Origin: a virus
Taxonomy: Duplodnaviria; Heunggongvirae; Uroviricota; Caudoviricetes
Virus record (IMG/VR): IMGVR_UViG_651053022_000004
Span: 1 to 64,000 of that record
Length of the DNA stretch: 64,000 nucleotides
Strand: one strand, 5' to 3'
The position numbers and the translations under genes are program-made. The notes below the pieces were generated by a model that did no database searches, was not told the DNA's origin, and saw nothing but the letters and a program-made list of their open reading frames with translations. Below, piece after piece: positions 1 to 64,000 of this stretch (positions within the stretch are counted from its first letter, which is position 1; each line of letters begins with the position of its first letter).

Positions 1-1143
1 CTATGCTGTTTTGATATCTACGATAATCCAGTCTTTACCACGATCATCATTGTATCGGTCGGTCATTTTTCTGGATTTATGGCCTAACAACTTTTGCGTA
101 TCCAGACCCTGTTCCCGATATAACCGTTCTGACAGAGATCGCTGCTCATGAAATGTGGGCGCAGTTCCTTGCTCCCATTTTATGCCACATTTTTCCCGGG
201 CCTTTTTAAAAGCCGTTGTCAGAGTATTTGCAGAAACCTGGTCTCCTCTGTTTGCTTGAGAGGTAGTGTGACGGTAATGGACCAGATATTTACTAACAAC
301 AGCATCCCTGCACTGAGATATAACTTCACGAAGGGTAATATTCAGAGCATCGCATTTCAGGTTAAGCGGAATAGCAAGTTTTGAACCGGTTTTTTCCTGA
401 GTAATGTGCAACATGTCGTCCCATATATCAGAGAATTTCAAATTGCAGATATCGCCTAAACGTTGTCCAGTAACAAGAGCAAGTAGCATGCCGCATTTTA
501 AATAGGGCTGCCGTCTGCTTACGCTGTCAAATATTGCCTGCCATTCGGGCAGTGACAATCTTTGGCGGTTTACTCGATTTCGCGGTTGTTTTGTTGCCTG
601 CGCTGGGTTAAATCCTGGCGGAACATGTCCTGCGTGTTGTGCTTCTTTGAAGACGTCGATCAACACCATTCTCACGACTTGCGCCATCCTGTTATGACCT
701 TCAGCCTTTACAGCATCAATTATTTCGGCAATATCAAGTGCGGTAATATCCTTGAGGTGTTGCATTCCACAATGCTCACGGAAAAGACGAATGGGTTTGC
801 CTTTTTGCCGATAGGAGTTGGGTCTTAGTTCATTATGTTGCAGCCTGTCCTCTTGGATAGAAATATATTTATCAAGCCATTCTGTCACCGTAATGTCTGA
901 GCGCCTGCCTTTCATTCTTTCCAGACGCTCATTGACGCTTAATATTTGTCTGGTACGTTGTTCAGCAATAATGGTATTTGCTTCAGTAGCAACTTGTTTT
1001 GCTTCATTCTCATCAGTTCCTAAGCTATGAAAACGACCGGATAGTGGATGTTTGTATTGCCAATATACCTTTCCGGTTCGCTTATCTAATTTGCAATATA
1101 AATTGGGTATAGAGATTTTGTGAGATCGGGGTCTAGCAGCCAT
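1..1143 (-). CDS. int: Phage integrase, tyrosine recombinase (not lambda Int)
   Basis: 380-aa ORF whose stop codon is window positions 1-3; C-terminal ...LLGHKSRKMTDRY... fits the His-x-x-Arg...Tyr catalytic arrangement; excisionase-like ORF adjacent. Confidence 0.9.
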   Translation of the reverse strand: MAARPRSHKISIPNLYCKLDKRTGKVYWQYKHPLSGRFHSLGTDENEAKQVATEANTIIAEQRTRQILSVNERLERMKGRRSDITVTEWLDKYISIQEDRLQHNELRPNSYRQKGKPIRLFREHCGMQHLKDITALDIAEIIDAVKAEGHNRMAQVVRMVLIDVFKEAQHAGHVPPGFNPAQATKQPRNRVNRQRLSLPEWQAIFDSVSRRQPYLKCGMLLALVTGQRLGDICNLKFSDIWDDMLHITQEKTGSKLAIPLNLKCDALNITLREVISQCRDAVVSKYLVHYRHTTSQANRGDQVSANTLTTAFKKAREKCGIKWEQGTAPTFHEQRSLSERLYREQGLDTQKLLGHKSRKMTDRYNDDRGKDWIIVDIKTA

Positions 1144-1369
1144 CAGCGATTATCCTTTGGAGTTTTGGGTTTGCGTTTATTGGGAGTTGCGGTTCTGCAA
1201 GCGTTCCTACAAAACGGGAATTTCGGTCAATCATCCAGTAGCGACCAACTTTTATAGCGGGTGGGGCCATCATTTTCCCTTGCGCGTATTTTTTCAGAAC
1301 TCGCTCACTTGGTGCTAAGTCCCCAAATTCTTCTTTAGCCCAGTCCTGTAAAGTGATTAGTCGAGACAT
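1133..1369 (-). CDS. xis: Excisionase-like protein
   Basis: 78-aa ORF overlapping the integrase start by 11 nt; size and position typical of lambdoid Xis. Confidence 0.6.
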   Translation of the reverse strand: MSRLITLQDWAKEEFGDLAPSERVLKKYAQGKMMAPPAIKVGRYWMIDRNSRFVGTLAEPQLPINANPKLQRIIADGC

Positions 1370-1508
1370 TTGTCCTCCTCTTAGCTGCTGAGGGAGTTTG
1401 TGACCGATATATCTGACATGATATTAAGCTCATGGCAGGTACATCTCTTGACTGGTCATAGAGATAAATTTAATGCTGAGAAATGCAGTATTGAATTTAT
1501 CAATTTTT

Positions 1509-1748
1509 CTATTTCCTGCGCATGTCACGTAACTTCTTAATGTGTTCTGCCGTTTCGATCTCTTCTGCTATCCGATCTGCATCAGCTTTATTCACAGGTT
1601 CAAAGTCATGATTAAAGCGGAACATGCTGGCGATACATGTTCTGCCTTTTCGGATGTAGTGAACTTTGTTGTGGGTAGAACGCAGGATTTTGCAGGGAGT
1701 GCCGTGGTGGTCGACGTACCAGGTGTTAGGGTCAATCACTCTGAACAT
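1509..1748 (-). CDS. Hypothetical early-left protein (DUF4222-like by recollection)
   Basis: 79-aa ORF in the int-exo accessory cluster, co-oriented with neighbours. Confidence 0.4.
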   Translation of the reverse strand: MFRVIDPNTWYVDHHGTPCKILRSTHNKVHYIRKGRTCIASMFRFNHDFEPVNKADADRIAEEIETAEHIKKLRDMRRK

Positions 1749-2061
1749 TCTTGACCTTGTGTTGTGCGGATTGATATTCAGTGCTGATATTCACCTTTAT
1801 AGCGAACACCTTTACCGGTTTATCGCCAAAGTGCGGATGTGTGATTGTCTTCACTTCATATCCGTCATACGGAACATCAATTCTGCGACTGGAATCGTCG
1901 CGCTTCGGATATCCCTTTGTGATAATCAGGCGGTCATATTCCCGGAACATAATTCGCTTATTCCAGTAGTCATTACACAAGCGATACTCTTCCGTTTTCT
2001 CTCCGCGAATCATGGCATCGAAGTATTCACTTTTAACAGCAAGTTGCAGGTTAGCCATCAC
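1732..2061 (-). CDS. ASCH-domain-like protein
   Basis: 109 aa; contains G-E-K-T-E-E-Y-R matching the GxKxxExR signature I associate with ASCH domains. Confidence 0.4.
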   Translation of the reverse strand: MMANLQLAVKSEYFDAMIRGEKTEEYRLCNDYWNKRIMFREYDRLIITKGYPKRDDSSRRIDVPYDGYEVKTITHPHFGDKPVKVFAIKVNISTEYQSAQHKVKNVQSD

Positions 2062-2279
2062 TTAATCCCCCTTTGTTTGCGGATAAGCTCCAGATCTTGC
2101 TGGCAACTGGCGCAAGTCCGACAACCCTGAACGGCCAGGCGTCTTCGTTCATCTATCGGATCGCCACACTCACAACAATGAGTGGCAGATACAGCCAGGT
2201 AGTTCAGGCGGCGCATTTTTATTGCTGTGTTGCGCTGTAATTCTTCTATTTCTGATGCTGAATCAATGATGTCTGCCAT
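2058..2279 (-). CDS. TraR/DksA-family C4 zinc-finger protein
   Basis: 73 aa with Cys-x-x-Cys ... Cys-x-x-Cys (CCECGDPI ... CRTCASC), the arrangement of phage TraR-like proteins. Confidence 0.7.
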   Translation of the reverse strand: MADIIDSASEIEELQRNTAIKMRRLNYLAVSATHCCECGDPIDERRRLAVQGCRTCASCQQDLELIRKQRGIK

Positions 2280-2330
2280 CTTTCATTAATCCCTGAACTG
2301 TTGGTTAATACGCTTGAGGGTGAATGCGAA

Positions 2331-2356
2331 CAATAAAAAAGGAGCCTGTAGCTCCC
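2331..2356 (-). terminator. Candidate rho-independent terminator within the early-left operon
   Basis: Hairpin ggagcctgtagctcc preceded on the plus strand by an A-run (U-run on the minus-strand transcript). Confidence 0.35.
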
Positions 2357-2377
2357 TGATAATTTTGCTTTTCATGT

Positions 2378-2659
2378 TCATCGTTCCTTAAAGACGCCGT
2401 TTAACATGCCGATTGCCAGGCTTAAATGAGTCGGTGTGAATCCCTTCAGCGTTACCGTTTCGCGGTGCTTCTTCAGTACGCTACGGCAAATGTCATTGAC
2501 GTTTTTATCCGGAAACTGCTGTCTGACTTTTTTGATTTCAGAATTAGCCTGACGGGCAATGCTGCGAAGGGCATTTTCTTGCTGAGGTGTCACTGAACAA
2601 GCCCCATGTCGGCAAGCATAAGCACACAGAATATGAAGCCCGCTGCCAGAAAAATGCAT
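2378..2659 (-). CDS. Hypothetical protein
   Basis: 93-aa ORF co-oriented in the early-left cluster; no recognisable motif. Confidence 0.3.
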   Translation of the reverse strand: MHFSGSGLHILCAYACRHGACSVTPQQENALRSIARQANSEIKKVRQQFPDKNVNDICRSVLKKHRETVTLKGFTPTHLSLAIGMLNGVFKER

Positions 2660-2669
2660 TCAGTGGTTG

Positions 2670-2861
2670 TCATACCTGGTCTCTCTCATCTGCTTCTGCT
2701 TTCGCCACCATCATTTCCAGCTTTTGTGAAAGGGATGTGGCTAACGTATGAAATTCTTCGTCTGTTTCTGCTGGTATTGGCACAAACCTGACTCCAATTT
2801 GAGCAAGGCTATGTGCCAAATCAATACTCGTTCTTAACTCAACAGGAGATGCTTTGTGCAT
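2670..2861 (-). CDS. Hypothetical protein
   Basis: 63-aa ORF co-oriented in the early-left cluster. Confidence 0.3.
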   Translation of the reverse strand: MHKASPVELRTSIDLAHSLAQIGVRFVPIPAETDEEFHTLATSLSQKLEMMVAKAEADERDQV

Positions 2862-3012
2862 ACCGCCCCCCGTTTATTATTTATCTCCTCAGCCAGCCGC
2901 TGGGCTTTCAGCGGATTTCGGATAACAGAAAGACCGTGAAATACCCAGCCTCGCTTTGTAACGGAGTAGACGAAAGTGATCGCGCCTACCCGGATATTAT
3001 CGTGAGGATGGG

Positions 3013-3693
3013 TCATCGCCATTGCTCTCCAAATACAAAACCAATTTCAGCCAGTGCTTCGTCCATTTTTTCGATGAACTCCGGCACCATCTCGTCAAAA
3101 CTCGCCATGTACTTTTCATCCCGCTCAACCACGACATAATGCAGGCCTTCACGCTTCATTCGTGGGTCATAGTTGGCAAAGTACCAGGCATCTTTTCGTG
3201 TCACCCACATGCTGTACTGCACCTGGGCCATGTAAGCCGACTTTATGGCCTCGAAACCACCGAGCCGGAACTTCATGAAATCCCGGGAGGTAAACGGGCA
3301 TTTCAGCTCAAGGCCATTGCCGTCACTGCATAAACCATCGGGAGAGCAGGCGGTGCGCATACTTTCGTCGCGATAGATGATCGGGGATTCAGTAACATTC
3401 ACGCCGGAAGTGAATTCAAACAGGGTTCTGGCGTCGTTCTCGTACTGTTTTCCCCACGCCAGCGCCTTAGCATTAACTTCCGGAGCCACACCGGTGCAAA
3501 CCTCAGCCAGCAGGGTGTGGAAGTAGGACATTTTCATGTCAGGCCACTTCTTTCCTGAGCGGGGCTTTGCTATCACGTTGTGAACTTCTGAAGCGGTGAT
3601 GACGCCGAGCCGTAATTTGTGCCATGCATCATCCCCCTGTTCGACAGCTCTCACGTCGATCCCGGTACGCTGCAGGATAATGTCCGGTGTCAT
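3013..3693 (-). CDS. exo: Lambda exonuclease (Red alpha)
   Basis: 226-aa translation ([43 protein letters not shown]...) matches lambda Exo as I recall it. Confidence 0.95.
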
Positions 3694-4475
3694 GCTGCCA
3701 CCTTCTGCTCAGTGGCTTTCTGTTTCAGGAATCCAAGAGCTTTCACTGCTTCGGCCTGTGTCAGTTCTGACGATGCGCGAATGTCGCGGCGAAATATCTG
3801 GGAACAGAGCGGCAATAAGTCGTCATCCCATGTTTTGTCCAGGGCAATCAGCAGAGTGTTAATCTCCTGCATGGTTTCATCGTTAACCGGAGTGATGTCG
3901 CGTTCCGGCTGACGTTCCGCAGTGTATGCAGTATTTTCGACAATGCGCTCGGCTTCATCCTTGTCATAGATACCAGCAAATCCGAAGGCCAGACGGGCAC
4001 ACTGAATCATGGCTTTATGCCGTAACATCCGTTTGGGATGCGACTGCCACGGCCCCGTGATTTCTCTGCCTTCGCGAGTTTTGAATGGTTCGCGGCGGCA
4101 TTCATCCATCCATTCGGTAACGCAGATCGGATGATTGCGGTCTTTGCGGTAAATCCGGCACGTACATGATTCATTGTCCTGCTCAAAGTCCATGCCATCA
4201 AACTGCTGGTTTTCATTGATGATGCGGGACCAGCCATCAACGCCCACCACCGGAACGATGCCGTTCTGCTTATCAGGGAAGGCGTAAATTTCTTTCGTCC
4301 ACGGATTAAGGCCGTACTGGTTGGCGACGATCAGCAATGCGATGAACTGCGCATCGCTGGCATCACCTTTAAATGCCGTCTGACGAAGAGTGGTGATCAG
4401 TTCCTGTGGGTCGACAGAATCCATGCCGACACGTTCAGCCAGCTTCCCAGCCAGCGTTGCGAGTGCTGTACTCAT
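3690..4475 (-). CDS. bet: Bet single-strand annealing recombinase (Red beta)
   Basis: 261-aa translation ([48 protein letters not shown]...) matches lambda Bet. Confidence 0.95.
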
Positions 4476-4480
4476 CCGTT

Positions 4481-4777
4481 TTATACCTCTGAATCAATAT
4501 CAACATGGTGGTGAGCAATGGTTTCAACCATGTACCGGATGTGTTCTGCCATGCGCTCCTGAAACTCAACATCGTCATCAAACGCACGGGTAATGGCTTT
4601 TTTGCTGGCCCCGCAGCGTTGCAAATGATCGATGCAGAGTGATTCAAACAGGTGCTGTGGAAGACCTTTTTCCATGTCGTCTGCCAGTTCTGCCTCTTTC
4701 TCTTCACGGGCGATCTGCTGGTAGTGACGCGCCCAGCTTTGAGCCTCAAGACGATCCTGAATGTAATAAGCGTTCAT
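4481..4777 (-). CDS. gam: Gam, RecBCD nuclease inhibitor (short form)
   Basis: 98-aa translation ([47 protein letters not shown]...) matches lambda GamS. Confidence 0.95.
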
Positions 4778-4852
4778 GGCTGAACTCCTGAAAATGGCTG
4801 TGAAAATATCGCCTGCGAAATGCCGGGCTGATTAGGTAAACAGGAAAGGGGA

Positions 4853-5143
4853 TTAGTGATTCAGGCCGTTGCCGCGTCCGTCGAGAAAAACTTCCACGAG
4901 CAAATCACGGGTATAAGTGCGCTCGATGCCGCGATGCAGATAAAGCCGTCCGCGTAAATTAGCTGATGCAGTCCAGGTACCATCTTTGTGTTTGACCAGC
5001 ATTCCTGGCATGACCGCACCGCGATTAACGGTCTGCGTTCCGTAATGTTGATGAACCATAAAAACTCCTGCCCGTAAGCTGGGCTGCTGAACATATAGAG
5101 ACTTCTGCGCGTATTCAGGCGGTGGATGGCCGCCGGTTGTCAT
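4853..5143 (-). CDS. Hypothetical protein, first ORF downstream of the putative leftward promoter
   Basis: 96-aa ORF occupying the position of lambda kil/cIII/N but resembling none of them. Confidence 0.35.
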
Positions 5144-5340
5144 AACTAAGCCGCCTCGTTGAAGCGACTAAGGTATGAAATGTTGAGTTAATTTCAGCTG
5201 GTCACACCGACGTTCACGCGTCCGTTTCACCCCTCGCACTCCCCGAAGCCTGCTGAAATTCAAACTGCGGATCTAAGCGGTCATCGCAACGGTGAATCAG
5301 GTAGTTGCCGTATCGTTGTGTTGTTGCGATGAACTTATTT

Positions 5341-5400
5341 AAAACTATAGTTGTTTTATCGTCAACAACAAAAGTTGTTTTATTGGTTGTTTTAGATATA
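5341..5400. promoter_or_regulatory. Candidate left operator/promoter region
   Basis: 17-mer aaaactatagttgtttt is the near-exact reverse complement of a 17-mer in the cI-cro intergenic region; palindrome aacaacaaaagttgtt; repeated GTTGTT half-sites. Confidence 0.4.
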
Positions 5401-5504
5401 ACTGGTTGTATTTAGGATGGATTTATTTTGTGACTTGAATCGCATAGCGATAACTGAAGCGAGGTTATGGTGGTTTTTTTAACGGTGTGTGTGATGAGGG
5501 GAGG

Positions 5505-5534
5505 GCAAAAGAAAACCCGGCACGGTGACCGGGA
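5505..5534 (-). terminator. Candidate rho-independent terminator downstream of the repressor gene
   Basis: Hairpin cccggcacggtgaccggg preceded on the plus strand by an A-rich run. Confidence 0.4.
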
Positions 5535-5654
5535 TTCTTACGCCGTTAGGTAAAGATATTATTGCGGTGGCTTAATATTACTACCTAGAGCAAAGATAGG
5601 AATTAGTTCTTTACTGAATGAGCACAATGCCCAGTTGATAATTTTTAATTGGTA

Positions 5655-6344
5655 CTACCCATGCTTCCTATATGTCTGCGGCATGCTCCCAATAACCTTA
5701 CCGAAGATGAACACCCGGTTCATCTCGTCTTTCTCGATCGGGTCCCACGGTGAGTAGCTTTTGTTATCAGAGATGACCAGCAGCTTATCCTTCATCATTT
5801 GCAGGCGCTTTACATGGGCTGTGTCGTCGTACAGAAACGCATAGATACCATCACCGTCGAAAGATTTAACTGTGATATCAACGAACAGCAGATCACCTGG
5901 TTCGATCGTTCCTGACATGCTGTCACCACGCACGTTAATGATGCGGATATTTTCCGCCTTCCTACCATCGAACATGTGACGAGCATCGTCAAACGAGTAC
6001 TCAACCGAGCGTAGAACTTCTACAAACTCACGGTTGATGACTCCCGGCCCAGCACTGACTTCTATATCAAGAACGTCAATCTTGAAGTATTTGGAATGGC
6101 TGACAGTTGATTGTATTGGTTGCACTGTACTGTCTGACATATTTCCAACGCCAGAAGATAACCATTCTGCGCGCACACCCAAAGCGTTCGCGATCTCCAC
6201 GATTTTAGTTGTTTGATTAGCTTTCCCTGTTTCGATTTTCTGAATAGCAGCCTGGCTAACCCCGACCAAATCCCCAAGCGCCTTTTGTGTAAGGCCTCGC
6301 GCTAATCTGGCTTCTTTAAGTCTTTCTGAGAGTGTTGTTTTCAT
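5655..6344 (-). CDS. CI-like prophage repressor (HTH plus LexA-like S24 peptidase domain); start at internal ATG
   Basis: N-terminal HTH (LTQKALGDLVGVSQAAIQKIETGK), C-terminal VRGDSMSGTIEPGDLL with a downstream Lys as in LexA/CI autocleavage domains; divergent from a Cro-like gene. Confidence 0.85.
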   Translation of the reverse strand: MKTTLSERLKEARLARGLTQKALGDLVGVSQAAIQKIETGKANQTTKIVEIANALGVRAEWLSSGVGNMSDSTVQPIQSTVSHSKYFKIDVLDIEVSAGPGVINREFVEVLRSVEYSFDDARHMFDGRKAENIRIINVRGDSMSGTIEPGDLLFVDITVKSFDGDGIYAFLYDDTAHVKRLQMMKDKLLVISDNKSYSPWDPIEKDEMNRVFIFGKVIGSMPQTYRKHG

Positions 6345-6382
6345 AGTCCAAATGTACAACCAAGGTTTTATTCCATCAAACG

Positions 6383-6418
6383 AAAATGGTTGTTGACTAA
6401 AAACAACCATAGTTTTAA
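6383..6418. promoter_or_regulatory. Candidate right operator between repressor and cro-like genes
   Basis: Palindrome atggttgttgactaaaaacaaccat and 17-mer aaaacaaccatagtttt shared in reverse complement with the left region. Confidence 0.5.
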
Positions 6419-6448
6419 TCTTGATTCAAATTAACCACGGAGGTTGTT

Positions 6449-6679
6449 ATGAACCCAGCTATCAAAACAGCGATCAATATCGTTGGTTCACAAAAGAAAC
6501 TGGGCGCTGCTTGCGAAGTTTCACAGCAGGCCGTCTATAAGTGGCTTCACAACAAAGCAAAGGTATCCCCTGAACATGTCGGCAGCATTGTTACGGCTAC
6601 TGGTGGAGTAGTGAAGGCATACCAGATTCGCCCGGATCTTCCGAAGTTGTTTCCACACACCGAAAAGAACGCAGCTTAA
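6449..6679 (+). CDS. Cro-like HTH regulator (YdaS-type)
   Basis: 76-aa ORF divergent from the repressor gene; HTH-like segment KKLGAACEVSQQAVYKW. Confidence 0.7.
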   Translation: MNPAIKTAINIVGSQKKLGAACEVSQQAVYKWLHNKAKVSPEHVGSIVTATGGVVKAYQIRPDLPKLFPHTEKNAA

Positions 6680-6748
6680 ATTTCCATTTCACGCTCTTTA
6701 ACAATAAGCAATCAACTTAACAGTCAATTCAAACTAAAGGAGTCAATT

Positions 6749-7288
6749 ATGCAACCACTTACATACCAACAGACTAGCGGATTTAGCCCGACTGCGGTGA
6801 TAAATCGTTCTCAAACAAAACAGGTGCCAGGCCACGAAAAAATCCGTGATGCCGTCCGCGCCTGGTCGGCTGTAGATAATCAGGATGTCGTTGCCACACT
6901 CATTGTGAATGAGTATCTGGAGCAGGGCGGCGGCACCATCGATTTCCCTGATGATGTCAGCCGTGCACGCCAGAAGCTGTTCCGCTTCCTCGATAACAAA
7001 TTCGATTCTGAAAAATACCGAAATAACGTGCGTGAACTGACCCCGGCAATTCTGGCGGTACTACCGCTGGAATATCGCGGTTACCTGGTTGAGCAGGATA
7101 GCTTCATGGCTAGGTTGGCTGAAATGGAAAAGGAACTCAGTGAGGCAAAACAGGCTGTCATTCTCAACGCACCACGCCACCAGAAACTGAAGGAAATTAG
7201 TGAAGGTATTGTGTCGATGTTTCGTGTGGACCCAGATCTGGCTGGTCCATTGATGGCGATGGTTACTACCATGCTGGGGGCGATATGA
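6749..7288 (+). CDS. YdaT-like / CII-position regulatory protein
   Basis: 179-aa ORF between cro-like and O; assignment by position and recollection of the YdaS/YdaT pairing in lambdoid prophages. Confidence 0.4.
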   Translation: MQPLTYQQTSGFSPTAVINRSQTKQVPGHEKIRDAVRAWSAVDNQDVVATLIVNEYLEQGGGTIDFPDDVSRARQKLFRFLDNKFDSEKYRNNVRELTPAILAVLPLEYRGYLVEQDSFMARLAEMEKELSEAKQAVILNAPRHQKLKEISEGIVSMFRVDPDLAGPLMAMVTTMLGAI

Positions 7289-7374
7289 CAGGTTCAGAAA
7301 TGGCGAAAGCCGGTCTGCTGGAACAGAACCGACTTTCAGGTGCAAATCGTAACACACTCATTGCGGGAGGAATT

Positions 7375-8304
7375 ATGGCAAACACTGCTGAGATATTCAA
7401 TTTTCCAGTGCCGGATGCGGCACAAAAGGAGCCGCGCGTGGCAGATCTCGATGATGGTTATACGCGCATTGCAAATGAGTTGCTGGAAGCTGTGATGCTG
7501 GCCGGATTAACACAGCACCAGCTTCTGGTCTTTCTGGCTGTCATGCGCAAAACATATGGCTTTAATAAAAAACTGGATTGGGTTAGCAACGAGCAACTTT
7601 CCGAATTAACCGGGATATTGCCGCACAAGTGTTCTGCTGCAAAAAGTGTTCTGGTAAAGCGTGGGATTTTTATTCAGAGCGGGCGGAATACCGGCATTAA
7701 TAATGTGGTCAGTGAATGGTCAACATTACCCGAATCAGGTAAGAAAAATAAAGTTTACCTGAAAGAGGTAAATTTACCTGAATCAGGTAAAAAAAGTTTA
7801 CCCAAATCAGGTAAAGGCGTTTACCCGAATCAGGTAAACACAAAAGACAAACTAACAAAAGACAATATAAAACCTTTTTCGTCCGAGAATTCTGGCGAAT
7901 CCTCTGACCAACCAGAAAACGATCTTCCTGTGGTGAAACCGGATGCTGCAATTCAGAGCGGCAGCAAGTGGGGGACAGCAGAAGACCTGACCGCCGCAGA
8001 GTGGATGTTTGACATGGTGAAGACCATCGCGCCATCAGCCAGAAAACCGAATTTTGCAGGGTGGGCTAACGATATCCGCCTGATGCGTGAACGTGACGGA
8101 CGTAACCACCGCGACATGTGCGTGCTGTTCCGCTGGGCATGCCAGGACAACTTCTGGTCCGGTAACGTGCTAAGTCCGGCCAAACTCCGCGACAAGTGGA
8201 CCCAACTCGAAATCAACCGTAACAAGCAACAGGCAGGCGTGACAGCTAGCAAACCAAAACTCGACCTGACAAACACAGACTGGATTTACGGGGTGGATCT
8301 ATGA
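7375..8304 (+). CDS. O: Replication initiator O (start at internal ATG after a GGAGG motif)
   Basis: Translation from MANTAEIFNF... aligns with lambda O (VADLDDGY..., LRKTYG...); origin iterons embedded in the coding sequence. Confidence 0.9.
   Translation: MANTAEIFNFPVPDAAQKEPRVADLDDGYTRIANELLEAVMLAGLTQHQLLVFLAVMRKTYGFNKKLDWVSNEQLSELTGILPHKCSAAKSVLVKRGIFIQSGRNTGINNVVSEWSTLPESGKKNKVYLKEVNLPESGKKSLPKSGKGVYPNQVNTKDKLTKDNIKPFSSENSGESSDQPENDLPVVKPDAAIQSGSKWGTAEDLTAAEWMFDMVKTIAPSARKPNFAGWANDIRLMRERDGRNHRDMCVLFRWACQDNFWSGNVLSPAKLRDKWTQLEINRNKQQAGVTASKPKLDLTNTDWIYGVDL
7727..7875. repeat. Replication origin: five ~17-bp iterons plus an A-rich flank inside the O gene
   Basis: ttacccgaatcaggtaa, ttacctgaaagaggtaa, ttacctgaatcaggtaa, ttacccaaatcaggtaa, ttacccgaatcaggtaa at ~23-bp spacing, followed by acaaaagacaaactaacaaaagacaatataaaa. 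Confidence 0.8.
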
Positions 8305-9002
8305 AAAACATCGCCGCACAGATGATTAACTTTGACCGTGAGCAGATGCGTCGGATCGCCAACAACATGCCGGAACAGTACGACGAAAAGCCGCAGGTAC
8401 AGCAGGTAGCGCAGATAATCAACGGTGTATTCAGCCAGTTACTGGCAACTTTCCCGGCGAGCCTGGCTAATCGTGACCAGAACGAACTGAACGAAATCCG
8501 CCGCCAGTGGGTTCTGGCTTTCCGGGAAAACGGGATCACCACGATGGAGCAGGTGAGCGACGGAATGCGTGTTGCCCGTCGGCAGAATAGACCATTTCTG
8601 CCATCACCCGGGCAGTTTGTTGCATGGTGCCGGGAAGAAGCATCCGTTACCGCCGGGCTGCCAAACGTCAGCGAGCTGGTTGATATGGTTTACGAGTATT
8701 GCCGGAAGCGTGGTCTGTATCCGGATGCAGAGTCTTATCCGTGGAAATCAAACGCGCACTACTGGCTGGTTACCAACCTGTATCAGAACATGCGGGCCAA
8801 TGCGTTGACTGACGCGGAATTACGGCGCAAGGCTGCCGATGAACTGGCCTGTATGACCGCGCGAATTAACCGTGGTGAGGCTATACCTGAACCAGTAAAA
8901 CAACTTCCTGTCATGGGCGGTAGGCCTCTAAATCGTGCACAGGCTCTGGCGAAGATCGCAGAAATCAAAGCTAAGTTCGGGCTGAAAGGAGCGATGAAAT
9001 AG
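8301..9002 (+). CDS. P: Replication protein P (DnaB helicase loader)
   Basis: 233-aa translation (MKNIAAQMINFDREQMRRIANNMPEQYDEKPQVQQVAQIINGVF...) matches lambda P. Confidence 0.95.
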   Translation: MKNIAAQMINFDREQMRRIANNMPEQYDEKPQVQQVAQIINGVFSQLLATFPASLANRDQNELNEIRRQWVLAFRENGITTMEQVSDGMRVARRQNRPFLPSPGQFVAWCREEASVTAGLPNVSELVDMVYEYCRKRGLYPDAESYPWKSNAHYWLVTNLYQNMRANALTDAELRRKAADELACMTARINRGEAIPEPVKQLPVMGGRPLNRAQALAKIAEIKAKFGLKGAMK

Positions 9003-9220
9003 AGCTAAAGTATTAGCTTAAAAATAAAGTATACCTAGCGAATATAATCTAGGACTAGTTGTAACGCCCGAAATGATTGATTGCGTGAGCAACAAAATTT
9101 TTCTTCCATTGTTGTGAAATCATTTAGCCATAAAGTTTATGCAGAGATTTTATTTTATTTTTGAGTTGATTTTTTTGTAACGAGCTGTGAACATAAAACA
9201 CTATCAGTAAGTTGGAGTCA

Positions 9221-9607
9221 TTACCCAGGAATTGTTCTGTATTCTACAGCGGCCACAACAAAACCAGCTTCTGCCAGAGCCATTCTCATTTCAATAAATT
9301 TGTCATGTTCAGAAGACATGAATCCGCCGCCGGGATAATAAATAATGGCTGGTTTTAAATCATTTGTTCGCGGGACAAGAACTGACATGTGAAGCTGTCT
9401 GACAGAACGAGTTCCTTTTATCTGGGAATAAACAACATCACCAATGAGATCGACCTGGTTTCTGGTCGGTGAAACACTAATGATATCTGCACCCGGGGTG
9501 TAACCAGGAAGATTAGTCTGGACAGGTGTTGCACAACTCCCGACCGACATGGCCATTGACATACCATACAATAGTGTTGCAGATGATAATATCTTGTTAA
9601 TTTTCAT
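9221..9607 (-). pseudogene. N-terminal fragment of a lipoprotein-type alpha/beta hydrolase (esterase-like), probable remnant
   Basis: Signal peptide with ...SVGSC lipobox, oxyanion-hole-like YYPGGGF and VEYR motif, but the ORF stops before any nucleophile G-x-S-x-G motif; set in an AT-rich island. Confidence 0.4.
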
Positions 9608-23120: not shown

Positions 23121-23474
23121 GTGGCTGATTTCGATAACCTGTTCGATGCTGCCATTGTCCGCGCCGATGAAACGATACGCGGGTACATGGGAACGTCAGC
23201 CACCATGACATCCGGTGAGCAGTCCGGCGCAGTAATACGTGGTGTTTTTGATGACCCTGAAAATATCAGCTATGCCGGACAGGGCGTGCGCGTTGAAGGC
23301 TCCAGCCCGTCCCTGTTTGTCCGGACTGATGATGTGCGGCAGCTGCGGCGCGGCGACACGCTGACCATCGGTGAGGAAAACTTCTGGATAGACCGGATTT
23401 CGACGGATGATGGCGGAAGCTGTCATCTCTGGCTTGGGCGTGGCGTGCCGCCTGCCGTTAACCGTCGTCGCTGA
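23121..23474 (+). CDS. FII: Head-tail connector protein FII
   Basis: 117-aa translation (MADFDNLFDAAIVRADETIRGYMGTSATMTSGEQSGAV...) matches lambda FII. Confidence 0.95.
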   Translation: MADFDNLFDAAIVRADETIRGYMGTSATMTSGEQSGAVIRGVFDDPENISYAGQGVRVEGSSPSLFVRTDDVRQLRRGDTLTIGEENFWIDRISTDDGGSCHLWLGRGVPPAVNRRR

Positions 23475-23485
23475 AGGGGGGATGT

Positions 23486-24064
23486 ATGGCCATAAAAGGT
23501 CTTGAGCAGGCCGTTGAAAACCTCAGCCGTATCAGCAGAACGGCGGTGCCCGGTGCCGCCGCAATGGCCATTAACCGCGTTGCTTCATCCGCGATATCGC
23601 AGTCGGCGTCACAGGTTGCCCGTGAGACAAAGGTACGCCGGAAACTGGTAAAGGAAAGGGCCAGGCTGAAAAGGGCCACGGTCAAAAATCCGCAGGCCAG
23701 AATCAAGGTTAACCGGGGGGATTTGCCCGTAATCAGGCTGGGTAACGCGCGGGTTGTCCTGTCCCGACGCAGGCGTCGTAAAAAGGGGCAGCGTTCATCC
23801 CTGAAAGGTGGCGACAGCGTGCTTGTGGTGGGAAACCGTCGTATTCCCGGCGCGTTTATTCAGCAACTGAAAAATGGCCGATGGCATGTCATGCAGCGTG
23901 TGGCCGGGAAAAACCGTTACCCCATTGATGTGGTGAAAATCCCGATGGCAGTGCCGCTGACCACGGCGTTTAAACAGAATATTGAGCGGATACGGCGTGA
24001 ACGTCTTCCGAAAGAGCTGGGCTATGCGCTGCAGCATCAACTGAGGATGGTAATAAAGCGATGA
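23486..24064 (+). CDS. Z: Tail terminator/completion protein Z
   Basis: 192-aa translation (MAIKGLEQAVENLSRISRTAVPGAAAMAINRVASSAISQ...) matches lambda Z. Confidence 0.95.
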   Translation: MAIKGLEQAVENLSRISRTAVPGAAAMAINRVASSAISQSASQVARETKVRRKLVKERARLKRATVKNPQARIKVNRGDLPVIRLGNARVVLSRRRRRKKGQRSSLKGGDSVLVVGNRRIPGAFIQQLKNGRWHVMQRVAGKNRYPIDVVKIPMAVPLTTAFKQNIERIRRERLPKELGYALQHQLRMVIKR

Positions 24065-24456
24065 AACATACAGAACTCCGTGCAGCCGTACTGGATGCAC
24101 TGGAAAAACATGACACCGGGGCGACGCTTTTTGATGGTCGCCCCGCTGTTTTTGATGAGGAGGATTTTCCGGCAGTTGCCGTTTATCTCACCGGCGCTGA
24201 ATACACGGGCGAAGAGCTGGACAGCGATACCTGGCAGGCGGAGCTGCATATTGAAGTTTTCCTGCCTGCTCAGGTGCCGGATTCAGAGCTGGATTCGTGG
24301 ATGGAGTCCCGGATTTATCCGGTGATGAGCGATGTCCCGGCACTGTCAGATTTGATCACCAGTATGGTGGCCAGTGGCTATGACTACCGGCGCGACGATG
24401 ATGCGGGCCTGTGGAGTTCAGCCGATCTGACTTATGTCATTACCTATGAAATGTGA
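24061..24456 (+). CDS. U: Tail tube terminator U
   Basis: 131-aa translation ([43 protein letters not shown]...) matches lambda U. Confidence 0.95.
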
Positions 24457-24463
24457 GGACGAT

Positions 24464-25204
24464 ATGCCTGTACCAAATCCAGTAATGCCGGTGAAAGGGG
24501 CCGGGACCACCCTGTGGGTTTATAAGGGGAACGGTGACCCTTATGCGAACCCGCTTTCAGACGTTGACTGGTCGCGTCTGGCTAAAGTTAAAGACCTGAC
24601 GCCCGGCGAACTGAGCGCTGAGTCCTATGACGACAGCTATCTCGATGATGAAGATGCGGACTGGACTGCGACCGGGCAGGGGCAGAAATCTGCCGGAGAT
24701 ACCAGCTTCACGCTGGCGTGGATGCCCGGAGAGCAGGGGCAGCAGGCGCTGCTGGCGTGGTTTAATGAAGGGGATACCCGTGCCTATAAAATCCGCTTCC
24801 CGAACGGCACGGTCGATGTGTTCCGCGGCTGGGTCAGCAGTATCGGTAAGGCGGTGACGGCGAAGGAAGTGATCACCCGCACGGTGAAAGTCACCAACGT
24901 GGGACGTCCGTCGATGGCAGAAGATCGCAGCACGGTGACGGCGACAACCGGCATGACGGTGACACCCGCCAGTGCTTCCGTAGTGAAAGGGCAGAGCACT
25001 ACGCTGACCGTGGCATTCCAGCCGGAGGGCGCAACCGACAAGAGCTTCCGTGCGGTGTCTGCGGATAAAACAAAAGCCACCGTGTCGGTCAGCGGTATGA
25101 CCATCACCGTGAACGGCGTTGCTGCAGGCAAGGTCAACATTCCGGTTGTATCCGGTAATGGTGAGTTTGCTGCGGTTGCAGAAATCACCGTCACCGCCAG
25201 TTAA
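24464..25204 (+). CDS. V: Major tail tube protein V
   Basis: Translation from [42 protein letters not shown]... matches lambda V. Confidence 0.95.
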
Positions 25205-25219
25205 TCCGGAGAGTCAGCG

Positions 25220-25642
25220 ATGTTCCTGAAAACCGAATCATTTGAATATAACGGCGTGACCGTCACGCTTTCTGAACTGTCAGCCCTGCAGCGTATTGAG
25301 CATCTTGCCCTGATGAAACGGCAGGCAGAACCGGCGGGATCCGACAGCAACCGGCAGGTTACTGTGGAAGACGTCATCAGAACCGGCGCGTTTCTGGTGG
25401 CGATGTCCCTGTGGCATAACCATCCGAAGAAGACGCAGATGCCGTCCATGAATGAAGCCGTTAAACAGATTGAGCAGGAAGTGCTTACCACCTGGCCCAC
25501 AGAGGCAATTTCTCATGCTGAAAACGTGGTGTACCGGCTGTCCGGTATGTATGAGTTTGTGGTGAATAATGCCCCCGAACAGGCAGAGGACGCCGGGCCT
25601 GCAGAGCCTGTTTCTGCGGGAAAGTGTTCGACGGTGAGCTGA
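25220..25642 (+). CDS. G: Tail assembly chaperone G
   Basis: 140-aa translation (MFLKTESFEYNGVTVTLSELSALQRIEHLALMKRQAEPAGSD...) matches lambda G. Confidence 0.95.
   Translation: MFLKTESFEYNGVTVTLSELSALQRIEHLALMKRQAEPAGSDSNRQVTVEDVIRTGAFLVAMSLWHNHPKKTQMPSMNEAVKQIEQEVLTTWPTEAISHAENVVYRLSGMYEFVVNNAPEQAEDAGPAEPVSAGKCSTVS
25618..25624 (+). other. Programmed -1 frameshift slippery heptamer G GGA AAG for G-T fusion
   Basis: Heptamer gggaaag near the 3' end of G; the -1 frame continues as the T ORF. Confidence 0.85.
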
Positions 25643-26058
25643 GTTTTGCCCTGAAACTGGCGCGTGAGATGGGGCGACCCGACTGGCGTGCCATGCTTGC
25701 CGGGATGTCATCCACGGAGTATGCCGACTGGCACCGCTTTTACAGTACCCATTATTTTCATGATGTTCTGCTGGATATGCACTTTTCCGGGCTGACGTAC
25801 ACCGTGCTCAGCCTGTTTTTCAGCGATCCGGATATGCATCCGCTGGATTTCAGTCTGCTGAACCGGCGCGAGGCTGACGAAGAGCCTGAAGATGATGTGC
25901 TGATGCAGAAAGCGGCAGGGCTTGCCGGAGGTGTCCGCTTTGGCCCGGACGGGAATGAAGTTATCCCCGCTTCCCCGGATGTGGCGGACATGACGGAGGA
26001 TGACGTAATGCTGATGACAGTATCAGAAGGGATCGCAGGAGGAGTCCGGTATGGCTGA
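25624..26058 (+). CDS. T: T segment of the G-T tail assembly chaperone (made by -1 frameshift from G)
   Basis: -1-frame ORF (…FDGELSFALKLAREMGRPDWRAMLAGMSSTEYADWHRFYS...) matches lambda T. Confidence 0.9.
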   Translation: MFDGELSFALKLAREMGRPDWRAMLAGMSSTEYADWHRFYSTHYFHDVLLDMHFSGLTYTVLSLFFSDPDMHPLDFSLLNRREADEEPEDDVLMQKAAGLAGGVRFGPDGNEVIPASPDVADMTEDDVMLMTVSEGIAGGVRYG

Positions 26059-28612
26059 ACCGGTAGGCGATCTGGTCGTTGATTTGAGTCTGGATGCGGC
26101 CAGATTTGACGAGCAGATGGCCAGAGTCAGGCGTCATTTTTCCGGTACGGAAAGTGATGCGAAAAAAACAGCGGCAGTCGTTGAACAGTCGCTGAGCCGA
26201 CAGGCGCTGGCTGCACAGAAAGCGGGGATTTCCGTCGGGCAGTATAAAGCCGCCATGCGTATGCTGCCTGCACAGTTCACCGACGTGGCCACGCAGCTTG
26301 CAGGCGGGCAAAGTCCGTGGCTGATCCTGCTGCAACAGGGGGGGCAGGTGAAGGACTCCTTCGGCGGGATGATCCCCATGTTCAGGGGGCTTGCCGGTGC
26401 GATCACCCTGCCGATGGTGGGGGCCACCTCGCTGGCGGTGGCGACCGGTGCGCTGGCGTATGCCTGGTATCAGGGCAACTCAACCCTGTCCGATTTCAAC
26501 AAAACGCTGGTCCTTTCCGGCAATCAGGCGGGTCTGACGGCAGATCGTATGCTGGTCCTGTCCAGAGCCGGGCAGGCGGCAGGGCTGACGTTTAACCAGA
26601 CCAGCGAGTCACTCAGCGCACTGGTTAAGGCGGGGGTAAGCGGTGAGGCTCAGATTGCGTCCATCAGCCAGAGTGTGGCGCGTTTCTCCTCTGCATCCGG
26701 CGTGGAGGTGGACAAGGTCGCTGAAGCCTTCGGGAAGCTGACCACAGACCCGACGTCGGGGCTGACGGCGATGGCACGCCAGTTCCATAACGTGACGGCG
26801 GAGCAGATTGCGTATGTTGCTCAGTTGCAGCGTTCCGGCGATGAAGCCGGGGCATTGCAGGCGGCGAACGAGGCCGCAACGAAAGGGTTTGATGACCAGA
26901 CCCGCCGCCTGAAAGAGAACATGGGCACGCTGGAGACCTGGGCAGACAGGACTGCGCGGGCATTCAAATCCATGTGGGATGCGGTGCTGGATATTGGTCG
27001 TCCTGATACCGCGCAGGAGATGCTGATTAAGGCAGAGGCTGCGTTTAAGAAAGCAGACGACATCTGGAATCTGCGCAAGGATGATTATTTTGTTAACGAT
27101 GAAGCGCGGGCGCGTTACTGGGATGATCGTGAAAAGGCCCGTCTTGCGCTTGAAGCCGCCCGAAAGAAGGCTGAACAGCAGAGTCAACAGGACAAAAATG
27201 CGCAGCAGCAGAGCGATACCGAAGCGTCACGGCTGAAATATACCGAAGAGGCGCAGAAGGCTTACGAACGGCTGCAGACGCCGCTGGAGAAATATGCCGC
27301 CCGTCAGGAAGAACTGAATAAGGCCCTGAAAGACGGAAAAATCCTGCAGGCAGATTACAACACGCTGATGGCGGCAGCGAAAAAGGACTATGAAACGACA
27401 CTGAAAAAGCCGAAGCAGTCCGGCGTGAAGGTGTCTGCGGGCGATCGTCAGGAAGACAGTGCTCATGCTGCCCTGCTGACGCTTCAGGCTGAACTCCGGA
27501 CGCTGGAGAAGCATGCCGGAGCAAATGAGAAAATCAGCCAGCAGCGCCGGGATTTGTGGAAGGCGGAGAGTCAGTTCGCGGTACTGGAGGAGGCGGCGCA
27601 ACGTCGCCAGCTGTCTGTACAGGAGAAATCCCTGCTGGCGCATAAAGATGAGACGCTGGAGTACAAACGCCAGCTGGCTGCACTTGGCGACAAGGTTACG
27701 TATCAGGAGCGCCTGAACGCGCTGGCGCAGCAGGCGGATAAATTCGCACAGCAGCAACGGGCAAAACGGGCCGCCATTGATGCGAAAAGCCGGGGGCTGA
27801 CTGACCGGCAGGCAGAACGGGAAGCCACGGAACAGCGCCTGAAGGAACAGTATGGCGATAATCCGCTGGCGCTGAATAACGTCATGTCAGAGCAGAAAAA
27901 GACCTGGGCGGCTGAAGACCAGCTTCGCGGGAACTGGATGGCAGGCCTGAAGTCCGGCTGGAGTGAGTGGGAAGAGAGCGCCACGGACAGTATGTCGCAG
28001 GTAAAAAGTGCAGCCACGCAGACCTTTGATGGTATTGCACAGAATATGGCGGCGATGCTGACCGGCAGTGAGCAGAACTGGCGCAGCTTCACCCGTTCCG
28101 TGCTGTCCATGATGACAGAAATTCTGCTTAAGCAGGCAATGGTGGGGATTGTCGGGAGTATCGGCAGCGCCATTGGCGGGGCTGTTGGTGGCGGCGCATC
28201 CGCGTCAGGCGGTACAGCCATTCAGGCCGCTGCGGCGAAATTCCATTTTGCAACCGGAGGATTTACGGGAACCGGCGGCAAATATGAGCCAGCGGGGATT
28301 GTTCACCGTGGTGAGTTTGTCTTCACGAAGGAGGCAACCAGCCGGATTGGCGTGGGGAATCTTTACCGGCTGATGCGCGGCTATGCCACCGGCGGTTATG
28401 TCGGTACACCGGGCAGCATGGCAGACAGCCGGTCGCAGGCGTCCGGGACGTTTGAGCAGAATAACCATGTGGTGATTAACAACGACGGCACGAACGGGCA
28501 GATAGGTCCGGCTGCTCTGAAGGCGGTGTATGACATGGCCCGCAAGGGTGCCCGTGATGAAATTCAGACACAGATGCGTGATGGTGGCCTGTTCTCCGGA
28601 GGTGGACGATGA
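26051..28612 (+). CDS. H: Tape measure protein H
   Basis: 853-aa translation (MAEPVGDLVVDLSLDAARFDEQMARVRRHFSGTESDAKK...) matches lambda H. Confidence 0.97.
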   Translation: MAEPVGDLVVDLSLDAARFDEQMARVRRHFSGTESDAKKTAAVVEQSLSRQALAAQKAGISVGQYKAAMRMLPAQFTDVATQLAGGQSPWLILLQQGGQVKDSFGGMIPMFRGLAGAITLPMVGATSLAVATGALAYAWYQGNSTLSDFNKTLVLSGNQAGLTADRMLVLSRAGQAAGLTFNQTSESLSALVKAGVSGEAQIASISQSVARFSSASGVEVDKVAEAFGKLTTDPTSGLTAMARQFHNVTAEQIAYVAQLQRSGDEAGALQAANEAATKGFDDQTRRLKENMGTLETWADRTARAFKSMWDAVLDIGRPDTAQEMLIKAEAAFKKADDIWNLRKDDYFVNDEARARYWDDREKARLALEAARKKAEQQSQQDKNAQQQSDTEASRLKYTEEAQKAYERLQTPLEKYAARQEELNKALKDGKILQADYNTLMAAAKKDYETTLKKPKQSGVKVSAGDRQEDSAHAALLTLQAELRTLEKHAGANEKISQQRRDLWKAESQFAVLEEAAQRRQLSVQEKSLLAHKDETLEYKRQLAALGDKVTYQERLNALAQQADKFAQQQRAKRAAIDAKSRGLTDRQAEREATEQRLKEQYGDNPLALNNVMSEQKKTWAAEDQLRGNWMAGLKSGWSEWEESATDSMSQVKSAATQTFDGIAQNMAAMLTGSEQNWRSFTRSVLSMMTEILLKQAMVGIVGSIGSAIGGAVGGGASASGGTAIQAAAAKFHFATGGFTGTGGKYEPAGIVHRGEFVFTKEATSRIGVGNLYRLMRGYATGGYVGTPGSMADSRSQASGTFEQNNHVVINNDGTNGQIGPAALKAVYDMARKGARDEIQTQMRDGGLFSGGGR

Positions 28613-28938
28613 AGACCTTCCGCTGGAAAGTGAAACCCGGTATGGATGTGGCTTCGGTCCCTTCTGTAAGAAAGGTGCGCTTTGGTGATGGCTATTCTCA
28701 GCGAGCGCCTGCCGGGCTGAATGCCAACCTGAAAACGTACAGCGTGACGCTTTCTGTCCCCCGTGAGGAGGCCACGGTACTGGAGTCGTTTCTGGAAGAG
28801 CACGGGGGCTGGAAATCCTTTCTGTGGACGCCGCCTTATGAGTGGCAGCAGATAAAGGTGACCTGCGCAAAATGGTCGTCGCGGGTCAGTATGCTGCGTG
28901 TTGAGTTCAGCGCAGAGTTTGAACAGGTGGTGAACTGA
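28609..28938 (+). CDS. M: Minor tail protein M
   Basis: 109-aa translation (MKTFRWKVKPGMDVASVPSVRKVRFGDGYSQRAPAGLNANLKTY...) matches lambda M. Confidence 0.95.
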   Translation: MKTFRWKVKPGMDVASVPSVRKVRFGDGYSQRAPAGLNANLKTYSVTLSVPREEATVLESFLEEHGGWKSFLWTPPYEWQQIKVTCAKWSSRVSMLRVEFSAEFEQVVN

Positions 28939-29636
28939 TGCAGGATATCCGGCAGGAAACACTGAATGAATGCACCCGTGCGGAGCAGTCGGCCAGCGTG
29001 GTGCTCTGGGAAATCGACCTGACAGAGGTCGGTGGAGAACGTTATTTTTTCTGTAATGAGCAGAACGAAAAAGGTGAGCCGGTCACCTGGCAGGGGCGAC
29101 AGTATCAGCCGTATCCCATTCAGGGGAGCGGTTTTGAACTGAATGGCAAAGGCACCAGTACGCGCCCCACGCTGACGGTTTCTAACCTGTACGGTATGGT
29201 CACCGGGATGGCGGAAGATCTGCAGAGTCTGGTCGGCGGAACGGTGGTCCGGCGTAAGGTTTACGCCCGTTTTCTGGATGCGGTGAACTTCGTCAACGGA
29301 AACAGTTATGCCGATCCGGAGCAGGAGGTGATCAGCCGCTGGCGCATTGAGCAGTGCAGCGAACTGAGCGCGGTGAGTGCCTCCTTTGTACTGTCCACGC
29401 CGACGGAAACGGATGGCGCTGTTTTTCCGGGACGTATCATGCTGGCCAACACCTGCACCTGGACCTATCGCGGTGACGAGTGCGGTTATAGCGGTCCGGC
29501 TGTCGCGGATGAATATGACCAGCCAACGTCCGATATCACGAAGGATAAATGCAGCAAATGCCTGAGCGGTTGTAAGTTCCGCAATAACGTCGGCAACTTT
29601 GGCGGCTTCCTTTCCATTAACAAACTTTCGCAGTAA
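28938..29636 (+). CDS. L: Minor tail protein L
   Basis: 232-aa translation (MQDIRQETLNECTRAEQSASVVLWEIDLTEVGGERYFFCNE...) matches lambda L. Confidence 0.95.
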   Translation: MQDIRQETLNECTRAEQSASVVLWEIDLTEVGGERYFFCNEQNEKGEPVTWQGRQYQPYPIQGSGFELNGKGTSTRPTLTVSNLYGMVTGMAEDLQSLVGGTVVRRKVYARFLDAVNFVNGNSYADPEQEVISRWRIEQCSELSAVSASFVLSTPTETDGAVFPGRIMLANTCTWTYRGDECGYSGPAVADEYDQPTSDITKDKCSKCLSGCKFRNNVGNFGGFLSINKLSQ

Positions 29637-29640
29637 TCCC

Positions 29641-30069
29641 ATGACACAGACAGAATCAGCGATTCTGGCGCACGCCCGGCGATGTGCGCCAGCGGAGTCG
29701 TGTGGCTTCGTGGTGAGAACGCCGAAGGGGGAAAGATATTTTCCCTGCGTGAATATCTCCGGTGAGCCGGAGGCGTATTTCCGGATGTCGCCGGAGGACT
29801 GGCTGCGGGCAGAGATGCAGGGTGAGATTGTGGCGCTGGTCCACAGCCACCCCGGTGGTCTGCCCTGGCTGAGTGAGGCTGACAGGCGGCTGCAGGTGCA
29901 GAGTGATTTGCCGTGGTGGCTGGTCTGCCGGGGGGCGATTCATAAGTTCCGCTGTGTGCCGCATCTTACCGGGCGGCGCTTTGAGCACGGGGTGACGGAC
30001 TGTTACACGCTGTTCCGGGATGCTTATCATCTGGCGGGGATAAACCATAGAGCAGAATTATTTTTCTGA
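29641..30069 (+). pseudogene. K: Tail tip assembly protein K, truncated at a junction after codon ~133
   Basis: Product matches the full-length K paralogue at 49661-50404 up to ...TLFRDAYHLAG, then diverges to INHRAELFF-stop in AT-rich sequence. Confidence 0.85.
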
Positions 30070-30237
30070 TGTTGTTTATTGTTTATTTAAATGCAGGGTG
30101 GTTTATATCTCGTCTTGTAGTTTATCCATGCATATCTGCTTGATAATCAGGTTTTTATTTAAGGTATGGTTTTGTGTTTTTTCTGTATTACATGTCAGGT
30201 ATTTTAAAGAATCATTTTTCAGATGGTGGAAAGAACC

Positions 30238-30426
30238 ATGGCATTTAAACACTATGATGTTGTCAGGGCGGCGTCGCCGTCAGATCTTGCGGAAAAGCTG
30301 ACACATAAACTGAAAGAGGGCTGGCAGCCGTTTGGTAGTCCGGTGGCCATAACCCCTTATACCCTGATGCAGGCGATTGCAGCAGAAGGTGATGTGGTGG
30401 TCAGTGGTGCAACTGAGCCGGAGTGA
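30238..30426 (+). CDS. DUF1737-like small protein typical of lambdoid late regions
   Basis: 62-aa product MAFKHYDVVRAASPSDLAEKLTHKLKEGWQPFGSPVAITPYTLMQAIAAEGDVVVSGATEPE; assignment from recollection of proteins encoded upstream of holins. Confidence 0.45.
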   Translation: MAFKHYDVVRAASPSDLAEKLTHKLKEGWQPFGSPVAITPYTLMQAIAAEGDVVVSGATEPE

Positions 30427-30669
30427 TACTACGTCATCGTACTGGCCCGGCATTCTAGGCCATAAAGGACAGTCTGGCAGTGGGACTAAATGCACTGACG
30501 CTGACGGATATTACCAAAAATGCAACGTATGGCGTTGAGATAGAAAGTCTGGTGCTGGAGATAAATGTACCGGCATCATCATAAAAAGTGAGCCAGTCAA
30601 ATGGAAGGTATCGTTAAACTCACCGGTAGTGTCAGTGGGTCGTCTGAGATGCCTGCATGAGTTATCAGA

Positions 30670-30699
30670 GCCATCAGTACTTAACTGGTGGCTTTTTTT
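30670..30699 (+). terminator. Candidate late-leader terminator upstream of the holin
   Basis: Hairpin gccatcagtacttaactggtggc followed by a T-run. Confidence 0.45.
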
Positions 30700-30734
30700 A
30701 TTGTTGTCAGCTTCCGGATAACGGGAGACGGGGT

Positions 30735-30950
30735 ATGGACCAGATGGAAAAAATCACAACAGGTGTGTCATACACCACGTCAGCGGTGGGAACGGGCTAC
30801 TGGTTCCTGCAGTTGCTGGACAGGGTTTCCCCGTCTCAGTGGGCGGCAATAGGCGTGCTGGGGAGTCTGCTGTTTGGGCTGCTGACATATCTGACTAACC
30901 TGTATTTCAAAATCAGAGAGGACCGTCGTAAGGCGGCACGGGGAGAGTAA
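30735..30950 (+). CDS. Class II holin, S21-like pinholin (start at internal ATG)
   Basis: 71-aa product [71 protein letters not shown], two TM segments; resembles phage 21 S as I recall it. Confidence 0.8.
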
Positions 30951-30954
30951 TTCA

Positions 30955-31305
30955 ATGACTCAAAACTATGAACTGATTGTGAAAGGGATCCGCAATTTTG
31001 AGAATAAAGTTACGGTAACTTTAGCGTTACGGGACAAAAAACGCTTTGACGGTGAAATTTTTGACCTGGACATCTCGCTGGACCGTGTTGAAGGTGCCGC
31101 GCTGGAGTTTTATGAGGCAGCAGCCAGAAGGAGCATCAGACAGGTCTTCCTGGATGTTGCTGCCGCGTTATGTGAAGGGGATGAGCAGTCGCCGGAAAAG
31201 CGCCCCGTAATTTTAGAGGCGCAGAATGTATGGATAACCTACAAAGGAAAGCTACCGGGAAGAATTACTGGTTCTCTGAAGACTCCTCCGGAATCACAAC
31301 CTTAA
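30955..31305 (+). CDS. Chimeric ORF: YdfR-like (DUF1327-like) N-terminus fused to a duplicated segment
   Basis: 116 aa; N-terminal ~73 aa resemble the small protein found between holin and endolysin in some lambdoid prophages; the last ~39 codons are the segment repeated at 32087-32205. Confidence 0.4.
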   Translation: MTQNYELIVKGIRNFENKVTVTLALRDKKRFDGEIFDLDISLDRVEGAALEFYEAAARRSIRQVFLDVAAALCEGDEQSPEKRPVILEAQNVWITYKGKLPGRITGSLKTPPESQP

Positions 31306-31339
31306 GTCACTGACCGGAACAGATAAACCTGTCCGTGGG

Positions 31340-31867
31340 GCAAAAATCAGATACGGCCTGTCGGCTGCCGTTCTGGCACTGATTGCCGTCGGTGCGCCCG
31401 CGCCTGATATTCTCGACCAGTTTCTGGATGAAAAAGAAGGTAACCACACAACGGCATACCGCGATGGGTCCGGCATCTGGACCATCTGTCGGGGGGCCAC
31501 GATGGTGGATGGAAAACCCGTTTTTCCCGGTATGAAACTGTCGAAGGAAAAATGCGACCAGGTCAACGCCATTGAGCGTGATAAGGCGCTGGCATGGGTG
31601 GAGCGCAATATTAAAGTACCACTGACCGAACCACAAAAAGCGGGTATAGCGTCATTCTGTCCCTATAACATTGGCCCCGGTAAGTGTTTCCCGTCGACGT
31701 TTTATAAGCGGCTGAATGCCGGTGATCGTAAGGGCGCATGCGAGGCGATTCGCTGGTGGATAAAAGATGGTGGGCGCGATTGCCGCATACGTTCAAATAA
31801 CTGCTATGGACAGGTTATTCGTCGTGACCAGGAAAGCGCATTAGCCTGTTGGGGGATAGAGCAGTGA
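31340..31867 (+). pseudogene. SAR-endolysin (lysozyme-like) copy A lacking a start codon
   Basis: Colinear with the intact copy at 32547-33080 from its third codon on, but the upstream in-frame sequence has no ATG/GTG/TTG before the catalytic region; only an internal ATG at 31502. Confidence 0.65.
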
Positions 31868-32268
31868 GCAGAGTCGCCGCGATTATTTATGCTTTGGTTA
31901 TCTGCATCATCGTCTGCCTGTCGTGGGCGGTCAATCATTACCGTGATAACGCCATCGCCTACAAAGAACAGCGTGATAAAAAAGTCAGTGAGCTGAAGCA
32001 GTCGATCGCCACCATCGCTGACATGCAGCAGCGTCAGCGTGATGTTGCTGCACTCGATGCAAAGTACTCGAGAGAATTAGCCAATGCGAAAGTCGCCGGA
32101 AAAGCGCCCCGTAATTTTAGAGGCGCAGGATGTGTTGATAACCTACAGAGGAAAACTACCGGGAATAATTACGGGTTCTCTGAAGAGTCCGCCGAAATGG
32201 TAATTTTACCAGCATATTTTTCATCCAGTAATACAGCAAGCCGCCTGAAAGAGTCTTGTTGTTCCTGA
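31864..32268 (+). pseudogene. Rz-like spanin 5' fragment (about 75 codons) fused to the duplicated segment
   Basis: [40 protein letters not shown]... is Rz-like up to ...ELANAK, then continues into the 32087-32205 repeat in an unrelated frame. Confidence 0.6.
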
Positions 32269-32441
32269 GACCATTTGGGATTGCATGATTCAAACTGGAT
32301 TGATGCCAGCGTTGATTGCATCTGTTCCCTTGGAATTGAGAATGCCAGATATGAGAAGGCGACGGTAAGGGTATTCACGTCTTCCCGAAGCCTGGAAATG
32401 CTGTCGAGCAACTCCTGTAGAGAAATGGTGTTATTGTCCAT
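32169..32441 (-). CDS. Hypothetical protein
   Basis: 90-aa minus-strand ORF between the duplicated segment and endolysin copy B; its last ~12 codons lie in the repeat. Confidence 0.3.
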
Positions 32442-32546
32442 AAATAATCCTCATGATTGTATTGACCTGTTAGCAGCCTGAGGCAACAGGCTGGAACTGA
32501 TAAACATATCCAGGGCTCAGAAACCGATAAATCCTGATAAATATCC

Positions 32547-33080
32547 ATGAACGCAAAAATCAGATACGGCCTGTCGGCTGCCGTTCTGGCGCTGATTGCC
32601 GCTGGTGCGCCTGCGCCTGACATTCTCGACCAGTTTCTGGATGAAAAGGAAGGTAACCACACCACGGCATACCGTGATGGCGCGGGTATCTGGACCATCT
32701 GCCGCGGTGCCATCCTGGTGGATGGCAAACCTGTCGTTCCGGGCATGAAGTTGTCGAAGGAAAAATGCGACCGGGTTAACGCCATTGAGCGTGATAAGGC
32801 GCTGGCATGGGTGGAGAAAAACATCAAAGTGCCATTGACCGAACCCCAGAAAGCGGGGATCGCGTCATTCTGTCCGTACAACATTGGTCCCGGTAAGTGT
32901 TTCCCGTCGACGTTTTACAGACGAATTAATGCAGGTGATCGCAGGGGAGCATGCGAAGCGATTCGCTGGTGGATTAAGGACGGTGGCAGAGACTGCCGTA
33001 TTCGCTCAAATAACTGTTACGGTCAGGTATTCCGTCGTGACCAGGAGAGCGCGCTGGCGTGCTGGGGAATCGACAGATAA
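32547..33080 (+). CDS. SAR endolysin (lysozyme-like), intact copy B
   Basis: 177 aa with N-terminal signal-anchor-release-like segment (MNAKIRYGLSAAVLALIAAGAPAP) and E...D...T catalytic-triad spacing (DEKEGNHTTAYRDGAGIWTI). Confidence 0.8.
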   Translation: MNAKIRYGLSAAVLALIAAGAPAPDILDQFLDEKEGNHTTAYRDGAGIWTICRGAILVDGKPVVPGMKLSKEKCDRVNAIERDKALAWVEKNIKVPLTEPQKAGIASFCPYNIGPGKCFPSTFYRRINAGDRRGACEAIRWWIKDGGRDCRIRSNNCYGQVFRRDQESALACWGIDR

Positions 33081-33172
33081 GCAGAATATTTTGCTGAAAA
33101 ATGAGGTTGGCCAACGCGGGCGGATAACACGAAGTCCTGTGAACTGGCAAAACCTAAGTGAATAAAAGTAAA

Positions 33173-33210
33173 AACCCCGTTTGTTGGCAGCAAGCGGGGT
33201 TTTGTTTTTA
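33173..33210 (+). terminator. Candidate terminator downstream of endolysin copy B
   Basis: Hairpin ccccgtttg...caagcgggg followed by ttttgttttt. Confidence 0.5.
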
Positions 33211-33274
33211 TGGCAGTAAGCTATGGGAGGCTGCCTTGATTGATTTTAGCAAACTGATTAGGGAGTTGCGACTC

Positions 33275-33370
33275 ATGATTAGTCAATTACCAAACTGGAA
33301 ATTTTTGCTGGTCTGGAGCATCCCTTTTTTATGGGTAGTATCCCAGTTAATTGTGGCAATTAAGGGGTAG
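33275..33370 (+). CDS. Small hydrophobic peptide ORF 1
   Basis: 31 codons (MISQLPNWKFLLVWSIPFLWVVSQLIVAIKG), one predicted TM helix. Confidence 0.3.
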   Translation: MISQLPNWKFLLVWSIPFLWVVSQLIVAIKG

Positions 33371-33372
33371 CT

Positions 33373-33504
33373 ATGTCAGACAAACTCATAACGCCGGCAA
33401 AGGTCCTGTGTGTGATTGTCGGTATTTCATTTTCACTAATGCTGGTTGCTCTTTTTCTGTCCCTCGCCTGGGTGATGTTGTCTTCGTCGGGGCTGCTGGG
33501 GTGA
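33373..33504 (+). CDS. Small hydrophobic peptide ORF 2
   Basis: 43 codons (MSDKLITPAKVLCVIVGISFSLMLVALFLSLAWVMLSSSGLLG); GGGG motif 7 nt upstream of the ATG. Confidence 0.4.
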   Translation: MSDKLITPAKVLCVIVGISFSLMLVALFLSLAWVMLSSSGLLG

Positions 33505-33623
33505 CAGTGACTGATGACATCAGCAGAGCGCTGGCTTTTGCTATTAAGTGGGTGGCTGTTGGTATTGCTGTGTCTCCGATGCTGTATGGGCTGGCAAAAC
33601 TGGTCATTGCGCTGAAATCGTGA
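33501..33623 (+). CDS. Small hydrophobic peptide ORF 3 (GTG start assumed)
   Basis: 40 codons (…DDISRALAFAIKWVAVGIAVSPMLYGLAKLVIALKS); shares an RA(L/M)AFAI(K/R) motif with ORF 4. Confidence 0.35.
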   Translation: MTVTDDISRALAFAIKWVAVGIAVSPMLYGLAKLVIALKS

Positions 33624-33634
33624 ACTTTAAAAAG

Positions 33635-33721
33635 ATGAGTGCTGAACTTATTCGGGCAATGGCATTTGCCATTCGTATTGTGGCCATTGCTGTTCTGGTC
33701 TGGGCAATCCGTTGGTGGTGA
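33635..33721 (+). CDS. Small hydrophobic peptide ORF 4
   Basis: 28 codons ([28 protein letters not shown]); paralogous to ORF 3 with synonymous-site differences. Confidence 0.35.
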
Positions 33722-33722
33722 T

Positions 33723-34217
33723 ATGAACCGTGTTCTGTGTGTGGTGATTATTGTCATGCTGGTAGCCTGTGGTGTGCTTAGTCTGGGGCTGAATCATTAC
33801 CGCGATAACGCCATCACCTACAAAGCGCAGCGCGATAAAAAAGTCAGTGAGCTGAAACTGGCGAATGCCACTATTACTGACATGCAGCAGCGCCAGCGAG
33901 ATGTCGCTGCGCTTGATGCCAGATACACGAAGGAATTAGCCGATGCGAGAGCTGAAAATGAAACTCTGCGCGCTGATGTTGCCGCTGGTCGTAAGCGCCT
34001 GCGGGTCAACGCCACCTGCCCCGGTACCGTGCGTGAAGCCACCGGCACCTCCAGCGTGGATAATGCAACCGGCCCCCGACTGGCAGACACCGCTGAACGG
34101 GATTATTTCATCCTCAGAGAACGGTTGATGACAATGCAGAAGCAGCTGGAAGGGGCGCAGGAATATATCCGCACTCAGTGCACTAAGCTGGCTTTTTATT
34201 ATCCGGAGGATACATGA
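33723..34217 (+). CDS. Rz-like inner-membrane spanin, copy B (intact)
   Basis: Start at [21 protein letters not shown]...; Rz-like coiled-coil region; contains an embedded Rz1-like ORF. Confidence 0.8.
33943..34128 (+). CDS. Rz1-like outer-membrane lipoprotein spanin, copy B
   Basis: 61-aa ORF ([39 protein letters not shown]...) embedded in Rz in the +1 frame. Confidence 0.8.
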
Positions 34218-34429
34218 AGAAATTACGGGTAACCGTAGAACCTTTTCAGGGAACAATTCCGTTCCGTATTTTGCAGCGTGGTCGTGTTCTTGTTGAAGGT
34301 TCGTTCAGTGGTAAATGTACGCAATTACACTCCCGGACCTTTCAGGTGAATGCCACGAATGAAGAGCTAACCGTGGAGTGTACGATGAATGCCGCTAAAT
34401 GCCGCATGGTATTACAGCCAGTGTGTTGA
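34214..34429 (+). CDS. Hypothetical protein
   Basis: 71-aa ORF overlapping the Rz stop; no recognisable motif. Confidence 0.25.
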
Positions 34430-34450
34430 GCGACCTTATTATCCATGCGC

Positions 34451-34621
34451 GGTATTGTCGCCGTATTCCTGCATTAACAGAGACCGCAGCCCGACAGGGA
34501 GACTCCTCTGCGCGAGTGTGCGGGGATAATCAAAAACGATACACACCGGGGTTTACCGCGTTAACGGAGCGCGGCGTTGTCCCCTCATAGTCGCCTGTCC
34601 GGTGCGATGGTGGAAGAAACC
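34451..34621. repeat. Repeat R2, copy B
   Basis: Aligns with 14126-14281; nested stems conserved with compensatory changes. Confidence 0.75.
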
Positions 34622-34627
34622 GAACGT

Positions 34628-34828
34628 TCATTTCTCGTTATTTGTCATGCTGGCCGGGCGCAGATGCGTTGCATCTGTTGCCAGCCTTCTCCTGCAGGCT
34701 TCAATAACCCACGCTGAAAAGTTACCGGACCCTTTATGCTCAAGGGCGATGTTGATCTGTTCAATTATGTGATTGGGGAAACGGATATTGCGGGTTGTGG
34801 TTCTGCGGGTCCGGTTTTTCGATGACAT
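34628..34828 (-). CDS. Ribbon-helix-helix (Arc/CopG-like) DNA-binding protein (start at internal ATG)
   Basis: 66-aa product MSSKNRTRRTTTRNIRFPNHIIEQINIALEHKGSGNFSAWVIEACRRRL...; basic N-terminus followed by strand-helix-helix-like pattern. Confidence 0.45.
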   Translation of the reverse strand: MSSKNRTRRTTTRNIRFPNHIIEQINIALEHKGSGNFSAWVIEACRRRLATDATHLRPASMTNNEK

Positions 34829-34869
34829 ATTTATTTCCTTTACTGATTGCCATATGACGGGGATTTTAC

Positions 34870-35235
34870 ATGGCTGAGCTTCGTACACTCCAGAGCAGAA
34901 TCAAAACACTGAATACCCGACGGGTGAATATTCTGAAGGGGGAGCAGCGTCGTGTCAGTGGCAGTGCACGTGTTTCCCTCAAGCGTCATATCTGGCTGAG
35001 GGACGCCGGGCAGTGCTGTATCTGTGGTCGTGTGGTTGACCTCTGTGACAGTGAACTCGATCACCGAATTGCACTTCAGTTCGGTGGTGGTAATGAGGAG
35101 ACGAATCTTTGGACGCTCTGTGCCGAATGCCATCGACAAAAGTCTGCTCGTGAAGCGGCGAGTGGTATGCCGGACCCGACGCTGCCGGAGGTGTCCGGAG
35201 GTAGTGGCAGAGAGGACGACATCATCGGACTGTAA
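34870..35235 (+). CDS. HNH endonuclease upstream of a terminase small-subunit gene
   Basis: 121 aa with Cys-x-x-Cys ... DHRIALQFGG ... N ... CAECH motif arrangement typical of phage HNH nucleases. Confidence 0.8.
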   Translation: MAELRTLQSRIKTLNTRRVNILKGEQRRVSGSARVSLKRHIWLRDAGQCCICGRVVDLCDSELDHRIALQFGGGNEETNLWTLCAECHRQKSAREAASGMPDPTLPEVSGGSGREDDIIGL

Positions 35236-35326
35236 CCCAACCCGGGGGGGGTATCATCCGGCGTAAAAAACGATCGCTTTGGACACCGCGCCCCCTCTCA
35301 CGCAGAGAAAAAATTCCCGTTTCAGG

Positions 35327-35455
35327 GCAGTTAACATGTTAACTGGCTGCCCGGGCATTTTTGCGGTTTTTATCTTTATTATTCAGTTTGTTGTGCGGAA
35401 AAAATGTTAACAGGCTTTTTCAGCAAATGTTAACCAGGCAGCAGTTAACATTTGC
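35327..35455. promoter_or_regulatory. Cluster of five ATGTTAAC/GTTAACAT octamers upstream of terS (candidate terminase recognition site)
   Basis: gcagttaacatgttaactggc, aaaatgttaacagg, caaatgttaaccagg, gcagttaacatttgc within ~130 bp. Confidence 0.4.
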
Positions 35456-35525
35456 GGCATGAGACGCCGGGAAAAATGGGCTGAACCATACCCGGCTGAG
35501 TGCGTTCTGGACCCGGGAGGAGGCT

Positions 35526-36089
35526 GTGCTGACAACGCAAAAACGAAAATTTGCGCTGGCGCTCATGTCCGGGAAAAACAAAACAGCGTCAGCCATTGCC
35601 GCCGGTTATTCGGCGAAGACCGCCAGGGTTAAAGGCTCGCAGCTGGCAAAAGATCCTGAGGTGCTTGCGTTTATAGCCCGTAAACAATGCGAGACGGTGG
35701 AGGTGGATGAGGTTCCTGTTTACCGGCAGAAAAAATCAGAGCAGGAGGATAAACCCCGTCGCCGTGAGGCGGCTGCAATACCACAGCCGGACGAAAACAA
35801 TCTGGAGATGCCACCGTCCGCGGTGATGTCTCCTGGTATTGAATATATGGAGGATGGTCTTCCCGATCCGGTGAAAGCCATGGGGCGGATCCTGGTGGAA
35901 AACCTCTGCATTGATCCGAAACTGGCACTGGATGCGGCCTGGCGTCTGGCGCAGTTCACGCACCATAAAAAAGGGGATACCGGGAAAAAATCGGCAAAAG
36001 GTGATGCCGCGAAAAAAGCGGCTAACCGTTTTGCGGTGCCACCGCCCCCCCGACTGGTGGTGAATAACGATAATGAGGGCAACGGATGA
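35526..36089 (+). CDS. Terminase small subunit
   Basis: 187-aa ORF directly upstream of and overlapping the large terminase gene; N-terminal HTH-like region. Confidence 0.75.
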   Translation: MLTTQKRKFALALMSGKNKTASAIAAGYSAKTARVKGSQLAKDPEVLAFIARKQCETVEVDEVPVYRQKKSEQEDKPRRREAAAIPQPDENNLEMPPSAVMSPGIEYMEDGLPDPVKAMGRILVENLCIDPKLALDAAWRLAQFTHHKKGDTGKKSAKGDAAKKAANRFAVPPPPRLVVNNDNEGNG

Positions 36090-37747
36090 TACCTGTATGG
36101 AGCACAGCCTGCCCGGACTGGGCAGAGCGCCTGAAAAAGGGGCTGTCGATTATTCCGGATCCGATTTATCCGGACGAGGCCGCACATGCCCTGGCGATTT
36201 TTAAACAACTGCGGATTGTGGATGCACCTGGTAGCCCTACGTTCGGGGAGTCCTGTGCACCGTGGGTGTTTGACCTGGTGGCGGCCCTGTTTGGCTCCTA
36301 CGATGCGCAGACCGGTGTACGCCATATCAAGGAAGTTTTTATCCTTATCCCCAAGAAAAACTCGAAGTCCACGCTGGCCGCGGGGATCATGATGACTGCA
36401 CTGTTACTGAACTGGCGGCAGGCGGCGGGTTACACGATTCTGGCCCCGACTGTGGAGGTGGCGGCCAACGCCTTCAACCCTGCCCGGGATATGGTACGAC
36501 GTGACGATGATCTGGATGACCTCTGCCAGGTACAGACCCATATCCGGACCATCACCCACCGAGTGACGGACACCACCCTGAAGGTGGTGGCAGCCGATCC
36601 GAATACGGTGTCCGGTATCAAGTCCGTGGGTACGCTGATTGATGAGTTGTGGCTGTTTGGCAAGCAGTGCAAGGCGGAGGACATGTTACGTGAAGCCATA
36701 GGCGGCCTTGCCTCCCGCCCGGAAGGGTTTGTGGTGTATACGACCACCCAGTCGAATGAACCGCCCGCCGGGGTGTTCAGACAGAAACTGCAGTACGCCC
36801 GGGATGTGCGCGACGGCAAAATTCATGATCCGCACTTTCTGCCGGTGATATTTGAACACCCTCCTGAAATGGTGGAAAGCGGGACTAACCTGCTGATGGA
36901 AAACCTCGCCATGGTCAATCCGAATCTCGGCTATTCAGTGGATGAGGCCTTTCTGTACCGGGAGTACCGTAAAGCCCGGGAAGCCGGTGAAGAGACATTC
37001 CGGGGGTTCATGTCAAAACACGCCAATGTGGAAATTGGTCTTGCCCTGCGCTCTGACCGCTGGGCGGGGGCTGATTTCTGGGAAGAGCAGGGCCGTTGTA
37101 TCAGCCTGGACGATATCCTGCGTCGTGCTGATGTGGTGACGGTGGGGATTGACGGCGGAGGGCTGGATGATCTGCTGGGGATGTATGTGATTGGGCGTGA
37201 CCGGGAGACCCGCGAATGGCTGGGCTGGGGCCATGCCTGGGCGCATGAAACCGCGGTGGTCCGACGGAAGAGCGAGGCGTCCCGGTTTCAGGATCTTGTT
37301 GCCTGTGGAGATATGACCATTGTCCGGCGTGTCGGGGATGACACGGCGGAAGTGGCGGAATATGTGCGTCGCATTCATGAGGCTGAGTTACTGGACCATA
37401 TCGGTATTGACCCGTCAGGGGTGGGGCAGATTCTGGATTCACTGGCGGAAGCCGGGATCCCCGACGGAATTGTGGTGGGGATAAGCCAGGGCTGGAAACT
37501 GGGCGGGGCCATTAAAACCACCGAGCGCAAACTGGCTGAAGGGGTGCTGGTGCATGGTGACCAGCCCCTGATGGCCTGGTGTGTCGGCAATGCCCGGGTG
37601 GAGCCTAAAGGTAACGCCATTCTTATCACCAAACAGGCCAGTGGACGGGGAAAAATTGACCCGCTGATGGCGCTGTTCAATGCGGTCTCCCTGATGTCCC
37701 TTAACCCGGAACCGAAAAAGAAAGAATATGCGGTTTTTTTCATATAA
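36086..37747 (+). CDS. Terminase large subunit
   Basis: 553 aa; Walker-A-like ILIPKKNSKST; size and position typical. Confidence 0.85.
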   Translation: MIPVWSTACPDWAERLKKGLSIIPDPIYPDEAAHALAIFKQLRIVDAPGSPTFGESCAPWVFDLVAALFGSYDAQTGVRHIKEVFILIPKKNSKSTLAAGIMMTALLLNWRQAAGYTILAPTVEVAANAFNPARDMVRRDDDLDDLCQVQTHIRTITHRVTDTTLKVVAADPNTVSGIKSVGTLIDELWLFGKQCKAEDMLREAIGGLASRPEGFVVYTTTQSNEPPAGVFRQKLQYARDVRDGKIHDPHFLPVIFEHPPEMVESGTNLLMENLAMVNPNLGYSVDEAFLYREYRKAREAGEETFRGFMSKHANVEIGLALRSDRWAGADFWEEQGRCISLDDILRRADVVTVGIDGGGLDDLLGMYVIGRDRETREWLGWGHAWAHETAVVRRKSEASRFQDLVACGDMTIVRRVGDDTAEVAEYVRRIHEAELLDHIGIDPSGVGQILDSLAEAGIPDGIVVGISQGWKLGGAIKTTERKLAEGVLVHGDQPLMAWCVGNARVEPKGNAILITKQASGRGKIDPLMALFNAVSLMSLNPEPKKKEYAVFFI

Positions 37748-37770
37748 CCCTGTTCACACTGTAACCATCA

Positions 37771-37795
37771 CGAACCGCTCCGGCGGTTTTTTTAT
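37771..37795 (+). terminator. Hairpin plus U-tract immediately upstream of the capsid-fusion gene RBS
   Basis: ccgctccggcgg followed by tttttttattttcaggagg. Confidence 0.4.
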
Positions 37796-37810
37796 TTTCA
37801 GGAGGCTGAT

Positions 37811-39748
37811 GTGACTCTTAAACGGGCCTGTTCCCTGCTGACGGTGAAATCCTTCAGTGAGGATGAACGGGTGATCACCGGGATTGCGTCAACGCCTTCT
37901 CCGGATCGGGATGGTGACATCCTGGAGCCGGAGGGCGCGGAGTTTGGCAGTGCGATCCCGTTTCTCTGGCAGCATGACCATTCCCGCCCGGTGGGGCAGT
38001 GTACGGTGCGCCGGGTCAGCGAAGGGCTGGAAATCACGGCAACACTGGTGAAGCCCGTACCGGATATGCCGTCGCAACTGGCTGCCCGGCTGGATGAGGT
38101 CTGGGCGGCCATTAAGACCGGGCTGGTCAGGGGGCTGTCCGTGGGCTTCCGTCCCCATGAATACACCTTTCTGGACGGAGGCGGACTGCATTTTCTGCGC
38201 TGGGAACTGATGGAGGTGTCTGCCGTCACCGTGCCCGCGAATGCGGAATGCACCATCCGGACCATTAAATCTTACGACCGCCCGTTTTCTGCCGCGTCCG
38301 GCAACCGGAAACCGGTGGTGAAAATCGCATCTTCTGCCGGCGCTGCGGCACAGTCAACAACCGTTTTTCATAAGGAAAAGACCATAATGAATATTGGCGA
38401 ACAGATTAAAAGTTTTGAAAACAAGCGTGCAGCGCTGGCAGCCTCCCTTGAGGAGGTCATGACCAAAGCCGCAGAGGAAGGGCGCACGCTGGATGTGGAG
38501 GAGGAAGAGCATTACGACAACACCGCAGCGGAAATCCGTCAGGTGGATGCGCACCTGAAGCGCCTGCGTGAACTGGAAGCCGGTAAGGCCGCCACGGCGC
38601 AGCCGGTGAAACAGGCCGGTAACGGGAATGTGGCCGCGGTGGCTTCTGCGCCGGTGATCCGTGTGGAGCAGAAACTGGATAAGGGGATTGGCTTCGCCCG
38701 CTTTGCCAAATCGCTGGCTGCGGCTAAAGGCGTCCGATCTGAAGCCCTGGAAGTGGCCCGTCGTCAGTATCCGGATGACAGTCGTCTGCATCATGTCCTG
38801 AAATCGGCAGTGGGCGCGGGGACCACCACGGATCCGCAGTGGGCAGGCAGCCTGTCTGAATATCAGGAATACGCACAGGACTTTATTGATTACCTGCGTC
38901 CGCAGACCATTATCGGGCGATTTGGTCAGGGCGGGATCCCTGCACTTCGTCAGGTGCCATTCAATATCCGTGTGCACGCCCAGGTGTCCGGCGGTGCTGC
39001 CGGCTGGGTGGGTGAGGGTAAGGCAAAACCCCTGACGAAGTTTGATTTTGAATCCATCACCTTCAGTCATGCGAAGGTGTCGGCCATTGCGGTACTGACG
39101 GAAGAATTGATCCGTTTTTCCAGTCCGGCTGCTGATGCACTGGTCCGTAATGCGCTGGCGGAAGCGGTGGTGGCGCGTCTGGATACAGACTTTGTGGACC
39201 CGAAAAAAGCCGCAGTGGCAGATGTCTCCCCGGCGTCCATCACCCATGATGTGAAGGGCACGGCATCAACCGGTAACCCGGATGCGGATGCAGAGGCTGC
39301 GTTTGGACAGTTTGTGGCAGCAAACCTGCAGCCCACCGGTGCGGTCTGGCTGATGTCCAGCACCAATGCCCTGGCACTGTCCATGCGTAAAAATGCGCTG
39401 GGTCAGAAGGAATACCCGGACATGACCCTGCTGGGTGGCTCCTTCCAGGGGCTGCCGGTGATTGTCTCCCAGTACGTGGGTGACCAGCTGGTGCTGGTGA
39501 ATGCCCCGGATATTTATCTGGCGGATGACGGCGGCGTGGCAGTGGATATGTCCCGCGAGGCATCACTGGAAATGCAGTCTGAGCCGACCGGCGACAGTAC
39601 CACGCCGTCCCCGGTGGAGCTGGTTTCCATGTTCCAGACAGGCAGCGTGGCCATCCGTGCGGAGCGCTGGATCAACTGGCGTCGTCGCCGTACTGCGGCG
39701 GTGGCGGTGATCACCGGAGTGAACTACGGCAGTGCGTCCGGCGGCTGA
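37811..39748 (+). CDS. Prohead protease - scaffold-like linker - HK97-fold major capsid protein fusion
   Basis: 645 aa; N-terminus (…GIASTPSPDRDGDILEP…) protease-like, central coiled-coil-like acidic segment, C-terminus capsid-like; paralogous to the separate protease and capsid of the third module. Confidence 0.75.
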   Translation: MTLKRACSLLTVKSFSEDERVITGIASTPSPDRDGDILEPEGAEFGSAIPFLWQHDHSRPVGQCTVRRVSEGLEITATLVKPVPDMPSQLAARLDEVWAAIKTGLVRGLSVGFRPHEYTFLDGGGLHFLRWELMEVSAVTVPANAECTIRTIKSYDRPFSAASGNRKPVVKIASSAGAAAQSTTVFHKEKTIMNIGEQIKSFENKRAALAASLEEVMTKAAEEGRTLDVEEEEHYDNTAAEIRQVDAHLKRLRELEAGKAATAQPVKQAGNGNVAAVASAPVIRVEQKLDKGIGFARFAKSLAAAKGVRSEALEVARRQYPDDSRLHHVLKSAVGAGTTTDPQWAGSLSEYQEYAQDFIDYLRPQTIIGRFGQGGIPALRQVPFNIRVHAQVSGGAAGWVGEGKAKPLTKFDFESITFSHAKVSAIAVLTEELIRFSSPAADALVRNALAEAVVARLDTDFVDPKKAAVADVSPASITHDVKGTASTGNPDADAEAAFGQFVAANLQPTGAVWLMSSTNALALSMRKNALGQKEYPDMTLLGGSFQGLPVIVSQYVGDQLVLVNAPDIYLADDGGVAVDMSREASLEMQSEPTGDSTTPSPVELVSMFQTGSVAIRAERWINWRRRRTAAVAVITGVNYGSASGG

Positions 39749-39792
39749 GTCTGATAAGGAGGACGGGAGGCGTGCGCCTCCCGTAACAGGTT

Positions 39793-40014
39793 ATGGCAAA
39801 GATCCGATATCTGCAGGGCACGCATGATGCCCGGGCCGGGGATATCCGTGATGTGGCACAGCCGTGTGCGGAGGTGCTGGTTCGCCTGGGAAAGGCGGAG
39901 TACATCACGGTGCGACGTCCGGCAGGTCAGAAAAAGAAACGTGATGCGGAGCATGGCGAATGTGGAACCTTTTACGGCGAACCCGAAAAAACCAGAAATC
40001 AGGACGTGACGTAA
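39793..40014 (+). CDS. Hypothetical small protein between capsid and portal genes
   Basis: 73-aa ORF after a GGGAGGCGtgCGCCTCCC hairpin; overlaps the portal start. Confidence 0.3.
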   Translation: MAKIRYLQGTHDARAGDIRDVAQPCAEVLVRLGKAEYITVRRPAGQKKKRDAEHGECGTFYGEPEKTRNQDVT

Positions 40015-41636
40015 GAGAGGCGGGCTGGACCAGCCTGTTTCAGGCGGTGGCTGAGCCCTTTTCCGGCGCCTGGCAGCAGGGCGTGAAAGCCGATCCTGAA
40101 GCCGTCCTCTCCTTTCATGCGGTGTTTGCATGTATTTCGCTGATATCCCGGGATATCGCCAAAATGCGGCTGCGTCTTATGCAGACGGATGCGCATGGGA
40201 TACGCAGGGAAACGCGCCGGGGGGATATTGCCCGCCTCTGTCGTCGTCCCAACGCCCAGCAGAACCGCATCCAGTTTTTTGAACTGTGGCTGAACGCCAA
40301 ACTGCGTCATGGCAATACGGTGGTGCTGAAAATCCGTAATGCCCGGGGGCAGATCAAAGAACTGCGTATTCTGGACTGGAGCCGGGTTGAACCTCTGGTG
40401 GCGGATGACGGCGAGGTGTTCTACCGCATCACGCCGGACCGGAACTGCGGGATCACGGAGGCGGTGACGGTGCCTGCCCGGGAAGTGATCCACGACCGGT
40501 TTAACTGTTTTTTTCATCCGCTTATAGGATTGCCGCCGGTGTATGCCGCCGGGCTGGCGGCCACGCAGGGGCATCATATTCAGGAAAATTCGACGTCTTT
40601 TTTCAGAAATGGCGGCAGGCCGTCCGGGGTGATTGAGATCCCCGGCAGTATTACGGAAGAAAATGCGAAAAAACTGAAGAGCAACTGGGACAGCGGGTAT
40701 ACAGGCGAAAATGCGGGGAAAACGGCCATTCTGAGCAACGGGGCAAAATACAACCCCACGACGTTTTCACCTGTGGATGCGCAGACGGTGGAACAACTGA
40801 AGATGACCGCTGAAATTGTCTGTTCGGTGTTCCGTGTCCCGGCCTACAAGATTGGCGTGGGACAACCGCCTTCCAGTGACAACGTGGAGGCGCTGGAGCA
40901 GCAGTATTATTCCCAGTGCCTGCAGACGCTGATTGAGTCCATTGAACTGTTACTGGATGAGGCGCTGGAAACGGGGGAAAACGAGAGTACAGAATTTGAT
41001 GTCACCACGCTGCTGAGAATGGACAGTGAGCGGCGCATGAAAACGCTGGGGGATGCGGTGAAAAATACGCTTCTCACGCCCAATGAGGCCCGTAAACGGG
41101 AGAACCTGCCGCCCCTGGCCGGCGGTGATGCACTGTATCTTCAGCAGCAGAACTACAGTCTGGAGGCGCTGTCCCGTCGTGATGCCCGTGAGGATCCGTT
41201 CGCGTCTGCCGGGAAAACAGTTTCATCACAGCTGCCTGACGGCGCATCTGACGGTAATAAGGCAATCAGTGAAACAGAGCATGATGCGGTGAAAGCGATG
41301 TTCAGGGGGGATACTGAGAAAATGACGGAACGGGAACTGTCCATTATTCGTGCACTGGGAGAAGAATTCTCCACAGTGCTGGCGGATTTACAGCGCACAT
41401 TTGAGGGGAAGATGGCCTCGCAGGCACAAGCGTTTGAAGAGAAACTGACTTCCCTGTCGGCGGTATTACAGAAGCATGTGACGGTGGATGAGGTGCGTCC
41501 GGTTCTGCAGGCGATGGTGGATGACGCTGTGGGGGCCATTCCGGTACCGCGTGATGGTCGTGATTATGATCCGGATGTACTGCAGCATGGTGAAGGAGGC
41601 TGTAAGCCATATCCCTGTTCCGCGCGACGGTCGTGA
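39960..41636 (+). CDS. Portal protein (3' end enters a tandem-repeat region; start uncertain)
   Basis: 558 aa; colinear with the third-module portal (…FF(R)NGG…, …FNVPA/FRVPAYKIG…); its C-terminus carries the first PVPRDGRDYDPDVLQ unit. Confidence 0.7.
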   Translation: MWNLLRRTRKNQKSGRDVREAGWTSLFQAVAEPFSGAWQQGVKADPEAVLSFHAVFACISLISRDIAKMRLRLMQTDAHGIRRETRRGDIARLCRRPNAQQNRIQFFELWLNAKLRHGNTVVLKIRNARGQIKELRILDWSRVEPLVADDGEVFYRITPDRNCGITEAVTVPAREVIHDRFNCFFHPLIGLPPVYAAGLAATQGHHIQENSTSFFRNGGRPSGVIEIPGSITEENAKKLKSNWDSGYTGENAGKTAILSNGAKYNPTTFSPVDAQTVEQLKMTAEIVCSVFRVPAYKIGVGQPPSSDNVEALEQQYYSQCLQTLIESIELLLDEALETGENESTEFDVTTLLRMDSERRMKTLGDAVKNTLLTPNEARKRENLPPLAGGDALYLQQQNYSLEALSRRDAREDPFASAGKTVSSQLPDGASDGNKAISETEHDAVKAMFRGDTEKMTERELSIIRALGEEFSTVLADLQRTFEGKMASQAQAFEEKLTSLSAVLQKHVTVDEVRPVLQAMVDDAVGAIPVPRDGRDYDPDVLQHGEGGCKPYPCSARRS

Positions 41637-41910
41637 CTATGATCCCGATGTTCTGCAGAAGGCGGTGAATGATGCGGTCGCAAATATTCCGCAGCCGGCG
41701 GACGGTAAAAGTCTCACCCCGGATGATGTGCGTCCGATGCTTGAACAGATGGTGAAGGAGGCTGTAAGCCATATCCCTGTTCCGCGTGATGGTCGTGACT
41801 ACGATCCGGAAGTAGATGTGCGTCCGATGCTTGAACAGATGGTGAAGGAGGCGGTAAGCCATATTCATGTTCCGCGTGATGGTCGTGACTACGATCCGGA
41901 TGTTCTGCAG
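41539..41910 (+). repeat. Tandem coding repeats with PVPRDGRDYDPD units, including a perfect 90-nt tandem pair
   Basis: Units at ~41539, 41612, 41773 and 41863; 41731-41820 and 41821-41910 near-identical. Confidence 0.8.
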
Positions 41911-42384
41911 AAGGCGGTTCTGGATGCGGTGAGTGCCCTGCCGGCTCCGCAGGACGGGCGTGATGCCACGGCTCTGGAAATACTCCCCGCCATTGACGAT
42001 CAAAAATCCTTTCCCCGGGGCACGTATGCCACACACCAGGGCGGACTCTGGCGGGCGTATGAAAAAACGCACGGGATGCGGGGATGGGAATGCCTGGTTG
42101 ACGGGGTGGCGGATATTGACGTCAGCATGACGGGTGAGCGGTTGTTCTCTGTGGTGGTCCGGCAGAGCAGTGGCCAGCGTACGGAAAAAACATTTTCCCT
42201 GCCGGTGATGCTCTACCGCGGTGTGTTCAGAGCCGGTGAAACCTACCACCCCGGCGATACGGTGACGTGGGGGGGCTCGCTGTGGCACTGCAACAGTATG
42301 ACCGAAGATAAACCCGGAGAAGCTCATTCATCAGCCTGGACCCTGGCTGCAAAACGTGGGCGGGATGCAGGAGGCGGAAAATGA
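41587..42384 (+). CDS. Repeat-containing protein of unknown function (possibly once contiguous with the portal ORF)
   Basis: 266 aa starting MVKEAVSHIPVPRDGRDYDPDVLQKAV...; frame differs by one nucleotide from the portal ORF at ~41586. Confidence 0.45.
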   Translation: MVKEAVSHIPVPRDGRDYDPDVLQKAVNDAVANIPQPADGKSLTPDDVRPMLEQMVKEAVSHIPVPRDGRDYDPEVDVRPMLEQMVKEAVSHIHVPRDGRDYDPDVLQKAVLDAVSALPAPQDGRDATALEILPAIDDQKSFPRGTYATHQGGLWRAYEKTHGMRGWECLVDGVADIDVSMTGERLFSVVVRQSSGQRTEKTFSLPVMLYRGVFRAGETYHPGDTVTWGGSLWHCNSMTEDKPGEAHSSAWTLAAKRGRDAGGGK

Positions 42385-42707
42385 CGGCATTACTGACACT
42401 GGAAGAGATCAAGGCACATCTGCGTGTCGACCATGACGCGGATGATGACATGCTGATGGACAAGGTTCGTCAGGCTACCGCCGTGCTGCTGGCCTACATT
42501 CAGGGCAGCCGGGATAAAGTGATCCGTGAGGACGGTGAACTGATCCCGGGCGAGGCATTAACCCGGATGAAGGGGGCTGCCATGCGACTGACCGGGATGC
42601 TGTACCGGAATCCGGATCTTGCGGAGCGGGAAGAACTGCTTCAGGGGGAGCTGCCGTTTTCTGTTTCCGTGCTGATTTACGATTTGCGTTGTCCGACGGT
42701 GTTATGA
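42381..42707 (+). CDS. Head-tail connector (gp6-like)
   Basis: 108 aa; paralogue of 59996-60313; position after head genes. Confidence 0.6.
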   Translation: MTALLTLEEIKAHLRVDHDADDDMLMDKVRQATAVLLAYIQGSRDKVIREDGELIPGEALTRMKGAAMRLTGMLYRNPDLAEREELLQGELPFSVSVLIYDLRCPTVL

Positions 42708-42716
42708 GGAGGGGGA

Positions 42717-43067
42717 ATGGCAATATCTGCAGGTCGTCTGACACAGATGATAAGTGTTCTGAACCCGGTGTTAACCCGTAACGCTGCCGGAGAAATGACG
42801 GAAGAATGGGTGTCATGCGGGAAAATTCATGCGGATATCCGAGGCAGGAGCAGCCGGGAGCGGATGCAGTCCGGTGCGGAAATGGCGCAGGCGGAAATCC
42901 GCATCTGGGTGCGCGGTCAGTCCGGTCGGGAAATCACGGCAGCGTCACGACTTCATGTGCTGAGTGGTCCATGGCGTGACCGGATCCTGAACGTTGTCGG
43001 GCTGCCCGTGCCGGATGCGACCGGCGGGCGTCTGGAAATTCTCTGTCGGCTGGGAGGGGAAAAATGA
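42717..43067 (+). CDS. Head closure / head-tail adaptor protein
   Basis: 116 aa; paralogue of 60322-60660. Confidence 0.6.
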   Translation: MAISAGRLTQMISVLNPVLTRNAAGEMTEEWVSCGKIHADIRGRSSRERMQSGAEMAQAEIRIWVRGQSGREITAASRLHVLSGPWRDRILNVVGLPVPDATGGRLEILCRLGGEK

Positions 43068-43510
43068 TCGAAACCCTGCTGGATTTTTCGGGGCTGGAGG
43101 ACATCAGCCGCGATTTGCAGCTTCTGAGTGGTGCGGAAAATAACCGGGTGCTGCGTGAGGCAACCCGTGCGGGTGCGAATGTGCTGAAAGAAGAAGTGGT
43201 GTCACGGGCACCGGTACGCAGGGGAAAACTGCGCCGCAATGTGGTGGTCCTTTCCCGGCGCTCCCGCGATGGCGGGATGGAATCCGGTGTCCATATCCGT
43301 GGTGTTAATCCGGACACCGGTAACAGCGATAACACCATGAAGGCGGATAACCCGCGCAATGCTTTCTACTGGCGGTTTGTGGAAATGGGGACCGTGAATA
43401 TGCCACCGCACCCGTTTGTGCGCCCGGCGTTTGATGTGCGCAGTGAACAGGCAGCTCAGGTGGCGATTGCGCGGATGAACCGGGCCATTGATGAGGTACT
43501 GAGACGATGA
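43064..43510 (+). CDS. Tail-neck component (HK97 gp10-like)
   Basis: 148 aa; paralogue of 60657-61106. Confidence 0.55.
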   Translation: MIETLLDFSGLEDISRDLQLLSGAENNRVLREATRAGANVLKEEVVSRAPVRRGKLRRNVVVLSRRSRDGGMESGVHIRGVNPDTGNSDNTMKADNPRNAFYWRFVEMGTVNMPPHPFVRPAFDVRSEQAAQVAIARMNRAIDEVLRR

Positions 43511-43851
43511 CGGAGGCGGATTTGTATCCTCATCTGGCGCATCTTGCCGGCGGGCAGGTGTACCCGTATGTGGTCCCCCTGCTGGATGGCAGGCCGTCGG
43601 TGGCGCTTCCGTGGGTGGTTTTCAGCCTGATTTCATCGGTGTCTGCGGACGTGATGGGCGGGCAGGCGGAGTCCTCAGTGTCGGTGCAGATAGACGTTTA
43701 TGCCGGGACTGTGACGCAGGCGCGTCAGATACGTCAGGACGCCCGTGAAGCCATAATGCTGCTGGCCCCGGGATCCGTCAGTGAAATGCAGGACTATATT
43801 CCGGAAAACCGCTGTTACCGTGCAACCCTGGAGTTTCAGGTCACGGTGTGA
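43507..43851 (+). CDS. Tail completion protein (gp11-like)
   Basis: 114 aa; paralogue of 61103-61447. Confidence 0.55.
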   Translation: MTEADLYPHLAHLAGGQVYPYVVPLLDGRPSVALPWVVFSLISSVSADVMGGQAESSVSVQIDVYAGTVTQARQIRQDAREAIMLLAPGSVSEMQDYIPENRCYRATLEFQVTV

Positions 43852-43878
43852 CTTTTTCTTTTTTTCTACAAAACCCAT

Positions 43879-43903
43879 ACCCCGCCGCGTGCGGGTTTTT
43901 TAT
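43879..43903 (+). terminator. Hairpin plus U-tract immediately upstream of the major tail gene RBS
   Basis: cccgccgcgtgcggg followed by ttttttattatcaggagg. Confidence 0.4.
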
Positions 43904-43917
43904 TATCAGGAGGCAGA

Positions 43918-44634
43918 ATGTCTGCTTTGTATGAACGCTCACAGCTGACGCAGGTGATGATTTCATCTGCCCCGGCGACTGCTGAAACTATGGATAAGGC
44001 GGAATATCTGCGCCTGGACTGCACCATCAAGGAAGTCCAGTTCACCGCTGGTCAGAAACAGGATATTGATGTGACCACGCTCTGCTCCACCGAGCAGGAG
44101 AACATCAACGGTCTGGGGGCGTCGTCTGAGATTTCCATGTCGGGTAATTTTTATCTGAATCAGGCCCAGAACGCCCTGCGTGATGCCTATGACAATGACG
44201 CGTTGTATGCGTTTAAGGTGCTGTTTCCGTCCGGTAAGGGCTTTAAGTTCCTGGCGGAAGTGCGTCAGCACACCTGGTCATCCGGTACCAACGGCGTGGT
44301 GGCAGCAACGTTTTCACTGCGTATGAAAGGCAAACCGGTGTCCTTTGTGGTACCGCTGGCGTTTGTGAAAAATCTGGATAAAACACTTACCGTGAATACA
44401 GGTGCGCTGCTGACAATGTCAGTCAGTGCCAACGGGGGAACGCCGCCGTATAAATACGCCTGGAAGAAGGATGGTCAGCCGGTTGACGGGCAGACGACAG
44501 ACACCTTCAGTAAGCCAGGTGCGCAGTCCGCTGATGCGGGGAAATATACCTGCGTGGTGACCGATTCGGCAGAGAAAGCACAGAGTGTGACGTCTGTTGA
44601 ATGCACCGTGACAGTGAGCGCAGCCGCCGGATAA
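43918..44634 (+). CDS. Major tail protein with C-terminal Ig-like domain
   Basis: 238 aa; position before the G/T chaperone pair; C-terminus (…PPYKYAWKKDGQPVDGQTTDTFSKPGAQSADAGKYTCVVTD…) looks Ig-like. Confidence 0.75.
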   Translation: MSALYERSQLTQVMISSAPATAETMDKAEYLRLDCTIKEVQFTAGQKQDIDVTTLCSTEQENINGLGASSEISMSGNFYLNQAQNALRDAYDNDALYAFKVLFPSGKGFKFLAEVRQHTWSSGTNGVVAATFSLRMKGKPVSFVVPLAFVKNLDKTLTVNTGALLTMSVSANGGTPPYKYAWKKDGQPVDGQTTDTFSKPGAQSADAGKYTCVVTDSAEKAQSVTSVECTVTVSAAAG

Positions 44635-44648
44635 GGGGATGGGTCATC

Positions 44649-45023
44649 ATGAAAAAGGATCTGAAAACGCTGGCGCTGGCCAGACTGTCAGGGTTTCGTC
44701 ATAAAACGGTGAAGGTGCCGGAATGGGGTAATGTCAGCGTGGTGCTGCGGGAGCCTTCGGCAGAGGCCTGGTATCTGTGGCAGGAAGTGCTCAATGGTGA
44801 TGGAGAGGATGACGATACCCTGTCGGTGGTGGCGAAAACCCGCCGTAACCTAGAAGCGGATGTGACGCTGTTCTGCGATGTCCTGTGTGATACGGATCTG
44901 CAGCGGGTGTTCGCTCCGGACGACCGTGAGCAGGTGCTGGCCGTCTATGGTCCGGTACATGCCCGGTTGCTGCGTCAGGCACTGGAACTGATCGCTGATG
45001 CAGAGTCGGCCAGAAAAAAGTAG
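44649..45023 (+). CDS. Tail assembly chaperone (G-like)
   Basis: Start at MKKDLKTLALARLSGFRHKTV...; ends at a slippery site before the tape measure gene. Confidence 0.7.
   Translation: MKKDLKTLALARLSGFRHKTVKVPEWGNVSVVLREPSAEAWYLWQEVLNGDGEDDDTLSVVAKTRRNLEADVTLFCDVLCDTDLQRVFAPDDREQVLAVYGPVHARLLRQALELIADAESARKK
45014..45020 (+). other. Programmed -1 frameshift slippery heptamer A AAA AAG (G-T-type fusion)
   Basis: aaaaaag at the 3' end of the chaperone ORF; the -1 frame is open into 45047-45328. Confidence 0.75.
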
Positions 45024-45046
45024 CCCGCCCGGAAATTCGCTTTCTG

Positions 45047-45328
45047 ATGCGACTTGCGCTCCGTCTGGGGCGCACCTTATCCGAACTGCGGCACAGCCTG
45101 AGTGTGAGCGAGGCGATGATGTGGATGGAGTTCGACAGGGTATCCCCGCTGGGTGATGAGCGCGGGGATATCCGTAATGCACAGATCGTGAAAGCGGTTT
45201 TTGGGGCACAGGGGATGAATGTTGCACTGAAGGACGCCATGCTCTGCTGGGGCGAGGATGAGGATAAGCCGGAGGTGGATCCGTTTGCGGCGCTGGAAGA
45301 CGCGCTGAGCTTCGCAGCACAGTCATGA
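45047..45328 (+). CDS. T-like segment of the tail assembly chaperone (reached by -1 frameshift)
   Basis: -1-frame ORF between the chaperone and tape measure genes. Confidence 0.7.
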   Translation: MRLALRLGRTLSELRHSLSVSEAMMWMEFDRVSPLGDERGDIRNAQIVKAVFGAQGMNVALKDAMLCWGEDEDKPEVDPFAALEDALSFAAQS

Positions 45329-45336
45329 ATGATGAG

Positions 45337-45357
45337 AACCGCTGAGGCGGTTTTTTT
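45337..45357 (+). terminator. Hairpin plus U-tract upstream of the tape measure gene
   Basis: ccgctgaggcgg followed by tttttttacgcccggag. Confidence 0.35.
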
Positions 45358-45375
45358 ACGCCCGGAGAAAGGTGA

Positions 45376-48300
45376 ATGGCGACGTTACGTGAACTGATTA
45401 TCAAAATTTCGGCAAATTCGCAGTCATTCCAGTCGGAGATCCAGCGGGCTTCCCGCATGGGCAGTGAATATTACCGGACCCTGCAGAATGGCGGGCGTCA
45501 GGCTGCCGCAGTCGCCCGGGTGCAGCGACGCGCCCTGGCTGAGCTGAACAGCCAGTTGACGGAAATCCGCGCTTCAGCTGCCGGAACGGCGGGGGCATTT
45601 GCAGGTGCCTTTGCCACCGGACACCTGATTTCTCTGGCCGATGAATGGAGTTCCGTGAATGCCCGACTGAAACAGGCGTCGCAGTCATCCGATGAATTTT
45701 CGTCATCACAGAAAGTGCTGATGGATATCAGCCAGCGGACGGGCACGGCATTTTCAGATAATGCGGCCCTGTTTGCCCGCTCGGCAGCCTCAATGCGTGA
45801 ATATGGTTACAGTGCTGATGATGTGCTGAAGGTGACGGAGGCCATTTCCACGGGGCTGAAAATCTCCGGTGCCAGTACGGCAGAGGCGGGCTCGGTGATC
45901 ACCCAGTTCAGCCAGGCGCTGGCACAGGGTGTGTTACGCGGTGAGGAATTTAATTCGGTCAATGAAAGCGGAGACCGGATCGTACGTGCACTGGCTGCGG
46001 GTATGGGCGTGGCCCGTAAAGACCTTAAGGCGATGGCGGACGACGGCAAACTGACGGCGGATAAAGTCGTTCCTGCGTTAATCAGCCAGCTGGGGGTATT
46101 GCGTGATGAATATGCCGCCATGCCGGAAACGGTCTCTGACGGGATCACAAAGGTGGAAAACGCCTTTATGGCCTGGGTGGGTGGCGCGAATGAAGCCAGC
46201 GGAGCGACGAAAACGCTCTCCGGCGTGCTGAACGGTGTTGCCGGTAATATTGATAATGTGGCAACAGCCGCGGGGGCGCTGGTTGCCGTCGGGGTTGCCC
46301 GGTACTTTGGCAATATGGCCTCCGGAGCGGTGTCTGCCACGGCAGGACTTGTGACGGCAGCACGTAATGAAGTGGCACTGGCGGAAGCACAGCTCAGGGG
46401 GACGCAGATTGCCACGGCGCGGGCAAGGGCAGCCGTGTACCGTGCACAGCAGGCTGTGGCGGCAGCCCGCGGGACGGAGATGCAGATTGCTGCAGAAGCC
46501 CGTCTGGCGGCCACACAGGAACGCCTGAACAGAAATATTGCTGCCAGAACCGCAGCCCAGAATGAGCTGAACAGTACAACGGCGGTGGGCTCACGTCTGA
46601 TGACTGGTGCGTTGGGACTGGTTGGTGGCGTACCCGGACTGGTGATGCTGGGGGCAGCAGCATGGTATACGCTGTACCAGAATCAGGAGCAGGCCAGGGA
46701 GTCAGCGCGCCAGTATGCACTGACGATAGATGAAATCGCGCATAAAACGCCGTCAATGTCTTTGCCTGAAGCCTCAGATAATGAAGGACGAACACGGGCG
46801 GCGCTGGCAGAGCAGAACCGGCTGATTGATGAACAGGCCAGCCGGGTGAAATCCCTGCAGGAAAAAATCGCTGGATATCAGTATGTTCTGGCTAACCCTG
46901 GCTGGACAACCGGTGACGGATTCATGATAAACCATCTGACATCGGTGAAGACCGTGACGGAAGGGCTTTCTCAGGCAACAGAGCAGCTTGCCGTTGAGCA
47001 GTCCCGTCTGGCACAGATGCAGGAAAAAGCGCAGTCCATTCAGGATGTGCTTGCCGGGCTGGAAGACCGTCGTGTGGCGTTAATTCGTCAGCAGGCGGCA
47101 GAGCAGAATAAGGTGTACCAGTCCATGCTGGTTATGAACGGTCAGCATACGGAATTCAACCGTCTGCTGGGGCTGGGGAATGAACTGCTTCAGCAGCGTC
47201 AGGGACTGGTGAATGTACCGTTACGGCTGCCGCAGGCCACCCTGGATGATAAACAGCAGAGCGCCCTGACAAAAACAGAACGTGAGCTGGCCCTGTCCCG
47301 ACTGAAGGGGGAGGAAAAAGAGCGTGCCCGGCTGGGGTATGCGGCGGATGACCTTGGTTTTGTGGGGGATTCGTATCAGGAGGCGAGACAGCGTTATATC
47401 AGTAATGCTCTGGAAGCCTGGCGTAATAACGAGGCGAACAAACCTAAATCCCGGGGTGGAAAATCAGAGACGGAAAAAGCGGAAGACAGTTTTTCCCGGC
47501 TACTGAAGCAGCAGAAAGAGCAACTGGCACTGGCGGGTCAGAATACAGAGCTGGCGAAGCTGAAGTACCAGACTGCGCAGGGCGAACTGAAAACCCTGAC
47601 GGAGATGCAGAAGCAGGAACTGCTGCGTAACGCGGCCCTGATTGACCAGCAAAAAATCCGGGAACAGTTGCGATCCCGGGAAGAGACCCTGAAGAATGAT
47701 AATGTGGCTGCGCGTGCATCAAATGAAGCTGAACTGCTGGGATACGGGCAGGGAGAACGAGCCAGGGAACGCATGCGGGAGTTGCAGCAGATCCGTGACA
47801 GCTTCCGCCAGAAGGATGCGGACCTTCAGTCTCAGTATCAGACCGGGGATATCAGTGAGGATTTTTACAGACAGGCACGGGCACAGAACGCGCAGTATCT
47901 GAGCGAACGCCTTAAGGACCAGGCAGCCTTTTATGCCGAATCGGATGCGCAGCGTGCGGACTGGCAGAAAGGCTTGCAGGAGGGGCTCAGTAACTGGGTG
48001 GACAATGCATCCGATTACGCCTCACAGGCAGCACAGCTTGCGACGGAGGGTATCTCAGGGATGGTGAATAACATCACGGAGATGCTGAACGGAAACAAAG
48101 TGGAATGGCGCAACTGGGCCTCATCCGTACTGCAGGAAATCTCAAAAGTTCTTATGAATGCTGCGATTGTCAACGGAATTAAGACGGCGGCAAACGGTAT
48201 GTCCGGTGCGGGAGGATTTATTGGCAGCATTGGTGACTGGCTGGGCGGTGCGGTGGCCAATGCAAAAGGCGGCGTGTATACCTCGGCAAACCTGAGTGCG

Positions 48301-48618
48301 TACAGCAACAGCATTGTGGACACGCCCACGTACTTTGCGTTTGCAAAAGGGGCCGGGCTGATGGGGGAAGCCGGACCTGAAGCCATTATGCCCCTGACCC
48401 GGGCGGCGGATGGCTCGCTGGGCGTACGCGCGGTGGGCAGTATGAACGGCAGTGCCGGTCTGGTGTATTCCCCGGTCTACCACATCGCCATTCAGAATGA
48501 CGGGGCTAACGGACAGATAGGGGCGGAGGCGGCAGGCAGTCTTGTGCAGCTGATTGACCAGCGGGTGCAGGCGGTGATGCTGTCCATGCGACGTGACGGA
48601 GGAATGCTGAGTGGCTGA
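45376..48618 (+). CDS. Tape measure protein
   Basis: 1080 aa; long coiled-coil-rich ORF in the canonical position; N-terminus paralogous to the partial ORF at 62941. Confidence 0.9.
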   Translation: MATLRELIIKISANSQSFQSEIQRASRMGSEYYRTLQNGGRQAAAVARVQRRALAELNSQLTEIRASAAGTAGAFAGAFATGHLISLADEWSSVNARLKQASQSSDEFSSSQKVLMDISQRTGTAFSDNAALFARSAASMREYGYSADDVLKVTEAISTGLKISGASTAEAGSVITQFSQALAQGVLRGEEFNSVNESGDRIVRALAAGMGVARKDLKAMADDGKLTADKVVPALISQLGVLRDEYAAMPETVSDGITKVENAFMAWVGGANEASGATKTLSGVLNGVAGNIDNVATAAGALVAVGVARYFGNMASGAVSATAGLVTAARNEVALAEAQLRGTQIATARARAAVYRAQQAVAAARGTEMQIAAEARLAATQERLNRNIAARTAAQNELNSTTAVGSRLMTGALGLVGGVPGLVMLGAAAWYTLYQNQEQARESARQYALTIDEIAHKTPSMSLPEASDNEGRTRAALAEQNRLIDEQASRVKSLQEKIAGYQYVLANPGWTTGDGFMINHLTSVKTVTEGLSQATEQLAVEQSRLAQMQEKAQSIQDVLAGLEDRRVALIRQQAAEQNKVYQSMLVMNGQHTEFNRLLGLGNELLQQRQGLVNVPLRLPQATLDDKQQSALTKTERELALSRLKGEEKERARLGYAADDLGFVGDSYQEARQRYISNALEAWRNNEANKPKSRGGKSETEKAEDSFSRLLKQQKEQLALAGQNTELAKLKYQTAQGELKTLTEMQKQELLRNAALIDQQKIREQLRSREETLKNDNVAARASNEAELLGYGQGERARERMRELQQIRDSFRQKDADLQSQYQTGDISEDFYRQARAQNAQYLSERLKDQAAFYAESDAQRADWQKGLQEGLSNWVDNASDYASQAAQLATEGISGMVNNITEMLNGNKVEWRNWASSVLQEISKVLMNAAIVNGIKTAANGMSGAGGFIGSIGDWLGGAVANAKGGVYTSANLSAYSNSIVDTPTYFAFAKGAGLMGEAGPEAIMPLTRAADGSLGVRAVGSMNGSAGLVYSPVYHIAIQNDGANGQIGAEAAGSLVQLIDQRVQAVMLSMRRDGGMLSG

Positions 48619-48952
48619 GATAAAAACGCTGCATCTGGTCCCGCGTGAAGGGATGCAGGTGAGTGAGAAACCGTCGGTGGTGAGGGTTCGGTTTGGTGAC
48701 GGTTATGAACAGCGCCGACCGACGGGACTTAATGCCAGACTGAAGACGTTTCAGGCGGTGTTCCGGGTGACGGATGAACCAACCCGGCGCTGGCTGGATG
48801 AATTTTTATCGTGGCATGGTGGTTACCGTGCCTTTTTGTGGCGACCGCCGAAACATAACCTGACGGTGAGGGTGGTGTGCCGGGAGTGGAGCGTCACAGA
48901 TAACGCCAGGCACAGTGATTTCAGTTGTACGATTGAGCAGGTGGTGAACTGA
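48611..48952 (+). CDS. M: Minor tail protein M-like
   Basis: 113 aa; similar to the lambda-type M at 28609-28938 (…VRFGDGY…R…GLNA…LKT…). Confidence 0.85.
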   Translation: MAEIKTLHLVPREGMQVSEKPSVVRVRFGDGYEQRRPTGLNARLKTFQAVFRVTDEPTRRWLDEFLSWHGGYRAFLWRPPKHNLTVRVVCREWSVTDNARHSDFSCTIEQVVN

Positions 48953-49650
48953 TGCAGGATATTCGCGAAGAAAGTCTGAACGAGTCGGTTAAGTCAGAGC
49001 AGTCACCGCGGGTGGTACTCTGGGAAATCGACCTGACGGTACAGGGCGGTGAGCGGTATTTTTTCTGTAATGAGCTGAATGAAAAAGGGGAGCCGGTCAC
49101 CTGGCAGGGGCGGCAATATCAGGCATACCCGATTGACGGCAGCGGTTTTGAGATGAGCGGGAAGGGCAGCAGTGCCAGACCGTCGCTGACGGTGTCCAAT
49201 CTGTTCGGTCTGGTCACCGGGATGGCGGAAGACCTGCAGAGTCTGGTGGGGGCCACGGTGGTCCGCCGCCGGGTGTATGCCCGTTTTCTGGATGCGGTGA
49301 ATTTCGTTGCGGGCAATCCGGAGGCGGACCCGGAGCAGGAGCTGAGTGACCGCTGGGTGGTGGAGCAGATGTCGCAGCTGACAGCCATGACGGCCTCGTT
49401 TGTGCTGGCTACACCGACCGAGACGGATGGGGCGCTGTTTCCCGGTCGCATCATGCTGGCGAACACCTGTATGTGGGATTACCGGGGAGATGAATGCGGG
49501 TATAACGGTCCTGCGGTGGCGGATGAGTTCGACAACCCCACCACGGATATCCGTAAGGACAGATGCAGCAAGTGCATGCGCGGGTGTGAACTGCGCAGGA
49601 ATGTCGGCAATTTTGGCGGTTTCCTTTCCATTAATAAACTTTCGCAGTAA
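48952..49650 (+). CDS. L: Minor tail protein L-like
   Basis: 232 aa; similar to the lambda-type L at 28938-29636. Confidence 0.9.
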   Translation: MQDIREESLNESVKSEQSPRVVLWEIDLTVQGGERYFFCNELNEKGEPVTWQGRQYQAYPIDGSGFEMSGKGSSARPSLTVSNLFGLVTGMAEDLQSLVGATVVRRRVYARFLDAVNFVAGNPEADPEQELSDRWVVEQMSQLTAMTASFVLATPTETDGALFPGRIMLANTCMWDYRGDECGYNGPAVADEFDNPTTDIRKDRCSKCMRGCELRRNVGNFGGFLSINKLSQ

Positions 49651-49660
49651 ATCCCGGTTT

Positions 49661-50404
49661 ATGACACAGACTGAATCAGCGATTCTGGCGCATGCCCGGC
49701 GGTGTGCGCCTGCGGAGTCGTGCGGCTTCGTGATAAGCACGTCGGAGGGGGAGTGGTATATCCCTTGTGTGAATATTTCTGCAGAGCCGGAGGCGTATTT
49801 TCGTATCGCACCGGAAGACTGGCTGCGGGCAGAGATGCAGGGGGAGATTGTGGCACTGGTCCACAGTCATCCCGGTGGGCTGCCCTGGCTGAGCGAGGCT
49901 GACCGGCGGCTGCAGATAAAAAGCGCACTGCCCTGGTGGCTGGTCTGCCGGGGTGACATTCACAAATTCCGCTGTGTGCCACATCTGACAGGACGGCGCT
50001 TTGAGCACGGGGTGACGGACTGTTACACGCTGTTCCGGGATGCTTATCATCTGGCGGGGACTGAAATGCCGGATTTTCATCGCGAGGATGACTGGTGGCG
50101 CAACGGTCAGAACCTTTACCTGGACAATATGGCGGTCACCGGCTTTTACCGGGTGCCCCTGTCCTCTGCACAGGCGGGCGATATTCTGCTGTGCTGCTTT
50201 GGTGCTTCGGTACCGAACCATGCCGCCATTTACTGCGGCAACGGTGAGCTGCTTCACCATCTGCCTGAACAACTGAGTAAACGGGAGAGGTATTCCGAAA
50301 AATGGCAACGACGAACGCATTCTGTCTGGCGTCACCGCCACTGGCACGCATCTGCCTTCACGGGGATTTACAACGATTTGGCCGCCGCCTCAGCCTGTAT
50401 GTGA
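49661..50404 (+). CDS. K: Tail tip assembly protein K-like (full length)
   Basis: 247-aa product MTQTESAILAHARRCAPAESCGFV...; full-length counterpart of the truncated K at 29641. Confidence 0.9.
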   Translation: MTQTESAILAHARRCAPAESCGFVISTSEGEWYIPCVNISAEPEAYFRIAPEDWLRAEMQGEIVALVHSHPGGLPWLSEADRRLQIKSALPWWLVCRGDIHKFRCVPHLTGRRFEHGVTDCYTLFRDAYHLAGTEMPDFHREDDWWRNGQNLYLDNMAVTGFYRVPLSSAQAGDILLCCFGASVPNHAAIYCGNGELLHHLPEQLSKRERYSEKWQRRTHSVWRHRHWHASAFTGIYNDLAAASACM

Positions 50405-50982
50405 ACACGGCAGCGGAAGCCATCCGGGCGCTGTCGTTACAGGTGCCGGGCTTTCGCCGTCAGATGAACGAAGGCTGGTACCAGATACGTATTGCCGGTT
50501 ATGACACGGCACCGGAGGCGGTGTACGCCCGTCTTCACGAACAGCTGGGTGAGGGAACGGTCATCCATATTGTGCCGCGACTGGCCGGGGCCGGAAAGGG
50601 TGGACTGCAGATTGTGCTGGGGGCGGCAGCCATCGTGGGCTCTTTCTTCACTGCCGGGGCATCAATGGCGTTATGGGGTTCAGCCCTGGCAGCCGGTGGT
50701 TTTTCTGCCACCACGATGCTGTTTTCACTTGGAGCCAGCATGATTCTGGGCGGTGTGGCCCAGATGCTGGCCCCGAAGGCAAAAACACCGGATTACCGCG
50801 CAACGGATAACGGCAGACAGAACACGTACTTTTCCTCGCTGGATAACATGATTGCCCAGGGGAACCCGATGCCGGTGCCTTACGGGGAAATGCTGGTTGG
50901 CTCCCGCCGTATATCCCAGGACATCAGCACCCGTGATGAAGGCGGGGGCGGAACGGTCGTGGTTATCGGGCGACAGGGATAA
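50302..50982 (+). CDS. I: Tail assembly protein I-like
   Basis: 226-aa translation (…ARICLHGDLQRFGRR…, …GASMILGGVAQMLAPKAKTP…) matches lambda I as I recall it. Confidence 0.9.
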   Translation: MATTNAFCLASPPLARICLHGDLQRFGRRLSLYVNTAAEAIRALSLQVPGFRRQMNEGWYQIRIAGYDTAPEAVYARLHEQLGEGTVIHIVPRLAGAGKGGLQIVLGAAAIVGSFFTAGASMALWGSALAAGGFSATTMLFSLGASMILGGVAQMLAPKAKTPDYRATDNGRQNTYFSSLDNMIAQGNPMPVPYGEMLVGSRRISQDISTRDEGGGGTVVVIGRQG

Positions 50983-50983
50983 A

Positions 50984-51021
50984 ACATAAAAAAATCCCGC
51001 AGTGATCGCGGAGCTGCGGGG
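50984..51021 (-). terminator. Candidate terminator at the left edge of the I-J intergenic insert
   Basis: Hairpin cccgcagtgatcgcggagctgcggg flanked by an A-run on the plus strand. Confidence 0.4.
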
Positions 51022-51189
51022 ACAGACAAATGAAGATCAATGTTAAGGAGTTGTTTTTGTTACTCGGGCAAAAAAACACTAACGCAGCGAAATTATAAGC
51101 GCCACAGTCAGTGTGTGAAAATGTGAAGATATTCAGAATTTTTATGCCATTACCGGTTTTAACCAACAGGATTATCGGTGGGCATGAAA

Positions 51190-51228
51190 GAAAACCCCGG
51201 TATCTGCTGATACCGGGGTTTCTCTTTA
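51190..51228 (+). terminator. Candidate terminator (10-bp perfect stem) in the I-J intergenic insert
   Basis: ccccggtatc-tgct-gataccgggg followed by tttctcttt, with A-run upstream (possibly bidirectional). Confidence 0.55.
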
Positions 51229-51324
51229 GCATGGCAGAAATGTGTTTCATGCTTTTCGGGCGAAGGATATCCGACTTCTGTACGGAATGGCAAGTGGCGG
51301 TTAATTTATTCAGGGGAAGGCTGT

Positions 51325-53517
51325 ATGGGAAAAGGTGGCGGTAAGGCACACACGCCTCGTGAGGCGAAGGATAATCTCAAATCCACGCAGATGATGAGCG
51401 TGATTGATGCGATTGGTGAGGGACCGATAGAAGGTCCGGTGAAGGGACTGCAGAGTATTCTGGTGAACAAAACCCCACTGACGGACACGGACGGCAATCC
51501 CGTGATACACGGTGTGACGGCGGTCTGGCGCGCCGGGGAGCAGGAGCAGACACCACCGGAAGGCTTTGAGTCCTCCGGAGCTGAAACCGGACTGGGCGTG
51601 GAAGTGACGAAGGCAAAACCGGTGACGCGCACCATTACGTCCGCGAACATTGACCGCCTGCGGGTTACCTTCGGGGTGCAGTCACTGGTGGAGACCACCT
51701 CAAAGGGTGACCGTAACCCGGCATCCGTCCGCCTGCTGATTCAGTTACAGCGTAACGGTAACTGGGTGACAGAAAAGGACGTCACCATTAACGGCAAGAC
51801 CACCTCACAGTTCCTGGCCTCGGTGATTCTGGATAATCTGCCTCCCCGGCCCTTTAACATCCGGATGGTCAGGGAGACGGCGGACAGCACCACGGACCAG
51901 CTGCAGAATAAGACGCTGTGGTCGTCATACACCGAAATCATCGATGTGAAACAGTGCTACCCGAACACGGCCATTGTGGGGCTGCAGGTGGATGCGGAGC
52001 AGTTCGGCGGCCAGCAGATGACGGTGAACTACCATATCCGCGGTCGCATCATCCAGGTGCCGTCAAACTATGACCCGGAAAAACGCACGTATAGTGGTAT
52101 CTGGGACGGCAGTCTGAAACCGGCATACAGCAACAACCCGGCCTGGTGTCTGTGGGACATGCTGACTCACCCGCGCTACGGCATGGGAAAACGTCTGGGG
52201 GCGGCGGATGTGGACAAGTGGGCGCTGTATGCCATCGGGCAGTACTGCGACCAGACGGTCCCGGATGGTTTCGGGGGGACCGAGCCGCGGATGACCTTTA
52301 ATGCGTACCTGGCACAACAGCGTAAGGCGTGGGACGTTCTCAGTGATTTCTGCTCTGCGATGCGCTGTATGCCGGTATGGAACGGTCAGACGCTGACGTT
52401 CGTTCAGGACCGCCCGTCGGATGTGGTGTGGCCGTACACCAACAGCGATGTGGTGGTGGATGATAACGGCGTGGGATTCCGCTACAGCTTCAGTGCCCTG
52501 AAGGACCGGCACACGGCGGTGGAGGTGAATTACACCGACCCGCAGAACGGCTGGCAGACCTCCACGGAACTGGTGGAAGACCCGGAAGCCATACTGCGCT
52601 ACGGACGCAACCTGCTGAAGATGGACGCGTTCGGCTGTACCAGCCGCGGTCAGGCCCACCGTGCCGGACTGTGGGTGATAAAGACCGAACTGCTGGAAAC
52701 GCAGACGGTGGATTTCACGCTCGGGTCTCAGGGGCTGCGGCACACACCCGGTGACATTATTGAAATCTGTGATAATGACTATGCCGGGACCCTGACCGGC
52801 GGACGTGTCCTGTCCATTGATGCTGCCACCCGCACCCTGACGCTGGACCGTGAGGTTACCCTGCCGGAGACAGGTACATCGGCGGTGAACCTGATTAACG
52901 GCAGCGGTAAGCCGGTGAGTGTGGACATCACCGCACACCCCGCGCCGGACCGGATACAGGTCAGTACCCTGCCTGATGGTGTGGAGACATACGGGGTGTG
53001 GGGACTCTCCCTGCCGTCACTGCGCCGTCGCCTGTTCCGCTGTGTCTCCATCCGGGAAAACACGGACGGCACCTTTGCCATCACGGCGGTGCAGCACGTA
53101 CCGGAAAAAGAAGCCATCGTGGATAACGGTGCCCGCTTTGAGCCGCAGTCAGGTTCCCTGAACAGCGTCATCCCACCGGCAGTGCAGCACCTGACGGTGG
53201 AGGTGAGCGCAGCTGACGGCCAGTATCTGGCGCAGGCGAAATGGGACACGCCGCGGGTGGTGAAGGGTGTGCGCTTCAGTCTGCGCCTGACCAGTGGTAA
53301 GGGAACGGATGCCAGACTGGTGACCACCGCCATCACCGCAGACACGGAGCACCGTTTCAGCGGCCTGCCGCTCGGGGAATACACCCTGACGGTGCGGGCG
53401 ATAAACAGCTATGGCCAGCAGGGTGAACCTGCCACCACCACCTTCCGGATTGCCGCACCGGCAGCACCGTCGCGGATTGAGCTGACGCCGGGCTATTTTC
53501 AGATAACTAAACGATAG
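51325..53517 (+). CDS. J: Host specificity/tail tip protein J, C-terminally truncated
   Basis: 730-aa product colinear with lambda J as I recall it up to …APAAPSRIELTPGYFQIT, then two codons and a stop supplied by repeat R1; the C-terminal third is absent. Confidence 0.85.
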   Translation: MGKGGGKAHTPREAKDNLKSTQMMSVIDAIGEGPIEGPVKGLQSILVNKTPLTDTDGNPVIHGVTAVWRAGEQEQTPPEGFESSGAETGLGVEVTKAKPVTRTITSANIDRLRVTFGVQSLVETTSKGDRNPASVRLLIQLQRNGNWVTEKDVTINGKTTSQFLASVILDNLPPRPFNIRMVRETADSTTDQLQNKTLWSSYTEIIDVKQCYPNTAIVGLQVDAEQFGGQQMTVNYHIRGRIIQVPSNYDPEKRTYSGIWDGSLKPAYSNNPAWCLWDMLTHPRYGMGKRLGAADVDKWALYAIGQYCDQTVPDGFGGTEPRMTFNAYLAQQRKAWDVLSDFCSAMRCMPVWNGQTLTFVQDRPSDVVWPYTNSDVVVDDNGVGFRYSFSALKDRHTAVEVNYTDPQNGWQTSTELVEDPEAILRYGRNLLKMDAFGCTSRGQAHRAGLWVIKTELLETQTVDFTLGSQGLRHTPGDIIEICDNDYAGTLTGGRVLSIDAATRTLTLDREVTLPETGTSAVNLINGSGKPVSVDITAHPAPDRIQVSTLPDGVETYGVWGLSLPSLRRRLFRCVSIRENTDGTFAITAVQHVPEKEAIVDNGARFEPQSGSLNSVIPPAVQHLTVEVSAADGQYLAQAKWDTPRVVKGVRFSLRLTSGKGTDARLVTTAITADTEHRFSGLPLGEYTLTVRAINSYGQQGEPATTTFRIAAPAAPSRIELTPGYFQITKR

Positions 53518-53582
53518 TTAAATGGATTGATGAAAATTAAAACTATATAGGTGGATGCTCAGCCTATCGGAGGTAGTCAGGA
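53508..53582. repeat. Repeat R1, copy B, forming the J truncation junction
   Basis: taaacgatagttaaatggattgatgaaaattaaaacta identical to 13990-14027. Confidence 0.8.
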
Positions 53583-53841
53583 TTTGAATGTCAGTCTGTT
53601 GTCGGCATTCTGGCAATGCAATTTGGATAAAGCGGGGATTAAAAAGATAGAGGCGAGCCGGTCAGGTAGAAATGAATCAGGCTCAAAGTGAAGCGGAAAA
53701 GGTCTGTGGCACAAGCTGATGCAGCCATAATTACAGCCTGATGATTTGTGGAATGAAACATGTTGAACCTCCTTAATTGATGTTATTCGAGTGATGAAGG
53801 CATTCTGTCCTTCTATAGTGTCCAGTAAATCAAACAGGAAA

Positions 53842-53863
53842 CTTGTCCAACGTGTTGGACAAG
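53842..53863. promoter_or_regulatory. Perfect 10-bp inverted repeat cttgtccaac-gt-gttggacaag (candidate protein-binding site)
   Basis: Palindrome in the noncoding junction between truncated J and the HNH gene. Confidence 0.35.
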
Positions 53864-53983
53864 CCTCTCCATTAGTGAGTTGTATTGATCACAACTCTAC
53901 AAAGAATTCATTACTGGGTAGATGAAAATAGTTTCACTATGAATGGAGGAGGCTATGTCGGTGGCTTCTTCATTGGAGTACAT

Positions 53984-54334
53984 ATGCCCCCACGAATCCC
54001 ACGCGCCTGCCGTAAGCGTGGATGTGCAGGTACAACCACAGACAGTTCTGGTTACTGCGATAAACATCGTGGCGAAGGATGGGTACAGCATCAACGCGGA
54101 CTGAGCCGCCACCAGCGTGGCTATGGCTCGAAATGGGATGCCATACGTGCGCGCATACTGAAGCGTGATAATCATCTGTGTCAGAACTGCCTGCGCAATG
54201 GGAGAGCCGTTGAAGCCAGAACTGTGGACCACATCATTCCGAAAGCTCATGGTGGCACGGATGCAGACAGTAACCTGCAGAGTCTGTGCTGGCCCTGTCA
54301 TAAAGCAAAAACAGCGCGCGAACGCATCAATTGA
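53984..54334 (+). CDS. HNH endonuclease (start at internal ATG) upstream of terS
   Basis: Product MPPRIPRACRKRGCAGTTTDSSGYCDKHRGEG... with …DHIIPKAHGG…N…CWPCH… motif arrangement. Confidence 0.8.
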   Translation: MPPRIPRACRKRGCAGTTTDSSGYCDKHRGEGWVQHQRGLSRHQRGYGSKWDAIRARILKRDNHLCQNCLRNGRAVEARTVDHIIPKAHGGTDADSNLQSLCWPCHKAKTARERIN

Positions 54335-54481
54335 TAACAGTTCCCATCTGTAGGGGAGGGGCAGGCCAAATCTCTGCAACCCTGGCTGCTCAGTACCGCC
54401 GCCTGACCTTTCCTCGCATCGCCGCAGGTTCGAAAACTTTTTTTTGGAATGTGATTAAATGATTGATAGGTAAAACCGATT

Positions 54482-54964
54482 ATGTCTGGACCCCCGAAAA
54501 CCCCGCCACGCCTGCATTTGATACGAGGCAACCCCTCAAAGCGGCCAGTTAAAGACCTCAAAAAAACCGCTAAAAAGGATGAAAAAGGTCTCCCTAAAAT
54601 TCCGCAACATTTAGGGGCGCAGGGGAAGTACTGGTTCAGGCGAATGGCGGAAGAGCTGAATGCGGAAGGGATCATTTCTCAGCTTGATGCGCGTGCGCTT
54701 GAGCTACTGGTGGAAGCCTATACCGAATACCGGCATCACTGCGAAACACTCGATGTTGAGGGGTACACCTACCGCTCGAAAACGCAGAACGGTGATGTGC
54801 TGATTAAGGCACACCCGGCTGCTGCGATGAAAGCGGATGCCTGGAAGCGGATCCGGGCGATGCTTGCAGAATTTGGTATGTCACCGGCAAGCCGGGCAAA
54901 AGTAAATACCGCCGGACCGGATAATGTTGATCCGCTGGCAGAGCTTTTAAAAGCGAGAGACTGA
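54482..54964 (+). CDS. Terminase small subunit (P27-like)
   Basis: 160-aa ORF directly upstream of and abutting the large terminase gene. Confidence 0.75.
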   Translation: MSGPPKTPPRLHLIRGNPSKRPVKDLKKTAKKDEKGLPKIPQHLGAQGKYWFRRMAEELNAEGIISQLDARALELLVEAYTEYRHHCETLDVEGYTYRSKTQNGDVLIKAHPAAAMKADAWKRIRAMLAEFGMSPASRAKVNTAGPDNVDPLAELLKARD

Positions 54965-56721
54965 TGGCAAAAGTGGCTGACGGGATCCGCTACGCCGAAC
55001 GTGTTGTTGCAGGAGAAATTGTTGCTGGCGAATTTGTCCGCCTGGCCTGCCAGCGTTTTCTTGATGATCTGAAGTACGGCGAAAAGCGGGGGATTTATTT
55101 CAGTGAACCCCGTGCGCAGCACATCCTGAATTTCTACAAATTTGTGCCTCATGTAAAAGGGGCACTGGCAGGCCAGCCCATTGAGTTGATGGACTGGCAT
55201 GTATTTATCCTCATTAATATTTTTGGTTTTGTCATTCCGCTGGTCAATGAAGAAACCGGGGAAGTTGTCATGCGCAGCGATGGCAGCGGACGTCCGGTGA
55301 TGGTGCGCCGGTTCCGGACGGCGTACAACGAAGTCGCCCGTAAAAACGCAAAATCAACCCTGTCATCGGGTATCGGCCTGTATATGACGGGGGCAGATAG
55401 TGAAGGCGGAGCTGAGGTGTATTCAGCCGCAACCACGCGTGACCAGGCCAGAATCGTGTTTGAAGACGCCAAAAATATGGTCAGAAAAGCCCGGTCGACA
55501 CTCGGGCGGTTGTTTGATTTCAACAAGCTGGCGATTTACCAGGAGCAGAGCGCATCAAAATTTGAACCGCTTTCCTCGGATGCAAACAACCTGGACGGTC
55601 TGAACATCCACTGCGCCATTATTGATGAGCTGCATGCACATAAAACCCGCGACGTGTGGGACGTTCTGGAAACGGCAACCGGTGCCCGTCTGCAGTCCCT
55701 GTTATTTGGTATCACCACGGCTGGCTTTAACAAGGAAGGGATTTGTTACGAGCAGCGTGATTACGCCATCAAGGTATTGCGAGGCTATAACAGCGACGTG
55801 GAGGGCGCTGTAAAAGACGACTCTTACTTTGCGATCATTTACACGCTTGATGAGGGAGATGATCCGTTTGATGAAACGGTCTGGCAGAAAGCGAATCCTG
55901 GCCTGGGCATCTGTAAACGCTGGGATGATCTGCGTCGTCTGGCGAAAAAAGCGAAGGAGCAGGTCTCTGCGCGGGTGAATTTTTTTACCAAACACATGAA
56001 TGTGTGGGTCACTGCCGAATCTGCCTGGATGGATATGATTAAGTGGGAGAAGTGCGAATACATTGCTCCACAACATGAGCTGAAAACATATCCCATGTGG
56101 GTCGGCGTCGACCTTGCTCATAAGATTGATATCTGTGCGGCGGCAAAACTCTGGCGAACCGATAACGGACATGTTCATGCTGATTTTAAATTCTGGCTTC
56201 CGGAAGGACGGCTGGAACGATGCTCGCGGCAGCAGGCAGAACTTTACCGGAAGTGGGCGGAGATGGATAAGCTCATCCTGACGGATGGTGATGTTATCGA
56301 TCATGCTCAGATAAAAAGTGACTTACTGGAATGGATTGGCGGTGAAAACCTCAGGGAACTGGGATTTGACCCGTGGAGCGCAATGCAGTTCAGTCTGGCA
56401 CTGGCTGAAGAAGGGATACCGCTGGTGGAGGTTCCGCAGACGGTCCGCAATCTGTCAGAGGCCATGAAGGAAACGGAATCACTGGTTTATGCCGGGCGTT
56501 TCCATCACAGCAATCATCCGGTCATGAACTGGATGATGTCTAACGTTACTGTAAAACCGGACAAAAACGACAACATCTTCCCGAATAAATCCACGCCGGA
56601 AGCCAAAATCGACGGCCCTGTTGCGCTTTTTACAGCCATGAGCCGCTTTCTGGTAAATGGCGGGGGCGTGAATGACTTTCTGTCCACGCTTGATCCTGAT
56701 GAGGACCTGTTAATTCTGTGA
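54964..56721 (+). CDS. Terminase large subunit
   Basis: 585 aa; Walker-A-like VARKNAKST; followed by the portal gene. Confidence 0.85.
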   Translation: MAKVADGIRYAERVVAGEIVAGEFVRLACQRFLDDLKYGEKRGIYFSEPRAQHILNFYKFVPHVKGALAGQPIELMDWHVFILINIFGFVIPLVNEETGEVVMRSDGSGRPVMVRRFRTAYNEVARKNAKSTLSSGIGLYMTGADSEGGAEVYSAATTRDQARIVFEDAKNMVRKARSTLGRLFDFNKLAIYQEQSASKFEPLSSDANNLDGLNIHCAIIDELHAHKTRDVWDVLETATGARLQSLLFGITTAGFNKEGICYEQRDYAIKVLRGYNSDVEGAVKDDSYFAIIYTLDEGDDPFDETVWQKANPGLGICKRWDDLRRLAKKAKEQVSARVNFFTKHMNVWVTAESAWMDMIKWEKCEYIAPQHELKTYPMWVGVDLAHKIDICAAAKLWRTDNGHVHADFKFWLPEGRLERCSRQQAELYRKWAEMDKLILTDGDVIDHAQIKSDLLEWIGGENLRELGFDPWSAMQFSLALAEEGIPLVEVPQTVRNLSEAMKETESLVYAGRFHHSNHPVMNWMMSNVTVKPDKNDNIFPNKSTPEAKIDGPVALFTAMSRFLVNGGGVNDFLSTLDPDEDLLIL

Positions 56722-56879
56722 AACAGCTTATTACTGATATGACCGGGCTGATCGGTTTCGGTCTGCTCACTGCTGGCGTTTATCTGTATGCAGGTCTGCC
56801 AGCGTCTCTGATGCTGTCTGGCTGTTTGTTGCTGCTTTATGCACTGGTGGTGTCCATGAGGAGAAAACATGCTTCTTGA
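56718..56879 (+). CDS. Small membrane protein (tentative)
   Basis: 53-codon ORF (GTG start) VKQLITDMTGLIGFGLLTAGVYLYAGLPASLMLSGCLLLLYALVVSMRRKHAS between terL and portal. Confidence 0.25.
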   Translation: MKQLITDMTGLIGFGLLTAGVYLYAGLPASLMLSGCLLLLYALVVSMRRKHAS

Positions 56880-58095
56880 TGCTCTGTTTCGCAGTGAGCC
56901 TCTGGAAAATCCCTCGGTTCCGGTAACCGGAGAGGCCGCAGAGACGGATAATATTTTTGCCCGGGATGTGTATGTCAGTCCGGAAACGTCCATGAGGCTG
57001 GCTGCTGTCTATGCCTGTATTTATGTTATTTCATCCAGTGTGGCTCAGATGCCCCTGCATGTGATGCGAAAAACGAATGAGCATGTTCAGCCGGCACGCG
57101 ATCACCCGTTGTTCTGGCTCGTTCATGATGAACCGAATGCCTGGCAGACCAGCTATAAGTGGCGGGAACTGAAGCAGCGTCATGTGCTGGGGTGGGGCAA
57201 TGGTTATACGTGGGTGAAACGTAATCGTCGTGGCGAGGTTACCAGTCTTGAATGCTGTATGCCATGGGAAACCACGTTACTTAACACCGGAGGGCGTCAT
57301 ACCTACGGTGTGTATAACGAAGAGGGTGCATTTGCGGTAAGTCCGGACGACATGATCCATATCAGGGCGCTGGGAAACAATCAGAAAATGGGACTGAGTC
57401 CGATCATGCAGCATGCTGAAACCATTGGTATGGGAATGAGTGGTCAGCAGTATACCAGTGCTTTTTTTAACGGTAATGCCCGTCCTGCCGGGATTATTTC
57501 TGTGAAAAATGAACTGAACGAACAGAGTTGGAGCAGGCTCAAGAATATGTGGCAGCGGGCGGTGACAGCGCTTCGCAGCCAGGAAAATAAAACCATGTTG
57601 CTGCCTGCGCAACTGGATTACCGCGCTCTGACAGTTTCTCCGGTGGATGCTCAGATCATTGATATGACCAAGCTGAACCGGTCGATGATTGCCGGGATTT
57701 TTAATGTCCCGGCGCACATGATTAATGACCTGGAAAAAGCCACATTTTCGAATATTACGCAGCAGGCGATTCAGTTTGTTCGCTACACGATGATGCCCTG
57801 GGTTGCGAACTGGGAGCAGGAGCTTAACCGTCGCCTGTTTACCCGTACAGAACGGGCTGCCGGGTATTACGTTCGTTTCAACCTCACGGGGTTGCTCCGT
57901 GGGACCCCACAGGAGCGTGCGCAGTTCTATCACTTTGCCATTACAGATGGCTGGATGAGTCGGAATGAAGCCAGGGCATTTGAGGATATGAACCCGGTTG
58001 ACGGTCTGGATGAAATGCTGGTCAGCGTAAATGCAGCAAATCCGTTGAATAACTTTAAAGATACGAAAGGCAAAGAGGAAAAGAACGATGAATGA
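56869..58095 (+). CDS. Portal protein (HK97-type)
   Basis: 408 aa; position after terL and before the prohead protease. Confidence 0.85.
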   Translation: MLLDALFRSEPLENPSVPVTGEAAETDNIFARDVYVSPETSMRLAAVYACIYVISSSVAQMPLHVMRKTNEHVQPARDHPLFWLVHDEPNAWQTSYKWRELKQRHVLGWGNGYTWVKRNRRGEVTSLECCMPWETTLLNTGGRHTYGVYNEEGAFAVSPDDMIHIRALGNNQKMGLSPIMQHAETIGMGMSGQQYTSAFFNGNARPAGIISVKNELNEQSWSRLKNMWQRAVTALRSQENKTMLLPAQLDYRALTVSPVDAQIIDMTKLNRSMIAGIFNVPAHMINDLEKATFSNITQQAIQFVRYTMMPWVANWEQELNRRLFTRTERAAGYYVRFNLTGLLRGTPQERAQFYHFAITDGWMSRNEARAFEDMNPVDGLDEMLVSVNAANPLNNFKDTKGKEEKNDE

Positions 58096-58687
58096 CCGTG
58101 AAACGCGCTGTTACAGCGGGGAGGTGCGGGCGGAACAATATGATAATGCCCCGACCCACATTCTGGGCTATGGCTCGGTATTTAACAGTCGTTCAGAACC
58201 TCTGTGGGGATTTCGTGAAATCATCAAGCCGGGGGCTTTTGATGATGTACTGAATGATGATGTACGTGGCTTGTTTAATCATGATCCTAATTTCATTCTC
58301 GGACGAAGTTCTGCCGGCACGTTGTCATTGTCGGTGGATGAACGCGGTTTACGTTATGACATTGTTGCACCGGATACTCCGACTATTTGTGACCTGGTGC
58401 TATCTCCAATGTTGCGTGGTGACATTAATCAGTCCTCGTTCGCGTTTCGTGTCGCCCGTGACGGAGAGAGCTGGTATGAAGACGACGAGGGGATTGTTAT
58501 CCGGGAAATCACGCGCATTTCTCGTCTGTATGACGTCAGCCCGGTGACATATCCGGCCTATCAGGACGCAGACTCTGGTGTCCGCTCAATGAAAGCCTGG
58601 CAGGAAGCGCGGGCGAGTGGTGCGCTGAAGAAAGCTGTTAACGAACGAATGGCGCGTGAGCGTCTTTTGACCCTTCTTAATGCATAA
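58088..58687 (+). CDS. Prohead protease (HK97-type)
   Basis: 199 aa between portal and capsid genes; similar to the N-terminal domain of the fusion ORF at 37811. Confidence 0.8.
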   Translation: MNDRETRCYSGEVRAEQYDNAPTHILGYGSVFNSRSEPLWGFREIIKPGAFDDVLNDDVRGLFNHDPNFILGRSSAGTLSLSVDERGLRYDIVAPDTPTICDLVLSPMLRGDINQSSFAFRVARDGESWYEDDEGIVIREITRISRLYDVSPVTYPAYQDADSGVRSMKAWQEARASGALKKAVNERMARERLLTLLNA

Positions 58688-58701
58688 GGATACTACTGAC
58701 G

Positions 58702-59919
58702 ATGAAACTTCATGAGATGAAGCAAAAACGAAACACCATTGCAAAGGATATGCGTGCACTGCATGAAAAAATTGGTGATAACGCATGGACTGATGAGCAA
58801 CGGGCAGAGTGGAACAGGGCGAAAGCTGAGCTGGATGCGCTGGATGAGCAAATCGCCCGTGAAGAAGAGTTGCGCCGTCAGGATCAGGCATATGTGGATG
58901 AGTCCGGGCCGGAAGAGCGCCAGAATAATGAGGCGGAGAACGGGAAAAAGGCGGTGGAAGAGAAGCGCGCTGCGGCATTTAACCGTTTTCTGCGTGCCGG
59001 ATTTGCAGAACTGAATGCTGAAGAGCGTAATCTGATGCGTGAACTGCGGGCTCAGAGTGTAACAACGGATTCTCAGGGCGGATATACGGTGCCCACGCAG
59101 ATGCGTAACAAAATCATTGACACCATGAAGGCTTATGGCGGGATTGCCAGTGTGGCGCAACTTCTGACCACATCAACCGGGCAGGATATCACCTGGTCAA
59201 CGTCTGATGGCACGACTGAAGAGGGCGAACTGCTGGCGGAAAATACAGCCGCAACGGAACAGGATGTGACGTTCGGGACCGCTATTCTGGGGGCTAAAAA
59301 GCTGTCATCAAAAATAATTCGTGTGTCCAATGAGCTGCTCCAGGACAGTGGGGTGGATATTGAATCTTATCTGGCAAACCGTATTGCCCAGCGTATTGGT
59401 CGTGGAGAGGCAAAATATCTGGTTCAGGGGACCGGAACGGGATCACCGTTACAGCCAAAAGGGCTGGCAGCGTCGGTGACGGGAACCATCCAGACTGTAG
59501 CCTCTGCCGCTTTCACCTGGAAAGAAATGAATGCCCTGAAACATGCCATTGATCCGGCATATCGTGGTGGGCCGAAATACCGCTGGGCATTCAATGATGC
59601 CACATTGCAGACTATTGAAGAGATGGAGGATGGACAGAAACGCCCGTTATGGCTGCCGGATATTGCAGGCGGTACGCCGGCTACTGTGCTGGGGATCCCT
59701 TATGTTATTGATCAGGCTATTGACGGGATTGGTACCGGAAAAAAATTCATTTTCCTGGGGGATTTCAACCGCTTTATCATTCGCCGCGTTACTTATATGG
59801 AACTGAAACGTCTGGTTGAGCGTTATGCTGAGTTTGATCAGGTGGCATTTCTGGCTTTCCATCGTTTTGACTGTGTGCTGGAAGATGTGGCAGCCATCAA
59901 GGCGCTCACTGGCAAATAA
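58702..59919 (+). CDS. Major capsid protein (HK97-fold) with N-terminal scaffold-like delta domain
   Basis: 405 aa; coiled-coil N-terminus (…RAEWNRAKAELDALDEQIAREEELRRQ…), position after protease. Confidence 0.85.
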   Translation: MKLHEMKQKRNTIAKDMRALHEKIGDNAWTDEQRAEWNRAKAELDALDEQIAREEELRRQDQAYVDESGPEERQNNEAENGKKAVEEKRAAAFNRFLRAGFAELNAEERNLMRELRAQSVTTDSQGGYTVPTQMRNKIIDTMKAYGGIASVAQLLTTSTGQDITWSTSDGTTEEGELLAENTAATEQDVTFGTAILGAKKLSSKIIRVSNELLQDSGVDIESYLANRIAQRIGRGEAKYLVQGTGTGSPLQPKGLAASVTGTIQTVASAAFTWKEMNALKHAIDPAYRGGPKYRWAFNDATLQTIEEMEDGQKRPLWLPDIAGGTPATVLGIPYVIDQAIDGIGTGKKFIFLGDFNRFIIRRVTYMELKRLVERYAEFDQVAFLAFHRFDCVLEDVAAIKALTGK

Positions 59920-59941
59920 CCACTCGTTGTTCAGTTACAGA

Positions 59942-59963
59942 CCGCGCCGACGCGGTTTTTTTA
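59942..59963 (+). terminator. Terminator/attenuator downstream of the capsid gene
   Basis: Hairpin ccgcgccgacgcgg followed by a T-run. Confidence 0.5.
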
Positions 59964-59995
59964 TGCCCGCACAGTGTTGCGGGCAGGAGTTTCTG

Positions 59996-60313
59996 ATGGC
60001 AGCAATAGTGGAAAAACTCAGGGCGCAGTGCCGTATTGATACAGATGATGCAACTGATGATGAGTTACTGATGCTGTATTTCCGGGCTGCCTGCCGCAAG
60101 GCAGAAAATTTTATCAACCGTAAGCTTTATGAGGAGACGGTGCCGGAAGGTGATCCTGAAGGGGTGCTTATAGCTGATGATGTTTTGCTGGCGCTCATGT
60201 TGCTGGTCGGGCACTGGTACGAAAACCGGGAAAATTCCTCAGATGTCAGCAAGGCACCAGTCCCGTTTGGTTTTTCTTCTCTGCTGGAGCCTTATCGTTT
60301 TATTCCTTTGTAG
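59996..60313 (+). CDS. Head-tail connector (gp6-like), start at internal ATG
   Basis: 105-aa product MAAIVEKLRAQCRIDTDDATDDELLMLYF...; caggag motif upstream. Confidence 0.6.
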   Translation: MAAIVEKLRAQCRIDTDDATDDELLMLYFRAACRKAENFINRKLYEETVPEGDPEGVLIADDVLLALMLLVGHWYENRENSSDVSKAPVPFGFSSLLEPYRFIPL

Positions 60314-60321
60314 GAGGAGAC

Positions 60322-60660
60322 ATGCAGGCGGGCAGATTACGTGATCGCGTAATTATTCTGAATGTCACCACCGCCCGCTCTCCGTCAGGGCATCCGGTGG
60401 AGACGGTGACGGAGGGAGCTACCGTATGGGCAGAAGTTAAGGGTATCAGCGGGAGGGAGATAATCTCAGGCGGAGCAGAAACCGCTCAGGCTACGGTCAG
60501 AGTCTGGATGAGATTCCGGCGCGATGTGACAGCGACTTCACGTCTGAAAGTGCTGACCGGTGCATTTAAAGGGGCCATTCTGGGTATAGAAGGTCCACCA
60601 ATACCGGATGCACGCGCTACCCGGCTTGAAATACTCTGCAGCCTGAAGGGGAATGTGTGA
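60322..60660 (+). CDS. Head closure / head-tail adaptor protein
   Basis: 112 aa; paralogue of 42717-43067. Confidence 0.6.
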   Translation: MQAGRLRDRVIILNVTTARSPSGHPVETVTEGATVWAEVKGISGREIISGGAETAQATVRVWMRFRRDVTATSRLKVLTGAFKGAILGIEGPPIPDARATRLEILCSLKGNV

Positions 60661-61106
60661 TGGATTTCAGTCTTGATTTTTCCGGCCTGGCGGATATTGC
60701 ACGGGATTTGGAGACGCTCAGCAGGGCAGAAAACAATAAGGTTCTGCGCGATGCCACCCGTGCCGGTGCTGAAGTTATGCGGGATGCAGTTGTTGAACGT
60801 GCGCCGGAGCGAACCGGGAAACTGAAGAAAAATGTGGTTGTTCTCACTCAGCGTTCAAAGCGTCGGGGGGAAATTATCTCGGGTGTCCACATTCGCGGAC
60901 GGAACCTGCGAACCGGAAACAGTGATAACAGCATGAAAGCCAGCGATCCCCGAAATGCATTTTACTGGCGCTTTGTGGAGCTGGGAACGATAAACATGCC
61001 CGCGCATCCATTCATTCGCCCGGCTTTCGATACGACAGAGGAACTGGCAGCACGGATTGCCATACAGCGAATGAATCAGGCTATTGATGAGGTCTTAAGT
61101 AAATGA
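60657..61106 (+). CDS. Tail-neck component (HK97 gp10-like)
   Basis: 149 aa; paralogue of 43064-43510. Confidence 0.55.
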   Translation: MMDFSLDFSGLADIARDLETLSRAENNKVLRDATRAGAEVMRDAVVERAPERTGKLKKNVVVLTQRSKRRGEIISGVHIRGRNLRTGNSDNSMKASDPRNAFYWRFVELGTINMPAHPFIRPAFDTTEELAARIAIQRMNQAIDEVLSK

Positions 61107-61447
61107 GAGAGGCCACACTGTATTCCCTGTTGTCTCAGCTGGCCGGAGGACAGGTTTATCCTTATGTGGTCCCACTGACGGAGGGAAAGCCTGCGGTATC
61201 TCCGCCGTGGCTGGTGTTTTCTGTGGTGTCTGACACGGCATCTGATGTGCTTGATGGGCAGGCTGAATCCAGAATTACCGTGCAGATCGATGTCTGGGCG
61301 ACAGTACCTGATGACGCAGATAATATTCGTGAGCAGGCGCTTGATGCGGTAAGAAAACTGGCACCCTCCGTTATTTCTAAAACGCAGGGTTATGATCCTG
61401 ACTCCCGTCTGAGCAGAGCCACGCTTGAATTTCAGGTAATAGCCTGA
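61103..61447 (+). CDS. Tail completion protein (gp11-like)
   Basis: 114 aa; paralogue of 43507-43851. Confidence 0.55.
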   Translation: MREATLYSLLSQLAGGQVYPYVVPLTEGKPAVSPPWLVFSVVSDTASDVLDGQAESRITVQIDVWATVPDDADNIREQALDAVRKLAPSVISKTQGYDPDSRLSRATLEFQVIA

Positions 61448-61465
61448 GGTCATTAATGATTTTAC

Positions 61466-64000: not shown

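Follow-up and report, generated by a model that had tools for sequence, protein, structure and literature searches.

A lambdoid phage I–J tail gene gap that very probably pairs pasB, a published Hfq-dependent small RNA gene, with a separate pre-J hairpin segment

The closest described relative of the locus analysed here is PasB, a small RNA (sRNA) of Escherichia coli lambdoid prophages. PasB of the enteropathogenic E. coli (EPEC) strain E2348/69 (O127:H6) is an 83-nt RNA encoded on the minus strand of prophage PP6 (NC_011601.1 1466343..1466261; Pearl Mizrahi et al. 2021, PMC8550237, table S6), where it has been confirmed by northern blot and its 5' end has been estimated from read coverage together with the northern. 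The same study reports that PasB falls by a log2 value of -6.8 in activating medium and -2.4 in overnight static LB when hfq is mutated, that its 37 interactions on Hfq place it 15th in the RIL-seq network, and that it is less abundant in virulence-activating medium than in overnight static LB (PMC8550237). More recently, Zhu, Shabalina and Storz (2026, bioRxiv 10.64898/2026.05.13.724894) reported that it is encoded within the phage structural operon, antisense to the flanking genes I and J, proposed that a seed lies just upstream of the terminator, noted that the E2348/69 form is not the commonest, and described PasB-2, which differs from PasB by one change, at position 27. No target motif is reported for PasB, and neither Pearl Mizrahi et al. 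2021 nor Zhu et al. 2026 mentions a promoter or CRP. From O157:H7 Sakai, an enterohaemorrhagic strain (EHEC), Tree et al. (2014, PMC4104026) reported the Hfq-bound RNA EcOnc22 in prophage Sp15, with homologues EcOnc23 (Sp14) and EcOnc24 (Sp11); EcOnc22 is about 85 nt on a northern blot and is destabilized without Hfq.

Several other short RNAs are made by lambdoid prophages, namely HnrS (EcOnc10-12), PasA, PasC, PasD, svsR and StxS. Most of these bind or depend on Hfq and typically carry their own terminator, as pasB does, but they have no sequence in common with the pasB locus and are located elsewhere: HnrS between Rz and terminase, PasA, PasC and PasD near lysis and esterase genes, svsR at cI, and StxS after PR'. 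Two of them were considered as identities for the locus described below and were rejected. HnrS, a multicopy sRNA of prophage late regions, has its place between Rz and terminase and has no match in the DNA we analysed, and svsR/co293 is located at cI rather than between I and J.

This DNA, hereafter the window, is a 64,000-nt stretch of a Caudoviricetes genome (IMG/VR record IMGVR_UViG_651053022_000004). Tail assembly gene I (50302..50982, plus strand), taken from the open reading frame list, matches Pfam Lambda_tail_I with E = 2e-16, and tail tip gene J (51325..53517, plus strand) carries the Pfam domains FNIII-A_GpJ, Phage-tail_3 and Ig_J but is truncated at residue 730, compared with a full length of 1131 aa in one relative. 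Between the I stop codon TAA (50980-50982) and the J ATG (51325) lie 342 bp. The corresponding gap in lambda is 60 bp (from the I end at 15444 to the J start at 15505), so the initial annotation was right that the two genes are essentially adjacent there, and the extra DNA and two hairpins that it noticed are both confirmed by folding and by coordinates.

Two other junctions in the window deserve mention in their own right. In the region 53500-58700, the J reading frame ends at 53517 (residue 730) and the genes of a different phage begin at about 53505, with an HNH endonuclease, small and large terminase subunits, a portal protein and a prohead protease. No complete E. coli genome in our collection spans this J/terminase junction, the best places covering query bases 306-1001 only, and it is thus either an uncommon rearrangement or a join peculiar to the assembly from which the record was made. 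Another lambdoid tail module is found at 26051-30069; it includes a tape measure gene (26051-28612) and L (28938-29636) and breaks off inside K, its reading frame at 29599-30069 having a JAB domain only, without NlpC/P60. Because this module is broken inside K, it has no I-J junction and no second pasB. Furthermore, positions 34445-34620 share 96% identity with the DNA that immediately follows Rz in Sakai Sp9, and the next unit of Sp9, the 66-nt HnrS (2148-2213 of the Sp9 locus), is missing from the window.

On the strength of its sequence, we assign the left half of the gap (50988-51145) to pasB, a gene that is already known and has been published as PasB and as EcOnc22-24. We are highly confident that the gap as a whole consists of a minus-strand pasB with its own promoter and terminator on the left and, on the right, a separate pre-J allele with a terminator-like hairpin. 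The northern probe used for PasB (AATCCCGCAGTGATCGCGGAGCT) matches positions 50993-51015 exactly on the plus strand of the window, which places the PasB RNA on the minus strand. When the published 83-nt gene is mapped onto the window (50988..51070, minus strand), 82 of 83 nucleotides aligned to 51070..50988 are identical to E2348/69 PasB. The sole difference is at RNA position 27 (window position 51044), a change that fits the published PasB-2 variant, and the form seen in the window is also the commonest in our locus set (16 loci against 5). In E2348/69 the last base of I is 1466255 and the first of J is 1466496, with both genes on the plus strand. Its pasB has the same strand, the same site 6 nt past the I stop codon in the I-J gap, and the same promoter and minus-strand terminator, both of which are called there by scan. 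What differs is the J side of the promoter, where E2348/69 has a 77-nt short allele and the window a 179-nt long allele. No Rfam family matches anywhere in the window at gathering thresholds, and at E <= 10 the gap yields only sub-threshold, terminator-like noise and no family for pasB.

The initial annotation had suggested a small-RNA gene, which the exact probe match and the agreement at 82 of 83 positions with published PasB bear out. Its geometry needs revision. The proposed unit of about 160 nt, enclosed by two hairpins, gives way to a minus-strand RNA of 83 or about 98 nt (50988-51070 or 50988-51085) that does not fill the inter-hairpin space; hairpin 1 is the 3' terminator of PasB, and hairpin 2 lies outside pasB. 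A tiny moron transcription unit had also been proposed. The moron concept of lambdoid phages is said to go back to Juhala, Hendrix and colleagues in 2000. Like such morons, pasB forms a self-contained unit, complete with promoter and terminator, between genes that are nearly adjacent in lambda, and to that extent the term is apt. Unlike them, it is non-coding and oriented against the late operon, and no protein is supported.

Promoter prediction, which had been proposed as a check, finds a strong minus-strand site at 51119..51092 that matches 11 of 12 consensus positions, with a -35-like TTCACA (51119-51114), a 16-nt spacer and a -10 TATAAT (51097-51092). The -10 element is TATAAT, AATAAT, GATAAT or TATCAT in nearly all pasB variants and GATAAA in two. 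The near-invariant sequence GCGTTA begins 7 nt after the -10, which is the usual start distance, and it is 34 nt (33-35) from a conserved upstream box, discussed below, in all of about 50 distinct PasB-side sequences. Given this fixed geometry, we predict that the primary transcript starts at about 51085, at the G of GCGUUA, and is about 98 nt long (50988..51085, minus strand). The probable primary start is therefore 15 nt upstream of the published 5' end (51070). A U7 run immediately precedes the published end, which may have arisen by processing; if it did not, one of the two estimates is off.

Hairpin 1 corresponds to the intrinsic terminator of PasB (50988..51020, minus strand), its stem being formed by 51020-51014 and 51002-50996 and followed by U7 at 50994-50988. 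On the plus strand the same element reads as A7 (50988-50994) and CCCGCAG (50996-51002), which pairs with CTGCGGG (51014-51020). It folds at -15.1 kcal/mol (z = -3.2 against shuffles) and is called by the terminator scan on the minus strand only, followed by T7. Since the window maps to published PasB on the minus strand, hairpin 1 is PasB's own terminator, and it ends just 6 nt beyond the I stop codon. Of 22 aligned PasB variants, 21 have an unchanged stem and one has lost four pairs through a deletion, and the U tail varies at its last base only. An RNAalifold consensus supports the terminator alone, with no covariation. A conserved 5' hairpin in the 98-nt form, pairing the U-run with an A-run, was considered and rejected, as it appears in the single-sequence fold and not in the consensus fold.

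The remainder of the RNA is predicted to be largely unstructured, and most of it is variable among the aligned variants, indels included. Two short motifs are nearly invariant, however: AUCUUC (complement of 51032-51037) and CUCC (complement of 51047-51050). This conserved single-stranded stretch of the minus strand (51032..51050) is a candidate seed with anti-Shine-Dalgarno character. The 3' stem-loop and poly-U that serve as intrinsic terminator are also a predicted Hfq-binding site, and both are present in the window. We envisage a gene that reads from the J side to the I side in the order CRP-like box, sigma-70 promoter, start at about 51085, largely unstructured body and terminator, and whose RNA would act in trans by base-pairing, probably at ribosome-binding sites, via the conserved stretch upstream of the terminator.

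PasB might instead act mainly in cis, as an antisense RNA to the late mRNA at the I-J junction that tunes J and I after induction. This would suit a gene that keeps its place within the late operon throughout the loci examined and whose RNA is fully complementary to the sense transcript. However, RIL-seq assigns PasB 37 trans partners in lysogens, where the late genes are silent, and the strongest conservation is found in short motifs rather than along the entire antisense stretch. We therefore regard a mainly cis-acting role as unlikely, and continue to favour a trans-acting PasB.

The DNA between pasB and J has a separate character. Comparison with related I-J junctions, also proposed in the initial annotation, finds pasB in relatives and reveals two unrelated alleles between the box and J. 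The window carries the long allele (51149..51324, plus strand; 179 nt from the end of the box to J), which includes the J ribosome-binding site GGGGAAGG at 51313-51320. Its most prominent element is hairpin 2 (51191..51227), a perfect 10-bp stem in which CCCCGGTATC (51195-51204) pairs with GATACCGGGG (51209-51218) around a TGCT loop, flanked by AAAA (51191-51194) and TTTCTCTTT (51219-51227). This terminator-like hairpin should be usable on both strands, as it folds at -27.1 kcal/mol on the plus strand (z = -9.1) and -26.0 kcal/mol on the minus strand (z = -6.7) and occupies the site of the plus-strand terminator in other alleles; a simple terminator scan calls it on neither strand. It is preceded by hairpin A (51141..51188, plus strand), and the two together fold at -42.6 kcal/mol (z = -7.5). 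From hairpin 2 to J there are 96 nt, in which the J ribosome-binding site is located.

In 1442 E. coli records the long allele is found at 99% identity or more. Records with the long allele and records with the whole gap are equal in number (1450 each), so that the long allele never occurs without the pasB half. In a set of 137 loci containing AATGTGAAGAnnTTCAGAAnTTTTAT, drawn from IMG/VR as well as from phage records and E. coli genomes, about 46 carry the long allele, which is paired with at least four PasB variants, indicating that modules reassort at the box. Most relatives carry the short allele (76-100 nt), in which ACAGGCAyCC...GGrTGCCTGT is followed by TGTTTTT. This hairpin is called as a plus-strand terminator by scan in E2348/69 and shows compensatory changes at one pair (C-G in 52 loci, U-A in 22, U.G in 8 and C.A in 2). 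The idea of reading the hairpin's strand from the wobble states was dropped, since 8 U.G against 2 C.A is only suggestive. Between this terminator and the J ribosome-binding site, the heptamer CAGACAT is present in two, three or four tandem copies (e.g. at 2690-2740 of one locus, L002), and its copy number gives the 85-, 92- and 100-nt forms of the short allele among IMG/VR and phage loci. The I-J junction is a composite of reassorting modules, in which a PasB variant and the box are combined with either of the two pre-J terminator alleles.

Pre-J hairpins are not restricted to phages with pasB. The 60-bp gap of lambda has a hairpin and then a T-rich run before J, which a simple terminator scan does not call, and distant lambdoids of Enterobacter, Pantoea and Rahnella have a pre-J hairpin and lack pasB. 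In all of these, as in the window, a plus-strand G+C-rich hairpin is followed by a T-rich run and then by the J ribosome-binding site, although the sequences are unrelated and the hairpin in the window is longer, folds on both strands and is preceded by a second hairpin. Because comparable hairpins exist in lambda and in lambdoids without pasB, hairpin 2 is best read as the local form of a common pre-J hairpin rather than as one bracket of an sRNA gene. Its role would be to stop plus-strand transcription that has not been modified by Q before it reaches J. At least one natural copy can dispense with it: in one IMG/VR long-allele locus (the 132-nt form), a deletion of 47 bp between AGAAA repeats has taken out precisely hairpin 2, with hairpin A and the J-proximal part left in place.

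This segment might also hold a second sRNA besides pasB, either a minus-strand RNA of about 70 nt (approximately 51257-51186) or a plus-strand fragment made of hairpin A and hairpin 2. A minus-strand promoter-like sequence, TTGCCA-18-TATCCT, is found at 51293..51264, hairpin 2 has a good U-tract on the minus strand (UUUUCUUUC), and a 72-nt minus-strand fold is strong (z = -6.9). The promoter match is weak at 9 of 12 positions, however, such an RNA is absent from annotations and papers on these loci, and one natural variant has lost hairpin 2. The near-invariant long allele yields little variation for comparison. We consider a second sRNA quite unlikely, and retain the reading of the right half as a pre-J allele with its own terminator-like hairpin.

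The box at which the modules meet is a 22-bp CRP-like sequence, AAATGTGAAGATATTCAGAATT (TGTGA-N6-TCAGA; 51119..51140, centre 51129.5). Compared with TGTGA-N6-TCACA, it matches at 14 of 16 specified bases, and no other site in the 64 kb comes within two mismatches of AAATGTGAnnnnnnTCACATTT, against an expectation of 0.03 matches. Among 16 PasB-bearing loci fetched independently, all differences in the box are confined to the two central spacer positions and a single flank position, and sequence conservation is established for these loci only, as the box was the search pattern elsewhere; the IMG/VR loci in particular were picked by it, so that the larger set shows fixed spacing and three wildcard letters rather than box conservation. 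The distance from box to -10 is fixed in all 124 measurable loci. Variation confined to the central spacer and one flank position would be given by a dimeric DNA-binding protein. The box centre is at about -44.5 from the predicted start (51085) and -59.5 from the published 5' end (51070), in comparison with -41.5 for class II and -61.5 for class I sites; the first value comes near the class II distance, and neither agrees exactly. We tentatively suggest a putative cAMP-CRP site, an identification that we offer as a possibility and on balance doubt; the higher PasB level in overnight LB is compatible with CRP control. This detail of the locus may be new.

Alternatively, the conserved stretch at 51119-51145 might have nothing to do with CRP and might serve as the seed for a plus-strand RNA that originates in the 3' UTR of I and ends at the pre-J terminator, or simply as a module-exchange boundary. 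It is A/U-rich and a terminator with a U tail follows immediately, an arrangement typical of Hfq-binding RNAs, and PasB variants and pre-J alleles reassort exactly there. Against these points, the 16 independent loci vary at just two central spacer positions and one flank position, the distance to the -10 is fixed, and the Hfq peaks reported at these loci are on the antisense strand only. Such explanations seem distinctly improbable to us, and we keep the box as a candidate protein-binding site upstream of pasB, with CRP as the putative protein.

A transcription unit on the other strand, in the form of a small transcript or a tiny coding moron that lies between the hairpins and ends at hairpin 2, is very improbable. 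Hairpin 2 does have a U-rich tail on the plus strand, the segment 51140-51228 folds strongly (z = -7.5), and there is a weak likeness to a two-hairpin sRNA of the Rfam type (E = 0.039, far below the gathering score). However, our scan found no plus-strand promoter-like site in the gap, and the A/T run precedes rather than follows hairpin 1 on this strand. The coding version fares no better. The initial annotation gave the longest open reading frame as 22 codons (51030-51098), but a 28-aa frame (51040-51126) also lies between the hairpins and a 77-aa GTG frame (51111-51344) crosses hairpin 2 into J; its view that none is convincing holds. The 22-aa frame keeps its ATG in 70 of 124 loci, with ACG or ACA in the other 54, and ranges from 12 to 50 aa in length. 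A PHROG search of small reading frames on both strands returned no family match, and small proteins in the gap were rejected, there being no PHROG family and no conservation of a reading frame. A type I toxin-antitoxin pair, with the frame at 51030-51098 as toxin and PasB as antisense antitoxin, is barely credible and largely refuted, for although PasB is fully complementary to this frame and a possible ribosome-binding site (GGGGA) is found upstream of it, the start codon is lost in those 54 loci, the peptides resemble one another over the first 4-9 residues only and lack hydrophobic character, and no family matches.

Finally, the insert does not behave as a common mobile repeat, the origin that the initial annotation had set against its own reading. 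A dispersed repeat (REP, IS or MITE) was rejected on finding a single copy in the window and a median of one place per genome, and in every locus with examined annotation the gap DNA is situated between I and J. An apparent 'second place' in phage records was the hairpin 2 palindrome matching itself.

EcOnc22, EcOnc23 and EcOnc24 allow the comparison to be extended to EHEC. In Sakai, each of the three Hfq peaks maps to an I-J gap, opposite in strand to the tail genes. The coordinates of Tree et al. 2014 refer to NC_002695.1, and the record we compared, NC_002695.2, is shifted by about +128 at 1.78 Mb, an offset to allow for in locating any EcOnc RNA. The calibration came from HnrS (EcOnc12), whose 66-nt promoter and terminator unit with CUUCU is located about 128 nt to the right of its published peak in NC_002695.2. 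We take the length of NC_002695.1 to be 5,498,450 bp, and the difference to NC_002695.2 would then equal the 128-nt shift. With this correction, which was measured at 1.78 Mb and thus away from the EcOnc22-24 sites, the EcOnc22 peak spans the PasB homologue's body as far as the terminator (1143-1203 of the corresponding Sakai locus, L006, in NC_002695.2). From the shifted peak we infer that EcOnc22-24 of EHEC and PasB of EPEC are one locus family. The EcOnc loci, like pasB, are Hfq-bound and antisense in the I-J gap, and they have in common with it the terminator stem, the AAUCUUC motif, the box and the promoter geometry. They differ in having about 74% identity over the first 166 bp, a body 6 nt shorter and AATAAT as the -10.

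DNA matching the gap is present in approximately 1600 of 5426 complete E. coli genomes. A search with protein I across genera returned only E. coli-type copies, some of them in evidently contaminated assemblies, and distant lambdoids that lack pasB. Contigs labelled Streptomyces flavalbus, Parendozoicomonas haliclonae and Clostridiales MAG (L016, L018 and L025) carry an E. coli-type I (90-98% aa identity) followed by pasB, and in these the gene is probably assembly contamination. One E. coli genome (NZ_CP032791.1, L028) has a deletion from inside I to the 3' half of hairpin 2 that removes pasB; its J is also frameshifted, and these two lesions mark it as a decaying prophage.

Given that pasB is a known gene, it seems appropriate to consider what this analysis contributes. 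Its main value is in annotation, and we expect that the additions will not surprise a specialist. Annotation of pasB is absent from every public record examined, and a few place an unsupported open reading frame over the gap. As long as pasB has no Rfam family and is left unannotated, readers of sequence will keep rediscovering it as an odd insert. To the published picture we make small additions, namely the link between PasB and EcOnc22-24, the predicted upstream start, the CRP-like box, and the reassorting modules with a two-allele pre-J terminator. The box, at its fixed distance from the promoter, gives a testable idea on the timing of PasB synthesis: if it is a cAMP-CRP site, this prophage sRNA would report the carbon state of the host.
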